Below are positions 1-63,965 of a stretch of 63,965 nt of DNA, one piece after another. The stretch is from the UHGV virus genome UHGV-0122909. One strand, written 5' to 3'. The notes under the pieces were generated by a model that worked only from the letters and a program-made list of their open reading frames with translations, was not told the DNA's origin and made no database searches. The position numbers were made by a program, and so were the translations under genes. This stretch comes from a virus. Numbering within the stretch: the first letter of the stretch is position 1; the number at the start of each line of letters is the position of its first letter.

Positions 1-35
1 GTGAACTGGTTGCGCGGGAGCTGGCGAAAAACCAG

Positions 36-521
36 GTGGAGAAGATCAGTGATGTCCGTTCCCGTCTGAATATGACCTGGCTTCAGATCTGGCCGATTAT
101 CTGCTACATGGAAGAACAGGGGATTTTGGAGAAAGGGAAGGAAGGTACGGTAACACTGACCAGGACACCGGAACAGATGGAAGAATTGGTAGATTCCCAG
201 CAGTGGAAACAGTTGTTTGGGGAAGAGGAAGCCCAAAGACGCAGCACTGGAAGCAGCCAGGAAACAGAAGAAAAGATGCAGGTCATTCAGCGTATCCAAA
301 AGGAGAAACGGAACAATCCAGGTGTGAATGCCATTACTATAGACCAGAAGCTGGTATATGAAGAAACAGAGCATCATATCAAAACCAGGATTCCGTACCG
401 TAAGAATGAATTTATCTGGCTGGATAAATCGGAAATTAGCTGGATTAATGACCATAAGACGATTTTTGCAGGATTGGAAAAGAAGAAGGAGTATGCAATC
501 ACCGCGATCAATCATCGGTAA
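36..521 (+). CDS. Hypothetical protein, 3' portion (frame is open to window start; last codons read through the R junction)
   Basis: Glu/Lys/Gln-rich ORF in frame 3 with no stop back to position 3. The final ~6 codons lie in sequence that is antisense to lambda R, so the gene is probably truncated at a junction. Confidence 0.3.
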   Translation: MEKISDVRSRLNMTWLQIWPIICYMEEQGILEKGKEGTVTLTRTPEQMEELVDSQQWKQLFGEEEAQRRSTGSSQETEEKMQVIQRIQKEKRNNPGVNAITIDQKLVYEETEHHIKTRIPYRKNEFIWLDKSEISWINDHKTIFAGLEKKKEYAITAINHR

Positions 522-833
522 AGCGCCACGCTCCTTAATCTGCTGCAGTGCAACAGCGTCCTGGCTTTTTGGAGAGAAGTCTTTCAGGCCAAGCTGCTTA
601 CGATAGGCATCCCACCAACGGGAAAGAAGCTGGTAACGTCCGGCTGCTGTTGATTTGAGTTTGGGGTTTAGCGTGACAAGTTTGCGAGGGTGATCTGAGT
701 AATCAGTGAATAGCTCTCCGCCAACAATGACGTCATAACCATGATTTCTGGTTTTCTGACGTCCGTTATCAGTTCCCTCTGACCACGCCAGCATATCGAG
801 GAACGCCTTACGTTGATTATTGATTTCCACCAT
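505..833 (-). pseudogene. R: Lambda R endolysin (lytic transglycosylase), N-terminal ~110 codons only
   Basis: Minus-strand translation from ATG at 833 gives [61 protein letters not shown]...QQIKERGALPMIDRGD, then diverges from R. The frame stays open to the window start as Leu/Phe-rich antisense sequence. ATG overlaps the S stop as in lambda. Confidence 0.8.
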
Positions 834-1140
834 CTTCTACTCCGGCTTTTTTAGCAGCGAAGCGTTTGATAAGCGAACCAATCGAGTCAGTACCGATGTA
901 GCCGATGAACACGCTCGTTATATAAGCGAGATTGCTACTTAGTCCGGCGAAGTCGAGAAGGTCACGAATGAACCAGGCGATAATGGCGCACATCGTTGCG
1001 TCGATTACTGTTTTTGTAAACGCACCGCCATTATATCTGCCGCGAAGGTACGCCATTGCAAACGCAAGGATTGCCCCGATGCCTTGTTCCTTTGCCGCGA
1101 GAATGGCGGCTAACAGGTCATGTTTTTCTGGCATCTTCAT
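817..1140 (-). CDS. S: Lambda S holin (S107/S105 dual-start)
   Basis: 107 aa [64 protein letters not shown]..., recognised as lambda S with the Met1-Lys2-Met3 dual start. Confidence 0.95.
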
Positions 1141-1543
1141 GTCTTACCCCCAATAAGGGGATTTGCTCTATTTAATTAGGAATAAGGTCGATTACTGATA
1201 GAACAAATCCAGGCTACTGTGTTTAGTAATCAGATTTGTTCGTGACCGATATGCACGGGCAAAACGGCAGGAGGTTGTTAGCGCGACCTCCTGCCACCCG
1301 CTTTCACGAAGGTCATGTGTAAAAGGCCGCAGCGTAACTATTACTAATGAATTCAGGACAGACAGTGGCTACGGCTCAGTTTGGGTTGTGCTGTTGCTGG
1401 GCGGCGATGACGCCTGTACGCATTTGGTGATCCGGTTCTGCTTCCGGTATTCGCTTAATTCAGCACAACGGAAAGAGCACTGGCTAACCAGGCTCGCCGA
1501 CTCTTCACGATTATCGACTCAATGCTCTTACCTGTTGTGCAGA

Positions 1544-1604
1544 TATAAAAAATCCCGAAACCGTTATGCAGGCTCTAACTATTACCTGCGAACTGTTTCG
1601 GGAT
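1544..1604 (-). terminator. tR' terminator of the lambda late leader (6S RNA 3' end)
   Basis: On the minus strand, hairpin ATCCCGAAACAGTTCGCAGGTAATAGTTAGAGCCTGCATAACGGTTTCGGGAT followed by TTTTTTAT. Confidence 0.75.
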
Positions 1605-1737
1605 TGCATTTTGCAGACCTCTCTGCCTGCGATGGTTGGAGTTCCAGACGATACGTCGAAGTGACCAACTAGGCGGAATCGGTAGTAAGCGCCGCCTCTT
1701 TTCATCTCACTACCACAACGAGCGAATTAACCCATCG

Positions 1738-1776
1738 TTGAGTCAAATTTACCCAATTTTATTCAATAAGTCAATA
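1738..1776 (-). promoter_or_regulatory. Late promoter pR' with qut region
   Basis: Minus strand reads TTGACTtattgaataaaattgggTAAATTtgactcaacg directly downstream of Q, matching the lambda pR' -35/-10 elements. Confidence 0.7.
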
Positions 1777-1816
1777 TCATGCCGTTAATATGTTGCCATC
1801 CGTGGCAATCATGCTG

Positions 1817-2440
1817 CTAACGTGTGACCGCATTCAAAATGTTGTCTGCGATTGACTCTTCTTTGTGGCATTGCACCACCAGAGCGTCATACAGCGGCTT
1901 AACAGTGCGTGACCAGGTGGGTTGGGTAAGGTTTGGGATTAGCATCGTCACAGCGCGATATGCTGCGCTTGCTGGCATCCTTGAATAGCCGACGCCTTTG
2001 CATCTTCCGCACTCTTTCTCGACAACTCTCCCCCACAGCTCTGTTTTGGCAATATCAACCGCACGGCCTGTACCATGGCAATCTCTGCATCTTGCCCCCG
2101 GCGTCGCGGCACTACGGCAATAATCCGCATAAGCGAATGTTGCGAGCACTTGCAGTACCTTTGCCTTAGTATTTCCTTCAAGCTTTGCCACACCACGGTA
2201 TTTCCCCGATACCTTGTGTGCAAATTGCATCAGATAGTTGATAGCCTTTTGTTTGTCATTCTGGCTGAGTTCGTGCTTACCACAGAATGCAGCCATTCCG
2301 AATCCGGCTTGTGATTGCGCCATCCCCATAGCAGCCATCACATCAGTACCGGAAAGAGAGTCAGAAGCCGTGGCCCGTGGTGAGTCGCTCATCATCGGGC
2401 TTTTTGGCGAATGAAATTTAGCCACGCTTTCGAGTCTCAT
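1817..2440 (-). CDS. Q: Late antiterminator Q
   Basis: 207 aa [83 protein letters not shown]..., recognised as lambda Q with its Cys-rich zinc-binding C-terminus. Confidence 0.95.
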
Positions 2441-3102
2441 GCGCCGTCTCCCTGTACCTGAATCAATGTGAGATTTCCGCAGAACACTGCGCCAGTATCG
2501 ATATACATCTGGTTGGCAAATTTGAGTGGTTTCACTGCTGGCGTATGACCAAAGATGAACGTGTCCGCGCCTTTGATTTCTTTCACGATCCCGTCTTGTG
2601 AGTTGCTGATTCGTTCGCGGTTCCAGATTACCTGCTGATGATCAACTGGCTTTCCAAACTCGTATTCGTCACAAGGATAATCGGCGTGGCAGATGACATA
2701 TTTTTTATCTTTGCTCACCAGTTCGATGATTAACGGAAGTTCATCTGCTTTATGGGCAAGAGCTTTAGCCAGAATTTCTTTGTCGTAATCGAGATTAAAG
2801 AACCAGCCACCGCCATTAAGCAGCCAGTGATTAACGTTTCCACGCTCTGATAAGCCATCAATCATCATTTGCTCATGGTTTCCACGTACAGCTCTGAACC
2901 AGGGGAATGTGATTAATTCCTGGCATTCGACGTTCTCTGTACCGCGATCGACCAAATCGCCAACCGAGATAAGCAGGTCTTTTTTGGTGTCGAATCCTAT
3001 CGTCTCCAGTTTTTTCATCAGGTTCGTGTAGCATCCGTGCAGATCGCCAACTACCCAAATATTTCGGTATTTGCTGCCATCAATTCTTTCGTAGATATTC
3101 AT
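2437..3102 (-). CDS. ninI: Ser/Thr protein phosphatase (lambda NinI/orf221 type)
   Basis: 221 aa with calcineurin-like metallophosphatase motifs GDLHG, GDLVDRG, GNHE, GHTP. Sits immediately upstream of Q. Confidence 0.9.
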
Positions 3103-3704
3103 GCAGCCTCACTTCTGCTGTTTCGCAGTTTTTTAAGTTTCTGTTGATACTCCGCCTTGATGGCCCTGCACTCTTCGACAGTCCAGCGATGGCGGTTATG
3201 GTTTGATTCGATTTCGTCTACTGCTTCCTGCCCGATGCGGTTAATCAGTTCGACGCGATACGGAACGAGATCTCCGCTTTTGTGCTGGTTGCACACCACG
3301 CATTGCTTGTGAATATTGCGTTCATCAAATCGGAGTTGAGGCGCCGCAGCAGTTGTCCGGTAATGCCCGGCATCCCACTGAGCAGACGTGAGCGTTCCGC
3401 ACGAGATACATGGTAAGTCGCGGTCTCTTTCTCTGATGAAGGCATTTACGGCTTGTTGGGCTTGTTTAATCCAGTAACTGCGGGGCTTTAAGGCGAGTTT
3501 TCGAATCTTCAGTTTATCTTTCTGTTTCTGCTCCTCTCGTCGTCGTTTCTTCTCTGCTGCTTTTTCCGCTTTTTCGCGTTCTTTACTTCGTCGTTCGAGT
3601 GCTAATTGAGTTCCGTGTTCCGGGCAGCACCACCACTGATTTGAGAATGCCGGGTGAAACCATTCCTTGCATATTTTGCATTTCCTTCGCGCTGGTTTAG
3701 CCAT
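3099..3704 (-). CDS. ninG: NinG/Rap recombination endonuclease
   Basis: 201 aa with a Cys-rich N-terminus and the nin-region position. Recognised as lambda NinG-like. Confidence 0.8.
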
Positions 3705-3882
3705 CGTCTTCTTCCTCGTACATTGAGCTATTCGGATCGCTCATCAGTTCTGCACAGCAGTGCTCACACACGTGAACTTCCAGCACATGCAGCTTCTGAC
3801 CGCAGTTAGCGCACGTTAAAGCCCGCTCGACGCTTTCTTTCTGGTATTGAAGGGATTGGGATGGGCTAAGCATTATTGGCAT
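3697..3882 (-). CDS. ninF: NinF-like small zinc-finger protein
   Basis: 61 aa with two CxxC pairs (CANCGQ...CEHCC) at the nin-region position. Confidence 0.55.
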
Positions 3883-4234
3883 CCTGCATCATGAGAAAGA
3901 CAATCATGGCGGCACGGAGTGGATTGTCATATGCGACACCAACATTCGGTCCGGCATCATCAAACAAGTCCCTTGCGTTGTCTGTGGCGCACGGCATTGA
4001 GGGATTGTCTAAAATTATGCTGATGTTGTTTTCAGTGATAATCGGCCATGCGTCTGCTGGGCTTTTACAGTAATCAACCGTTTTTATTGCATAACCAGTT
4101 TCGTCATCCCACTCAACACCAACGATTGATGTTCCCAACTTTGCGATTTCGCAATCTTCGGGAGCAAATCCACAGCAAATTGCCACTCGCTTGTTAATTT
4201 CAAAATCACTTAACTGTGAATAATCCATTGTCAT
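3866..4234 (-). CDS. Hypothetical nin-region protein
   Basis: Probable start MTMDYS... at 4234 overlapping the upstream stop (ATGA coupling). No recognised motif. Confidence 0.4.
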
Positions 4235-4407
4235 TTCCTCGCACGATGTCTTAGCCACCGGATATCCCACAGGTGAGCCGTGTAGTTGAAGGTTTTTACG
4301 TCAGATTCTTTTGGGATTGGCTTGCGTTTATTTCTGGAGCGTTTCGTTGGAAGGTATTTGCAGTTTTCGCAGATGATGTCGGTGATACTTCGTCGCTGTC
4401 GTCTCAT
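4231..4407 (-). CDS. ninE: NinE-like small protein
   Basis: Internal start [20 protein letters not shown]... overlaps the methyltransferase stop (ATGA). Size ~58 aa as for lambda NinE. Confidence 0.5.
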
Positions 4408-4931
4408 GCCGCCCTCCTGACGCCCTGCCCGATCGCCATCAATGCCGCTTTGGATACGGTAGTAAACATCCGTCGAGGACTGATGAACGGTCGCCAAATC
4501 AGCAGCATGGAACCTTTGCTGTTTCCCTTCTTCTCCAGCCCTGTCGATGGTTCGATAAAATTAATCCGTCCATCAGTGATGATGCGAACTTCGTCAATAC
4601 TCTCCAGAGCCTTGCTGAACCATCCGACTGACATATCCTCTGGCACAAGCATAACTACCGTCTGTCGCTGTTGTATGCACTGCTCAGCGGCTTTTTCCAC
4701 CCACGGCCTGATATTGCTGTACGGTGGGTTATTCCAGATTGCACCGTGGCTTATCCACTCAGAATTTAGCGCGTCGTCGGCCTCAGTTAACCAGTGAGCG
4801 CACAGAGCATTTTTGTCGCTCGCTGCCGAATCCAGCCAGAATCCAAACTCAATATCCAGTGCATCAAAAAGCCAAAGCGGCGTTTGCCAGCAGTCCTTGT
4901 CGTGTGCTGGCGTATTTGATTTGATAGTCAT
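4404..4931 (-). CDS. Phage-type DNA N6-adenine methyltransferase (occupies the ninC position)
   Basis: NPPY catalytic motif ([10 protein letters not shown]). Probable start MTIKS at 4931 with GGAG upstream, overlapping the NinB stop. Confidence 0.75.
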
Positions 4932-5368
4932 GCAGCCCGATCTCCCCATCTCGCTTTCCATTCCAGAGCCAGTCGCGCTTCGTCTGACCACTTAACGCCA
5001 CGCTCTGTACCGAATGCCTGTATAAGCTCTAATAACTCCGCAAATTCGCTTACACGCATCCTGCTGGTTGACTGGCCTATTACCACAAAGCCATTCCCGG
5101 CAAGGTTAGGAACAACGTCCTGCTGCTTTAATGCTGCGGTAAACACACACTTCCAGCTTTCTGCATCCAGCCAGCGACCATGCCATTCAACCTGACGAGA
5201 GACGTCACCAAGGCAAGCCCAAAGCTTTCGATTCTGGTCTAAGCTGCGGTTGCGTTCCTGAATGGTTACTACGATTGGTTTGGTTGGGTCTGGAAGAATT
5301 TGCTGTACTGCGTGAATAGCGTTTTGCTGATGTGCTGGAGATCGAATTTCAAAGGTTAGTTTTTTCAT
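4928..5368 (-). CDS. ninB: NinB recombination protein
   Basis: MKKLTFEIRSPAHQQNAIHAVQQILPDPTKPIVVTIQERNRSLDQNRKLWACLGDVSRQVEWHG..., recognised as lambda NinB. Start chosen at MKKL with GGAG upstream rather than the longer ORF-track start. Confidence 0.85.
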   Translation of the reverse strand: MKKLTFEIRSPAHQQNAIHAVQQILPDPTKPIVVTIQERNRSLDQNRKLWACLGDVSRQVEWHGRWLDAESWKCVFTAALKQQDVVPNLAGNGFVVIGQSTSRMRVSEFAELLELIQAFGTERGVKWSDEARLALEWKARWGDRAA

Positions 5369-5442
5369 GACTTCCCTCTCCCCCCAAATAAAAAGGCCTG
5401 CGATTATCAGCAGGCCTGTTATTAACTCAGTGATGTAGATGG

Positions 5443-6819
5443 TCATACGTCAGCCCCTTGTGCATATCGTCTGCCACGCGCAGCAGGTGCATTTGATGCT
5501 GTGCAAATCTGTCTGGCTTCATCCTGGTCACATGCAACAAAGTGTCCGTTGCAGAACCGCTGGTAAACCGTACCAAGTGAGCCAAAACGGTTTTTCGTCA
5601 CGATGATTTCAGCAAATGGCGCGGCGCTACTGTTCTCGTCATATACCGCTTCCCGATAGAGCATGATGATTGAGTCTGCGTCCTGCTCAATGCTTCCTGA
5701 ATCACGCAAATCTGCGTTTGTCGGGCGTTTGTTTGGTCGCTTCTCAACATCGCGCGAAAGCTGACTCAGGGAGATAACCGGTGTTTTCAGGTCTTTCGCC
5801 ATCGCCTTCAGGCTTCCGGAGATGTGAGCAATTGCGAGGTCGTTGCGGTCTGCTTTCGGCTTCTCAATCAGGCCAAGATAATCCGCCATGATGAGTGAGA
5901 GGTTTGGATTTTCCTGTTTGTGCCGTTCTGCGATTGAGCGTATTTCTTCGACCGATAACCGCGAGGCATCGACTACCCATACATCCAAATCTGCAAGCTG
6001 ACTCATGCCGTTAGCAACACGCGCCCAGCCTTCGTCATCCATCGATGCAGGATTTCGCAGTACGCTAACCGACATCCTCCCGGCGTTGGCAATGCTTCGC
6101 TCTGCAATCTGCAATGCGCTCATTTCCATTGAGAAAATCAATACTCCGCGCCGAACGTCAGAACCAGGAATAACGCGGCTTGCAACGCCTTCGGCAATCT
6201 TCAGCGCCAGCTCGGTTTTACCCATACCAGGACGAGCGGCGATTATCACCAGGTCTTCCGCGTTCATCCCTCCGGTGATGGCATCAAGTTCTTCGATTCC
6301 GGTCTTCAGGGTATCGGACTCTTCTCCGTTCCTCAGACGCCTGTCAAGCGTGTCAGTGTAGTCGGTGATGATTTCCCCTAACCGTACAGGTTTAACCTCG
6401 TCACGGGGCTTTCTGATGGATGAAAGACGCTTTACAAGTTCATCCATCGCCTGACTCGATGCGTCGATGGTTCCGCTCTGAATTGGTTCACGCATTTCAT
6501 CCATGATTTCCAGCACCAGACGGCGGTGATAGTTATCCGCGACCATTCCGGCATATCCCTTCAGGTTTGCGGCACTCGGGCAGTTTTTGCTGGTCATCAG
6601 GATTGACGTGAAATGCTCCTCTCCGCACGCCTCGGCAACCATCAGCGCGTCGATTAGGTTTCTGTTTCTCGCCTGCTTCCTGATAACCTCGAAGGCTTTC
6701 CGGTAGAGCGGAATTGAAAACGCTTCCGGCTCAAGCGTTGCCAGAACGTCGCTGGCGGTTGGCGTTAATCCACCAATCAGCAGACCGCCGATAACGCTCG
6801 CTTCGATATCCTGTCTCAT
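5443..6819 (-). CDS. Replicative DNA helicase, DnaB family (in the lambda P position)
   Basis: 458 aa with Walker [13 protein letters not shown] and DnaB-like C-terminal motifs. Replaces lambda P, as in P22-type lambdoids. Confidence 0.9.
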
Positions 6820-7637
6820 GCAATCCCCCTGTCTGCAAACTTCCCTTCACGAACTCCCGTTAACGAATCTTCTCTCAGCAGGTAATCAAAATCGGCCGTC
6901 CAGCCCGTGTCGTTGTCTCCGAAGTAAAACGGCTTGGCCTGATGCACAAACGCCCTGACATACGCCCTGAAACCGTCCACGTTTGGCGTTTTCAGTTGCG
7001 GGATGATTTTCTTCAGGCGGCGTTTGCGTTTCTCGTTGACCGCAACAGCGTGTGGAAGTCTGTCACCGACTTCGGTGTTGTAGGCGTTCAGGAAGGATTC
7101 GTAGTCGATTCGTTCTGCCTTGCGACGTTCAGGTTTAACCTGCCCATCGCCGCCCCCGTTAGGGGGTAAGGGGGTATTTGTATTTATTGTCTTTTGTATA
7201 TTGTCTTTTGTGTTTAGCTGACTTGGCTTATACCCATTAGCCGACTTGGCTAATGTTTTATTAGCTGTTTTGGCTAATGTTAAGCTGTCCTGGCTAATCC
7301 ACTGCGAAACCACCTTGTTCACTCCGATTTTCACGCCATCAGCAATGAGGAATTTACGCTCAATAAGCTGGCGCTTGGCAGCGCAAACATGAGTGTGATG
7401 AATACCTGTCATGGCTGCTATCTGCGTGTTTGTGAGTCGATCCATCGGCTTATTGAATCCATATGTCTTGCGCATGATAGCGAGCATCACCTTCAACTGC
7501 CGGACGGTTAAATCAGCCATCAGCAGACTGTCGGTAATCTCGTTAGCAACGCGCATGAAACCATCTTCGGTGTCTGCCACGCGATGCTCCACGACCTCCA
7601 GTTGAGGCCTGTAATCAGCTAACTTAACGACGCCCAT
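6816..7637 (-). CDS. Replication initiator, lambda O-like N-terminal domain
   Basis: N-terminus resembles lambda O ([27 protein letters not shown]). Iterons are embedded in the middle of the gene. Confidence 0.8.
7165..7300. repeat. Replication origin iterons inside the O-like gene
   Basis: Four direct repeats GACTTGGCTTATA / GACTTGGCTAATG / GTTTTGGCTAATG / GTCCTGGCTAATC at ~7221-7300, flanked by an AT-rich tract with TTGTCTTTTGT repeats. Confidence 0.75.
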
Positions 7638-7819
7638 GTTTCACTCCTGCTTTGGCTAGTCTGTAAACACCAACAAGGCGCTCTGCGAACGCCCTGTTAT
7701 TTGCTGCGGCTACCACTAATCCCTCATGTGAATCAGGGTGTCGAATCTCTTCTTTTTCCTGGTATTTCTTACGACGTTTTGTCATAATTACTCCTGTGGA
7801 TTGATCCAGTCTTTCTACA

Positions 7820-8098
7820 TCAGGCCTCAAAACTGTTGCAGCAGTCTTGAGGCTTTTCTTTTGTCAGCACCATGGCTACTTTCTTTGCCAGCTCTGCTAA
7901 TTCCTCGTCTTCAACACCCCACTCCAGCACAGCCAGAAGCATGGCCATCTTTGGGATAAAGCTGTCTTTCCATCGCGAAATTTGCGATTCATTAATCCCT
8001 AATGCATCAGCAACCTTTCGCTGACCACGTACAGCAATTCGATTCAGGATGTTGCTTGTAATTGCATTCGCTTTCTTGCGAGTACTTGTAAGTTGCAT
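7820..8098 (-). CDS. cII: CII-like transcriptional activator
   Basis: From the internal Met MQLTSTRKK: ...GINESQISRWKDSFIPKMAMLLAVLEWGVEDEE resembles lambda CII (DKSQISRWKRDWIPKFSMLLAVLEWGV) but is not identical. Confidence 0.65.
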   Translation of the reverse strand: MQLTSTRKKANAITSNILNRIAVRGQRKVADALGINESQISRWKDSFIPKMAMLLAVLEWGVEDEELAELAKKVAMVLTKEKPQDCCNSFEA

Positions 8099-8174
8099 AT
8101 GTAAGTATTTCCTTAGATAACAATTGATTGAATGTATGCAAATAAATGCATACACCATAGGTGTGGTTTAATTT

Positions 8175-8215
8175 GATGCCCTTTTTCAGGGCTGGGATGT
8201 GTAAGAGCGGGGTTA
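8175..8215 (-). promoter_or_regulatory. nutR (boxA/boxB)
   Basis: Minus strand contains boxB GCCCTGAAAAAGGGC and boxA-like CGCTCTTACACAT between cro and cII. Confidence 0.65.
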
Positions 8216-8216
8216 T

Positions 8217-8426
<210 letters not shown>

Positions 8427-8443
8427 TTAGTACATGCAACCAT

Positions 8444-8507
8444 TATCACCGCCAGAGGTAAAATAGTCAACACGCACGGTGTTAGATATTTATCCCTTGC
8501 GGTGATA
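8444..8507. promoter_or_regulatory. Right operator OR1-OR2-OR3 with divergent PR/PRM
   Basis: TATCACCGCCAGAGGTA (OR1), CAACACGCACGGTGTTA (OR2), TATCCCTTGCGGTGATA (OR3) between cro and cI. Confidence 0.9.
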
Positions 8508-8514
8508 GATTTAA

Positions 8515-9231
<717 letters not shown>

Positions 9232-9343
9232 TCGGCAAGGTGTTCTGGTCGGCGCATAGCTGATAACAATTGAGCAAGAATCTTCATCGAATTAGGGGAA
9301 TTTTCACTCCCCTCAGAACATAACATAGTAAATGGATTGAATT

Positions 9344-10183
9344 ATGAAGAATGGTTTTTATGCGACTTACCGCAGCAAAAATAAAGGGAAAGATAAGCGC
9401 TCAATAAACCTGTCTGTTTTCCTTAATTCTCTGCTGGCTGATAATCATCACCTGCAGGTTGGCTCCAATTATTTGTATATTCATAAAATCGATGGAAAAA
9501 CTTTTCTCTTTACCAAAACAAATGACAAGAGTCTGGTTCAGAAGATAAATCGCTCTAAAGCTTCAGTTGAAGATATTAAGAACAGCCTCGCAGATGACGA
9601 ATCATTGGGATTCCCATCTTTTTTGTTTGTTGAAGGCGACACCATTGGTTTTGCCAGAACTGTTTTCGGGCCGACCACATCCGATCTGACAGATTTTTTA
9701 ATCGGGAAAGGAATGTCATTAAGCAGTGGAGAGCGCGTTCAGATAGAGCCACTGATGAGGGGAACCACCAAAGACGATGTTATGCATATGCATTTCATCG
9801 GCCGAACAACGGTGAAGGTAGAAGCCAAGCTACCTGTATTTGGCGATATATTAAAGGTCTTAGGGGCAACAGATATTGAAGGGGAGCTTTTTGACTCATT
9901 GGATATAGTCATTAAGCCAAAATTTAAAAGGGATATAAAAAAGGTTGCCAAGGATATTATTTTTAACCCGTCACCTCAATTTTCAGACATTAGCCTGCGG
10001 GCAAAAGATGAGGCCGGAGATATTTTAACAGAACATTATCTATCAGAAAAAGGCCATCTCTCAGCGCCTCTGAACAAGGTCACCAATGCTGAGATAGCTG
10101 AAGAGATGGCATATTGCTACGCAAGAATGAAAAGTGATATACTGGAATGTTTTAAAAGGCAGGTGGGCAAAGTTAAGGATTAA
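9344..10183 (+). CDS. rexA: RexA exclusion protein
   Basis: 279 aa recognised as lambda RexA, immediately downstream of cI. Confidence 0.9.
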   Translation: MKNGFYATYRSKNKGKDKRSINLSVFLNSLLADNHHLQVGSNYLYIHKIDGKTFLFTKTNDKSLVQKINRSKASVEDIKNSLADDESLGFPSFLFVEGDTIGFARTVFGPTTSDLTDFLIGKGMSLSSGERVQIEPLMRGTTKDDVMHMHFIGRTTVKVEAKLPVFGDILKVLGATDIEGELFDSLDIVIKPKFKRDIKKVAKDIIFNPSPQFSDISLRAKDEAGDILTEHYLSEKGHLSAPLNKVTNAEIAEEMAYCYARMKSDILECFKRQVGKVKD

Positions 10184-10198
10184 TTATCAGGAGTAATT

Positions 10199-10633
10199 AT
10201 GCGGAACAGAATCATGCCTGGTGTTTACATAGTAATAATTCCTTACGTTATCGTAAGCATTTGCTATCTCCTTTTCCGCCACTACATTCCTGGTGTTTCT
10301 TTTTCAGCTCATAGAGATGGTCTTGGGGCGACATTGTCATCATATGCAGGAACCATGATTGCAATCCTGATTGCTGCCTTGACGTTTCTAATCGGAAGCA
10401 GAACGCGCCGACTGGCCAAGATTAGAGAGTATGGGTATATGACATCGGTAGTTATTGTCTATGCCCTTAGTTTTGTTGAGCTTGGAGCTTTGTTTTTCTG
10501 CGGGTTATTGCTTCTTTCCAGCATAAGCGGCTACATGATACCCACTATCGCCATCGGCATTGCCTCTGCATCGTTCATTCATATATGCATCCTTGTTTTC
10601 CAACTATATAATTTGACCAGAGAACAAGAATAA
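10199..10633 (+). CDS. rexB: RexB membrane protein
   Basis: 144 aa with multiple hydrophobic helices, downstream of rexA. Confidence 0.9.
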   Translation: MRNRIMPGVYIVIIPYVIVSICYLLFRHYIPGVSFSAHRDGLGATLSSYAGTMIAILIAALTFLIGSRTRRLAKIREYGYMTSVVIVYALSFVELGALFFCGLLLLSSISGYMIPTIAIGIASASFIHICILVFQLYNLTREQE

Positions 10634-10659
10634 CCCGGCCTCAGCGCCGGGTTTTCTTT
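10634..10659 (+). terminator. Rho-independent terminator after rexB
   Basis: CCCGGCctcagcGCCGGG followed by TTTTCTTT. Confidence 0.6.
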
Positions 10660-10806
10660 GCCTCACGATCGCCCCCAAAACACATAACCAATTGTATTTA
10701 TTGAAAAATAAATAGATACAACTCACTAAACATAGCAATTCAGATCTCTCACCTACCAAACAATGCCCCCCTGCAAAAAATAAATTCATATAAAAAACAT
10801 ACAGAT

Positions 10807-10869
10807 AACCATCTGCGGTGATAAATTATCTCTGGCGGTGTTGACATAAATACCACTGGCGGTGATACT
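10807..10869. promoter_or_regulatory. Left operator OL1-3 and pL promoter (transcribing rightward here)
   Basis: AACCATCTGCGGTGATA, TATCTCTGGCGGTGTTG, TACCACTGGCGGTGATA with TTGACA...GATACT. Confidence 0.9.
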
Positions 10870-10908
10870 GAGCGCATCAGCAGGACGCACTGACCACCAT
10901 GAAGGTGA

Positions 10909-10939
10909 CGCTCTTAAAAATTAAGCCCTGAAGAAGGGC
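10909..10939 (+). promoter_or_regulatory. nutL (boxA CGCTCTTAA, boxB GCCCTGAAGAAGGGC)
   Basis: Exact boxA and boxB stem-loop between pL and N. Confidence 0.85.
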
Positions 10940-11097
10940 AGCATTCAAAGCAGAAGGCTTTGGGGTGTGTGATACGAAACGAAGCATTGGCCGGAAGTGC
11001 GATTCCGGATTAGCTGCCAATGTGCCAATCGCGGGGGGTTTTCGTTCAGGACTACAACTGCCACACACCACCAAAGCTAACTGACAGGAGAATCCAG

Positions 11098-11430
11098 ATG
11101 GATGCACAAACACGCCGCCGCGAACGTCGCGCAGAGAAACAGGCTCAATGGAAAGCAGCAAATCCCCTGTTGGTTGGGGTAAGCGCAAAACCAGTTAACC
11201 GCCCTATTCTCTCGCTGAATCGCAAACCGAAATCACGAGTAGAAAGCGCACTGAATCCGATAGACCTTACGGTGCTGGCTGAATACCACGAACAGATTGA
11301 AAGCAACCTGCAACGTATTGAGCGCAAGAATCAGCGCACATGGTACAGCAAGCCACGCAGTGAAATGGGTGTGACATGCTCAGGCCGCCAGAAGCAACGC
11401 GGAAAATCAATTCCAGCTTATTACGATTGA
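11098..11430 (+). CDS. N: Antiterminator N
   Basis: MDAQTRRRERRAEKQAQWKAANPLLVGVSAKPVNRPILSLNRKPKSRVESALNPIDLTVLAEYH..., the arginine-rich N-terminus of lambda N. The C-terminus differs slightly from lambda. Confidence 0.9.
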   Translation: MDAQTRRRERRAEKQAQWKAANPLLVGVSAKPVNRPILSLNRKPKSRVESALNPIDLTVLAEYHEQIESNLQRIERKNQRTWYSKPRSEMGVTCSGRQKQRGKSIPAYYD

Positions 11431-11630
11431 GGTGAGCCATGCTCAAGAAAGTCAAACGCCGACTTTACAAAGAAGGTAGATATTCATGCCAGTTGCCAAA
11501 ATGCGACACAACAAAATGGAGTGTCGATGATTGGTGTAACTGGATAGATAGATACGGAACTTGGTGGGATAAATAACAGGTAACTTAAGCGGATTTACTT
11601 TCGCAGCAAACCACTTATTTGAGGTGAGAT

Positions 11631-12101
11631 ATGACAAAATCATGGAGCGTACCTTTTCCTGAATCAGAAACTGAACATGATGGAATGCCTGTTTTCTGGA
11701 GATTCCAGTCGACAGTTGAAGAAGATGGGATAAAAATATTCGCACTTCAATATATAGCTTTTCATCAGACAGAGCATTATGCATGGTTGGTTCCTGCGCA
11801 TTGGGTTGTTGATTTTAAACCAGCACCAAATCAGTGGTTACAGGAATGGAAACAAAGGAGAAATAGATATGCAATTAAGAAAGTAGCAAAAAATGCAGAA
11901 AGATCTTTTGCATTCCCAACGAAGAAACTTGCTATTGAAAGTTTATTGCGCCGGAAGAAATACCATTTAATGAGAATCAAACAAGATTTGGCTGTTGTAT
12001 CAACTCTTGTTGATGGGATGAAGAATATTGATACATCAACACCAGATATTGAATATAACTTTGGGCACAACCAAGAAACAGAAAATTGGGTATTTTATTA
12101 G
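11631..12101 (+). CDS. Hypothetical protein, AT-rich moron-like first gene after N
   Basis: 156 aa ORF, visibly AT-rich, followed by hairpins at ~12115-12142 and ~12206-12231. No recognised motif. Confidence 0.45.
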   Translation: MTKSWSVPFPESETEHDGMPVFWRFQSTVEEDGIKIFALQYIAFHQTEHYAWLVPAHWVVDFKPAPNQWLQEWKQRRNRYAIKKVAKNAERSFAFPTKKLAIESLLRRKKYHLMRIKQDLAVVSTLVDGMKNIDTSTPDIEYNFGHNQETENWVFY

Positions 12102-12251
12102 TACGAGTAAGCACTGTGTATTCATTCCAACGAGTGAATACACGGAGCAATGTCGCTCGTAACTAAACAGGAGCCGACTTGTTCTGATTATTGGAAATCT
12201 TCTTTGCCCTCCAATGTGAGGGCGATTTTTTATCTATGAGGATATGAATAG

Positions 12252-12620
12252 ATGTCAAACATCAAAAAATACATCATTGATTACGACTGGAAAGCGTCAA
12301 TAGAAATTGAAATCGACCATGACGTAATGACAGAGGAAAAACTTCACCAGATTAATAATTTCTGGTCAGACTCTGAATACCGACTCAATAAACACGGCGC
12401 TGTATTAAATGCTGTATTAATCATGCTGGCGCAACATGCTCTGCTTATAGCAATTTCGAAAGACTTAAATGCATATGGTGTTGTTTGTGAGTTCGACTGG
12501 GATGATGGAAATGGTCAGGAAGGATGGCCTCCAATGGATGGTAGTGAAGGAATAAGAATTACCGATATCGATACATCAGGAATATTTGATTCAGATGATA
12601 TGACTATCAAAGCCGCCTGA
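12252..12620 (+). CDS. Hypothetical acidic protein
   Basis: 122 aa, Asp/Glu-rich (DWDDGNGQEGWPPMDGSEG...DSDDMT), preceded by a terminator-like hairpin. Confidence 0.45.
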   Translation: MSNIKKYIIDYDWKASIEIEIDHDVMTEEKLHQINNFWSDSEYRLNKHGAVLNAVLIMLAQHALLIAISKDLNAYGVVCEFDWDDGNGQEGWPPMDGSEGIRITDIDTSGIFDSDDMTIKAA

Positions 12621-12695
12621 GCGCGGCTTTACCGCATACCAATAATGCTTCACCAGAGGCATTTTCGTTATGCAATCAAATATAAGGAGTTACCC

Positions 12696-12830
12696 ATGAT
12701 GCACTTTCAGCTCGCGGGTAGCGGCGTCATGTCCGCTTTCTACCCGCACGAATCTGAATTATCACGCCGAGTTAAACAATTAATCAGAGCAGCAAAGAAA
12801 CAACTGGAGGCGTTATGCGCAATGAAATAG
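12696..12830 (+). CDS. cIII: CIII-like small protein (candidate FtsH inhibitor)
   Basis: MMHFQLAGSGVMSAFYPHESELSRRVKQLIRAAKKQL resembles lambda CIII (MQYAIAGWPVAGCPSESLLERITRKLRDGWKRL). Confidence 0.5.
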   Translation: MMHFQLAGSGVMSAFYPHESELSRRVKQLIRAAKKQLEALCAMK

Positions 12831-13221
12831 CCATCAATCACCAGATGCTTCGTGCAGCACAAAACAAAGCAGTAATAGCCCGATTTATTGGTGATTCAAA
12901 AATGTGGCTTGAAGCAAATAAAGCGATGAAATCAGCTATCAACCTTCCGTGGTATCGCAGGAAATGAGTTTTACAGATAACTGGTCAGACGAAGAATTCA
13001 TTCGTCAGATGAAAGAATTAATCGATAACGAAGGAGATATTCATGTCACTTGCAACCACAGTGAAGGAGAGCAAGTTACAGAGGCGCATGTACACGCAGA
13101 AAGCTCTCTGGTATCGCCATAATGGTAACCGCGAAGGAATGCGGGTATGCCTTAATTTGTCCAGAGTCGAAGTATTAAATCAGCGTTATTTCCTTGGGCC
13201 GTGTCCATTCTGAGGTGAATT

Positions 13222-13929
13222 ATGGATTTGAATAAATTCGATGAGCCATTCAGCCCTGAAGATATCGAATGGCGAATACAGCAAAGCGGTAAAACACGCG
13301 ATGGCAAAGTGTGGGCTATGGTGCTGGCTTATGTCACGAACCGGGCAATCATGAAACGCCTGGACGATGTTTGCGGCAAAGCAGGATGGCGCAATGAATA
13401 CCGCGATATTCCCAACAACGGCGGAGTTGAATGCGGCATATCAATAAAGATTGATTCCGAATGGGTAACCAAATGGGATGCTGCTGAAAACACGCAGGTA
13501 GAAGCCGTCAAAGGTGGTCGTTCCGGTGCAATGAAGCGCGCTGCCGTTCAGTGGGGAATCGGTCGGTATCTGTATAACCTTGAGGAAGGTTTCGCACAAA
13601 CATCTCTCGATAAAAAGCAGGGATGGCACAGGGCAAAACTCAAGGATGGAACAGGATTTTACTGGCTCCCTCCATCGCTGCCGGGATGGGCAATACCAGC
13701 ATCAGATAACAAACCATCACCAGAAAATACCAACCAGAAATCTCCATCGGTTGACTGCGAACAAATCCTGAAAGACTTCAGCGATTATGCGTCAACAGAA
13801 ACTGACAAGAAAAAACTCATCGAGCGTTATCAGCGTGACTGGCAATTAATGGCTGGAAACGAGGAGGCGCAGGCTAAATGCGTTCAGGTAATGAACATCA
13901 GAGTTAACGAGCTAAAACAGGCGGCATAA
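13222..13929 (+). CDS. Putative single-strand annealing recombinase (Rad52/Erf-type)
   Basis: 235 aa directly upstream of ssb with motif AAVQWGIGRYLY. Family assignment is from memory and unverified. Confidence 0.5.
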   Translation: MDLNKFDEPFSPEDIEWRIQQSGKTRDGKVWAMVLAYVTNRAIMKRLDDVCGKAGWRNEYRDIPNNGGVECGISIKIDSEWVTKWDAAENTQVEAVKGGRSGAMKRAAVQWGIGRYLYNLEEGFAQTSLDKKQGWHRAKLKDGTGFYWLPPSLPGWAIPASDNKPSPENTNQKSPSVDCEQILKDFSDYASTETDKKKLIERYQRDWQLMAGNEEAQAKCVQVMNIRVNELKQAA

Positions 13930-14403
13930 ATGGCAATCAGAGGCGTAAATAAGGTGATCATTATTGGTCGCCTTGGGCATGATCCAGAAATCAGATATTC
14001 ACCATCAGGAACGGCATTTGCAAACCTTACAGTTGCTACGTCAGAACAATGGCGTGATAAGCAAACTGGAGAGCAAAAGGAGCAGACGGAGTGGCACCGT
14101 GTGGTAATGAGCGGGAAACTGGCAGAAATTGCCAGCGAATATCTGCGAAAAGGCTCTGAGGTTTATCTTGAAGGCAAATTGCGGACAAGAAAATGGCAGG
14201 ATCAAAGCGGACAGGATCGGTTCACTACCGAAGTCATCGTGGGCGTTGGTGGAACCATGCAAATGCTTGGTGGCAAGCAAGGAGGAAATGAACAGTCTTC
14301 ACCTCAGCGAAATGACGGTCAGCAACAAAGACAGCAACCTCAGCAGCAAGGGAATCACAGCGAACCACCTATGAACTTCGACGATTCGGATATTCCGTTC
14401 TAG
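13930..14403 (+). CDS. ssb: Single-stranded DNA-binding protein
   Basis: OB-fold SSB N-terminus, Gly/Gln-rich linker and acidic C-terminal tail DDSDIPF. Confidence 0.9.
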
Positions 14404-14412
14404 GAGCTGAAT

Positions 14413-14892
14413 ATGAAAGTCTGCTCAAGATGCCATCAACAGAAGGAAGAAAGGGACTTTCAAATCAGAAGAGCATCCAGAGATGGATTAACTGCCGCTT
14501 GCCGGGCTTGCCTGGCTGAATACGACAAAGAACGCGCTGGATTGCCACATCGAGTATCAGCAAGGAGAGAATATCAATCATCGGAACGCGGAAGAGAACG
14601 GTGTAACGCAGCCAAAAAGCGGTTCATTCAGAGCAACCCATGGAAAAGAAAAGCCCACATCATTGTGGGTAATTTTTTGCGCGACGGTAAGCTAATCCGA
14701 CCACCACAATGTGAGTGCTGCGGATCAGAATGTAAACCACAGGCGCACCACTGCGACTACAGCAAACCAACCGATGTGATGTGGCTCTGCAAGTCATGTC
14801 ATGTCGAGTGGCACAAACATAACAAACCTATCTACCCAGACGAGGAACCAGTAACTCTCCCCTTCCCTCGTCACGCTATTCACGCAATTTAA
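14413..14892 (+). CDS. Zinc-finger/HNH-like protein
   Basis: Multiple CxxC pairs and HHCDY...WLCKSCHVEWHKH, an HNH-like motif. Confidence 0.45.
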   Translation: MKVCSRCHQQKEERDFQIRRASRDGLTAACRACLAEYDKERAGLPHRVSARREYQSSERGRERCNAAKKRFIQSNPWKRKAHIIVGNFLRDGKLIRPPQCECCGSECKPQAHHCDYSKPTDVMWLCKSCHVEWHKHNKPIYPDEEPVTLPFPRHAIHAI

Positions 14893-14905
14893 TCAGGAGA
14901 AAATC

Positions 14906-15199
14906 ATGCCAGCGCCTCTGTATGGTGCGGATGACCCGCGCCGCTGTTCCGGCAATTCCGTATCGGAGGTGCTGGATAAATTCAGAAAAAACTACGACCT
15001 GATAATGTCGCTACCGCAGGAAACGAAAGAGGAAAAGGAATTTCGCCATTGTATATGGCTTGCAGAGAAAGAAGAACGCGAGCGAATTTACCAGACATCA
15101 ATCCGACCATTCCGCAAAGCCACATATACCCACTTCCCTGAAATTGACCCGCGCCTGCGTAATTACCGCTCACGCTATGGCGCTATCAGTAATGACTGA
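14906..15199 (+). CDS. Hypothetical protein
   Basis: 97 aa ORF, co-oriented with the pL operon. No motif recognised. Confidence 0.35.
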
Positions 15200-15373
15200 G
15201 GAATTTACCATGAGAGGACTTGCATACAATCCAGGAATTCTTCCGGCAGAAATGATTATTCGCCAACGCGTAAAGCCAATGCCATCGAGAGAGGAATTGC
15301 TTAAGAGAAAGAGTTTCGGTTCTGTTAATGACAACAAATATCTGAATGCGATGTTGCGCAAAGGAGGCAAGCA

Positions 15374-15673
15374 GTGAGTGTATGTCTTATTGATAAACGT
15401 CGACGTGGGCAACAAATACCATCTGTTGGAATGCCGAATCACACATGGTTTTGCGTACTTGATATCGATGGTATGGATGCGTTGGTTGACACTCGTCATT
15501 ACTGCGATACCGCAACAGCTACTCCTGCAAAAGCAAAGAAAATGGCTGCTCTGATAGAAAACTGGACTCCACCTGATGGTTGGTGCAATGGGAATGATCG
15601 GGATTGGCATGAAAAAATGAAGGGCTATATCTGCGATTTTTTACGTAAATGCAACGGATTCAGGGTGATGTGA
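15374..15673 (+). CDS. Hypothetical protein
   Basis: 99 aa ORF in operon context. Confidence 0.35.
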
Positions 15674-15674
15674 C

Positions 15675-16439
15675 ATGAGCAAGATTGACTATCAGGCACT
15701 GCGTGCCAAGGCAGAAAAAGCAACGTGTGGTGTATGGTCGCTCGAATATGGAGAGAGCCGATTTGATGGTGATGATGCGCTAATTCATCGTGAAGTTGCT
15801 GGATATATTCCTATTTGCAGAATTGAAGGAGCGCATCCAGAAAGCGGTTTCGATGAAGATTTCCAAATGGAACAGCAGGCCAATGCTGAATTCATCGCCG
15901 CAGCCAGTCCATCTACCGTGCTGGCACTGCTGGATGAACGGGAAAGAAACCAGCAATACATCAAACACCGTGACCAGGAGAACGAGGATATTGCGCTAAC
16001 GGTAGGGAAGCTGCGTGTTGAGCTTGAGGAAGCAAAATCAAAACTCAACGAGCAACGCGAGTATTACGAAGGTGTTATCTCGGATGGAAGTAAGCGTATT
16101 GCTGAACTGGAGAAAAGCGAAGAGCAACTCATTAACGAGCGTGACCATGCTGAGTCTGCTTTAGCTGATATGTATTTTGCAGCAACCGGGGATAGGCCTG
16201 AGTGGAGTAACTGGTTCGGTTTTTCAGATGCAGTAGATGCCGTAGTTGACAGAATTGCTGATTTAGAAGCTAAACAGCCATCGCCAGTAGTACCTGAAGG
16301 ACTGATTAAAGCGGTGCGTTTTTATGAGCAGGTAAAACGTGAGAACCCGCCAGTCGAAACCGGAGCATGGAAAGACGCTGTTGACTGGGTGCTCAAAGAG
16401 GCTTGCCAGGCTGTAAACATTGGCATCAAAGGAGAGTGA
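15675..16439 (+). CDS. Hypothetical coiled-coil protein (Ea22-like position)
   Basis: 254 aa, acidic, with a central coiled-coil-like segment. Confidence 0.4.
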   Translation: MSKIDYQALRAKAEKATCGVWSLEYGESRFDGDDALIHREVAGYIPICRIEGAHPESGFDEDFQMEQQANAEFIAAASPSTVLALLDERERNQQYIKHRDQENEDIALTVGKLRVELEEAKSKLNEQREYYEGVISDGSKRIAELEKSEEQLINERDHAESALADMYFAATGDRPEWSNWFGFSDAVDAVVDRIADLEAKQPSPVVPEGLIKAVRFYEQVKRENPPVETGAWKDAVDWVLKEACQAVNIGIKGE

Positions 16440-16956
16440 TATGGCGTTAACACACCGCGAACTCTGTCAGATTGCGTACAAGTTCCTTAAGCGCAACGGG
16501 TTCAAGGTTTGTTTTCATGACCGCTTTATAGCTGTAACCAGTACCGGAGAACAGCCAGATGCTATGGGATTCAGAAATTCAGCATCATGCCTGATAGAGG
16601 CGAAGTGTTCTCGTGCTGACTTGTTGGCAGATAGAAAAAAGCGTTTTCGTAAAAATCCGTCTCTTGGAATGGGCGACTGGCGATTCTTTATTAGTGAGCC
16701 AGGAATTATTTCAATTGAGGATTTACCACCTGGCTGGGGATTACTTCACGTTGTTAACGGAAGAGTACGGAAAGTACATGGGTGGCCCAAGGGTAATTGC
16801 TGTTGGGGTAATCCTGACGATAAGCCATTTACTGGAAATAAGCAGGTTGAATGCGATTACATGTTATCTGCATTAAGGCGCATGGAGTTGAGAGGGCACC
16901 TTAATGAAATATATGACGGTGTAATTGTTAATAAGAAAGAAGGAAACGCAGCATGA
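16420..16956 (+). CDS. Putative PD-(D/E)xK-type nuclease
   Basis: EQPDAMGF...CLIEAKCSRADL fits a D...ExK nuclease core. Confidence 0.4.
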   Translation: MASKESDMALTHRELCQIAYKFLKRNGFKVCFHDRFIAVTSTGEQPDAMGFRNSASCLIEAKCSRADLLADRKKRFRKNPSLGMGDWRFFISEPGIISIEDLPPGWGLLHVVNGRVRKVHGWPKGNCCWGNPDDKPFTGNKQVECDYMLSALRRMELRGHLNEIYDGVIVNKKEGNAA

Positions 16957-17873
16957 TCACTATTACCAAAGAACGCCTGCTGACAATCCAGCAGTGGCGC
17001 GAAACATACGGACCTGGTAGCAACGTTGTACTGCCAGCAGAAGAAGCGGAAGAACTGGCACGAATTGCTCTGGCATCGCTGGAGCAGAATGCACTATCTG
17101 GCAACTCTCGGCTTATTCCTGGTGAAGTGTTGTCCGCAATCCGGGAGGTTGCCAAGATTCGTGCCGATTTCGATGATTTTGACGGTGACAGGCGAGGTAT
17201 CGGTGATTGTCTGGATGAGGCCGAGCAAGAGCTTATCGTTACCATTAACAAATATGCCAGTCAGTTGGCAGCAGAACCGATAGCGACTAATGACGTTCGA
17301 GAGCAGCAGACAGCCGTTCCGCCAGTTCCGGAAATACAGGATGATGTCGCGCAAGCAATTGAAAATCTCAAGCAGAAGTTAGTGGAATGCAATCGCTATA
17401 ACTACTGCGCAGATGCAGTGAAGAACGTAGAGGATGCCTGCCGTGCTGTTAGCTATAGCCAAGCCGACAATCAGCCAGCATCTGGCAACCAGGCTGCCGA
17501 ATCCAATCGCGGTAATGAGTGGACTGGCAATCCTGATATTGATAACGCCATCATCATGCTCGACCGCATAGATACGCTGGAAAATTGCGATGATGACCGT
17601 ATTGAGGCTGTTAAGGCTGTTTTGCGTAGACTGGCTGGCAACTCTCCGGTAACTCCGGATGGTTGGATAAGCTGTAGTGAGCGAATGCCGGATACCAAAA
17701 CAGCCGTTCTTGTTGCCAGGGAGTTTGACAGGAAAGGTGACTGGCGAATGAAATGGGCGACTTACATCCCGGGGCATCCTGACGCTAATGATGGGTGGGT
17801 AATACCTGGTGCGTCGTGGATTCCATCACACTGGATGCCGCTACCAGAACCGCCGCAGGAGGTGAATCAATGA
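16953..17873 (+). CDS. Hypothetical protein with DUF551-like C-terminus
   Basis: C-terminal ...WISCSERMPD...WMPLPEPP is typical of DUF551 proteins in lambdoid accessory regions (from memory). Confidence 0.45.
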   Translation: MITITKERLLTIQQWRETYGPGSNVVLPAEEAEELARIALASLEQNALSGNSRLIPGEVLSAIREVAKIRADFDDFDGDRRGIGDCLDEAEQELIVTINKYASQLAAEPIATNDVREQQTAVPPVPEIQDDVAQAIENLKQKLVECNRYNYCADAVKNVEDACRAVSYSQADNQPASGNQAAESNRGNEWTGNPDIDNAIIMLDRIDTLENCDDDRIEAVKAVLRRLAGNSPVTPDGWISCSERMPDTKTAVLVAREFDRKGDWRMKWATYIPGHPDANDGWVIPGASWIPSHWMPLPEPPQEVNQ

Positions 17874-17937
17874 GCTGGCCTGAAGCATTCACCACGGTAG
17901 GAATTGTGATGGCGGCAGCACTGGGTTTGTATTCAAT

Positions 17938-18189
17938 TTGTCGCTGGTGGTAACGATGGGAAAAATAACTTTTGTAGTCGAATTTGAGGATGGCAAAGAG
18001 CCACCTGTTAGCGCCAATCTTGATGTTGCTGGTGGCAGGCTTGTTTCGGTTCTATTTGGTGACTACCGAGATGACTTCTTCCAACCAGAAGAAGTTGATG
18101 TAGTGCGAGAGGCATTAAACGAGTTAAGTGTTGATAACGATGATGCTCATGCGGAAATCATCCAAAAAATGGAACTGCTAACTCACTAA
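17938..18189 (+). CDS. Hypothetical small protein
   Basis: 83 aa ORF in operon context. Confidence 0.3.
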   Translation: MSLVVTMGKITFVVEFEDGKEPPVSANLDVAGGRLVSVLFGDYRDDFFQPEEVDVVREALNELSVDNDDAHAEIIQKMELLTH

Positions 18190-18271
18190 ATTATCAATTA
18201 TGGTGCTATCACCTACGACACCGAGAGAAAATTTATAATGTCAAAAGTAAATGTTTTGATTTTTTCAGCAA

Positions 18272-18661
18272 TTGTTGGCTTTGGTTTTACTGCCGGAGTG
18301 CAGATTTATATTACGTGGGAAAAAATCATCAACTACGCATGGAGTTGTTTTATTAAGTGAGGTAAGTATGTGGAGAGGTAATAGTCATGGCAAAAGCCAG
18401 ATGATACTTACCGAATATCAGTTTGACCATAAAACCAATAAATCACGTTCAGTATATTTGCTTCGGCACAATAGCCGCGTAAGGAATACCGTGCTGGAGC
18501 AAAATCTGACTGTTGAAATAGATAATTACGGGGGCTTCAAGCCAACAATTTCGCTTGATGATTTTCCTCGTGGTTTAAGCGAAAGAGAAGCAATGCTGAA
18601 ATTAGCAGAATGGCTACAAAGATTAAGCATTGCTATTGAAGATAACTGGTCTGAACCTTAA
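18272..18661 (+). CDS. Hypothetical protein
   Basis: 129 aa ORF, AT-rich. Confidence 0.3.
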   Translation: MLALVLLPECRFILRGKKSSTTHGVVLLSEVSMWRGNSHGKSQMILTEYQFDHKTNKSRSVYLLRHNSRVRNTVLEQNLTVEIDNYGGFKPTISLDDFPRGLSEREAMLKLAEWLQRLSIAIEDNWSEP

Positions 18662-18667
18662 ATTTAT

Positions 18668-19042
18668 ATGATGACACTAAAACATTTTCTTGACCGCCCA
18701 TTATGGGCGGCAGCCGCAGGCTATGACTTTAATTATATGGATTGCATGTCTTATACCGCCAATGCATACGACTATTCCTTCAGTCTGCTGCTTAATTCTT
18801 TAAGAATATTGCCGCAAACAGAAGTTGGAGAGCTTCATTTATGGCTATTGGGCTTTATCGCGGCTGGAGTTGGTATTGCTGTATGGCCTTTTATTTTCTG
18901 GCTGGTGGCTGTTGTAGTGTGGTTTAAGTGCAAGACGTACCGGAGAAAGTATTTCTTAGGTGATGGAATGACTGATATTGCCAAAATGAACATTGAAAAA
19001 TGGACTAAGGAATGTGAAAAGAAATGGCGCAAAAAGAAATGA
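18668..19042 (+). CDS. Hypothetical membrane protein
   Basis: Hydrophobic segment LWLLGFIAAGVGIAVWPFIFWLVAVVVWF. Confidence 0.4.
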   Translation: MMTLKHFLDRPLWAAAAGYDFNYMDCMSYTANAYDYSFSLLLNSLRILPQTEVGELHLWLLGFIAAGVGIAVWPFIFWLVAVVVWFKCKTYRRKYFLGDGMTDIAKMNIEKWTKECEKKWRKKK

Positions 19043-19956
19043 CCAGAATCACTGAAGAGCGTATATCAGAGATTATTTCCCGTATCGAAATGTATGGTCA
19101 CGGTGCTGGATATACGGCAGATGAAGTATTGGCACTTGCCCAAATGGCTTTGGCGGCTTGCAAAGATGATAAAAAAATGAAGTTTATCGACTTGTTAGTG
19201 AAGGAACTGCCTAAGTGCGGCGGGTGGCCTGATGGAATGAGTTATTGTTACCTACCCAGTGTCAATTTAATGGCACCATGCGCGACTTTTGCTTTTGGCT
19301 CAGACCACAAAAAAGACACTTTCTTTGGGCGCAATTTTTGTTGTGAGATTGAGCTTCCAATTGGTGACCTTGATAGCGATGAATACCAGTCAGTTGTCAC
19401 TCGCGAACAATACGAATCAGCTCTCATAGCGTCGCAGAAAGTCGAGTTCAATGGTGATGAACTTGAAAGTAAGACTTACAGGTTGGATTTTGGGCAATGG
19501 CTGGAACAGCAACGCGGGAAAATCGATGTGGACTGTGGTTGTGTGTCCACTGAAACATTCATGCACTGGCTGCGGGTAGCTTACGAGGCTGGCAACTATC
19601 CGGATATTCCGGATAGTTCGGTGCCAGCACCAGGAAAGGGCGTCACCGGTGAACGTATCCGAATTAAGCCGCATGTTTATCGCGAACTGGTTAACCGTCT
19701 CCACGATACAGCGATCAAGTGTGCTGGCACCCAGCAATTACGAGAAAGAATTAGCCGTGTTTTGGGCGACGTTATTACACCAGATCATCATAAACAAGCC
19801 GAGAAAAGTGGCCTGGAAAGGTGTCACCTTGAGGCGGCATTAAACATTAAGCCGGGGCATACGCTTGGCATTATTGATGCACTATTGGTTCATAAGATGG
19901 CCAGGGCTTTATTGCCGCTGGTGGATGCTGGCGATACAAGCGAGGGTGAAGTATGA
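19024..19956 (+). CDS. Hypothetical protein
   Basis: 310 aa ORF overlapping its neighbours by a few bases (operon-like). Confidence 0.4.
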   Translation: MAQKEMTRITEERISEIISRIEMYGHGAGYTADEVLALAQMALAACKDDKKMKFIDLLVKELPKCGGWPDGMSYCYLPSVNLMAPCATFAFGSDHKKDTFFGRNFCCEIELPIGDLDSDEYQSVVTREQYESALIASQKVEFNGDELESKTYRLDFGQWLEQQRGKIDVDCGCVSTETFMHWLRVAYEAGNYPDIPDSSVPAPGKGVTGERIRIKPHVYRELVNRLHDTAIKCAGTQQLRERISRVLGDVITPDHHKQAEKSGLERCHLEAALNIKPGHTLGIIDALLVHKMARALLPLVDAGDTSEGEV

Positions 19957-20315
19957 GAGTTGCAGATCACATCAAACACCTTGAAAGAATTATCGAAAAC
20001 GGTGAACTCTTAAGAGATCAGATGAGACGCACGGCAGAAGTCAAAGAGGCGATAATCCGCAGTCAGGCTGGTAAATTAAAGCAATTATCAGAGATTAACG
20101 CGCTATACAAGAACAGACGTAACCGGGCGGCGCTGCGGCTTCAGAAAGCACGTAATGAAATTAAATTGGTGGAGGCAAAACTGAAAAAACAGATTCAGCG
20201 TTACGATCAGCAAGATGCTTTTTATGCCGCCATCAAGGCGGCTGCTAATGAAATAGGCATCTGGAAGTTGCTGGTGGAGAAAGCAAAGACGAAGTTAAAT
20301 GCCAACGAAAGCTGA
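19953..20315 (+). CDS. Hypothetical coiled-coil protein (last gene of the lambdoid module)
   Basis: 120 aa, Lys/Glu-rich helical. Confidence 0.4.
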   Translation: MRVADHIKHLERIIENGELLRDQMRRTAEVKEAIIRSQAGKLKQLSEINALYKNRRNRAALRLQKARNEIKLVEAKLKKQIQRYDQQDAFYAAIKAAANEIGIWKLLVEKAKTKLNANES

Positions 20316-20976
20316 ACTACAGGTACCCACCAGCACATACAGAAAATGATTGTTTCCACATCAAGGAGATTTTAATGTTTCACTGAACATTAAGTAAGCC
20401 AGTGCATAATTCCATTTTTTACTGACCTTAAAAGCAAAATCAAAACGATGATGAGGATGATCGCCAGAATCTGGCTAATAACAGGCGCATCTAAAAATGC
20501 ACTCAGGAACTGAAAAAAAGCAGTCATTAAGGTGGTTCCTTGTCAAATGTAAAGGAGCACTTGCTCACGTTGACGTAGAAACCCAACCCCTATATAGTTG
20601 GATTCGGTGAAAGAAAGTCGTTAACGTGAGCTTACGGCACATGTTTTCGGAACAACATCAGGGAACGGCTAATTCCTTGATGCGGATGGGGTCTGTAATG
20701 CAGACCCTATCTATTAACGTCATGATTGCATCTCAAATTTTCTCCTTATCTTCATTAATCAAAATTCATTTCATTTGTGAAACATCACAATATTTAGAAA
20801 ATGGCCCTCTTGCAAGTGCATAACTTTGTGGATAAATCAGGAAGAAAAAAGTTGATTCTGCGCACGGCAAGGCAGATAAGCTGTGCACAAAAATCAATGG
20901 GAAAAGAAAAAAAATTAAAAGTTACTTTGCTGGTTAAATAATAGTCGTTACGCAATTGTTCTGGATGGGATTTGAT

Positions 20977-21228
20977 ATGCACGATTGGAATATTGCAGCT
21001 AAAAGTCAGGAAGAACGGGATAAGGTTAACGTTGATCTGGCTGCCAGCGGTGTGGCGTACAAAGAGCGATTGAACATTACCTGTCATAGCTGAACAGGTA
21101 GCCCGCGAGCAACCAGAGAATCTGCGCACCTATTTCATGGAACGGTTACGGCACTATCGGCAGTTAAGCCTCCAGTTGCCAAAAGGGAGCGATCCGGTGT
21201 ATCAGAACGAGGATGCACCAAAAAAATA
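20977..21228 (+). pseudogene. hot: hot (homolog of DNA polymerase III theta, HolE), apparently frameshifted
   Basis: N-part [34 protein letters not shown] then stop at 21091. The next frame continues ...[22 protein letters not shown]..., together resembling HolE. One extra base near 21079 breaks the frame. Confidence 0.55.
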
Positions 21229-21314
21229 ACGGCAAGATGGGGGAGAAATGTGATTAGCCCCCAGCGTGGCGCGCCTACAAACCCCGCTTTCACAAACTAT
21301 GCCTTTTCAATGTA

Positions 21315-21334
21315 TACTGTATGAATAAACAGTA
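21315..21334. promoter_or_regulatory. LexA (SOS) box upstream of humD
   Basis: TACTGTATGAATAAACAGTA matches CTGT-N8-ACAG about 20 bp upstream of the humD start. Confidence 0.75.
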
Positions 21335-21352
21335 TCATTGAGGTAAAACGCT

Positions 21353-21742
21353 ATGGGCTTCCCTTCTCCTGCGGCGGATTATGTTGAAAGCCGAATTTCT
21401 CTTGATCAGCAGATAATTAGACATCCTTCAGCGACCTACTTCATGCGGGCAGCTGATAGCCATCACCGTGAGGGAATATTGCAGGGTGCTTTGCTGGTGG
21501 TTGATTCCTCGCTTACTCCGGTTGATGGTTCTCTGCTTGTGTGCGCTATGGAGGGTGAATATCGCATAAAGAGATACAGGAAGTATCCGCGCCAGCACCT
21601 GGAGGATTTAAGCACCGGGAAGAAAGAGGCGTTACCAGTAGATGACGATGGATACACGGGCAGTAATGCTGTTTTTGGTGTGATCACTCATGTCATCAAT
21701 GATGCCCGAAGTGGGGAATTTGATGATTGTCCGGTTATTTAA
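21353..21742 (+). CDS. humD: UmuD'-like protein HumD
   Basis: 129 aa LexA/UmuD-family peptidase fold, SOS box upstream, P1 synteny with phd-doc. Confidence 0.85.
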   Translation: MGFPSPAADYVESRISLDQQIIRHPSATYFMRAADSHHREGILQGALLVVDSSLTPVDGSLLVCAMEGEYRIKRYRKYPRQHLEDLSTGKKEALPVDDDGYTGSNAVFGVITHVINDARSGEFDDCPVI

Positions 21743-21814
21743 GCTGCAAAGTGCTGGTGCTTTATGCCTGTGAAGTTTATAATTGTGTACACATAACGAG
21801 TACACGAGGTGTTT

Positions 21815-22036
21815 ATGCAATCCATTAACTTCCGTACCGCGCGTGGCAACCTTTCTGAAGTGCTCAACAATGTTGAAGCCGGGGAAGAGGTTGAAATCAC
21901 CCGCAGAGGCCGTGAGCCAGCAGTAATTGTCAGCAAGGCTACTTTCGAAGCCTACAAAAAAGCGGCGCTGGATGCTGAATTTGCATCCCTGTTTGACACC
22001 CTGGACTCCACCAACAAGGAACTGGTTAACCGATAA
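21815..22036 (+). CDS. phd: Phd antitoxin
   Basis: [73 protein letters not shown], recognised as P1 Phd. Confidence 0.95.
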
Positions 22037-22416
22037 TGAGGCATATATCACCGGAAGAACTTATTGCGCTTCATGATGCGAATATAAGCCGCTACGGCGG
22101 CCTGCCGGGAATGTCTGATCCGGGTAGGGCAGAGGCCATTATCGGGAGAGTTCAGGCCAGAGTTGCCTACGAAGAGATCACCGACCTTTTCGAAGTCTCC
22201 GCCACCTACCTGGTGGCTACAGCGAGAGGGCATATATTCAATGATGCCAATAAGCGTACCGCGCTAAACAGTGCGCTGCTATTTCTACGCCGTAACGGGG
22301 TGCAGGTATTTGATTCACCTGAACTGGCAGACCTTACTGTAGGCGCTGCGACTGGCGAGATATCTGTATCTTCTGTCGCCGACACGTTACGTAGATTGTA
22401 TGGTTCTGCGGAGTAG
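22036..22416 (+). CDS. doc: Doc toxin (Fic-fold kinase)
   Basis: 126 aa [47 protein letters not shown]..., recognised as P1 Doc. Start overlaps the phd stop. Confidence 0.95.
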
Positions 22417-22600
22417 ATTAATGGCACGCAAATACAACAAATTGTCCCGTGAAGCGTTAAAGATGCTTCTTGATGGCGTGAGTCGCCGCAAGGTAAAGCA
22501 ATACCTGGTTGGTAAGCAAATTGGAGTCAGGACCGCTATTGCTGTGTTATGCCGTCAGGAAATGGTTGTGCTTAAACAGAGAATGCCGGGCAGCAGATAA
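22400..22600 (+). CDS. Small hypothetical protein downstream of doc
   Basis: 66 aa ORF overlapping the doc 3' end. Real start may be the internal MARKYNKL. Confidence 0.3.
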
Positions 22601-22627
22601 AGCCCAATCAGTGATTAAAGGTGTGAT

Positions 22628-23671
22628 GTGAAAGCCGTAATTACTCCCTTTGTACAGAAAGAGCTTGGCCTCGCCACGTTCAAAGTGGATCAGGAGGTCA
22701 GAAAGCTGGTGGAGGCTGGCCGTAAATTTATTATGGAGCCGGTGCCGCGTGAGTTAATCGAGCACATGGAAGACGGCCTCGTTGTTACCGAGCAAACCAT
22801 GGCAACAAATGAGGCGTTGCAGCCGTTTTTTAACAGCGATGAACTGTTTCGCCGTATTGGTGGAATTGACGCGCTGGTGGCGTGGTTGCGTAGGAAAGAG
22901 GGTCAATGCCAGGCCGCAGATCGTAGTTGGTGTGACAACCATATTGTCCACGCTGAACGAGACAATAGCGCGGTGTTGTTGTGCTGGCATCACGATAACC
23001 ATTACCGGATGCGTGGTTTTAATGAGCTGAAAGAAACGCTGCACAATAATCGCGTTAACTGGATACTGGATGTCGCCCGTCAGGAAATGGGCCTTTCAAA
23101 TAGCCATGATTTAAGTATTCAGGAGCTGTGCTGGTGGGCTTTCATGCGCAACATGATGCACCTGATGCCGGAAGAAGTCTGCCGCATATCAATAAATAAG
23201 ATGAAGGCTACTCCGCAGGATAGCGGACCTCTGAAAGAGGCGGATATTCGCCCGTATGACGATCGCGCTACAGCATATGTTCAGATGATGGAAGAACGCG
23301 CCGCGCCGATGCGTGCAAAAGTATGCCCTGTGGATGTTGACGCCGACCCTGGCATGGCGCATTTCAAAATACCAAAACTTCAATCGCTAAAATTGCCCGA
23401 GTACATGGATTTTGTGGCTTCCCGTCCATGCTGTGGCTGTGGAGCTGCGGGAGCTGGCGCTCACATTACGCCTTATATCGTTCGTCATAGTCGATTATGC
23501 GCGCATGACATTTATGCTGTTCCTCTGTGCCAGTCATGCCAGCGTGATATTGAGCGTGACCGCGATAATTGGGAGAAGACGCACGGTAGGCTGGCGATGC
23601 ATCAACGATTGTTCTTTGATTACGCGCTTGGAGTCGGCGCTATCACAAGTCATTCGTCGAGCGTTAGATAA
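22628..23671 (+). CDS. Hypothetical Cys-rich protein (P1 post-doc region)
   Basis: 347 aa with C-terminal CCGCG...CQSCQ. Confidence 0.45.
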
Positions 23672-23759
23672 AATTGCTCTAATGTATTGCTATTTCTTTA
23701 ATCGAGGGTATTATATTCGACGTTGATTAGTTGACATGGGCTAATCAGTAGGTGACAGG

Positions 23760-24212
23760 ATGTTACTTAACTGGCAGGGACGCCACTTCATGGAAATAAA
23801 TCACTCACGAATAACATCGTACGAGATTGCGGATTACATGATCCGCACTAAATCTCTTCTATCAGCGAAAGATCTCGCAGCAATTCTTGAAAAGGAATAC
23901 CCGCATCTGGATGTCGATAAGCGCGATGTTTATCTGCGCTTAAAGGCTATCGCTGTGTCTAAGTATTCGTCTGTTTTGATTGATGACAGTACACGCCCAC
24001 GTAGATTTCAGATCCACTCTCTGAATCCTGAATTCTTTCGCCGCAGCCGCGCTCCGCGCCGGTTTGATGAAAAACTCCAGAACGAACTCTATATGACGCA
24101 GGACGAAAAGGAACGCCGGGAGCACCAGCCTTGGGTGATGGCGCGTCAACTTTTCAATAAGGTGGTCCGTCAGCACCGTCATTACGGTAATGCCACATCC
24201 GCACGTATCTGA
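23760..24212 (+). CDS. Putative late promoter activator (lpa position upstream of pacA)
   Basis: 150 aa basic protein immediately upstream of pacA. Assigned by synteny only. Confidence 0.35.
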   Translation: MLLNWQGRHFMEINHSRITSYEIADYMIRTKSLLSAKDLAAILEKEYPHLDVDKRDVYLRLKAIAVSKYSSVLIDDSTRPRRFQIHSLNPEFFRRSRAPRRFDEKLQNELYMTQDEKERREHQPWVMARQLFNKVVRQHRHYGNATSARI

Positions 24213-24298
24213 TTGATTGCTTGCCCGTTCCGGGCCTTTTGACATGTGACTTTCGTTACCCTCGCGTCAAAAAGAGTTTTATACGAAAGGAAGCATAA

Positions 24299-25492
24299 GT
24301 GACCTGGGACGATCACAAGAAGAATTTTGCTCGCCTGGCGCGAGATGGTGGTTACACCATCGCACAATATGCCGCCGAGTTTAATCTCAACCCAAACACC
24401 GCACGTCGTTATCTCCGTGCATTCAAAGAAGACACCGGAACAGCGGACAGCCGTAAGCCAAATAAGCCTGTCAGAAAACCACTAAAAAGCATGATCATTG
24501 ATCACGCTAATGATCAACGTGCAGGTGATCACATTGTGGCTGAAATGGCTGAAAAACAAAGAGTTAATGCTGTTGTCAGTGCCGCAGTCGAGAACGCGAA
24601 GCGCCAGAATAAGCGCATAAATGATCGTTCTGATGATCATGACGTGATCACCCGCGCCCACCGGACCTTACGTGATCGCCTGGAACGCGACACCCTGGAT
24701 GATGATGGTGAACGCTTTGAATTCGAAGCTGGCGATTACCTGATAGATAACGTTGAAGCGCGGAAGGCCGCGCGCGCTATGTTGCGTCGGTCCGGGGCTG
24801 ATGTTCTGGAAACCACTCTTCTGGAAAAGTCTCTCTCTCATCTCCTTATGCTGGAGAACGCCAGGGATACGTGTATTCGCCTGGTGCAGGAAATGCGCGA
24901 TCAGCAAAAAGACGATGATGAAGGTACTCCGCCTGAATACCGTATCGCGAGCATGCTAAACAGCTGTTCCGCGCAGATAAGCAGCCTGATCAACACCATT
25001 TACAGCATCCGGAATAACTATCGAAAAGAAAGCCGGGAGGCGGAAAAGCACGCTTTGTCTATGGGACAAGCTGGCATTGTTAAGCTGGCATACGAACGAA
25101 AGCGTGAAAATAACTGGTCAGTGCTGGAAGCAGCTGAATTCATTGAGGCGCATGGCGGGAAAGTGCCGCCCCTGATGCTGGAGCAAATCAAAGCCGATCT
25201 GCGTGCTCCTAAGACCAATACCGATGATGAGGAAAGGCAAACAGCCGTCGGTGGCCCTTCTCTTGAAGATCTGGACAAAGTTGCGCGAGAACGGGCCGCC
25301 AACCGCCGCGCCGATGCCGCATTGTGGATTGAGCAGCGTAGGGAAGAAATCGCCGATATCGTTGATACAGGCGGTTATGGAGATGTTGATACTGAAGGTG
25401 TATCAAACGACCCATGGCTGGAACAAGACCTGGACGAAGACGAGGAGGAAGACGAAGAAGTTACCCGCAAGCTATACGGGGATGATGATTAA
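24299..25492 (+). CDS. pacA: Terminase small subunit PacA
   Basis: 397 aa, GTG start, with the pac GATC cluster inside the gene and a C-terminal acidic tail. P1 synteny. Confidence 0.85.
24490..24652. other. pac packaging site (clustered TGATCA hexamers)
   Basis: Two clusters of GATC-containing hexamers (ATGATCATTGATCACGCTAATGATCA...GGTGATCAC and AATGATCG..GATGATCATGACGTGATCAC) about 120 bp apart inside pacA. Confidence 0.8.
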
Positions 25493-26976
25493 TGGCCAGA
25501 AGTTGCGTAACGGATCCACGTTGGCGCGAGCTGGTGGCGCTATATCGTTATGACTGGATTGCTGCCGCTGATGTTTTGTTCGGCAAAACACCTACCTGGC
25601 AGCAGGATCTGATTATTGAGTCTGTGCAGGAACAGGGTAGCAAGACATCTGTTTCGTCTGGTCACGGTACCGGGAAATCAGACATGACTTCTATCATGAT
25701 CATGTTGTTCATAATCATGTATCCCGGTGCCCGCGCCATTATCGTTGCGAACAAAATTCAGCAGGTAATGACCGGTATATTCAAGTACATCAAGATAAAC
25801 TGGGCTACTGCCACCAGCCGTTTTCCATGGCTTGCTGATTATTTTGTTCTGACAGAAACCGCTTTCTATGAGGTTACTGGTAAAGGTGTATGGACTGTAG
25901 TACCGAAGGGCTTTCGTCTGGGAAGTGAAGAAGCTCTCGCCGGTGAACACGCAGATCATCTTCTGTATATTATCGATGAAGCCTCCGGTGTCAGTGATAG
26001 AGCTTTCGGTATCATCACCGGTGCTCTTACCGGACAGGATAACCGCATCTTATTGCTGTCACAGCCTACACGCCCAAGCGGCTATTTCTACGATACACAC
26101 CATAAACTGGCCAAGCGTCCTGGTAACCCTGATGGCGTTTATACGGCGATCACGCTTAACAGTGAGGAATCACCGTTGGTAACGCCAGCATTTATCAAAA
26201 TGAAGCTGGCGGAGTACGGCGGGCGTGATAACCCTATGTACATGATTAAGGTACGCGGCCTATTCCCTAAATCACAGGATGGCTTCCTTCTTGGACGTGA
26301 TGAGGTTGAACGTGCAACGCGGCGGAAAGTCAAGATTGCCAAAGGATGGGGCTGGCTTGCATGTGTGGACGTTGCTGGTGGTACGGGACGGGATAAGTCC
26401 GTTATCAATATCATGATGGTGTCCGGCCAGCGAAATAAACGCCGTGTAATCAACTATCGAATGCTGGAATACACAGACGTTACAGAAACGCAGCTTGCCG
26501 CCAAAATTTTCGCAGAATGTAATCCTGAGCGATTCCCAAATATCACCATAGCGATAGACGGCGATGGCCTGGGTAAAGCAACGGCGGATCTGATGTACGA
26601 GTATTATGGTATTACCGTACAGCGTATACGCTGGGGTAAAAAGATGCATAGCCGTGAAGATAAGAGCCTGTACTTTGATAAACGTGCTTATGCCAACGTT
26701 CAAGCCGCAGAGGCCGTAAAATCTGGTCGTATGAGACTGGATAAGGGTAATGAAACTATTGAGGAAGCGTCGAAAATCCCTGTAGGGATTAACTCCGCAG
26801 GTCAATGGAAGGTGATGAGTAAGGAGGATATGAAGAAAAAACTCAACCTGCACTCACCAGACCATTGGGATACATATTGTTTCGCTATGCTGGCGGATTA
26901 TGTTCCCCAGGATGAAGTGCTTAGCGTCGAAGACGAAGCGCAGGTTGATGAAGCTCTGGCATGGCTTAATGAATGA
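25492..26976 (+). CDS. pacB: Terminase large subunit PacB
   Basis: 494 aa with Walker A-like GHGTGKS and a terminase-type nuclease C-terminus. Start overlaps the pacA stop. Confidence 0.85.
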
Positions 26977-26978
26977 AT

Positions 26979-26995
26979 ATTTGCTCTAATAAATT
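26979..26995. promoter_or_regulatory. C1 repressor operator-like site
   Basis: TATTTGCTCTAATAAATTG matches the P1 C1 operator consensus ATTGCTCTAATAAATTT. Confidence 0.55.
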
Positions 26996-27127
26996 GTGTT
27001 TTTTAACTACCGATGTTACATTGAGCCTGACCTCTTGCGCCTTGAGGCATTTTCGGTTTATGCTTATCAGGCACCTCATTAAAACGGGTGCCGGGATTGG
27101 CCTCCCGCTTAAGTCTAAGGCGATACA

Positions 27128-27152
27128 GACGCCGCTCGCGTCTTTTTTTTGT
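27128..27152 (+). terminator. Rho-independent terminator after pacB
   Basis: AGACGCcgctcGCGTCT followed by T8. Confidence 0.55.
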
Positions 27153-27315
27153 ATCGGCGTACACGCACACCTCTACAATGGTGGGCTGTATGGGGCTACC
27201 TTCGGGTAGGCTGGTTACCTTGGACGCCAGTAAGGCCAACTCCGTACAGTCCACCGCCAGCAAGATTGGTCTCTTCTGCGGTGGTTACATACCAACGTCT
27301 AAGGAGGCTGCCAAT

Positions 27316-27537
27316 ATGGCTACTATCCCTACCCCAACTCATCCTGAATTTATCTGGCGCTTTTACTCCTGCCAAAAACGTCACTATCACTTCGTTATTG
27401 CACCGACAGAAGATGAGGCCCGCTCTCAGCTTCCTGACGCCCCATGTATTTTCTCTGCCCGTTTTTCCACTGATTCACGCAATTCTCTCAGTTACTGGTG
27501 CCTCCCTGTTAACGCTTCTGCTCAGGAGGGACTATGA
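27316..27537 (+). CDS. Small hypothetical protein with strong RBS
   Basis: AAGGAGG 7 nt upstream of the ATG. 73 aa MATIPTPTHPEFIWRFYSCQKRHYHFV..., ending at the start of the antirepressor-like gene. Confidence 0.45.
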   Translation: MATIPTPTHPEFIWRFYSCQKRHYHFVIAPTEDEARSQLPDAPCIFSARFSTDSRNSLSYWCLPVNASAQEGL

Positions 27538-28652
27538 GAACGTCATTAGTCACCCGTGAAGAGATGATCGAGGCAATTGAACAGCACACTGCCTGTATCA
27601 GTACCAGGGATATACCAGGCGTTATTGCCAACTACTTCATGATCACCAAACAACTTTACCGGAGAAAGGACAAGAACGCGGTTCACCGTATCCTGTTGTC
27701 TGATATCCGCGAATACCTGCTCGAACAGGGTCATCTGAATTACGCAACCGCCGCAGCCGAAGCACGCAAGGAGGCACACAGAATGAAAGCAACTAACGTT
27801 AAATCAGAAAAAATTCATGCACCTTCAGTTCAAGAATCGGAGCTGGTGGTTGTTCAGAATCAGTCTGATGAAATTCCCGTTCTGGAATGGCAGGGAGTGC
27901 GTGTAGTGACAACCGAGACTCTTGCTAGAGGGTATGGGACAGAAACAATCCGTATTCGCCAAAATCATCATGAGAACAAAGTACGCTTTGTTGAAGGGAA
28001 GCACTTTTTCAAAGTTGAAGGAGAATCATTGCGCGAGTTGAAGCACAGAGTAGCTTTAAACTACTCTGTAAAAATTGCTCGCAATGTTCGCTCACTCACC
28101 CTCTGGACAGAACGCGGCGCAGCCCGCCACGCTAAAATGCTCGAAACCGATCAGGCATGGGCATTCTTTGAAAAACTGGAAGACAGCTACTTCCGACAAA
28201 AAGAACAGCAACCGATCGCAATCCCCCAGACGCTTCCTGAAGCCCTACGCCTGGCTGCCGAACTGGCTGAACAAAAGCAACTTCTGGAACAGAAAGCCCA
28301 CCAGCTAAATCAGCAGCTGGTGGCCGCCGCTCCTAAAGTCGATTTTGCCGACCGGGTATCAGTAGCTAAAGGGATCCTGATTGGGAATTTTGCAAAGGTT
28401 GTTGGACTTAAACAAAACGCGCTGTTTGTCTGGTTACGGGAGAACGGCATCCTGATAGCGTCCGGTGGACGTAAAAATGTGCCGTTCCAGCAGTACATCA
28501 ACGCGGGGTATTTCACGGTGAAAGAAGTGGTGCTGGATGATGAAGATGGCTACCAGATACGGTTGACGCCTCAATTAACGGGTAAAGGCCAGCAGTGGTT
28601 GACGCGTAAACTGCTCGATGCTGGCTTGTTAAAACCGGTGGCGGCTGAATAA
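27534..28652 (+). CDS. Antirepressor-like protein (ORF6N/KilA-N-type N-terminus, Ant-type C-terminus)
   Basis: 372 aa. Central VVTTETLARGYG...HFFKVEGESLRELK and C-terminal ...DFADRVSVAKGILIGNFAKVVGLKQNALFVWLRENG are typical of phage antirepressors. Domain names are from memory. Confidence 0.6.
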   Translation: MRTSLVTREEMIEAIEQHTACISTRDIPGVIANYFMITKQLYRRKDKNAVHRILLSDIREYLLEQGHLNYATAAAEARKEAHRMKATNVKSEKIHAPSVQESELVVVQNQSDEIPVLEWQGVRVVTTETLARGYGTETIRIRQNHHENKVRFVEGKHFFKVEGESLRELKHRVALNYSVKIARNVRSLTLWTERGAARHAKMLETDQAWAFFEKLEDSYFRQKEQQPIAIPQTLPEALRLAAELAEQKQLLEQKAHQLNQQLVAAAPKVDFADRVSVAKGILIGNFAKVVGLKQNALFVWLRENGILIASGGRKNVPFQQYINAGYFTVKEVVLDDEDGYQIRLTPQLTGKGQQWLTRKLLDAGLLKPVAAE

Positions 28653-28684
28653 TAGAAGAATGCCCGGTTGATGCCGGGCATAAT

Positions 28685-29536
28685 TTATTGCGCGCTTTCG
28701 GGGTTGTCGTTTACTGGCTGCCCCTTCTTGGTTTTACGGCTGCGCGTAACTGATGCGGCTGACTTAACCTTTTTCTCTTCGCGAGTGATGGCAATTTGTT
28801 TTTTTACATTTTCAATATCTGCCAGGCGATATATTTTTGCTTGCGGCCAGCGGTCGCAGATGATCGGTTCTATGGAGTCATAAAGGCTAAATTTTGCTTT
28901 TTCGAATTCACCGTTGATGATAATTCCATCACGGAGAGTTTCATCGCAGATAAACACGCCACACAGTGGCACATGGTAACTAACTGATTTACCATCATTG
29001 TAGTTAGGGCTACTGGAAATGTAGTGGACGCGCAGCATTGTTTCGCTAAAGCCGTGTACGCGCATACGGAATTTTTCATCCTCCGGGTACTGCTTCATTA
29101 GCTCTTTTGTTGCTTCCAGGTTCTCTATGTATTTCGCACTGTGCTCATTGATCCCCGCGCTTTTTTGGATGCGAATGTCCTTATCAATCAGATGAATAAT
29201 GCGGCCAGCGGTCATGTTGACGCTGTTCACAGCTTCTGTCTGATAAGTTGTAACCTTACGCACACCGCGAAGGATGTTAGGCACTGGATATAAAATAGTC
29301 TTTGGGATATTGAGGTCTGGATACTGTTCCAGTTCCCGCGCCATTAAAGTCCATTTATCAATTTCAGCCTGAATGCTGTCCGTTTCTTTGAACGGCAGAA
29401 CGACAACCGGGCGAACAGGACGACCGTCGCTGGCGGCATCAACGTGTTGGGCGCGTGCAACAGCTTTTTTTAGAAAGAGATCCCTGAAGCTGACGAACTC
29501 CTGGTACAGTTGTTCGCCGTAGACATAATTTATCAT
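28685..29536 (-). CDS. c1: C1 repressor of lysis
   Basis: 283 aa, the size of P1 C1, downstream of coi in P1 synteny. Several C1 operator matches in the window. Confidence 0.85.
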   Translation of the reverse strand: MINYVYGEQLYQEFVSFRDLFLKKAVARAQHVDAASDGRPVRPVVVLPFKETDSIQAEIDKWTLMARELEQYPDLNIPKTILYPVPNILRGVRKVTTYQTEAVNSVNMTAGRIIHLIDKDIRIQKSAGINEHSAKYIENLEATKELMKQYPEDEKFRMRVHGFSETMLRVHYISSSPNYNDGKSVSYHVPLCGVFICDETLRDGIIINGEFEKAKFSLYDSIEPIICDRWPQAKIYRLADIENVKKQIAITREEKKVKSAASVTRSRKTKKGQPVNDNPESAQ

Positions 29537-29646
29537 TGATCCTCCTCCAGAATTGACATGGCCAACAACTCACAGCGGATTACACTGGGAGTTGTTGGCC
29601 ACCATTATAGAAGGATCCAACGAAAATAATAGATTTATTAGTGCAT

Positions 29647-29856
29647 TTATTGTGAGTCTGGCTGGTTAGTGGCCATGAGATATTCGATTGTGTCAGTGAG
29701 ATCATCCAGGTCGTCTTGGGTGATGCGGTACTCCTGATTGGATATCTTTGAGTAGTGTTCAGCAATGGCGCGGGCAGCGTCGGTTTCGGCGGGGTCTACA
29801 GATAAAGCGTTAGAGCAATGTCTAACGTCGTCGATGGTTGGTGGAATGAAAGCCAT
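29647..29856 (-). CDS. coi: Coi (C1 inactivator)
   Basis: 69 aa ORF immediately upstream of c1 on the same strand. Confidence 0.65.
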   Translation of the reverse strand: MAFIPPTIDDVRHCSNALSVDPAETDAARAIAEHYSKISNQEYRITQDDLDDLTDTIEYLMATNQPDSQ

Positions 29857-30096
29857 AATTATGCCTCACTGTATTGACAACACAGAGCCTGAAGCTCTGA
29901 CCTACTGTTTCACCCATGATCCATGCTGGGGTAATCTAACAACATTGCGCTGTGTGTAAGATGAGCAATGCATAGCTGTAATGCCGTTGTATAAGGTTTC
30001 CCTGTTTGCTCATTTCCTTCTGAGCCGCTCTACAACGCTGAAGACACATTAAATAGTGAATCCAAAGTCGTATTACGAAACGGCGGCAAAACTATA

Positions 30097-30113
30097 ATTT
30101 ATTAGAGCAATTG
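30097..30113. promoter_or_regulatory. C1 operator-like site
   Basis: Reverse complement of AATTTATTAGAGCAAT matches the operator consensus. Confidence 0.5.
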
Positions 30114-30175
30114 TCAAACAACTATGAAAAACAATCCAGTTTTTGGCTGGTGGAGTGGGATTTTTCTCTCAAAAT

Positions 30176-30192
30176 TTATTGCTCTAATAATT
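30176..30192. promoter_or_regulatory. C1 operator-like site adjacent to loxP
   Basis: AAATTTATTGCTCTAATAA. Confidence 0.5.
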
Positions 30193-30237
30193 CTTGATTT
30201 TTATGCGCAGCTGGACGTAAACTCCTCTTCGGACCTA

Positions 30238-30271
30238 ATAACTTCGTATAGCATACATTATACGAAGTTAT
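30238..30271. other. loxP recombination site
   Basis: Exact ATAACTTCGTATA-GCATACAT-TATACGAAGTTAT, 13-bp inverted repeats around the 8-bp spacer. Confidence 0.98.
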
Positions 30272-30688
30272 CTTAAGGGTTATTGAACATGATCAATTTA
30301 CCTGTAAATCCATACAGTTCAATACCTTATCAGGTTAAATAGTGATCACTTGATCATTTGATCAAGGTTGCGCTACGTAAAATCTGCGAAATGTTGGCAG
30401 TGTTAGTGCTCCAGATTTCGCGTAGCGCACTTAGCACCACCAATCAATCAGAGGTGAAAAATGGGATATTCAGCTGCTAAAGTGTCCACTCATCTTGAGC
30501 TTGAGAAAAACCGTGGTTACTGGCGGGCAAAAGGGTTTGATCGTGATAGTTGCCAACTGTCATTATCGCGCGGTGAAGAGAAAATAGAACGCACGGCGGT
30601 CGCTGGCGTTTCTATGACGAGAACCATAAACAGGTAAAGGCAGAGCCGATCCTGTACACTTTACTTAAAACCATTATCTGAGTGTTAA

Positions 30689-31720
30689 ATGTCCAATTTA
30701 CTGACCGTACACCAAAATTTGCCTGCATTACCGGTCGATGCAATGAGTGATGAGGTTCGCAAGAACCTGATGGACATGTTCAGGGATCGCCAGGCGTTTT
30801 CTGAGCATACCTGGAAAATGCTTCTGTCCGTTTGCCGGTCGTGGGCGGCATGGTGCAAGTTGAATAACCGGAAATGGTTTCCCGCAGAACCTGAAGATGT
30901 TCGCGATTATCTTCTATATCTTCAGGCGCGCGGTCTGGCAGTAAAAACTATCCAGCAACATTTGGGCCAGCTAAACATGCTTCATCGTCGGTCCGGGCTG
31001 CCACGACCAAGTGACAGTAATGCTGTTTCACTGGTCATGCGGCGGATTCGAAAAGAAAACGTTGATGCCGGTGAACGTGCAAAACAGGCATTGGCGTTCG
31101 AACGCACTGATTTCGACCAGGTTCGTTCACTCATGGAAAATAGCGATCGCTGCCAGGATATACGGAATCTGGCGTTTCTGGGGATTGCTTATAACACCCT
31201 GTTACGTATAGCCGAAATTGCCAGGATCAGGGTTAAAGATATCTCACGTACTGACGGTGGGAGAATGTTAATCCATATTGGCAGAACGAAAACGCTGGTT
31301 AGCACCGCAGGTGTAGAGAAGGCACTTAGCCTGGGGGTAACTAAACTGGTCGAGCGATGGATTTCTGTCTCTGGTGTGGCTGATGATCCGAATAACTACT
31401 TGTTTTGCCGTGTCAGAAAAAATGGTGTTGCCGCGCCATCTGCCACCTGCCAGCTATCAACTCGCGCCCTGGAAGGGATTTTTGAAGCAACTCATCGATT
31501 GATTTACGGCGCTAAGGATGACTCTGGTCAGAGATACCTGGCCTGGTCTGGACACAGTGCCCGTGTCGGAGCCGCGCGAGATATGGCCCGCGCCGGAGTT
31601 TCAATACCGGAGATCATGCAAGCTGGTGGCTGGACCAACGTAAATATTGTCATGAACTATATCCGTAACCTGGATAGTGAAACAGGGGCAATGGTGCGCC
31701 TGCTGGAAGATGGTGATTAG
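30689..31720 (+). CDS. cre: Cre tyrosine recombinase
   Basis: 343 aa MSNLLTVHQNLPALPVDAMSDEVRKNLMDMFRDRQAFSEHTWKMLLSVCRSWAAWCKLNNRKWFPAEPEDVRDYLLYLQARGLAVKTIQQHLGQLNMLHRRSGLPRP..., recognised as Cre. About 450 bp downstream of loxP. Confidence 0.98.
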   Translation: MSNLLTVHQNLPALPVDAMSDEVRKNLMDMFRDRQAFSEHTWKMLLSVCRSWAAWCKLNNRKWFPAEPEDVRDYLLYLQARGLAVKTIQQHLGQLNMLHRRSGLPRPSDSNAVSLVMRRIRKENVDAGERAKQALAFERTDFDQVRSLMENSDRCQDIRNLAFLGIAYNTLLRIAEIARIRVKDISRTDGGRMLIHIGRTKTLVSTAGVEKALSLGVTKLVERWISVSGVADDPNNYLFCRVRKNGVAAPSATCQLSTRALEGIFEATHRLIYGAKDDSGQRYLAWSGHSARVGAARDMARAGVSIPEIMQAGGWTNVNIVMNYIRNLDSETGAMVRLLEDGD

Positions 31721-31770
31721 CCGTCAATATATAAGAAATTGCTATAATTATTTGATATTTATGGTGACAT

Positions 31771-32082
31771 ATGAGAAAGGATTTCGACATTGGCGGAAAA
31801 TATGTAGTGCTGTCTGTAAGCACTAATATTCAGTCGCCAGCCGTCATTGTCACTGTAAAGCTGAGCGATAGAATGCCTGATATTGACTCAATATCCGTTG
31901 CGTTTCCTGTCAAAAGTATGCGTAGTGCTGAACATTTCGTAATGAATGCCACCGAGGAAGAAGCACGGCGCGGTCTTGGTAAAGTGATGTCTGAGTTTGG
32001 CGAATTTCTGGGGCACGTTAACAAAGCCCTCACAATCAGTTCAGCAAGGTCCAAAGCGTTAACAGCTTCCATGATGAAATAA
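31771..32082 (+). CDS. Cre-associated small protein (cra position)
   Basis: 103 aa ORF directly after cre. Synteny only. Confidence 0.45.
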   Translation: MRKDFDIGGKYVVLSVSTNIQSPAVIVTVKLSDRMPDIDSISVAFPVKSMRSAEHFVMNATEEEARRGLGKVMSEFGEFLGHVNKALTISSARSKALTASMMK

Positions 32083-32213
32083 AAAAAGCCTGGCAAGGAG
32101 CCAGGCTGCACAAAAGAGCGGGTTTGTATTCCGCATCCAATCAATCAAGAAGGAGTATAGCACACAGGTACTGAAGTGAAAAAATGTGATTCGCGATAAA
32201 CAAAATATCTACC

Positions 32214-32230
32214 ATTGCTCTAATTGATTG
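32214..32230. promoter_or_regulatory. C1 operator-like site upstream of ref
   Basis: ATTGCTCTAATTGATTG. Confidence 0.5.
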
Positions 32231-32297
32231 CTATAATTGAGCCGCAGTTTTTGTCAACTACGAAGACGTTGCCATTACTTCACTCCTTGACATCATT

Positions 32298-32323
32298 GGC
32301 GGCCATTAGGCCGCCTTTTTTTT
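32298..32323 (+). terminator. Strong hairpin plus T-run immediately upstream of the ref start
   Basis: GGCGGCCattaGGCCGCC followed by T8, ending 7 nt before the ref ATG. Confidence 0.6.
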
Positions 32324-32329
32324 GACCAT

Positions 32330-32890
32330 ATGAAAACAATCGAACAAAAAATTGAACAGTGCCGCAAGTGGCAGAAGGCAGCCAGAGAACGAGCGATCGA
32401 TCGGCAACGGGAGAAGTTGGCTGATCCGGTCTGGCGAGAATCTCAATATCAGAAAATGCGGGATACTATCGACCGCCGTATCGCTAAACAGAAAGAGCGC
32501 CCACCAGCCAGCAAAACGCGGAAAAGCGCGGTAAAAATAAAATCTCGTGGCTTGAAGGGGAGAACACCAACGGCGGAGGAACGGCGCATCGCCAATGCTC
32601 TTGGCGCTCTCCCCTGCATTGCCTGCTATATGCATGGAGTAATATCTAATGAGGTGTCTCTGCACCATATCGCCGGTCGTACCGCGCCGGGTTGTCATAA
32701 AAAGCAATTGCCACTTTGTAGATGGCACCACCAGCATGCAGCACCGGCTGAAGTAAGAGAAAAATACCCCTGGCTGGTCCCTGTTCATGCCGATGGTGTG
32801 GTTGGAGGCAAGAAAGAATTCACCTTGCTGAACAAGTCAGAGATGGAGTTGCTGGCTGACGCCTATGAGATGGCAAACATCATGCACTAA
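32330..32890 (+). CDS. ref: Ref (recombination enhancement function), HNH endonuclease
   Basis: 186 aa with a basic N-terminus and HNH core LHHIAGRTAPGCHKKQLPLCRWHHQ. Size and position match P1 Ref. Confidence 0.8.
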   Translation: MKTIEQKIEQCRKWQKAARERAIDRQREKLADPVWRESQYQKMRDTIDRRIAKQKERPPASKTRKSAVKIKSRGLKGRTPTAEERRIANALGALPCIACYMHGVISNEVSLHHIAGRTAPGCHKKQLPLCRWHHQHAAPAEVREKYPWLVPVHADGVVGGKKEFTLLNKSEMELLADAYEMANIMH

Positions 32891-33051
32891 TAAATATATT
32901 ATTTTTAATCTGAAATAATTGACAACTGACAAGTGACTTCAGTCAGAATCATCACATGCCCGGTACGGATGGATCCCTTTTCAAATATTCCATGGACGGC
33001 ACAGTCTGAGTACCGGGCGCTACCTTCAGTTGTATTGCTAAGCCGCCGCTG

Positions 33052-33720
33052 GTGGCTTTTCTTTTTTGTAGGGGCGCTATGGATAAGAAAATATGCGTTG
33101 TTTCGATGAGCGTCGGCAAACCGGCGTCAATGACTGCTGCATGGATCAACAACGAGCTGATAATGGCTGAGCGGACCAGCTACCCTGAACGCCGCCGCGA
33201 TATGGAACTCCAGCTGCTGCGCGAATTGCGAGAAAAAGAGGAAAAGGGTTTTATCGTGCTGGTGGAAGAGGAAAACAGCTTTATTACTGGTCGAGTTGGC
33301 CAGCGTGTAAGGTTGCGCGATCCCTTCATGAACGGCAGGCCGGTACTAATTGAGGCAATGCAGATTTATAAGGAGCTGGAACGCCAGAAAGCAATCAAGT
33401 TACCGCGCAAGGAATCCGGCAAATACATCCTCCACCAAAGCATCTTCGATTCCGAACACGATAAAAAAGGCGATGAATTTTTCAACATCAACTGGAGCGA
33501 AATAACGACAGAGCATGTTCTGACGTTACTATGTTGCTTTGCGACGGAATACAACAACGTTGCCAGCGCCGACTACATCAGGGCAATGGCTGGAGAAGTT
33601 GAGGCACGCCAGGAACCATCGTTACTAAGCCCTCTGATTAACATAATTCGCGGCACCCAAACGCTGGCACAAAAACAGGTGCCTAAGGGAGTATTAACAG
33701 GAAAAGGAAATTATCTATAA
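33052..33720 (+). CDS. Hypothetical protein (P1 mat position)
   Basis: 222 aa ORF between ref and the accessory SIR2 gene. Real start may be the internal MDKKICVV. Confidence 0.45.
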   Translation: MAFLFCRGAMDKKICVVSMSVGKPASMTAAWINNELIMAERTSYPERRRDMELQLLRELREKEEKGFIVLVEEENSFITGRVGQRVRLRDPFMNGRPVLIEAMQIYKELERQKAIKLPRKESGKYILHQSIFDSEHDKKGDEFFNINWSEITTEHVLTLLCCFATEYNNVASADYIRAMAGEVEARQEPSLLSPLINIIRGTQTLAQKQVPKGVLTGKGNYL

Positions 33721-33776
33721 ACGTCAATGCATTAGGGTATACTTCTCCGTAGAACTATAAGTAAATGGAGTAAGTA

Positions 33777-35081
33777 ATGAGCGAGTATATAGAAATTGCC
33801 TATGCAGCGGCTACACATAGGCTGTGCTTTCTTACAGGCACTGGATTTTCAAAGGCTGTTTCTGATGATAAAGCCCCAAGTTGGCAATCTTTATTGGAGC
33901 AACTGTGCGGTTTATTGAAGGATGGTGACTCACTCAAAGAGGAATTATTTCCTGATGGAAAAGCAAAAGACCTTAGCCTTGAAGAAGCTGCTCAGGTTAT
34001 TGCACTAAAACTTATACTTTCGGGGAAAAATATTTACCAAGAGATTGAGAAAATCATAGCCTCAATCGAACTTGATCCATCAATTGAATATATTCAAGAC
34101 TTTTTCAAAGAAAACACATTTAAAGTAATTACGACAAATTATGACAAGTTAGCAGAAAAGCTGGCTGGAGAGAATCGAACTTGTACAATCACCCCCGGCC
34201 TGCCAATTCCAAAATATAATTGTGAGGTTAAAGTCTACCATGTTCACGGTTCTATAGACTCCCCATCAGACATGGTTGTTACTAGCGAGGATTATTTCAG
34301 ATTTATAAATGGTAATTCTTACTTTTCTAATAAACTAAGCACAGTTCTACATGAAAACACTATTGTTATCCTTGGCTATTCTCTAAGTGACGCGAACCTA
34401 AAGGCTATTATAAATGAATATAAGGTATTTTCACGGGACAACGTAATGTCCTCCAATATTTTCCTTGTTTCCCGAGGGGAACTATTGCAACCTATTAAAG
34501 ATTACTATTTTTCCTGCTATGGGGTTAGGGTTATAGATAAAACAGAGGTATCTGATTTCTTTAGAAAACTTAACGATAAAATTCCAGAAGCAAAAAAAAT
34601 AAAAGACAAATTGAGGCACTCAATCAAATCGGTAATAAAAAACGGAAGAGAGTATAAAATAGAGTTCTTGAAGCTAGAGGATTCTTTTTATCATATCATT
34701 TCCTCCATTTCATCATCTGGATATAGCTGGAATAATGAAAATGTATTAAATGTTTTTTGTAATATAATAGATAAAAAAATAGAGCTTACTAAAAAGCCTG
34801 GCGCATGGGAGCAGTATGAACACCTGGCAAAATGGCTTATTTATTTCGGTAGTTTATTTGAAGTAAAAGGAACCAATTTTGAGAAAAAATACATACATGC
34901 GGTTGAACACTCAATGACTTATATGAATAAACCTTACGAAACAGGCTACTCATGGCGAGCATATCTAGCCTGGAAAACAAAATGGCCTTCACTGACAGCA
35001 TCTAACCGCTCTCTTATTAAGAATGAGATGGAAGATATCCCGCTACAACAGATTCACGATATTGTATCTAAGTTTATATAG
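33777..35081 (+). CDS. SIR2-family (SIR2_2-type) protein, candidate NAD+-depleting defense effector
   Basis: 434 aa. N-terminal SIR2 motifs in canonical order: FLTGTGFSKA (GxG loop), VITTNYDKLAE (catalytic Asn), VYHVHGSI (catalytic His), ILGYSLSD. C-terminal ~200 aa helical region of unknown type. Visibly AT-rich. Occupies the res/mod position of P1. Confidence 0.8.
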   Translation: MSEYIEIAYAAATHRLCFLTGTGFSKAVSDDKAPSWQSLLEQLCGLLKDGDSLKEELFPDGKAKDLSLEEAAQVIALKLILSGKNIYQEIEKIIASIELDPSIEYIQDFFKENTFKVITTNYDKLAEKLAGENRTCTITPGLPIPKYNCEVKVYHVHGSIDSPSDMVVTSEDYFRFINGNSYFSNKLSTVLHENTIVILGYSLSDANLKAIINEYKVFSRDNVMSSNIFLVSRGELLQPIKDYYFSCYGVRVIDKTEVSDFFRKLNDKIPEAKKIKDKLRHSIKSVIKNGREYKIEFLKLEDSFYHIISSISSSGYSWNNENVLNVFCNIIDKKIELTKKPGAWEQYEHLAKWLIYFGSLFEVKGTNFEKKYIHAVEHSMTYMNKPYETGYSWRAYLAWKTKWPSLTASNRSLIKNEMEDIPLQQIHDIVSKFI

Positions 35082-35122
35082 TATATTTATCTCCGGCCTA
35101 ATCTCCCTAGGCCGGAGAGTTC

Positions 35123-35371
35123 TTAATCAGCATTCAGGAGCAATGCGTTATCTATGATGATCTGCTCCCATTCTTCGAATGCCCGATCGCGGACGCCCTG
35201 GGGAACACTGTTAGTTTTGAAATCGACGACCGTACGCCATTTCCCGTCCGGACGGTACATGCGCAGAGCTTTACTTCCCCCTTCCCTGCGCACCTCAACG
35301 TTATGCTTGTCAGCAAACTCTTGTAATGCTCGTAGCGTCCCATGCTTTACTGTGTAGTATCGCTTTTTCAA
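35123..35371 (-). CDS. Small hypothetical protein (lxc position)
   Basis: 82 aa ORF downstream of the darB operon, overlapping the upstream gene by 4 nt. Confidence 0.4.
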   Translation of the reverse strand: MKKRYYTVKHGTLRALQEFADKHNVEVRREGGSKALRMYRPDGKWRTVVDFKTNSVPQGVRDRAFEEWEQIIIDNALLLNAD

Positions 35372-35808
35372 GTTTTCTCTCCAGCCTGTGCCAAGGCTTC
35401 AACTTCCAAATCGTAAGACTCAAACTCATAGTCCTGGTCGTCAACTTCTTCAGGCACTGGCAGTAAATGCCAGGCTGAGTATATCTGACCATTATCAAAA
35501 CGCTCATGGCTGTAGAGCGTCGCGGCTATGAGTGTTAGCGCCGGGCGGTCATAACGGTAAAATTTGCGAACGTCACGGTCAACGAGACGACCGAAATTAC
35601 CATAACCGCGCTCCAGTAATAATTTTTTAATTTCCGGCCAGTATGGGCCATAGCTGCGGTACAGGCGGGGATTTTTCAGTAATCGCCCGCGTAGCCCTGA
35701 CAGGAAGAAATCAACGTATTCGTCTTCTGTCTTTCCTAACAATGCCGTACGCAGTACCGCCTCAAGATATGTTTTATTCGGTTTTATTGTATCAGATAGT
35801 GTGGCCAT
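35368..35808 (-). CDS. Hypothetical protein downstream of darB (ulx position)
   Basis: 146 aa ORF co-oriented with darB. Synteny only. Confidence 0.4.
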   Translation of the reverse strand: MATLSDTIKPNKTYLEAVLRTALLGKTEDEYVDFFLSGLRGRLLKNPRLYRSYGPYWPEIKKLLLERGYGNFGRLVDRDVRKFYRYDRPALTLIAATLYSHERFDNGQIYSAWHLLPVPEEVDDQDYEFESYDLEVEALAQAGEKT

Positions 35809-35841
35809 ATTATGCGACGCCCGGCGAACCGGGCGCTCCTG

Positions 35842-38800
35842 TTATGCGTATTGTTGGATGACGGCCAGAACGTCCGCCACGTTGTGTTTTGTCTCGATAA
35901 TCCACCAGTTACCCGGGAAATCGCTGTTCTTCGCCTTCGCTGGCAGCCAGCGAGCGCCGAATTTCGTCTTGATTGCGTCTTTCGCACGGAAAAGAACGCC
36001 TTTCATGCCTGAGGCTTCCTGAAGCCCAAATACCTCGCCAGCGGCGAATTTTGGTGCGTACATCATCTTCAGGTCGGCGGTGGATACGCGATAATTCAGA
36101 CCAAGAGACTGAGCTATGCTGGTGGCATCACCCTGTATTGATGATAACTCTTCTTGTTTCTCGTTTCTGGCGGCAATTTCTTCCTCCGTGATGTTGCCAA
36201 GGGCCAGGTTTATCCGATCAGCGTCGGCCTGTTTCTCTTCATCGGTGCGCCCGGCAAGAACCGTGTTAATTCTCTGCAATATCTCCACATGATTCTTGCG
36301 CATGCTGAGCAATTCCGGCGTAACCTCGTTAAGATCCACCAGCCCAAGGATGGCAAGGTCGGAAAACATTGATACCAGGTTGTAGGTCATGCGATAGCTG
36401 AGTTGGCCATAGGCTGATGGCAACTGCACCGCATCCATTTTATAGGCATCCATAAATTTAGAGCCGTCGTTTACGACATCCGCAATTGCCGGTGTGATTT
36501 TCCCTGTGGTGGCGGCCTCCCTGATTGCTGTTACCCACGATTGAGTCAGTGCGGCGACTGCATGATTCAGATTGGCTTCCCGTTCTGCTGCGATGCGCGC
36601 GCTTGCTGCGTCCATTGCCTGCTTGATCTCGGCTTTATTGCTGTAAATGCCAATGGTGCCAAACTGTGCTGTGGTGATCTCATAATCTGACGCCCGGAAC
36701 TCATGGGTACCGAAAATGGCATTGGTGACCTCAAGTTCAGAATCCCCGTTACGAGTAGCCCCCTGGCTTGTTTTCTCCGGCATTCTGGCGATCGCATCCG
36801 CTATTTTCTCCTGAATTGCTTCAGGGGATAGCGTATCTCCATATGACGCGATTACATCGCCATAATTGGAGCCAAACAGTTCAGTCAGGAATACTTCTGC
36901 CAAACGGACCTGGCGGTTATTCCCTTCAGACATCATACCAAGCACCCATTTTGCAATTGACGACTTCAGCGCGCCGTCACGGCGATCCGGGTAAACCGCA
37001 TGCTTCAGTGGGTCCGTATAGGTACCAACAAAATCAATGCTATAGCCTGACTCTGTAGTCTGAACGCCGTATGAGTCAGTGATTTTGATCATGCCGCGCT
37101 GCTGGAAACGGTAGAAATCGTCACAGGAAATGATGTCGTTAATCCCGGCGATGGAGACGCCACCACTGATTTTCTGCATAACAGCATCTTCATCGGGAGT
37201 TACATCCACCTGTTTATCCAGCGTCTTCACATCCCAGTTACCCGATTTGGTGCCTTTGAAGGTAAAGATGATCTCCACGTCTGCGCGCTGGCTGTCGAAG
37301 TCCAGCGACTTAATGCGAACGATATCACCGGCACAATCGTAGTATTGGCCTACACGCCATGAGCGATCGCCGATAACAAGGAACTCACTCGCATGGTTAA
37401 CCAGGTCAGGATCAACATCCAGAATGCCTTTATTTATTGCATCCTCCACCAGCGGGCGCAGGCGTTTGATATCCGTCGCGGCCTTCTGAGTACGGTTCAA
37501 TAATTTCTCATAGCGGGAAATGGCCTGAGAGATATTAGCCTTGCGCTGAATGGCGCTTTTCAACGACGCGCGATACTGTGCTAACAACATACGGTCTGTG
37601 TGATGGACGCTACCCCAGCGGGCTTTCCAGTCTGCGTTATCAGCTGCTTTGGCCATTACCGCCTGTTTGAATTTGGCGACGTCGGCGGTGGTCTTTTCAA
37701 GTTCCGCTTTGCTTCGCTCCAATTCAGCGGTAAGTACCTCCACATCCTCACCAGCTGCGTGCTGCGCCTTGATGTAGTTCTGAAGGTCGATAGTAGCCTG
37801 TTCTTTCTGGCGAGCGCGTTTCGCAGCTTTCGCCTTATCCATTTGAACCTGCATCATTACCAGACGTTCGCCGTCATCCTTCGCGGTATACATCTGCATT
37901 TCGATCATGTCATTGGCGTCGGCGTTCTCCATTTCTGACTTATCTGAACGGAGGATATCGGAGATCCAGCCTGCTTTACGCTTCAGCGTCTTCAGTCGGT
38001 ATTCATCGAAAGAACCTTTGCCGCAGTAGTAGTGAACGCGTACGCTTGCACGGTTGGAGCCAACTCGGGCACCGCGACCGTTACGCTGTGCGATACTGGC
38101 TGGTGTCCATGGCAACGTCAGATGATGGATGTCAGTCGTTCCTCGATGCAGGTTGATACCCACCTCTGCCTTTTTGTTGCAGATGATGATCGGGGTCCGG
38201 CCCTCCTGGAAGTCGGCAGCAATCTTTTCCAGACCGCCCAACGACATTTCATTTTGCTGCGCGATATAGGCGTCATACAGAGCCATTTGCTCGTTGTATT
38301 TCGCTATCTGTGCATCTGTTGGTTCATCCGGTAACTCTTTCGGCGGTTTAACCGCTTTCAGTTTCTTACCGGTTTTACCTGCCTCGGCAACCGTCTGAGC
38401 ATTCAGGATCCCTACCTTTGAAGGTTCAAGGTTAAGAGCATTGCAGATAATGCGTTTGAGCTTCTGGTGCTGCGTTTTTTCGTCGGTGAAGATGATTTGC
38501 TTCCCTTCCGGGAAAAACTCCTTCAGCGTGGCGATCAGCTTCGCGTATTTCGGCGTAACGGGGTGAGTTACGGTCTGTTCGTCAATGCCAAACCTGGCCA
38601 GGCGCTTATTCACTTCCTGCTCGAACGCTTCCGGAACCTGCAACTGAATAAACTCGCCCTTATCTATCAGGGAGTATTGCGATTGCTGCGTGATTGAATC
38701 ATCACTGTCGTCGTCTTCGCTGGTGGCTTGTTTAGGCAAACTGTCCGCCAGCTGCTGCACCGCATCGGCGTACTCCGGCAGGAAACGATAGGTGATCCGG

Positions 38801-41800
38801 CGATAGTACAGGTCCATGTCAGTACATACGCGGTCCATATCCCTGATTATTGAGAAGATCGGACGGGCTTTCTCGTGCTCAATCACGCCGTCTTCATTGA
38901 CCGAGGTCGTTACGCCATTGTTGGCTTTTGCTGCCGCTTCCGCCTGCTGACGTAATTCTTCATACGCCGCCAGTTGTTCTTCAGTAAGTGGTGCATCCTG
39001 CTGGTGCTCGTCCAGTTCCGGGATCTCCACGGTATCCTTAACGTCTTCCGCCGTTTTAAGCGTTGTCCAGCGATGGAATATGCCGCGCAGCGCATCAAGG
39101 TTTTCAAAGCCCACCAGCGCCATTTTTTCTTCAACTTCACCGCTGATTTTCTGTACCGTTTCCAGCCTGGTCTTGCCGAAGAATTTAACGAAGTCATCAG
39201 GACCGTAGATCCCCATCTTCTGCCAGTATTCCTTCGGCAGCACATGAGAAAGCATGTTGTATGCATCGATCGGGGTGTTAACGACTGGCGTTGCAGTCAG
39301 GAGAACCGGTCCGCGCCCACCATTCTTTTTCATCAGGTACGCGTTTTTAATTGCCATATCCCGCGCCGATTGCGCCACCGCGCTGGTGGGCAGATAGGCC
39401 AGTTGTGACGCTTCGCGACCATTTTTATAGCTATTGCGGTAGTTGTGACCTTCGTCAGCGATCACACTATCGAAGCCCATATCCTCAAAGTACGGATACT
39501 TCTCTGCTTTTTCGGTGCCGGTATCTGAATACTCCGACAATACCCGGCGACGCGCGGCCTCTTTGCGGTGGGAGTCGGAGTCCATTGCGCTGGCTACGCG
39601 CCCGGCGGCAACGAAGTCATAAAGCATATCCTGTGCATGCTCATCTACGGTGTCATCACGTAGCGGAATGCGGGCGTATTGTTCTTTGGTAAACACGACT
39701 GCACGGTAATTTGAGTGCGGGATCGCGTTCATCCGCGCCGTGATAGTGGCTTCATCTGCCAGTTTTAGGGCATCGCGCATAACTGGAGTGCCATCAGTAC
39801 CAAGAACAGGTTTACCGTTCTCATCGAGCACCGGCACCTGGCGAATCTGATCGCCATCCATCAGCACATCAAGACCGACGAACAGGTAGTTACTGAATGC
39901 CTCTTCACTCAGGAATTCTTTTGCTTCGTAATACCAGTTTTCCAGCACTGATTTAGGCACTACATACGCAGTACGGGTGGAGCGACCGTTCTCATAGTTG
40001 AACGCCTCAAGCGCCAGCGCGGTCGTGGTTTTACCCAGCCCGGTGCCGAAGCCCAGGATGCCGCGCCCATCTTCGGACAGTCGGCGCACCTCGCTATTCT
40101 GGTAATCAAATGGCTGGCGCTTACCGCTTAATCCCTTCAACCCAAGCGGATCGCCAGAGTGTTCATACGGGATATTGCTATTGAACACATCGTTGTATTT
40201 GGCAACCAGCTCATCGTAGCGATCGTGCGTCTTGATCCACTTATTGAACTGGTCCTCAAGCAGTGCCATCTGCTCGCGGTAGCCGTTCGCCGTCGCGCTA
40301 TCTTTGCCACCGATACGCGCACCATTGAGATACTTTTCCAGCTGTGCCGGGAACCCGGTCGCGTTTTCACCTGATTTACGGTCCCACTCGTAGCGGATCT
40401 CGCCTGTTTCTTTATCCTTGCGCTGGACGACACCGTATCGGTGCCCGACGAACAGACCATCACCACCGTGATAGGTGTCAGAAACCATTTCGTCGCCTTC
40501 CAGCTGCACTGACTGCACATAGCGCAGATCCGGATAGCCGTTTTCCTGCAAAAATTCCAGAATCACGGAACGGTCGAACCAACGGCTATTGAGCTTAAAC
40601 CGGATATTCTCTGCTGGCGTCTTGATGCGCTTCTCTTCGATCGCTGCCAGCTGATTAAGGACGTTGTTCTTTACTGGACCGTCGGGGAGTGTGGCAAGGA
40701 ATTCCTGTTTTGGTGCCACTATCTCGTTAATGTCGCCGCTGGTGGCGCGGGCGAACGGAACAATCCCGCCATACGGTGAAACCGCAATGCCAGGGGTGCT
40801 GGCCAATAAATTAAGCAACTCGTCATCACTGGCTGGCAGTTCGCCGGTAAACGCAAGGCGGAAATCATCGAGCTGGATTGGATCGCGAGTGAGATCACTG
40901 TAGAGATAACGCAGGGTGTCCTGATAGCTGGTGGAGTCATAACTGGCGCTGGAATCATGCGTAACCAGTTTTCCTGTCAGCTCGTCAGAAATAGTGCCAT
41001 CCAGCTTAATTGCACCACGGAAAGCAAACCAGGCGCGCGCACCGCTCCCCGATAATTTCGCTATCGGACCGCGACCGGGGTTACCAAAACGGTCAATCTC
41101 TGCCTGCAAACGGGATACCAGAGAAAGGCGCTGCTGTTCGATTTGTTCAGCACTATGCCCGGCGGCCTTCATGTCCTGATATTCAATTAACATCCGGCCA
41201 ATCATCGCCCCGCGATACAAGCGTTCACGGTATTTTTCAGGCTGGCTGTTAATCCAGTCCACCAGCTGCACCATATCGTCGCTGATTGATGTGGTGTACT
41301 TATCGCGGACATTTGCCATCTGGGTAAATGTCATGCCGAGACGGCCTTCTGTTGTAGTCAGGTTACGCTGAAGAGCCTCCCAGCTATCCGCGCCATAACT
41401 GGCAGCATCGATCTTAAGTTCCTTCCCGGCATCAGCTTCAATCCAGCGACCACCAGCATATTTTTGCCATACACCATTAATCAGGCGCATTTCCCCTTCA
41501 CCAACAACGTCTGCGGTCGGTGACGGTTCAGCCATATCGAGCAAAGACCAGTCGATACGGCTTTCGAAACGATGAATCAGCTTCGCTTTAAGAGCCTGGT
41601 TATCAATCTGACCGTCGGCACGAACCTCAATACGCCCCTGGAAGCCCTTTTCCTGGGTGCCATGAACAAACCGGCGGCCATCCTTTTCAAACCACTTGCC
41701 AGAAATAAACGTTGGCCAAAGCACATTTGCCGATTCAAGAGTGCCTTCATCCACCAGGGGGATTTTCTCAGCCATCTCTGCCGGATGTTTGCGCATCAGC

Positions 41801-42609
41801 ACCACATCAACGACTGTACTGGTCCCGTTTGCGTCAAAAGTACCGGTAGGCAAGCGGTGAGCGCCAAGAAATTCAGCTTTCCGTGATAGGCGCAGGCGTA
41901 ACCGCTTCATGTTTGAACCTGAAACAATGGACGGCGGCACAATCACACACATGAATCCGCCAGGCTTTATCTTGTCCAGCATGCGGAGCATGAAGTAAGA
42001 ACCCATGTCCGTTTCTTCTGCGTAAGGCTTATCGATGTTGCGTGTGTTATCACGACCGCCGAACGGAACGTTACCCACAACATGGTCGAATGAATCGTTA
42101 GGCGTGCTTATAGCCAGCTGTTCGAACGGGGAAATCTGTACGCTGTCTTCCGGGTGTAACAACTGGTTTATACGACCGGAAACACTGCTGATCTCAGTCG
42201 CGGTCATCACCGTACCAACCGGTTTTGTCTCATTAAAAACGCCGGTCCCCGCCGATGGTTCCAGAGTGTTACCTACGTCCGCGCCGTAGAGCTTCATAAT
42301 CTCCCAGACACCTTCAGCGATCGGCTTTGGTGTGTAATATTCGGAGACGGACCCGCCAATGCCGCCTTCACCGGTGTACCCAGCCAGGATCTGGCGCTGT
42401 TCATCTGTCAGTGTCGCGCCGTCCACCAGCGAATTAAGCAAATCTATCGCCTTCTGATTCGCCTCCCGGCGTAGTCGGTCATAGCTTTTGCCTTCCACCT
42501 TTTCCACGCCGTATCTAATCGGCGCTCGGTGAGATGTTATTGCCCTAATGTATTTCAATATTTCGCTGACACTTGAACAGCGAAACACCCCCATAGATAT
42601 CTTGTTCAT
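35842..42609 (-). CDS. darB: DarB-like antirestriction protein (N6-adenine methyltransferase plus SF2 helicase)
   Basis: 2255 aa, the size of P1 DarB. MTase-like GNVPFGG motif, helicase motifs GFGTGLGKTTTALAL and VIADEGHNYRN. Divergent from prt. Confidence 0.85.
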   Translation of the reverse strand: MNKISMGVFRCSSVSEILKYIRAITSHRAPIRYGVEKVEGKSYDRLRREANQKAIDLLNSLVDGATLTDEQRQILAGYTGEGGIGGSVSEYYTPKPIAEGVWEIMKLYGADVGNTLEPSAGTGVFNETKPVGTVMTATEISSVSGRINQLLHPEDSVQISPFEQLAISTPNDSFDHVVGNVPFGGRDNTRNIDKPYAEETDMGSYFMLRMLDKIKPGGFMCVIVPPSIVSGSNMKRLRLRLSRKAEFLGAHRLPTGTFDANGTSTVVDVVLMRKHPAEMAEKIPLVDEGTLESANVLWPTFISGKWFEKDGRRFVHGTQEKGFQGRIEVRADGQIDNQALKAKLIHRFESRIDWSLLDMAEPSPTADVVGEGEMRLINGVWQKYAGGRWIEADAGKELKIDAASYGADSWEALQRNLTTTEGRLGMTFTQMANVRDKYTTSISDDMVQLVDWINSQPEKYRERLYRGAMIGRMLIEYQDMKAAGHSAEQIEQQRLSLVSRLQAEIDRFGNPGRGPIAKLSGSGARAWFAFRGAIKLDGTISDELTGKLVTHDSSASYDSTSYQDTLRYLYSDLTRDPIQLDDFRLAFTGELPASDDELLNLLASTPGIAVSPYGGIVPFARATSGDINEIVAPKQEFLATLPDGPVKNNVLNQLAAIEEKRIKTPAENIRFKLNSRWFDRSVILEFLQENGYPDLRYVQSVQLEGDEMVSDTYHGGDGLFVGHRYGVVQRKDKETGEIRYEWDRKSGENATGFPAQLEKYLNGARIGGKDSATANGYREQMALLEDQFNKWIKTHDRYDELVAKYNDVFNSNIPYEHSGDPLGLKGLSGKRQPFDYQNSEVRRLSEDGRGILGFGTGLGKTTTALALEAFNYENGRSTRTAYVVPKSVLENWYYEAKEFLSEEAFSNYLFVGLDVLMDGDQIRQVPVLDENGKPVLGTDGTPVMRDALKLADEATITARMNAIPHSNYRAVVFTKEQYARIPLRDDTVDEHAQDMLYDFVAAGRVASAMDSDSHRKEAARRRVLSEYSDTGTEKAEKYPYFEDMGFDSVIADEGHNYRNSYKNGREASQLAYLPTSAVAQSARDMAIKNAYLMKKNGGRGPVLLTATPVVNTPIDAYNMLSHVLPKEYWQKMGIYGPDDFVKFFGKTRLETVQKISGEVEEKMALVGFENLDALRGIFHRWTTLKTAEDVKDTVEIPELDEHQQDAPLTEEQLAAYEELRQQAEAAAKANNGVTTSVNEDGVIEHEKARPIFSIIRDMDRVCTDMDLYYRRITYRFLPEYADAVQQLADSLPKQATSEDDDSDDSITQQSQYSLIDKGEFIQLQVPEAFEQEVNKRLARFGIDEQTVTHPVTPKYAKLIATLKEFFPEGKQIIFTDEKTQHQKLKRIICNALNLEPSKVGILNAQTVAEAGKTGKKLKAVKPPKELPDEPTDAQIAKYNEQMALYDAYIAQQNEMSLGGLEKIAADFQEGRTPIIICNKKAEVGINLHRGTTDIHHLTLPWTPASIAQRNGRGARVGSNRASVRVHYYCGKGSFDEYRLKTLKRKAGWISDILRSDKSEMENADANDMIEMQMYTAKDDGERLVMMQVQMDKAKAAKRARQKEQATIDLQNYIKAQHAAGEDVEVLTAELERSKAELEKTTADVAKFKQAVMAKAADNADWKARWGSVHHTDRMLLAQYRASLKSAIQRKANISQAISRYEKLLNRTQKAATDIKRLRPLVEDAINKGILDVDPDLVNHASEFLVIGDRSWRVGQYYDCAGDIVRIKSLDFDSQRADVEIIFTFKGTKSGNWDVKTLDKQVDVTPDEDAVMQKISGGVSIAGINDIISCDDFYRFQQRGMIKITDSYGVQTTESGYSIDFVGTYTDPLKHAVYPDRRDGALKSSIAKWVLGMMSEGNNRQVRLAEVFLTELFGSNYGDVIASYGDTLSPEAIQEKIADAIARMPEKTSQGATRNGDSELEVTNAIFGTHEFRASDYEITTAQFGTIGIYSNKAEIKQAMDAASARIAAEREANLNHAVAALTQSWVTAIREAATTGKITPAIADVVNDGSKFMDAYKMDAVQLPSAYGQLSYRMTYNLVSMFSDLAILGLVDLNEVTPELLSMRKNHVEILQRINTVLAGRTDEEKQADADRINLALGNITEEEIAARNEKQEELSSIQGDATSIAQSLGLNYRVSTADLKMMYAPKFAAGEVFGLQEASGMKGVLFRAKDAIKTKFGARWLPAKAKNSDFPGNWWIIETKHNVADVLAVIQQYA

Positions 42610-42675
42610 TGGTAATCCTTAACAAGTGACTAGTGTTAAATTCCGTTCAAACACGATGCGAATTATTCTAATTAA

Positions 42676-45406
<2,731 letters not shown>

Positions 45407-45419
45407 CCATCAAAAATAA

Positions 45420-45442
45420 CCCCGGCGGCTGCCGGGGTTCTC
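45420..45442. terminator. Bidirectional terminator between pro and lyz
   Basis: CCCCGGCggctGCCGGGG with an A-run upstream and T-rich sequence downstream. Confidence 0.5.
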
Positions 45443-45697
45443 GTTAACTATTATCGCCTTCGTCTGCGTGCCATATATTTTCGCACCGCGCGACGTGGGC
45501 AATCTGAAGCGGTTTCTTTCTGCTGCATCAATCTTGCAGCCATGCTCAAAAATGTCAGGCACAGCCGAAGCCCGGCATATAATAGCGGTTCCAGTGGCCA
45601 CGTCTCATTGAGCACATATACCGCCATGAAAATCGAGTCGAAAACTATCGCCGCCAGCGATAACTTCATTGTCGAAAGTCGGCGGAGCTGCCGGAGT

Positions 45698-46255
45698 TTA
45701 TTCATTGACCAGTCCCGTCAGGCAAAGCTGGCGTTCTTTTTCACGGCGAATCTTTAAACCTCGCAGGGGCACGCCGTTACTGTTCACGAAATCAGGGAGA
45801 TGGTTACACATATTCACCCATTCTCCTTTCTGCGCCCACTTGTGGATGGACGTTTCTACTCGCATGCCTCGCGCTTTGCTGTAGTAGGTCCGTAAACTAT
45901 TGCATCCCATATTGAATGCCGCGCTTGTCATTGCGCTAAAGGCATTATCGGGCATGTCTTTGCCCCGGAAGTGCTGGTTAATACAGCGTTCAGCGATCAG
46001 GATATTCTTTTCCCAATCAGCGGCGATTTGCTGGTCGGTTTTTCGCACGCCCGGCGTTACCCCGTGTGTATTACCAATCCCGTCAGTCCATACACCCGCC
46101 GGGCACATGTATGGGTCACGTCGGCAACCTTCAGCGTTTCCGATAAGCTCAAGCCCCGCCTGGTTGGTTCGCACATTGCCATTACCCATCACGATGGTAA
46201 TCATCACCGCGATAGCGCAAATTGCACCGCCTCCTGCGGCTGTTTTTCCCTTCAT
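45698..46255 (-). CDS. lyz: SAR endolysin (T4 lysozyme-type)
   Basis: 185 aa with an N-terminal Gly/Ala-rich SAR segment (GGGAICAIAVMITIVMG) and the ELIGNAEG...DPY...T lysozyme catalytic region. Confidence 0.9.
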   Translation of the reverse strand: MKGKTAAGGGAICAIAVMITIVMGNGNVRTNQAGLELIGNAEGCRRDPYMCPAGVWTDGIGNTHGVTPGVRKTDQQIAADWEKNILIAERCINQHFRGKDMPDNAFSAMTSAAFNMGCNSLRTYYSKARGMRVETSIHKWAQKGEWVNMCNHLPDFVNSNGVPLRGLKIRREKERQLCLTGLVNE

Positions 46256-46386
46256 AAAGACCTCATAAGCGAATTTTTACGCTCCAGGACAAACACCCAT
46301 TCACAGCCAATACCGACTGACTCGATCCCTTTAGAAGACACAGGATAATGCAAATCACTTGTTAGCTACGTTTCAAAGATATACAT

Positions 46387-46403
46387 TATTGCTCTAATTA
46401 ATT
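46387..46403. promoter_or_regulatory. C1 operator-like site upstream of ssb
   Basis: ATTGCTCTAATTAATTT, about 20 bp upstream of the ssb start. Confidence 0.55.
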
Positions 46404-46423
46404 TATTTTATTAGGTAAGATAA

Positions 46424-46912
46424 GTGGCACAACGCGGTGTAAACAAAGTCATCCTGATTGGTACCCTGGGGCAAGACCCGGAGATCAGGTATATACCAAA
46501 TGGCGGCGCGGTCGGAAGACTCAGCATCGCAACGAATGAATCATGGCGCGACAAGCAAACGGGCCAACAGAAAGAGCAAACAGAATGGCATAAAGTCGTT
46601 TTGTTCGGAAAACTTGCTGAAATTGCGAGTGAGTATTTACGAAAAGGTTCTCAGGTCTACATCGAAGGGAAACTTAAAACCCGTAAGTGGACAGATGACG
46701 CCGGTGTAGAACGTTACACGACGGAAATTATCGTCAGCCAGGGCGGCACCATGCAAATGATCGGCGCTCGCCGTGACGATTCACAGTCCTCAAATGGCTG
46801 GGGGCAATCAAACCAACCTCAAAACCACCAGCAATACAGCGGTGGCGGTAAACCTCAGAGCAACGCCAATAACGAACCTCCAATGGACTTTGACGACGAT
46901 ATTCCGTTTTAG
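46424..46912 (+). CDS. ssb: Single-stranded DNA-binding protein
   Basis: 162 aa, GTG start, OB-fold N-terminus and acidic tail DFDDDIPF. Paralogous to the SSB in the lambdoid module. Confidence 0.95.
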
Positions 46913-46953
46913 AGTTAACTTGTGAGTTATTTGTAAAGAATCCATACGCAGGC

Positions 46954-46977
46954 CCCTGTTAATTCAGGGGTTTTTTG
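46954..46977 (+). terminator. Rho-independent terminator after ssb
   Basis: CCCCTGttaattcAGGGG followed by TTTTTTG. Confidence 0.65.
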
Positions 46978-47049
46978 TTTCTATCGTCGGAAAAAGTGTC
47001 TTGTATAAATTGGTGATTTTTCACATAAAGTGTACCTTGTAATTGTGTA

Positions 47050-48318
47050 ATGTTTATGGGGTGTGAGTGCATGGAAAAGAACTACAGAGTTACAACATTT
47101 GTCATGGATAGTGGCGAGCGCTATTGCATGGTAGTGGATCGTGCTTCTGGGCTTCCCATGTATTACCCCACTCTGTTTCTAACAACTCAAATCCGCAATA
47201 GAGAGGATGCTTTTTCAACGATGTTGGCGGCGGCTAACAACCTGGTTATGTTGTTACGCTTTGTAGAGAGTCGCGACATTGACCTTGAGCAGCGGTTTTT
47301 GACCAAAGACTTCTTCAAGCCACATGAGCTGGATGATCTGCGAGATTTTGCTCAGTGCAAACAAAGAAAGGGGCCATTAACTGTGTCCTCTACCTCTTGG
47401 TTGGCCGATGCGATGACCGATATCGTTGATAACGGGACACAGCATTCCCGGCTAACAACGTTTGCCAACTATTTACACTGGTATGCGATGCATATCTTAA
47501 AGACGACAGAACTGGAAGTTGTCGAAAAGATCAATGCTATGGCGGCGCAGATAAAGACGCGCCGACCATCTAAAAAGCGCAGAAACCACGACTTACAAGA
47601 CAGGTCATTGAGTGATGTTCAATTGGACGCGCTATTTGAAGTCATCCAGCCTAGATCAGAGTTAAACCCTTTCTCAATAGATGTGCAGCGCCGCAATCGG
47701 CTGATGATCTTACTTCTGTTTTATCTTGGCATCCGAGGTGGTGAATTATTAAATATAAGAATACAGGACATAGATTTTAGCGCTAACAGGATCCGTATCG
47801 TTAGGAGAGCAGATGAACAAGCTGACTCTAGAACCAATGAGCCTAATGCTAAAACTAGAGAACGGCTCTTACCGTTGGCTGAATCCTTAGCTCAAGAACT
47901 GCATAGTTATATCCTTCAAGATCGCCGGAAAGTCAGAAATGCGAAGAAAAATGACTATCTGTTTGTAACTTACAAGAGTGGACCAACTCTGGGAAATCCT
48001 ATCTCCAAAGGGGGATATCATAAAATTTTTTCCGTAGTCAGGTCTATATCACCGCAATTGTATGCAGCGACAGGACATTCGCTCCGCCACACTTGGAATC
48101 GCAAGTTTTCAGAAAGAATGGATGCCATGAATGAGCAAGTCAGCGAGGAACGCCAAGAGCAACTTCGTTCGTACTTAATGGGCTGGAGAGATGGCTCGGG
48201 AACCGCAGCGACTTACAACAAGCGTTTCATTCGGCAAAAAGGTTTTGAGGCCGCCTTGGCATTACAAGCAGGTAACGGCACTAGCTTGCCAGAGGACTTC
48301 AAGGATGACCATGAATAA
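47050..48318 (+). CDS. Tyrosine recombinase A (phage integrase family)
   Basis: 422 aa with LGIRGGELLNI (Arg), GHSLRHTW (His-x-x-Arg) and AATYNKRF (catalytic Tyr). Confidence 0.8.
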   Translation: MFMGCECMEKNYRVTTFVMDSGERYCMVVDRASGLPMYYPTLFLTTQIRNREDAFSTMLAAANNLVMLLRFVESRDIDLEQRFLTKDFFKPHELDDLRDFAQCKQRKGPLTVSSTSWLADAMTDIVDNGTQHSRLTTFANYLHWYAMHILKTTELEVVEKINAMAAQIKTRRPSKKRRNHDLQDRSLSDVQLDALFEVIQPRSELNPFSIDVQRRNRLMILLLFYLGIRGGELLNIRIQDIDFSANRIRIVRRADEQADSRTNEPNAKTRERLLPLAESLAQELHSYILQDRRKVRNAKKNDYLFVTYKSGPTLGNPISKGGYHKIFSVVRSISPQLYAATGHSLRHTWNRKFSERMDAMNEQVSEERQEQLRSYLMGWRDGSGTAATYNKRFIRQKGFEAALALQAGNGTSLPEDFKDDHE

Positions 48319-49843
48319 CCTCTTACTTGGGTTAGTACCAGAACGAATCCGTGCCAGGGCCAATGGCTACTCTTTTCTGTTGTATGACACATCGTGGACA
48401 TTGGATAGAAATATCACTATTAATCTTGCTGATATTCACCATTACTTGTCAGATGGGACGCTAGATGGCTGCCTGCGTACACTGGCGTTTTATGCATCCA
48501 ATCGTTCTTCTTCTCATACAAAAAATATTCTTGAACGGTTTCAGCACATGCTGCGTGAGACTGACGCGAGAGAAATTACTGATACGGTATTGATTAATTA
48601 TCGGTCGATGCTGTCGCCTGCAACAGAATGGTATCTAGCAACCATCCGTGGCTTTCTTCGATCCTGGCACGAACTGGGCTATCCCGGCATCAGTAAGGAG
48701 GTGAACCGCTTGCTAGATGGCTGGACGCTAAAGGGTAATCGTAAGGGGGATGCGGTTAAGCGCATGGATCCTCAAGAGGGGCCACTGACGGATAATGAGC
48801 TGACAGCGTTTAACGAGGGGGCTGTTCGGGCTTATGAAAAGAGCTTAATTACTATAGCTGAGTTGGCTATAGCACTTGGCACCAGTCATACAGGACGTCG
48901 TCCCATTCAGATCTCGCTGCTTCGTGTGGTCGATGTCCTTTGTGGTAAAAATGGAAAGGGAGAGCCCTTCTATGTGTTGAATGTGCCGCGAGCCAAGCAG
49001 CGCAGCAGCTCTTTCCGAATAAACTTCAAACCATTTGCAATATCACTGGAACTATGGGCAATCCTGAGTGCTCAGGCAAGAAATGCGATTGCGCAGGTTG
49101 AAAATCGTTTGGGGTTTGAATTGCAGGAAGATGACCGGCAGCAAATCCCTCTTTTTCCTGATCTTGATGTGTTAGATGCCGTCCAATCTCCTTATGAATT
49201 CCGCCAACTGCATGCTACCGACAAACTCCACATTCCCGCCGCAGAGATAACCGACACCCTCCAATACATCGTAGAAAAGTCCGACATCCGGTCGGAACGT
49301 ACCGGTGAGCTATTACATATCAATGCTCGTCGTTTTCGTTATACCACAGGCACACGAGCTGCCCGGGAAGGCTTTGGCGAGCTGGTGATTGCGGAACTGC
49401 TTGACCACGCGGACACCCAAAACGCAGGCGTTTACATCAAGAATATCCCCGAGCATGTGAAAAAGCTTGATGAGGCGGTTGGCTTCCAATTAGCACCATA
49501 CGCTCAGGCCTTTGTCGGGGCACTTGTCGATTCAGAGAGAGACGCGCATCGAGGTAACGACCCTACCAGTCGTATTCGGACCGAAATGGGTCAGGGTGTT
49601 GGTACTTGTGGAGAACATGGCTTTTGTGGTGCCAATGTTCCTATTCCTTGCTACACCTGCATGCATTTCCAGCCTTGGCTGGACGGCCCACATGAAGATG
49701 TCTATCAAGGACTGCTCAACGAACGTGAACGGGTGAAAGAGATAACTGGCGACATCCAGATTGCTGCCGTACTTGATCGCAGTATTATCGCGCTGGCAGA
49801 TGTGATCATGCGTTGTGCAAAACGTCGTGAAGAGCTTAGTTAA
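48305..49843 (+). CDS. Tyrosine recombinase B
   Basis: Probable start MTMNNLLLG at 48305 overlapping the upstream stop. C-terminal RRFRYTTGTRAAREG...LLDHAD...GVYIKN is recombinase-like. Confidence 0.65.
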   Translation: MTMNNLLLGLVPERIRARANGYSFLLYDTSWTLDRNITINLADIHHYLSDGTLDGCLRTLAFYASNRSSSHTKNILERFQHMLRETDAREITDTVLINYRSMLSPATEWYLATIRGFLRSWHELGYPGISKEVNRLLDGWTLKGNRKGDAVKRMDPQEGPLTDNELTAFNEGAVRAYEKSLITIAELAIALGTSHTGRRPIQISLLRVVDVLCGKNGKGEPFYVLNVPRAKQRSSSFRINFKPFAISLELWAILSAQARNAIAQVENRLGFELQEDDRQQIPLFPDLDVLDAVQSPYEFRQLHATDKLHIPAAEITDTLQYIVEKSDIRSERTGELLHINARRFRYTTGTRAAREGFGELVIAELLDHADTQNAGVYIKNIPEHVKKLDEAVGFQLAPYAQAFVGALVDSERDAHRGNDPTSRIRTEMGQGVGTCGEHGFCGANVPIPCYTCMHFQPWLDGPHEDVYQGLLNERERVKEITGDIQIAAVLDRSIIALADVIMRCAKRREELS

Positions 49844-49859
49844 CAGGGAGCAATAACCA

Positions 49860-51893
49860 ATGGCTGAGATTTTCCTGTTTAAGCCAAAGGCTACGCTGAC
49901 AGCAGCAGAAAACCTTGAAGCATTCATATCCCAGTGCCGAGATCAATTGACTGTATTCGGCTCTGATCTCACTTGGGAAGATCCTGTTTGGCCAAACATA
50001 ACTGTATTTGCCAAGTTGGGCATTATTACGAGAAAACCCATACTGGAAGAGACGCAAGACCCTGCTTTCATTGATTTTGCCAAAGCCTATTTCCGTTACC
50101 AGCAGGGGCATAGCCTCTCTAGGGCAAAGAATGAAAGTAAAGCCCTCCGTGCGGTTGAGGCGGCTTTGCTTCAAGTAAATGGAAACGCAAATATTGATGG
50201 CCTGTCGATTTCTGTGCTGGATGAAGCAGCTGAATTGGCAAAGCATTACTACTCCGATGGCTCCGCATATCATTGTGGCCGTGAGATTGAGCGGCTGGCT
50301 AAGTTTGTAGCTGAAAACCAGCTTGTATCAAGTGCTGTACAAAATTGGGTCAATCCAATTAAACGTGCAGAGGATAAGAACAAAACGAGCAGAAAGGCGA
50401 AGAAAAATAGGGAAGATAAACTTCCGAGTGATATTGCTCTTAATGCGTTGGCGGAAATTTTTGCCAACGACCCAATTCATGAGCGAGACATATTTACAAC
50501 ATCGGTTTTTGCCATGTTGATGTCGGCACCTTCACGTATTACTGAGGTGTTAGCACTGCCTGTGGATTGCGAGGTTTTTGAAACGGATCGTGAAGGGATA
50601 GAACGATATGGTTGGCGTTTTTTTGCGGGGAAAGGCTATGAGGGTGATATCAAATGGATACCCACCGTGATGGTCGGTATAGCTAAGACAGCCGTAGCTA
50701 GAGCTAGAGTGCTCTCTGAAAATGCACGACAACTGGCCAAGTGGATCGAGAAACACCCGAATAAGTTTTACCGCCATGCTAACTGTCCCAGTGTAGCCGA
50801 TGATGAGCCATTGACGATGAAGCAGGTTTGTATGGCGCTCGGTTTTGCACATTACTCTAAAAAGACGTGCAGGTCGTGTCTTGGTAATCGAGGTTTAGCT
50901 AAAGAGGATGGTGTACATACTCTAAATAGCCTGTGGCAGCACACAATGGCGCGTTTACCGGATGACTTTCCGTGGTTTGATAAAGACAAGGGAATTAGGT
51001 ACAGCAATGCCTTGTTTGTACTGAACGTAAATCAGTTCCACGGGAACAGAGGATGCATACCAGTTGAGTTACATAAGCCAACCAATAATTTCTTCAACAG
51101 TGATCTGACGCCTCGTCTGTCCTTGAAAGGAAAACATGCCAGTATCTTTGATCGCCATGGTTACCATGCTGTAAACGGAGAGCCGGTGAAATTAACCTCA
51201 CATCAGGCTCGACACCTGCTCAACACCATTATCCAGCGCGGTGGCCTGTCAAACTTGGAAATTGCCAAGTGGTCGGGGCGGGCAGATGTGAAACAGAATC
51301 GAACTTACAACCACATGACTGAATACGAACTGGTTGGCATTGCTGAACGCCTTGATCCCACAACAGCGCTATTTGGGCCTGCTGGCGAGGTGGCAAAGCA
51401 TCTGCCCGTGACTATGCAGGAGTTCAATACCTTAGAGCATGCCGCAGTCCATGTGACGGAGTATGGCTACTGTGTGCATGATTACACCATGAGTCCTTGT
51501 GAGAAATTCCGAGATTGCGTCAATTGTACCGAACAGGTTTGCATCAAAGGCGATGATGCTGAAAAGTTGGATCGCATTAAGATACGTCTGGAGAAATTAG
51601 AGCGACTGTTTTTTCTTGCTGACGCAGCAGTGGAAAGTGGTGAGATAGGAACTGATCGCTGGTATCAGTACCACAAGAAAACTGTTACCCGGCTTCGTGA
51701 ACTAGTGGCTATTTTAGAGAATCCAGACATTGAAAATGGTGTCCAGATTAAGCTCCGGGGCAATGATTTCAGCCAGCTTCGCCGTGTTGTCGCAAAGACG
51801 TCTATTGTGGCCATCGAGCAAAAAGGCAAAGAAAGTGAAGAAGCTGTGATGTTAGATGATTTGACAACTTTGTTAGGAGGTGGCCTTGGCTAA
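49860..51893 (+). CDS. Tyrosine recombinase C
   Basis: 677 aa with LTSHQARHLLNT (His-x-x-Arg-His) and NRTYNHMT (Tyr). Confidence 0.7.
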   Translation: MAEIFLFKPKATLTAAENLEAFISQCRDQLTVFGSDLTWEDPVWPNITVFAKLGIITRKPILEETQDPAFIDFAKAYFRYQQGHSLSRAKNESKALRAVEAALLQVNGNANIDGLSISVLDEAAELAKHYYSDGSAYHCGREIERLAKFVAENQLVSSAVQNWVNPIKRAEDKNKTSRKAKKNREDKLPSDIALNALAEIFANDPIHERDIFTTSVFAMLMSAPSRITEVLALPVDCEVFETDREGIERYGWRFFAGKGYEGDIKWIPTVMVGIAKTAVARARVLSENARQLAKWIEKHPNKFYRHANCPSVADDEPLTMKQVCMALGFAHYSKKTCRSCLGNRGLAKEDGVHTLNSLWQHTMARLPDDFPWFDKDKGIRYSNALFVLNVNQFHGNRGCIPVELHKPTNNFFNSDLTPRLSLKGKHASIFDRHGYHAVNGEPVKLTSHQARHLLNTIIQRGGLSNLEIAKWSGRADVKQNRTYNHMTEYELVGIAERLDPTTALFGPAGEVAKHLPVTMQEFNTLEHAAVHVTEYGYCVHDYTMSPCEKFRDCVNCTEQVCIKGDDAEKLDRIKIRLEKLERLFFLADAAVESGEIGTDRWYQYHKKTVTRLRELVAILENPDIENGVQIKLRGNDFSQLRRVVAKTSIVAIEQKGKESEEAVMLDDLTTLLGGGLG

Positions 51894-52305
51894 GCATCTG
51901 GACAATAGAGACATTAATGCCATCGTAAATCTAATTCGAGGATGGAAGGAACCAAAACTGTCCTGGTCAGCAATTTGTGAGGCGGCAGAACCATTGGTCG
52001 GAAAGTTGCCGTCAAGACAGTCCCTTAATGCACATGAGGCAATAGTGACTGCCTATCAAACAAAGAAAGAGGCGCTTAAAGGCCGTGGCCCCAAAAATCC
52101 GCGTCCAGCTAGTTTGAACATTGCAGCCGCGAGGATTGTGAATCTTGAAAGCGAAATCGAAGAGCTTAAGGAAGAGAACCGGAGGTACAAACAACAGTTT
52201 GTGATCTGGCAATACAATGCATACAAATATGGAATGACAGAACATCAACTTAATGCGCAGCTGACAAAGATTGACCGTGAGCGCTCTGATGGAGAAAGAA
52301 GATAG
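51880..52305 (+). CDS. Small coiled-coil accessory protein (TnpC-like position)
   Basis: 141 aa overlapping the recombinase C stop by 14 nt. C-terminal coiled coil LESEIEELKEENRRYKQQF. Confidence 0.4.
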   Translation: MALAKHLDNRDINAIVNLIRGWKEPKLSWSAICEAAEPLVGKLPSRQSLNAHEAIVTAYQTKKEALKGRGPKNPRPASLNIAAARIVNLESEIEELKEENRRYKQQFVIWQYNAYKYGMTEHQLNAQLTKIDRERSDGERR

Positions 52306-52380
52306 TTGCTGAGTACGATATCGAGGGTACATTTCTCTGTGTAGGGGTAGTTATTTACAAAAAAATAGGAGAATAATTAA

Positions 52381-55300
52381 ATGGTCAAACCAAACTGGGA
52401 TAACTTTAAAGCTAAATTTAGTGAGAATCCTCAAGGTAATTTTGAGTGGTTTTGCTACTTGTTGTTCTGTCAAGAATTCAAAATGCCCGCAGGTATATTT
52501 AGATATAAGAATCAATCTGGTATCGAAACTAATCCAATAACCAAAGATAATGAAATTATCGGTTGGCAATCTAAATTCTATGACACAAAATTGTCGGATA
52601 ACAAAGCTGATCTTATAGAAATGATTGAGAAAAGCAAAAAGGCTTATCCAGGATTAAGTAAAATCATTTTCTATACTAATCAAGAGTGGGGGCAGGGGAG
52701 AAAGTCCCATGAACCTGAAGGCGATAAGAACGCTGATAATTATTTGGAAACTGTCGGAAATAGTAACGATCCCAAAATAAAAATTGAAGTTGATCAGAAA
52801 GCATATGAGTCGGGTATCGAAATAGTATGGAGAGTTGCTAGTTTTTTTGAATCACCGTTTGTAATAGTTGAGAATGAAAAGATTGCTAAACATTTCTTCT
52901 CCCTTAATGAAAGCATCTTTGATTTATTAGAAGAAAAGCGCAAGCACACAGAAAATGTTTTATATGAAATTCAAACCAATATAGAGTTCAAAGACAGAAG
53001 TATTGAAATTGACAGACGACATTGTATAGAACTTCTACATGAGAATCTAGTTCAGAAAAAAATTGTCATCGTCAGCGGAGAAGGTGGGGTTGGAAAAACA
53101 GCAGTTATCAAAAAAATTTATGAAGCAGAAAAACAATACACTCCTTTCTATGTCTTTAAGGCTAGCGAGTTTAAAAAGGACAGTATTAATGAGCTATTCG
53201 GTGCGCATGGCTTAGACGATTTCTCTAATGCTCATCAAGACGAATTACGTAAAGTCATAGTCGTAGATTCTGCTGAAAAGCTTTTAGAACTGACCAATAT
53301 CGATCCTTTTAAAGAATTCCTGACTGTTTTAATAAAGGATAAATGGCAGGTTGTTTTCACAACCCGTAACAACTACTTGGCAGATCTGAACTATGCTTTC
53401 ATAGATATTTATAATATAACTCCTGAAAACTTAGTAATAAAGAACCTTGAACGCGGCGAGCTAATAGAGTTATCTGATAACAATGGATTTAGCCTTCCTC
53501 AAGATGTTCGATTATTAGAACTAATCAAAAATCCATTTTATCTAAGTGAATATTTGAGGTTCTATACCGGTGAAAGCATCGATTATGTGAGCTTCAAAGA
53601 AAAGCTTTGGAATAAGATTATTGTCAAAAATAAACCTTCTCGGGAGCAGTGTTTCTTAGCGACTGCTTTTCAGCGGGCTAGTGAGGGCCAATTTTTTGTC
53701 TCCCCGGCATGTGATACTGGAATTTTAGATGAGTTAGTTAAAGACGGAATTGTCGGCTATGAAGCTGCTGGTTACTTCATTACACATGATATATACGAGG
53801 AATGGGCATTAGAAAAGAAAATTTCTGTCGATTATATCCGTAAAGCGAACAATAACGAGTTCTTCGAAAAAATAGGAGAATCACTTCCTGTTCGCCGTAG
53901 TTTTCGGAATTGGATATCTGAACGATTGCTTTTAGATGACCAGTCCATAAAGCCTTTTATCGCAGAAATAGTCTGTGGAGAAGGAATATCAAATTTTTGG
54001 AAAGACGAGTTATGGGTAGCTGTCCTTCTTTCCGATAATTCAAGCATATTTTTTAATTACTTTAAAAGATATTTACTTAGTAGTGACCAGAATCTATTAA
54101 AAAGACTTACTTTCTTATTGAGGCTTGCTTGCAAGGACGTTGATTACGATCTGCTTAAACAGTTAGGTGTAAGTAATTCAGATCTGCTTTCCATTAAATA
54201 TGTTCTTACTAAGCCTAAGGGAACTGGTTGGCAGAGTGTGATCCAATTTATCTATGAAAATTTAGATGAAATAGGGATCAGAAATATTAATTTTATACTT
54301 CCTGTGATTCAGGAGTGGAATCAAAGAAACAAAGTGGGTGAAACGACTCGATTATCTAGTTTGATAGCCCTAAAATATTATCAATGGACTGTAGATGAGG
54401 ATGTCTATTTATCCGGAAGGGATAATGAGAAAAATATTCTGCATACGATTCTTCATGGGGCGGCCATGATTAAACCTGAAATGGAAGAGGTTTTAGTTAA
54501 GGTTCTTAAAAATAGGTGGAACGAGCACGGTACCCCATATTTCGACCTTATGACCTTAATCCTTACTGACTTAGATTCATATCCGGTTTGGGCATCTCTC
54601 CCGGAATATGTTCTACAATTGGCAGATCTGTTCTGGTATCGGCCACTTAAAGAAACAGGCGAACGTTATCACAGTATGGATATTGAAGATGAGTTCGGTC
54701 TATTTAGGTCTCATCACGACTATTATCCAGAAAGTCCATATCAGACTCCTATATATTGGTTACTACAATCACAGTTCAAAAAAACAATAGACTTTATTCT
54801 TGATTTTACGAACAAGACAACGATATGTTTTGCCCACTCCCATTTTGCTAAAAACGAAATTGAAGAAGTCGATGTCTTTATTGAAGAAGGAAAGTTTATA
54901 AAGCAATATATATGCAATCGTCTGTGGTGCTCATATCGAGGAACACAGGTCTCTACCTACTTACTTTCATCAATTCATATGGCATTGGAAAAATTTTTTC
55001 TTGAGAATTTTAAAAATGCAGACTCGAAAGTGTTGGAAAGTTGGCTTCTTTTCTTGTTAAGAAATACCAAGTCAGCTTCTATTTCTGCAGTAGTTACGAG
55101 TATTGTACTTGCATTCCCTGAGAAGACATTCAATGTAGCTAAAGTACTATTCCAAACAAAGGATTTCTTCCGTTTTGATATGAATCGAATGGTTCTAGAC
55201 AGAACACATAAAAGTTCATTAATCTCCCTCAGGGATGGCTTTGGCGGTACAGATTACAGAAACTCTTTGCACGAAGAAGATAGAATTAAAGCTTGCGATG

Positions 55301-57144
55301 ATGTGCATAGAAATACTTATCTTGAAAATCTTGCCTTGCATTATCAAATTTTCAGGAGTGAAAATGTAACGGAGAAAGATGTCATTGAAAGGCAACAAGT
55401 GCTCTGGGGTATTTTCGACAAATACTATAATCAGCTTCCAGATGAAGCTCAAGAAACTGAAGCCGATAAGACGTGGAGGCTCTGCTTGGCAAGAATGGAT
55501 CGGCGAAAGATGAAAATAACTACCAAGGAGAAAGATGAAGGGATTGAGATATCATTCAATCCTGAGATTGACCCTAAACTAAAGCAATATAGTGAGGAAG
55601 CAATAAAGAAAAACTCCGAGCATATGAAGTATGTAACGCTGAAACTATGGGCAAGCTATAAAAGAGAAAAGGATGAACGTTATAAGAATTATGGAATGTA
55701 TGAGGACAATCCGCAAATTGCTTTACAAGAGACCAAAGAAATAATAAAAAAGCTTAATGAGGAAGGGGGTGAAGATTTCAGACTATTAAATGGTAATATA
55801 CCAGCAGACGTTTGTTCTGTATTACTGTTAGATTACTTTAATCAGTTGAATAATGAAGAGAGAGAATATTGTAAAGATATTGTTCTAGCATATTCTCAAC
55901 TTCCGTTGAAGGAAGGCTATAATTATCAGGTACAAGATGGGACAACCTCGGCAATTTCAGCCTTACCCGTGATTTATCATAATTATCCAATGGAAAGGGA
56001 GACTATAAAAACAATATTACTTTTGACACTGTTTAATGACCACTCTATTGGAATGGCAGGTGGGCGCTACTCAGTATTTCCTAGTATGGTGATTCATAAA
56101 TTATGGCTAGACTATTTTGATGATATGCAGTCTCTATTGTTTGGTTTTTTGATTTTAAAGCCAAAGTATGTAATTCTTTCAAGAAAAATCATTCATGAAA
56201 GTTATCGTCAAGTAGACTATGACATTAAAAAAATAAATATTAATAAGGTGTTTTTAAATAACTATAAGCATTGCATATCAAATGTCATCGATAATAAAAT
56301 ATCTATAGATGATTTGGGAAGTATAGATATAGTTGATCTACATATTTTGAACACAGCTTTCCAATTAATTCCAGTTGATACTGTTAATATTGAACATAAG
56401 CAATTGGTTTCCTTAATTGTTAAAAGATTTTCTACAAGCCTATTGTCAAGTGTTCGAGAAGATAGAGTTGATTACGCTCTTCGGCAGTCTTTCTTGGAAA
56501 GATTTGCCTACTTTACGCTTCATGCGCCCGTGAGCGATATTCCCGATTATATAAAACCTTTTCTTGATGGTTTCAACGGTTCAGAGCCTATTTCAGAGTT
56601 ATTTAAAAAATTTATTCTCGTCGAAGATAGATTAAATACTTACGCCAAATTTTGGAAGGTTTGGGATTTGTTTTTTGATAAAGTGGTTACTTTGTGCAAG
56701 GATGGAGATAGGTATTGGTATGTAGATAAAATTATAAAAAGTTACCTTTTTGCTGAATCTCCATGGAAAGAAAACTCTAATGGTTGGCACACATTTAAAG
56801 ATAGCAATAGTCAATTCTTTTGCGATGTATCTAGGACTATGGGCCATTGCCCTTCAACTTTATATTCTCTTGCCAAATCTTTGAATAACATTGCCAGTTG
56901 CTATCTTAATCAAGGTATAACCTGGCTTTCAGAAATGTTGTCGGTTAATAAAAAGCTATGGGAAAAGAAATTGGAAAATGATACTGTTTATTTTTTAGAA
57001 TGTTTGGTTAGGCGGTATATTAACACTGAGCGTGAGCGAATTAGACGAACCAAACAGTTGAAAGAAGAGGTCTTAGTAATATTGGATTTTTTGGTAGAGA
57101 AAGGATCTGTTGTTGGTTATATGTCACGGGAAAATATTCTGTGA
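52381..57144 (+). CDS. Large STAND-type P-loop NTPase with N-terminal nuclease-like domain and ~1300-aa helical C-terminus (Avs-like)
   Basis: 1587 aa. Walker A IVIVSGEGGVGKTAV, Walker B KVIVVDSAEKL, then VVFTTRNNY (the hhhTTR STAND/NB-ARC signature). N-terminal ~220 aa contains ...DNEIIGWQSKFY..., a possible PD-(D/E)xK-like core. Strongly AT-rich. Confidence 0.7.
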   Translation: MVKPNWDNFKAKFSENPQGNFEWFCYLLFCQEFKMPAGIFRYKNQSGIETNPITKDNEIIGWQSKFYDTKLSDNKADLIEMIEKSKKAYPGLSKIIFYTNQEWGQGRKSHEPEGDKNADNYLETVGNSNDPKIKIEVDQKAYESGIEIVWRVASFFESPFVIVENEKIAKHFFSLNESIFDLLEEKRKHTENVLYEIQTNIEFKDRSIEIDRRHCIELLHENLVQKKIVIVSGEGGVGKTAVIKKIYEAEKQYTPFYVFKASEFKKDSINELFGAHGLDDFSNAHQDELRKVIVVDSAEKLLELTNIDPFKEFLTVLIKDKWQVVFTTRNNYLADLNYAFIDIYNITPENLVIKNLERGELIELSDNNGFSLPQDVRLLELIKNPFYLSEYLRFYTGESIDYVSFKEKLWNKIIVKNKPSREQCFLATAFQRASEGQFFVSPACDTGILDELVKDGIVGYEAAGYFITHDIYEEWALEKKISVDYIRKANNNEFFEKIGESLPVRRSFRNWISERLLLDDQSIKPFIAEIVCGEGISNFWKDELWVAVLLSDNSSIFFNYFKRYLLSSDQNLLKRLTFLLRLACKDVDYDLLKQLGVSNSDLLSIKYVLTKPKGTGWQSVIQFIYENLDEIGIRNINFILPVIQEWNQRNKVGETTRLSSLIALKYYQWTVDEDVYLSGRDNEKNILHTILHGAAMIKPEMEEVLVKVLKNRWNEHGTPYFDLMTLILTDLDSYPVWASLPEYVLQLADLFWYRPLKETGERYHSMDIEDEFGLFRSHHDYYPESPYQTPIYWLLQSQFKKTIDFILDFTNKTTICFAHSHFAKNEIEEVDVFIEEGKFIKQYICNRLWCSYRGTQVSTYLLSSIHMALEKFFLENFKNADSKVLESWLLFLLRNTKSASISAVVTSIVLAFPEKTFNVAKVLFQTKDFFRFDMNRMVLDRTHKSSLISLRDGFGGTDYRNSLHEEDRIKACDDVHRNTYLENLALHYQIFRSENVTEKDVIERQQVLWGIFDKYYNQLPDEAQETEADKTWRLCLARMDRRKMKITTKEKDEGIEISFNPEIDPKLKQYSEEAIKKNSEHMKYVTLKLWASYKREKDERYKNYGMYEDNPQIALQETKEIIKKLNEEGGEDFRLLNGNIPADVCSVLLLDYFNQLNNEEREYCKDIVLAYSQLPLKEGYNYQVQDGTTSAISALPVIYHNYPMERETIKTILLLTLFNDHSIGMAGGRYSVFPSMVIHKLWLDYFDDMQSLLFGFLILKPKYVILSRKIIHESYRQVDYDIKKININKVFLNNYKHCISNVIDNKISIDDLGSIDIVDLHILNTAFQLIPVDTVNIEHKQLVSLIVKRFSTSLLSSVREDRVDYALRQSFLERFAYFTLHAPVSDIPDYIKPFLDGFNGSEPISELFKKFILVEDRLNTYAKFWKVWDLFFDKVVTLCKDGDRYWYVDKIIKSYLFAESPWKENSNGWHTFKDSNSQFFCDVSRTMGHCPSTLYSLAKSLNNIASCYLNQGITWLSEMLSVNKKLWEKKLENDTVYFLECLVRRYINTERERIRRTKQLKEEVLVILDFLVEKGSVVGYMSRENIL

Positions 57145-57187
57145 TGTAGTTGAAAATAATAATTTTAATGAGAGCTTTTCCAATTTA

Positions 57188-57212
57188 GGCTCCAGGGATT
57201 GGAGCCTTTTTA
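57188..57212 (+). terminator. Rho-independent terminator after the NTPase gene
   Basis: GGCTCCAgggatTGGAGCC followed by TTTTTATT. Confidence 0.65.
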
Positions 57213-57239
57213 TTATCGAAAAGATTAATATCTTATAAG

Positions 57240-57458
57240 TCAATCAGTAAAACGCAGCAAAGCTCGTTGCTCTTGAATGTTCACTCCGTGATAAATTCTT
57301 TGATTACCACATAAATAACAAGAACAAGCACAAGGGGTGCAGTAAATTTTCCCTACAACTTTTTCAGTTTTAGCCAACGCAATTCGATATGTTTTTCTCT
57401 TAGATTTTAACCGAGATATATGATGACGACGCCATGCCCGATTTCTAACCATTTCCAT
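57240..57458 (-). CDS. Small basic Cys-cluster protein (hypothetical)
   Basis: 72 aa with an Arg/Lys-rich N-terminus and CTPCACSCYLCGN cluster. Confidence 0.3.
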   Translation of the reverse strand: MEMVRNRAWRRHHISRLKSKRKTYRIALAKTEKVVGKIYCTPCACSCYLCGNQRIYHGVNIQEQRALLRFTD

Positions 57459-57682
57459 TCACTCCAATTTTCTACCGCGGTGTTATACCGCGCCCGTATC
57501 AATCTTTGGAGTTCGATATCGATCTGACCTTTCATGAATACCTCGGAATTTATCAATAAAGTGAGTGCTATATCATAGCTTATGGGATGAAAGTTTGATA
57601 TTTAGCACTTTTCAGCTTTAGGTAAAGCTGTCCTCAATAAAGCTAATTTCTTGTTTATTAATGGAATTTCTATGTAGAAGTG

Positions 57683-58504
57683 TTAGAAATCCTGTTTTAC
57701 TTTATCCATCGTTAAAACTTTACTTATTATATAAGGATCATAATTTCTTATACTCATAAGGCAATTTATCAAATTGGAAACGTGGCTATCATCAGGAATA
57801 AGTATATATTTAATATCATCGAAAGAAAAACCAATGCCAAATTCAGAGAATTTTTTACTTAAGACGGCCTTCTGGTTAGGTTCCACCACTCGCTCTAAAT
57901 TTAGGCTAGGCCATAAATCGCCAACAAACGGATGCGGTACATATCTCCATTCTTTTTCGTCAGCGTAGATATAATTCTCAATGGTTTTTTCGTTCGTCCT
58001 TTCTAATTTCCCTTTATAATTTTTCATATAGCGTAATAAATTATAAAGGTCAGCGTACTCTTCTTTAAGGCTTTCAAAATACTTACGCTCTTTATTATCA
58101 AGGATATGCCTTTTCGACCATAGCGGAATTAACGCATCCTTTAGTTTTCTAATTCTTTTATTATACTTTGAAAATAATTCACTGCCTTGATTCATGTATA
58201 GAACGGGATGGAGATCATTTTTCTCAGCCCATTCTTTTGTTAACCCAAATCCAAATTCACCATATTTTCCACTATGATCTTTAATCTGAGAAAGCTTGAT
58301 GTCACAGAATGAAACCATTGGTACTGCGAAATTTCTTCTTCCTTTTACTCCGACTATGCGTTCACGGGCAAGAAATGGTTTAAAATAGAGTTCTGTTAAA
58401 ATGCTATAGAATGCCTCTTCATTTTTAGTAAAGTGAAACAACGTTGTTGGATGTAAACTATTAACTGCTTGTATAACTGTTTCTTGGTTTTCTATAGCAC
58501 TCAT
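57683..58504 (-). CDS. Hypothetical AT-rich protein, possibly abortive-infection-like
   Basis: 273 aa, convergent with the NTPase, strongly AT-rich. N-terminal TLFHFTK resembles some Abi-family proteins, but this is unverified. Confidence 0.4.
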   Translation of the reverse strand: MSAIENQETVIQAVNSLHPTTLFHFTKNEEAFYSILTELYFKPFLARERIVGVKGRRNFAVPMVSFCDIKLSQIKDHSGKYGEFGFGLTKEWAEKNDLHPVLYMNQGSELFSKYNKRIRKLKDALIPLWSKRHILDNKERKYFESLKEEYADLYNLLRYMKNYKGKLERTNEKTIENYIYADEKEWRYVPHPFVGDLWPSLNLERVVEPNQKAVLSKKFSEFGIGFSFDDIKYILIPDDSHVSNLINCLMSIRNYDPYIISKVLTMDKVKQDF

Positions 58505-58910
58505 ATATTAACTGTTCCATAGTGTAAAACCTGACTTAGCAAAGGTTATCATACTAGTCTTTGTACTGTAAGCACACTTGGTTTAATTCCACGCACTTTT
58601 TGAGATTTCCGGTTTTTTGATCTCTTACCAAAATCTATGCCAGATTGAATCAAAGGTCCGAGCTGGGTCACCAAAAAAAGTAAAATTATGCACTTTGATA
58701 GATTATATTTTAACTAAATTCTTTACAGTTAAATCATTTCTTATGCCTTAGTTTCTGATAAAAAAGGTTTTTTTTCACGATTTATAAGTATCAGGTTATG
58801 TGAACCGTTCTAACGAATAGCCCCCCCCGAGATATTGCTTTCGCTGGTGGGAAAACATTCCTGACCCACCTGAAGGCGCAATACATCAGGTTTTAAGCAG
58901 AGGAAAGACT

Positions 58911-59588
58911 ATGAATAACATGACAACGAAAGAGCTTTTGACGGCACTTCCAAAATACAAAAGCCATAAAACAGTTCGCGCCTCAAAAATCAAAGATATC
59001 GAAATTATCGCCCTAATGGATGTGGTCCTTTTTTGCAACATCGAAGTCGTTGAGCCAGAAGGGGTAAAAGTCCATGTTGATAAAATATTTTTGCAAAAAC
59101 ACCGACCAGAAATTGGCGGATATCTGGTCGCTTATGAGGACGGATCTCTGTCCTATTCACCAGAAAAAACATTTGAAGAAGGCTTTAGTCGGACTAACGA
59201 CTTCTTCGAAAATGGGGTATCGCTCAGCATTGAAGGTCACAATGGGGTGACATTCATTACAGCCAGGGACGTAACTATTTCTGCTGGCGGTATCGCTACT
59301 CTACAAGAAGAAATCGACCTTGAAGCAGCCGACTTTTCTGACGCGCTGATGTGGCTGAAGGATGGCAAGAAAGTTGCCCGACGCGGGTGGAACGGCGAAA
59401 ACCAATTCTGCTGGCTGGTTCCTGAAGGACAGTACCCGGCACGAATGGAAGCCATTAAGGGATATTTCCCCGGCGACCTCGTTCCGTATGGTGCTTATTT
59501 CGCCTTAAAAAATGCACAAGGTGTAGTTGTTCCGTGGGTTCCTTCTGTAGGCGACTTACTGGCATGTGACTGGTTTGTAGTGGAGTGA
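58911..59588 (+). CDS. Hypothetical protein with DUF2829-like (Tad2-like) C-terminal domain
   Basis: 225 aa. C-terminal ~80 aa LMWLKDGKKVARRGWNG...PWVPSVGDLLACDWFVV fits my recollection of DUF2829 (GW...PW.PS..DLLA.DW). Confidence 0.4.
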   Translation: MNNMTTKELLTALPKYKSHKTVRASKIKDIEIIALMDVVLFCNIEVVEPEGVKVHVDKIFLQKHRPEIGGYLVAYEDGSLSYSPEKTFEEGFSRTNDFFENGVSLSIEGHNGVTFITARDVTISAGGIATLQEEIDLEAADFSDALMWLKDGKKVARRGWNGENQFCWLVPEGQYPARMEAIKGYFPGDLVPYGAYFALKNAQGVVVPWVPSVGDLLACDWFVVE

Positions 59589-59594
59589 TTTAAC

Positions 59595-60383
59595 GTGGAA
59601 AATACTAAAGCAATTCAATACCGCCTGCGTAATGGTCAGAGTGTCGAAGTGACCATCAATAATGATGGTGTGCCTGGCGAAAAGGTTTCGATCTCTGATC
59701 TGGCTATCGAAAAAACCATCATGTGCCACCTTGGCTTTACTGAAGAAGTGAGCAAAAAGCATGGTGTAGCAATCTGGAGCGCAATGGATACTGGTATGCG
59801 CAGATTCATTACTGCTCGTACCCCAGGGATGACCATGATGGACCTCATGCAGATTGCGCCGCTGTTTGAATGTGAGCCTTTAGATGTATTCAGCAATCCA
59901 GCTATCTGCCAGCAGCTATATGGTGAGATGAAACTCGCGGTTACCCCCATTGTGCTGCATGAAGGATCGCTTGCTGGCGTATGGAAAGTAGAGAGAATTT
60001 CAAGCTACATGCCCTTCCACTTCCATGTCAACGGCATAATCACTGGTGAAAACCAACCTGTTTCCGTTACAAAGTCAGACCTCAAGCGCGCAATTCTTGA
60101 AGCAAGTTGTCGAGTTATCGGCCTGGGCAAACAGTCTTATGTTTCCTTCCCGGCTGGCCCTGAAGGCCCGGCAGAAATTCTGATTATGGATGCCGATCTG
60201 CTCTGGCAAATACAGTTTCTGATTGGCAAAAGCATCATCCGCGCTGAAGAACTCGATCAGTACATTACCTGCACGATGACGGATGAAGTCAAAAGTGTGG
60301 CTATAGCCAATGCCCGGAACCTATGTCGTGCTGCATTAACAGAACTGCAAGAAAACACCACGGAAGAAGTGGAAAGCGATTAA
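59595..60383 (+). CDS. Hypothetical protein
   Basis: 262 aa, start 7 nt after the upstream stop, followed by a bidirectional terminator. Confidence 0.4.
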   Translation: MENTKAIQYRLRNGQSVEVTINNDGVPGEKVSISDLAIEKTIMCHLGFTEEVSKKHGVAIWSAMDTGMRRFITARTPGMTMMDLMQIAPLFECEPLDVFSNPAICQQLYGEMKLAVTPIVLHEGSLAGVWKVERISSYMPFHFHVNGIITGENQPVSVTKSDLKRAILEASCRVIGLGKQSYVSFPAGPEGPAEILIMDADLLWQIQFLIGKSIIRAEELDQYITCTMTDEVKSVAIANARNLCRAALTELQENTTEEVESD

Positions 60384-60412
60384 AAAAAATCCCGCCGATT
60401 GGCGGGATTTCT
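60384..60412. terminator. Bidirectional rho-independent terminator between convergent genes
   Basis: AAAAAAAATCCCGCCgattGGCGGGATTTCTTC. Confidence 0.7.
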
Positions 60413-60721
60413 TCAATATACGATCTGGTCTACATGATCACCAAAATCATCGTCGTCGTCCTCATCGCCACCATCTACTGCTGGCCAATCAACAAACCAG
60501 CCAGCGTAAAGATGCAGCGTTCGGAGAACATCACTTGCGGGGGCATCAAGGGTGTTAACGAATCCCATATAGCTATTGGGATTTGCTCCAGCTATGGCTT
60601 CAGCGATCATGTCCTCGGTAATGTCACCGGAGATAATGCTTAAACGCCCGGAAACTTCTTCATTATCATCAAATTCGATAATGGCATCTCCACCTAATGG
60701 CGCTGCGATTTTAATCTGCAT
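60413..60721 (-). CDS. Small acidic protein (iddB position)
   Basis: 102 aa with a very acidic C-terminus (GGDEDDDDDFGDH), overlapping the upstream 995-aa gene stop. Confidence 0.4.
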   Translation of the reverse strand: MQIKIAAPLGGDAIIEFDDNEEVSGRLSIISGDITEDMIAEAIAGANPNSYMGFVNTLDAPASDVLRTLHLYAGWFVDWPAVDGGDEDDDDDFGDHVDQIVY

Positions 60722-63698
60722 TATTTAGCTCCTTTGCCACACCTAATAACAGTTCCAGCAATCCGTCACCATTCATCAGTGATGCGGCAGCGGCCTCTTT
60801 GTCATGATACAACTGAAGAGCCATAGAGAATACTTCCGTTGCTGACGTTTTGGAAATAGTCGGTGATTTCTGCCGAATTTTCCCGGTGTTACTTACTGAG
60901 GCTGGCGGGTATACCTTCGCCATATAAATATTACTCAATCGAGATCTGAAGCACCATTCAGGCTTGCCACGCCCACCGATATTGACGAAAGATGGCTTAT
61001 CCCCTTCAACATTGGCCTTCAGGAATGACCGGGCTTTCTCTAACAAACCAGGGTTACTGTACTCAAGATGATGACCCAGCTCGTGCCACAGTGCACTTGC
61101 ATTTTCATCGTTCAAATTGACAGCAACAACACCATTAAGATTTGCATATGCCCTTCCCTGGTGGTGAACTACCTTTGATAAGGTCGATATTTTCCCGCCG
61201 GTCAGGCGATAAATATCAGCAAGTTCCTTGCGCAGGTCTATCCCACCATTCTGTCCAGCGCGGACTTCTTCCACTTCTTCTGTGATAAAAGAGTCGGCCC
61301 ACTCAAGAGCTTTTTCTTCAGATACGGATGAGTTTGCGATCGCACTGTTCATGGCAGATAACACTTTCTCGTGGACCGAACCCATACTTCGCTGATTCAT
61401 TTGCCAGCGTGTCTGCGGGTTATATGAGAATCGCTTAAGTAGTTGGTCAAGATGCTCAAGTTCTTCTTCACTGACATACTTTTTAGCCTCACCAATAATG
61501 CCAGGGAGAATATTGCCGTTAGGATTAAACGCTCGCGAAAGGAAGAGTTTCAGCGCCCCCATGCCCTCCGATGCTTCAATATCACCAATAACCCGGTTAA
61601 CAATGGCCGCACTCTTCGGATTAGCATCCGCCAACGCTCTGGCTACAATTTGCAGGGACGATACGACCTCACGCTGCATATCCGTCCTGATCTCATCAAT
61701 AAACTCTGGCGTTATGCCGTGCTCTTTAAGGATATCCCTGCCTTCCGCCGTTACCCCATCGATATCACCGACATGTTTATTAACCCGACTTTGCAATGCC
61801 TTAAATGCCTTCAGAATTCCACGGGCATCATCCGCTTTACCAACGGCCTTCCTGAATGCTGGCAAGAAGTCTGAGTTAACCTCATTTTGTTGATCGGCCC
61901 ACTGAATGGAGGCTTCTTTCATCTCGTCCAGAGTCAGATCACCCAACGCGGTATGGTCTGTGAATATGAGCGACAACCTCTGAACCATTTCTGCCAATGG
62001 TGATGCCGAATGCGCCGCGCTAAGGAATGCTTTCACCCTGGTTGGGCGAATGGAAAACCAGTCAATAGCTGGTGGCATATCTCCGTTTTTTATCGCCTGC
62101 GCTATCTCGTCAAAGCCATCGCGCCCAAGGGAGGATGCGTGATTTAACAAGCCGCGAAGTAACGAATTGCTGATACCGAATAATCGGCACCATTTTTTCA
62201 CGTCGGCAACAGGCATTCGAACAAAATGCGCAAGCACTTGTACAAGCTGTTCATCCTGGGGATCTGTGCGGGAAAGCAGCCTGATCAGATGAATAATGTC
62301 TTTGATGCCGGATGCCCGATGTAATAGCAAACTGGTATACGGAGCAACACCGTTGTAACTACCGCCGGAAACGGACTCGAAAAGACCGCCGGATATCCCT
62401 TGCATGCCTTCGTTTTCCAGTTCCTGAGACACCTGGCGAAGGATATCCTGTAACGACACATCGCCGCCGCCAAACATATCCCCCAGCGCCTGGCCCTGGT
62501 GCTGTAACTCATCATTGATACGTTGAGCCATCAACTTAAAGGCGGTGGCCATACGCTTCGCGCTACGGTTATTCGCGACGATGAACAACGCGAGTGCTTT
62601 CACTTCCGGGGCCGTTTCGCTGAACATATCCCCCTGAGCAATAACATCGGTAATATGCTGGCCTGACTCCTTCGATTGCCTTACCAGGTCTACCGCATCT
62701 TTCAATGCCGCCAGCGCCTTTTTATCGAGGCTATCCGCTGTCTCAATGCCATCAACAATAGTTGTCACAGCCTGCTTGTGCGCTTCTCCTGATAAAGCCT
62801 GCATCTGGACAAAATCATTGGCTGCCGCATTAAGCGCCGTCAGAACATTACGCATATCCGGATCAGGTTCTTCTGCAACCATCCTTACCAGGCGCGCATC
62901 CTTATATGCCTTGGCAAAGATCGCGTTTTGTATACGGTCTACAAGTTGCCGTGTTGGTCGCCCATCTTCAGTTACAAGGCCAGCCGCCTGTGTGGCACCA
63001 ACTTGCGTCATAAATCCGCGAATAAACGCGTCATTACTGCGGCTAAGCAGATCTCCGCTTTCTGACGGGTTAAAAAGCGCCATCATCGCCGGTGTTATGC
63101 TGTCGGCATCAACAAAAGCTTTTTCACTGGCTGCCATTTCCTGAAGATCAGAAATATTTGAGTCCTTGGCAAACTGAACGCGGTCAACCTTAGTTAACCG
63201 GCGGCGCACCAGTACCGGAGCCGTCATTGATTCAACCTTTTCAGGAGGTATGCCGAATTCGGTCGCATGTTCAATCAGGTACTCACGATACCGATCCGCA
63301 TTGCCGTCCTGATAGGCTTTGATGATCCCCATGGTCCGTCCATTACCTGACTCAACGGCATTGTCCTCACCAATTATCGGCGCGCCATGGCTGGATAAAC
63401 CGGAATCAGTAAGCTGAGCAGGCCGCAAATCTTTGGATATCTGGTTAACCTGAAGAAGGCTGGATGCGCGGGTCCGGTCGCGCGGTTGAAGTTCCTGGGG
63501 ATAGTCAGGATTAATTTTCCCATCCAGAGTATTGGATACCAAAAGAGCTGAGGCATCGACGATATCAAACGCTGTTTTTACCTCGTCTCCCTTCGCTGTC
63601 ACCACATACGAAACCCGCCCATAATCGGGCAGGTTCTTTAGCAGCTCGATCAGCGTTTCTATGCTGGTGGCCATTACCACCTGATCGCTTAAGCTCAT
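60711..63698 (-). CDS. ddrB: DdrB-like large protein with HExxH metalloprotease-like motif
   Basis: 995 aa with ALWHELGHHLEYSNPG. Size and position fit P1 ddrB. Symbol is tentative. Confidence 0.5.
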   Translation of the reverse strand: MSLSDQVVMATSIETLIELLKNLPDYGRVSYVVTAKGDEVKTAFDIVDASALLVSNTLDGKINPDYPQELQPRDRTRASSLLQVNQISKDLRPAQLTDSGLSSHGAPIIGEDNAVESGNGRTMGIIKAYQDGNADRYREYLIEHATEFGIPPEKVESMTAPVLVRRRLTKVDRVQFAKDSNISDLQEMAASEKAFVDADSITPAMMALFNPSESGDLLSRSNDAFIRGFMTQVGATQAAGLVTEDGRPTRQLVDRIQNAIFAKAYKDARLVRMVAEEPDPDMRNVLTALNAAANDFVQMQALSGEAHKQAVTTIVDGIETADSLDKKALAALKDAVDLVRQSKESGQHITDVIAQGDMFSETAPEVKALALFIVANNRSAKRMATAFKLMAQRINDELQHQGQALGDMFGGGDVSLQDILRQVSQELENEGMQGISGGLFESVSGGSYNGVAPYTSLLLHRASGIKDIIHLIRLLSRTDPQDEQLVQVLAHFVRMPVADVKKWCRLFGISNSLLRGLLNHASSLGRDGFDEIAQAIKNGDMPPAIDWFSIRPTRVKAFLSAAHSASPLAEMVQRLSLIFTDHTALGDLTLDEMKEASIQWADQQNEVNSDFLPAFRKAVGKADDARGILKAFKALQSRVNKHVGDIDGVTAEGRDILKEHGITPEFIDEIRTDMQREVVSSLQIVARALADANPKSAAIVNRVIGDIEASEGMGALKLFLSRAFNPNGNILPGIIGEAKKYVSEEELEHLDQLLKRFSYNPQTRWQMNQRSMGSVHEKVLSAMNSAIANSSVSEEKALEWADSFITEEVEEVRAGQNGGIDLRKELADIYRLTGGKISTLSKVVHHQGRAYANLNGVVAVNLNDENASALWHELGHHLEYSNPGLLEKARSFLKANVEGDKPSFVNIGGRGKPEWCFRSRLSNIYMAKVYPPASVSNTGKIRQKSPTISKTSATEVFSMALQLYHDKEAAAASLMNGDGLLELLLGVAKELNNAD

Positions 63699-63797
63699 CC
63701 CTGTTACGCCTTATCCAATGTGCCGCCCCCTACGCTCCTCATAGTGGGGATATAAGGCACAGTTTTCCTCCCGGCTATTTTTGCTTAAAATAGTGAC

Positions 63798-63965
63798 ATG
63801 AAACAACAGGTGTCATTCAAATTCCGGTTAAAACCAGATGGTCAACAGGAGCGTCAAATGAGGCGCTTTGCCGGAGCTTGTCGTTTCGTTTTCAACCGTG
63901 CTCTGGCGCTTCAGAATGAGAATCATGAGGCCGGTAATAAATACATCCCTTACGGGAAAATGGCT
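63798..63965 (+). CDS. tnpB: IS200/IS605-family TnpB (OrfB) transposase-like, N-terminal fragment (runs off the window)
   Basis: MKQQVSFKFRLKPDGQQERQMRRFAGACRFVFNRALALQNENHEAGNKYIPYGKMA..., the typical TnpB N-terminus. No stop before the window end, so absent from the ORF track. Confidence 0.6.
   Translation, partial: MKQQVSFKFRLKPDGQQERQMRRFAGACRFVFNRALALQNENHEAGNKYIPYGKMA

Follow-up and report, generated by a model that had tools for sequence, protein, structure and literature searches.

Left end and tnpB start of what is very probably an IS609-like element in the darA operon of an RCS47-type P1-like phage-plasmid

Work on ISDra2 and IS608 has set the paradigm for insertion sequences of the IS200/IS605 type, in which TnpB acts with an omega-RNA whose guide comes from the flank of the right end. 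The target, or TAM, is TTGAT for ISDra2 and TTAC for IS608, and the pairing of the last target base with the base 5' of the hairpin foot is the guide/cleavage-site rule of IS608. A copy closer to the one studied here is the IS609 reported in the P1-like plasmid pJIE250-3, and an 'IS609-like sequence' has been placed at 25,544-26,881 of pSvP1 (PMC6906374). The left cleavage site of IS609 is given as TTAT and the right one as TCAA (PMC6906374, Venturini et al. 2019). In searches of the literature we met no paper that characterises an IS609/InsQ TnpB, and nothing specific on TnpB in phage-plasmids.

The window, i.e. the whole stretch of DNA that was analysed (63,965 nt, virus genome UHGV-0122909), is a P1-like phage-plasmid whose nearest relative is Escherichia phage RCS47. 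We are highly confident that 63715-63965 is the left end plus the first 56 tnpB codons of an IS609-like element, inserted in the darA operon of an RCS47-type P1-like phage-plasmid. Only 251 nt of the element fall inside the window. They are 99-100% identical to the nearest relatives and 98.8% identical to RCS47. Alignment to RCS47 and to the left ends of the family assigns 63715-63797 (plus strand) to an 83-nt left end of an element of 1,335 bp, the length seen in relatives. The ATG of tnpB follows this left end directly, with no tnpA in between. From that ATG (63798-63800) the plus-strand frame stays open to 63965 and gives 56 codons (MKQQVSFKFRLKPDGQQERQMRRFAGACRFVFNRALALQNENHEAGNKYIPYGKMA), which represent the HTH/WED N-terminal region of an insQ-type RNA-guided endonuclease. 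The 56 residues match the Pfam family PF12323 (HTH_OrfB_IS605) over the full domain with E 1.2e-17 and 63.5 bits, against a cut-off of 21 bits, and they match the N-termini of the NCBIfam models guided_TnpB (NF040570) and IS200_TnpB (NF038281). The claim of the earlier note that a plus-strand frame from 63798 has a typical TnpB N-terminus and runs off the end of the sequence is thereby upheld, and a PF12323 match at E 1e-17 rules out a chance open reading frame at 63798.

The gene next to the element, at 60711-63698 on the minus strand, encodes a 995-residue product that is identical to P1 DdrB at 985 of 995 residues (99%) and contains the PF18763 ddrB-ParB domain (E 1.8e-39, Pfam). The adjoining gene had been described as ddrB-like; it is ddrB itself, with which the P1 darA antirestriction/lysis operon ends. 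In P1, 12 nt lie between the ddrA stop codon and the ddrB start. The same spacer is retained here at 63699-63710 (minus strand) in an identical layout, and it includes the ddrB ribosome-binding region, with AACAGGG ahead of the ATG. Next to it stands TTAT (63711-63714, plus strand), the insertion target of the element, which would be its left cleavage site and putative TAM. Read on the minus strand, TTAT is the old ddrA stop codon TAA together with the third base of the last ddrA codon. Homology to P1 stops at 63714, one base past the ddrA stop codon, and the element starts at 63715. By megablast against phages, homology to P1, P7 and a dozen further punaviruses breaks off at 63714; that to RCS47, SJ46 and vB_EcoM-813R1 extends to the last position of the window. 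The element lies on the strand opposite to the darA operon, 16 nt upstream of the ddrB start and within the last ddrA codon. A start of an IS200/IS605 tnpB in the place of ddrA had been proposed from the letters alone, and it holds, as ddrA abuts ddrB exactly there in P1.

Comparison of empty and occupied sites identifies the type of insertion. The empty site of P1 reads ...CCTTAT/GCTGCCTCTTTAATG... (a slash marks the junction), that is TTAT/GCTGCC. The occupied site of RCS47 reads ...CCTTAT/CCAATGTGCCG...(1,335 bp)...GGAGGATGTCAC/GCTGCCTCTTTAATG..., that is TTAT/IS/GCTGCC. The two sites reveal no target duplication, and the left junction of the window is identical to that of RCS47. There are no terminal inverted repeats at the ddrA/ddrB element. 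An insertion flanked by a tetranucleotide, with neither target duplication nor terminal inverted repeats, is the hallmark of the IS200/IS605 type. TTAT also flanks most left ends of the IS609-like family.

The copies in pSvP1, RCS47 and SJ46 are placed like the studied one: between ddrB and ddrA they occupy exactly the same nucleotide position, in the same orientation, and each is 1,335 bp long. For pSvP1, the fetched sequence shows that the published copy shares the ddrB/ddrA site of ours, and the records of RCS47 and SJ46 annotate the gene of the element as insQ. The IS609 of pJIE250-3 resembles the studied copy in carrying tnpB alone, in its left end of ~83 nt that is followed by the ATG, and in the TTAT on its left. 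However, it occupies a different P1 site, and its left end (TAAAA-TCCCGTCC-TTCA-GGGAGGGG) and right end (...GTCAA) differ from those of the ddrA/ddrB copy, in which the inner left end is rewritten and the right end is ...GTCAC. The insQ of E. coli chromosomes, in the order ydcL-tnpA'-insQ-ydcO with a truncated copy near ybcM, has ~95% nucleotide identity in tnpB from codon 6 onwards. It shares with the studied element the same right end, a TTAT-flanked left end, the outer helix and the GGGGATATAAGG motif, but it has a divergent tnpA, either a pseudogene or intact, between the left end and tnpB. ISDra2 and IS608 share with the ddrA/ddrB element the subterminal hairpins, a tetranucleotide target on the 5' side of the left end, and the lack of target duplication. 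Unlike them, the studied copy has TTAT as target and putative TAM, and no tnpA. In tblastn searches with IS200/IS605 TnpA, no match was found across the 64 kb of the window or in the flanking sequences fetched from relatives, and the rest of the element does not appear elsewhere in the window, as a wrap-around would have it. An autonomous element of the IS605/IS608 type can be rejected, since a Y1 (HUH) tnpA is missing and tnpB begins 83 nt from the end of the element.

The left end contains two nested helices. The outer one pairs TGTGCC (63719-63724) with GGCACA (63756-63761) on the plus strand, as supported by the DNA fold and by covariation, and it encloses the inner hairpin CCCCCTACGCTCCTCATAGTGGGG at 63726-63749. 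This hairpin folds by CCCC/GGGG plus AC/GT with a bulged T, and it occupies the position of the imperfect palindrome that TnpA recognises in the family. Its folding energy is no better than that of shuffled sequences (z -1.2 to -1.6). Because the energy alone is not significant, the relevance of the hairpin rests on covariation within the family. Left ends taken from 80 loci of GTDB species representatives have the consensus TTAT/CCGGTGCGCCG-TAAAA-CCCCGTCC-TTCA-GGGCGGGG-ATATAAGGCGCGG. Both helices covary among family left ends: seven pairs are changed on both sides and 93% of cells are paired, a level that 0 of 500 shuffles reach. For the outer helix the covariation extends over 26 left ends of the family, and one of its pairs is a compensatory T-A in the studied copy. 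An end hairpin had been suggested at about 63727-63750. That sequence is real and homologous to the left-end hairpin of the IS609 family, but its position is shifted by one base to the left.

The studied left end retains the outer helix and the 3' GGGG-ATATAAGG, and the TAAAA guide and the 5' arm CCCCGTCC are replaced by CCCCCTACGCTCCTCATAGT. The resulting hairpin does not resemble the one at the right end of the ddrA/ddrB element in RCS47, TCCACGCCC-TTCG-GGGCGTGGA. A guide tetranucleotide together with a left-end palindrome resembling the right-end palindrome is not found in the studied copy. In the rest of the family, the final base of the target covaries with the guide base directly 5' of the hairpin foot, in the manner of IS608, with TTAT accompanied by ...AAAA, and TTAC by ...AAAG in three loci (L005, L020, L024). 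We read the studied left end, from its alignment to these relatives, as a degenerate one and not as a sign of another family. At the other end of the element, the right-end hairpin covaries across the family as well, with five pairs changed on both sides, which again 0 of 500 shuffles reach. All 29 relatives compared have an element that ends in A (TCAA); the copies of RCS47 and SJ46 end in C (TCAC).

What lies beyond 63965 can be read from five relatives in which the element was followed from end to end: RCS47, SJ46, the E. coli FDAARGOS_497 plasmid, E. albertii pEA40_1 and pSvP1. Each of them carries an IS of 1,335 bp at the identical site. In the five, the gene order is hxr, ddrB, the IS with tnpB on the opposite strand, ddrA, darA, hdf, lydB and lydA. 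In all five tnpB is a full open reading frame of 402 residues. Its product contains PF01385 (OrfB_IS605, RuvC; E 1.5e-34) and PF07282 (TNB zinc ribbon; E 2.4e-24), and scores 393 bits against NF040570. The RuvC-like and zinc-finger domains on whose presence downstream the earlier note had staked its reading are thus encoded, in close relatives, in this 402-residue TnpB. The protein aligns with ISDra2 TnpB (8bf8, 8exa, 8h1j) over residues 5-376 (E 9e-52), and within this range the RuvC D-E-D residues and the zinc ribbon of ISDra2 TnpB are conserved in the full-length relative. In the alignment, which carries no residue numbers, GLDAG, IEDL and NADVNGA stand opposite the acidic motifs GVDVG, GTEHL and DRDENAA of ISDra2 TnpB, which we take to be its RuvC residues D191/E278/D361. 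In the relatives' own numbering the motifs are GLDAG181, IEDL266 and NADVNGA361, and two CxxC pairs are present (CACC334 and CQVC353). An intact tnpB is likely in the studied genome too, judging from these relatives. vB_EcoM-813R1 has the IS at the identical site with 1,333 bp, and its tnpB is frameshifted (two tblastn pieces; L088 4698-5905). In the record of that phage ddrB and darA are split too, which may reflect sequencing error or decay. An Rfam scan of the RCS47 copy at a permissive threshold returned only sub-threshold matches to HgcC, RAGATH-18 and sot0042, at the right end. All of these matches fall on the 3' end of tnpB and the right end of the IS (L001 10334-10463). The three families probably overlap TnpB omega-RNA scaffolds.

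In the relatives, the element leaves the antirestriction genes whole. In every relative examined, ddrA, darA and hdf are intact directly beyond the IS, with lydB next. The insertion splits the last ddrA codon (GC/A) and converts GCA TAA into GCG TGA (RCS47, L001 10447-10452). On the strand of ddrA the conserved TCA at the right end of the IS provides the stop codon TGA, which leaves DdrA with its 121 residues and its C-terminus ...IKEAA in the relatives. A deletion of ddrA is ruled out by its presence in all relatives examined. The earlier note had considered that antirestriction genes were disrupted or displaced. Displacement stands, as 1.3 kb with an antisense gene now lies in between. Disruption does not, and the proposed look further on finds ddrA and darA intact in RCS47, SJ46, the FDAARGOS_497 plasmid, pEA40_1 and pSvP1. 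To judge by the relatives, the antirestriction genes are separated from ddrB and not destroyed. ddrB would then have to be transcribed either by read-through of the IS from the late promoter or from a start inside the IS. A weak sigma-70-like match, ATGACA-18-TATTTT at 63787-63816 on the minus strand, points out of the IS to ddrB and has no statistical support. Scans for promoters and terminators gave nothing above expectation, and the number of sites in the RCS47 scan equals the shuffle expectation.

On the far side of ddrB the window holds further genes of note. The variable isaA/isaB region beside the antirestriction operon contains a gene at 58911-59588 (plus strand) for a 225-residue protein whose C-terminal domain is Tad2-like (Thoeris anti-defence 2; PF11195, E 1.6e-22). 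A 1,587-residue open reading frame at 52381-57144 (plus strand), with only sub-threshold matches to STAND/NB-ARC NTPases, adjoins an AbiGi-family gene at 57683-58504 (minus strand; PF10899, E 1e-24). These two look like an island of defence cargo, which P1 lacks at that place.

The ddrB-IS junction occurs in 75 plasmids of PLSDB, and the left-end variant of the studied copy likewise in 75. An uninterrupted ddrA-ddrB junction is found in 378, so that ~17% of junctions, or about one in six P1-like plasmids, are occupied. In IMG/VR, eight contigs contain the left-end variant, all with the same left flank. Six of the eight reach the right end and have the same right flank and an IS of 1,335 bp; the other two end earlier. 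The left-end variant was found only at the ddrA/ddrB site. These distributions indicate a single ancestral insertion that has been inherited. The confinement of the variant to one site, the missing tnpA and the altered ends together suggest one insertion that no longer transposes, and by the rules established for IS608 the copy at ddrA/ddrB is probably no longer mobile.

Two alleles of the element occur at this site, an RCS47-type and an SJ46-type, with a divergence of 3.8%, and tnpB is intact over 402 codons in each. Their tnpB genes differ by 22 synonymous and 16 non-synonymous codon changes, with no stops. Variable sites within the IS lie in blocks, and some of these are common to chromosomal copies (the SJ46-type allele; patches in two IMG/VR copies), a pattern that suggests gene conversion between copies of the IS. 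The IS is identical or 1 nt apart in five elements (L001, L085, L095, L098, L099) whose ddrB/darA flanks are ~2% apart. The flank haplotypes form a patchwork common to IS-less phages, e.g. P1, P7, JL22 and Ro157c2YLVW. In a comparison of 10 occupied and 7 empty loci, by SNP density and by the haplotypes of the flanks, the IS proved much less diverse than its flanks. No IS-specific co-conversion tract was visible among these loci, as the proximal 170 nt of the flank form a haplotype common to IS-less phages too.

The position at which the window ends has a probable explanation of its own. Four contigs from other assemblies encode an identical DdrB, and all four end inside tnpB, after 64, 72, 286 and 308 codons. 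The left flanks of three of the four are identical to the window. Chromosomal relatives of the element occur in ~5,000 of 5,426 complete E. coli genomes, which makes it a multi-copy repeat in any E. coli host. GTDB draft contigs of 1.1-1.75 kb (L015, L023, L025, L029, L031) each consist of a single IS609-like element, and such contigs imply that the element routinely breaks assemblies. The terminal bases of the window are of a different type from those before them. At about 13 distinguishing sites up to 63902 the bases are all of the phage-plasmid type, and the last three sites are of the chromosomal insQ type (plus strand; T at 63938 and GG at 63954-63955, where phage-plasmid copies have A and AC). 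Over the last 86 nt, chromosomal copies give a closer match (98.8%) than do those of plasmids. We infer that the window probably ends at a slightly chimeric contig break inside a multi-copy repeat.

The same switch of type after 63902 could be taken as a real recombination of the phage-plasmid IS with chromosomal insQ, either by gene conversion or by chromosomal integration via the common IS. Mosaic tracts do exist in finished sequences, namely in the SJ46-type allele and in two IMG/VR copies, and the terminal 86 nt are closer to chromosomal than to plasmid copies. We nonetheless regard this reading as unlikely. Compared base by base, the T...GG alleles are absent from RCS47, SJ46, E. albertii pEA40_1, 813R1 and the four identical-DdrB contigs, i.e. 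from every other same-site copy examined. Searches of phages, PLSDB plasmids and E. coli genomes gave no identical public record; the best of the full-coverage matches listed reaches 99.2%, and its differences from the window are the three terminal bases. In addition, the three alleles all fall in the last 28 nt, a stretch in which assemblers mix reads of different repeat copies, and other assemblies of the lineage simply break inside the IS. With a chimeric contig break as the preferred reading, the sequence past 63965 could still differ from that of RCS47, given three alleles of chromosomal type in the last 30 nt.

For the element itself, the rules of the family suggest the following course. 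The original insertion, a single one 3' of TTAT, would have been made by TnpA-catalysed single-strand 'peel and paste' without target duplication. By analogy with related elements, the TnpA may have been supplied in trans or lost since. As in ISDra2 and IS608, TnpB would bind an omega-RNA transcribed from the 3' end of tnpB and the right end, the guide of which would be the adjacent 3' sequence of ddrA, GCTGCCTCTTTAATGTTGGC, and the predicted nuclease would recognise TTAT as its TAM. An intact tnpB should, on the model of ISDra2 TnpB, express an RNA-guided nuclease. The empty junction of P1 holds exactly TTAT+GCTGCCTCTTTAATGTTGGC, a perfect TTAT plus a 20-nt match to the flank of the IS right end, which makes IS-less relatives the predicted programmed target.

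It is possible on these grounds to see the element as a retained, domesticated TnpB/omega-RNA module, which does not transpose and persists by cutting empty ddrA/ddrB junctions, in homing or in competition between plasmids. Degenerate ends combined with a tnpB that is intact in two alleles 3.8% apart would agree with such a role, as would the perfect TTAT plus 20-nt match in P1 and the presence of a near-identical IS in five elements with flanks ~2% divergent, in haplotypes common to IS-less phages. However, ordinary homologous recombination among the mosaic P1-like genomes gives the same pattern, and no co-conversion tract specific to the IS is visible. Furthermore, only about 17% of junctions are occupied, and the targeting of the empty donor site is generic to every IS200/IS605 insertion. 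Low IS diversity in varied flanks is compatible with homing and with ordinary recombination around a young insertion equally, and we consider domestication improbable. The sharper form of the idea, that a transposition-dead IS609 copy is kept because it cuts TTAT+GCTGCCTCTTTAATGTTGGC in IS-less relatives and so acts either in homing drive or as a weapon of one incompatible phage-plasmid against another, strikes us as quite doubtful on the sequence comparisons. If true, it would explain how a near-invariant IS comes to lie in several flank haplotypes that have diverged, in E. coli, E. albertii and Salmonella alike.

A final alternative, that the frame is a truncated, HTH-only tnpB stub like the chromosomal fragment by ybcM and not the start of a complete IS, would account for the end after 56 codons and has precedents in the ~97-codon stub of E. 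coli chromosomes (annotated 'helix-turn-helix domain-containing protein') and in 813R1, which shows that same-site copies can decay, but it is very improbable, since the four independent identical-DdrB contigs run uninterrupted up to 308 codons, three of the four being identical to the RCS47 IS there, and five complete relatives encode the 402-residue frame, with six IMG/VR contigs holding a 1,335-bp IS.

The element described here, the start of an IS609-like insertion between ddrB and ddrA, is an ordinary and already known one: it is annotated in GenBank/RefSeq (RCS47, SJ46 and many plasmids), and the pSvP1 copy was published in 2019. The insertion marks a sub-lineage that comprises about one in six of the P1-like plasmids in PLSDB, and it explains why draft assemblies of RCS47-type phage-plasmids break at ddrA/ddrB. 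With the darA operon split by an antisense tnpB, the expression of ddrB, and hence antirestriction against EcoB/EcoK, may differ from that of P1. An apparently immobile copy with an intact RNA-guided nuclease that its position would program against IS-less relatives would be a natural setting in which to look for TnpB-driven homing.
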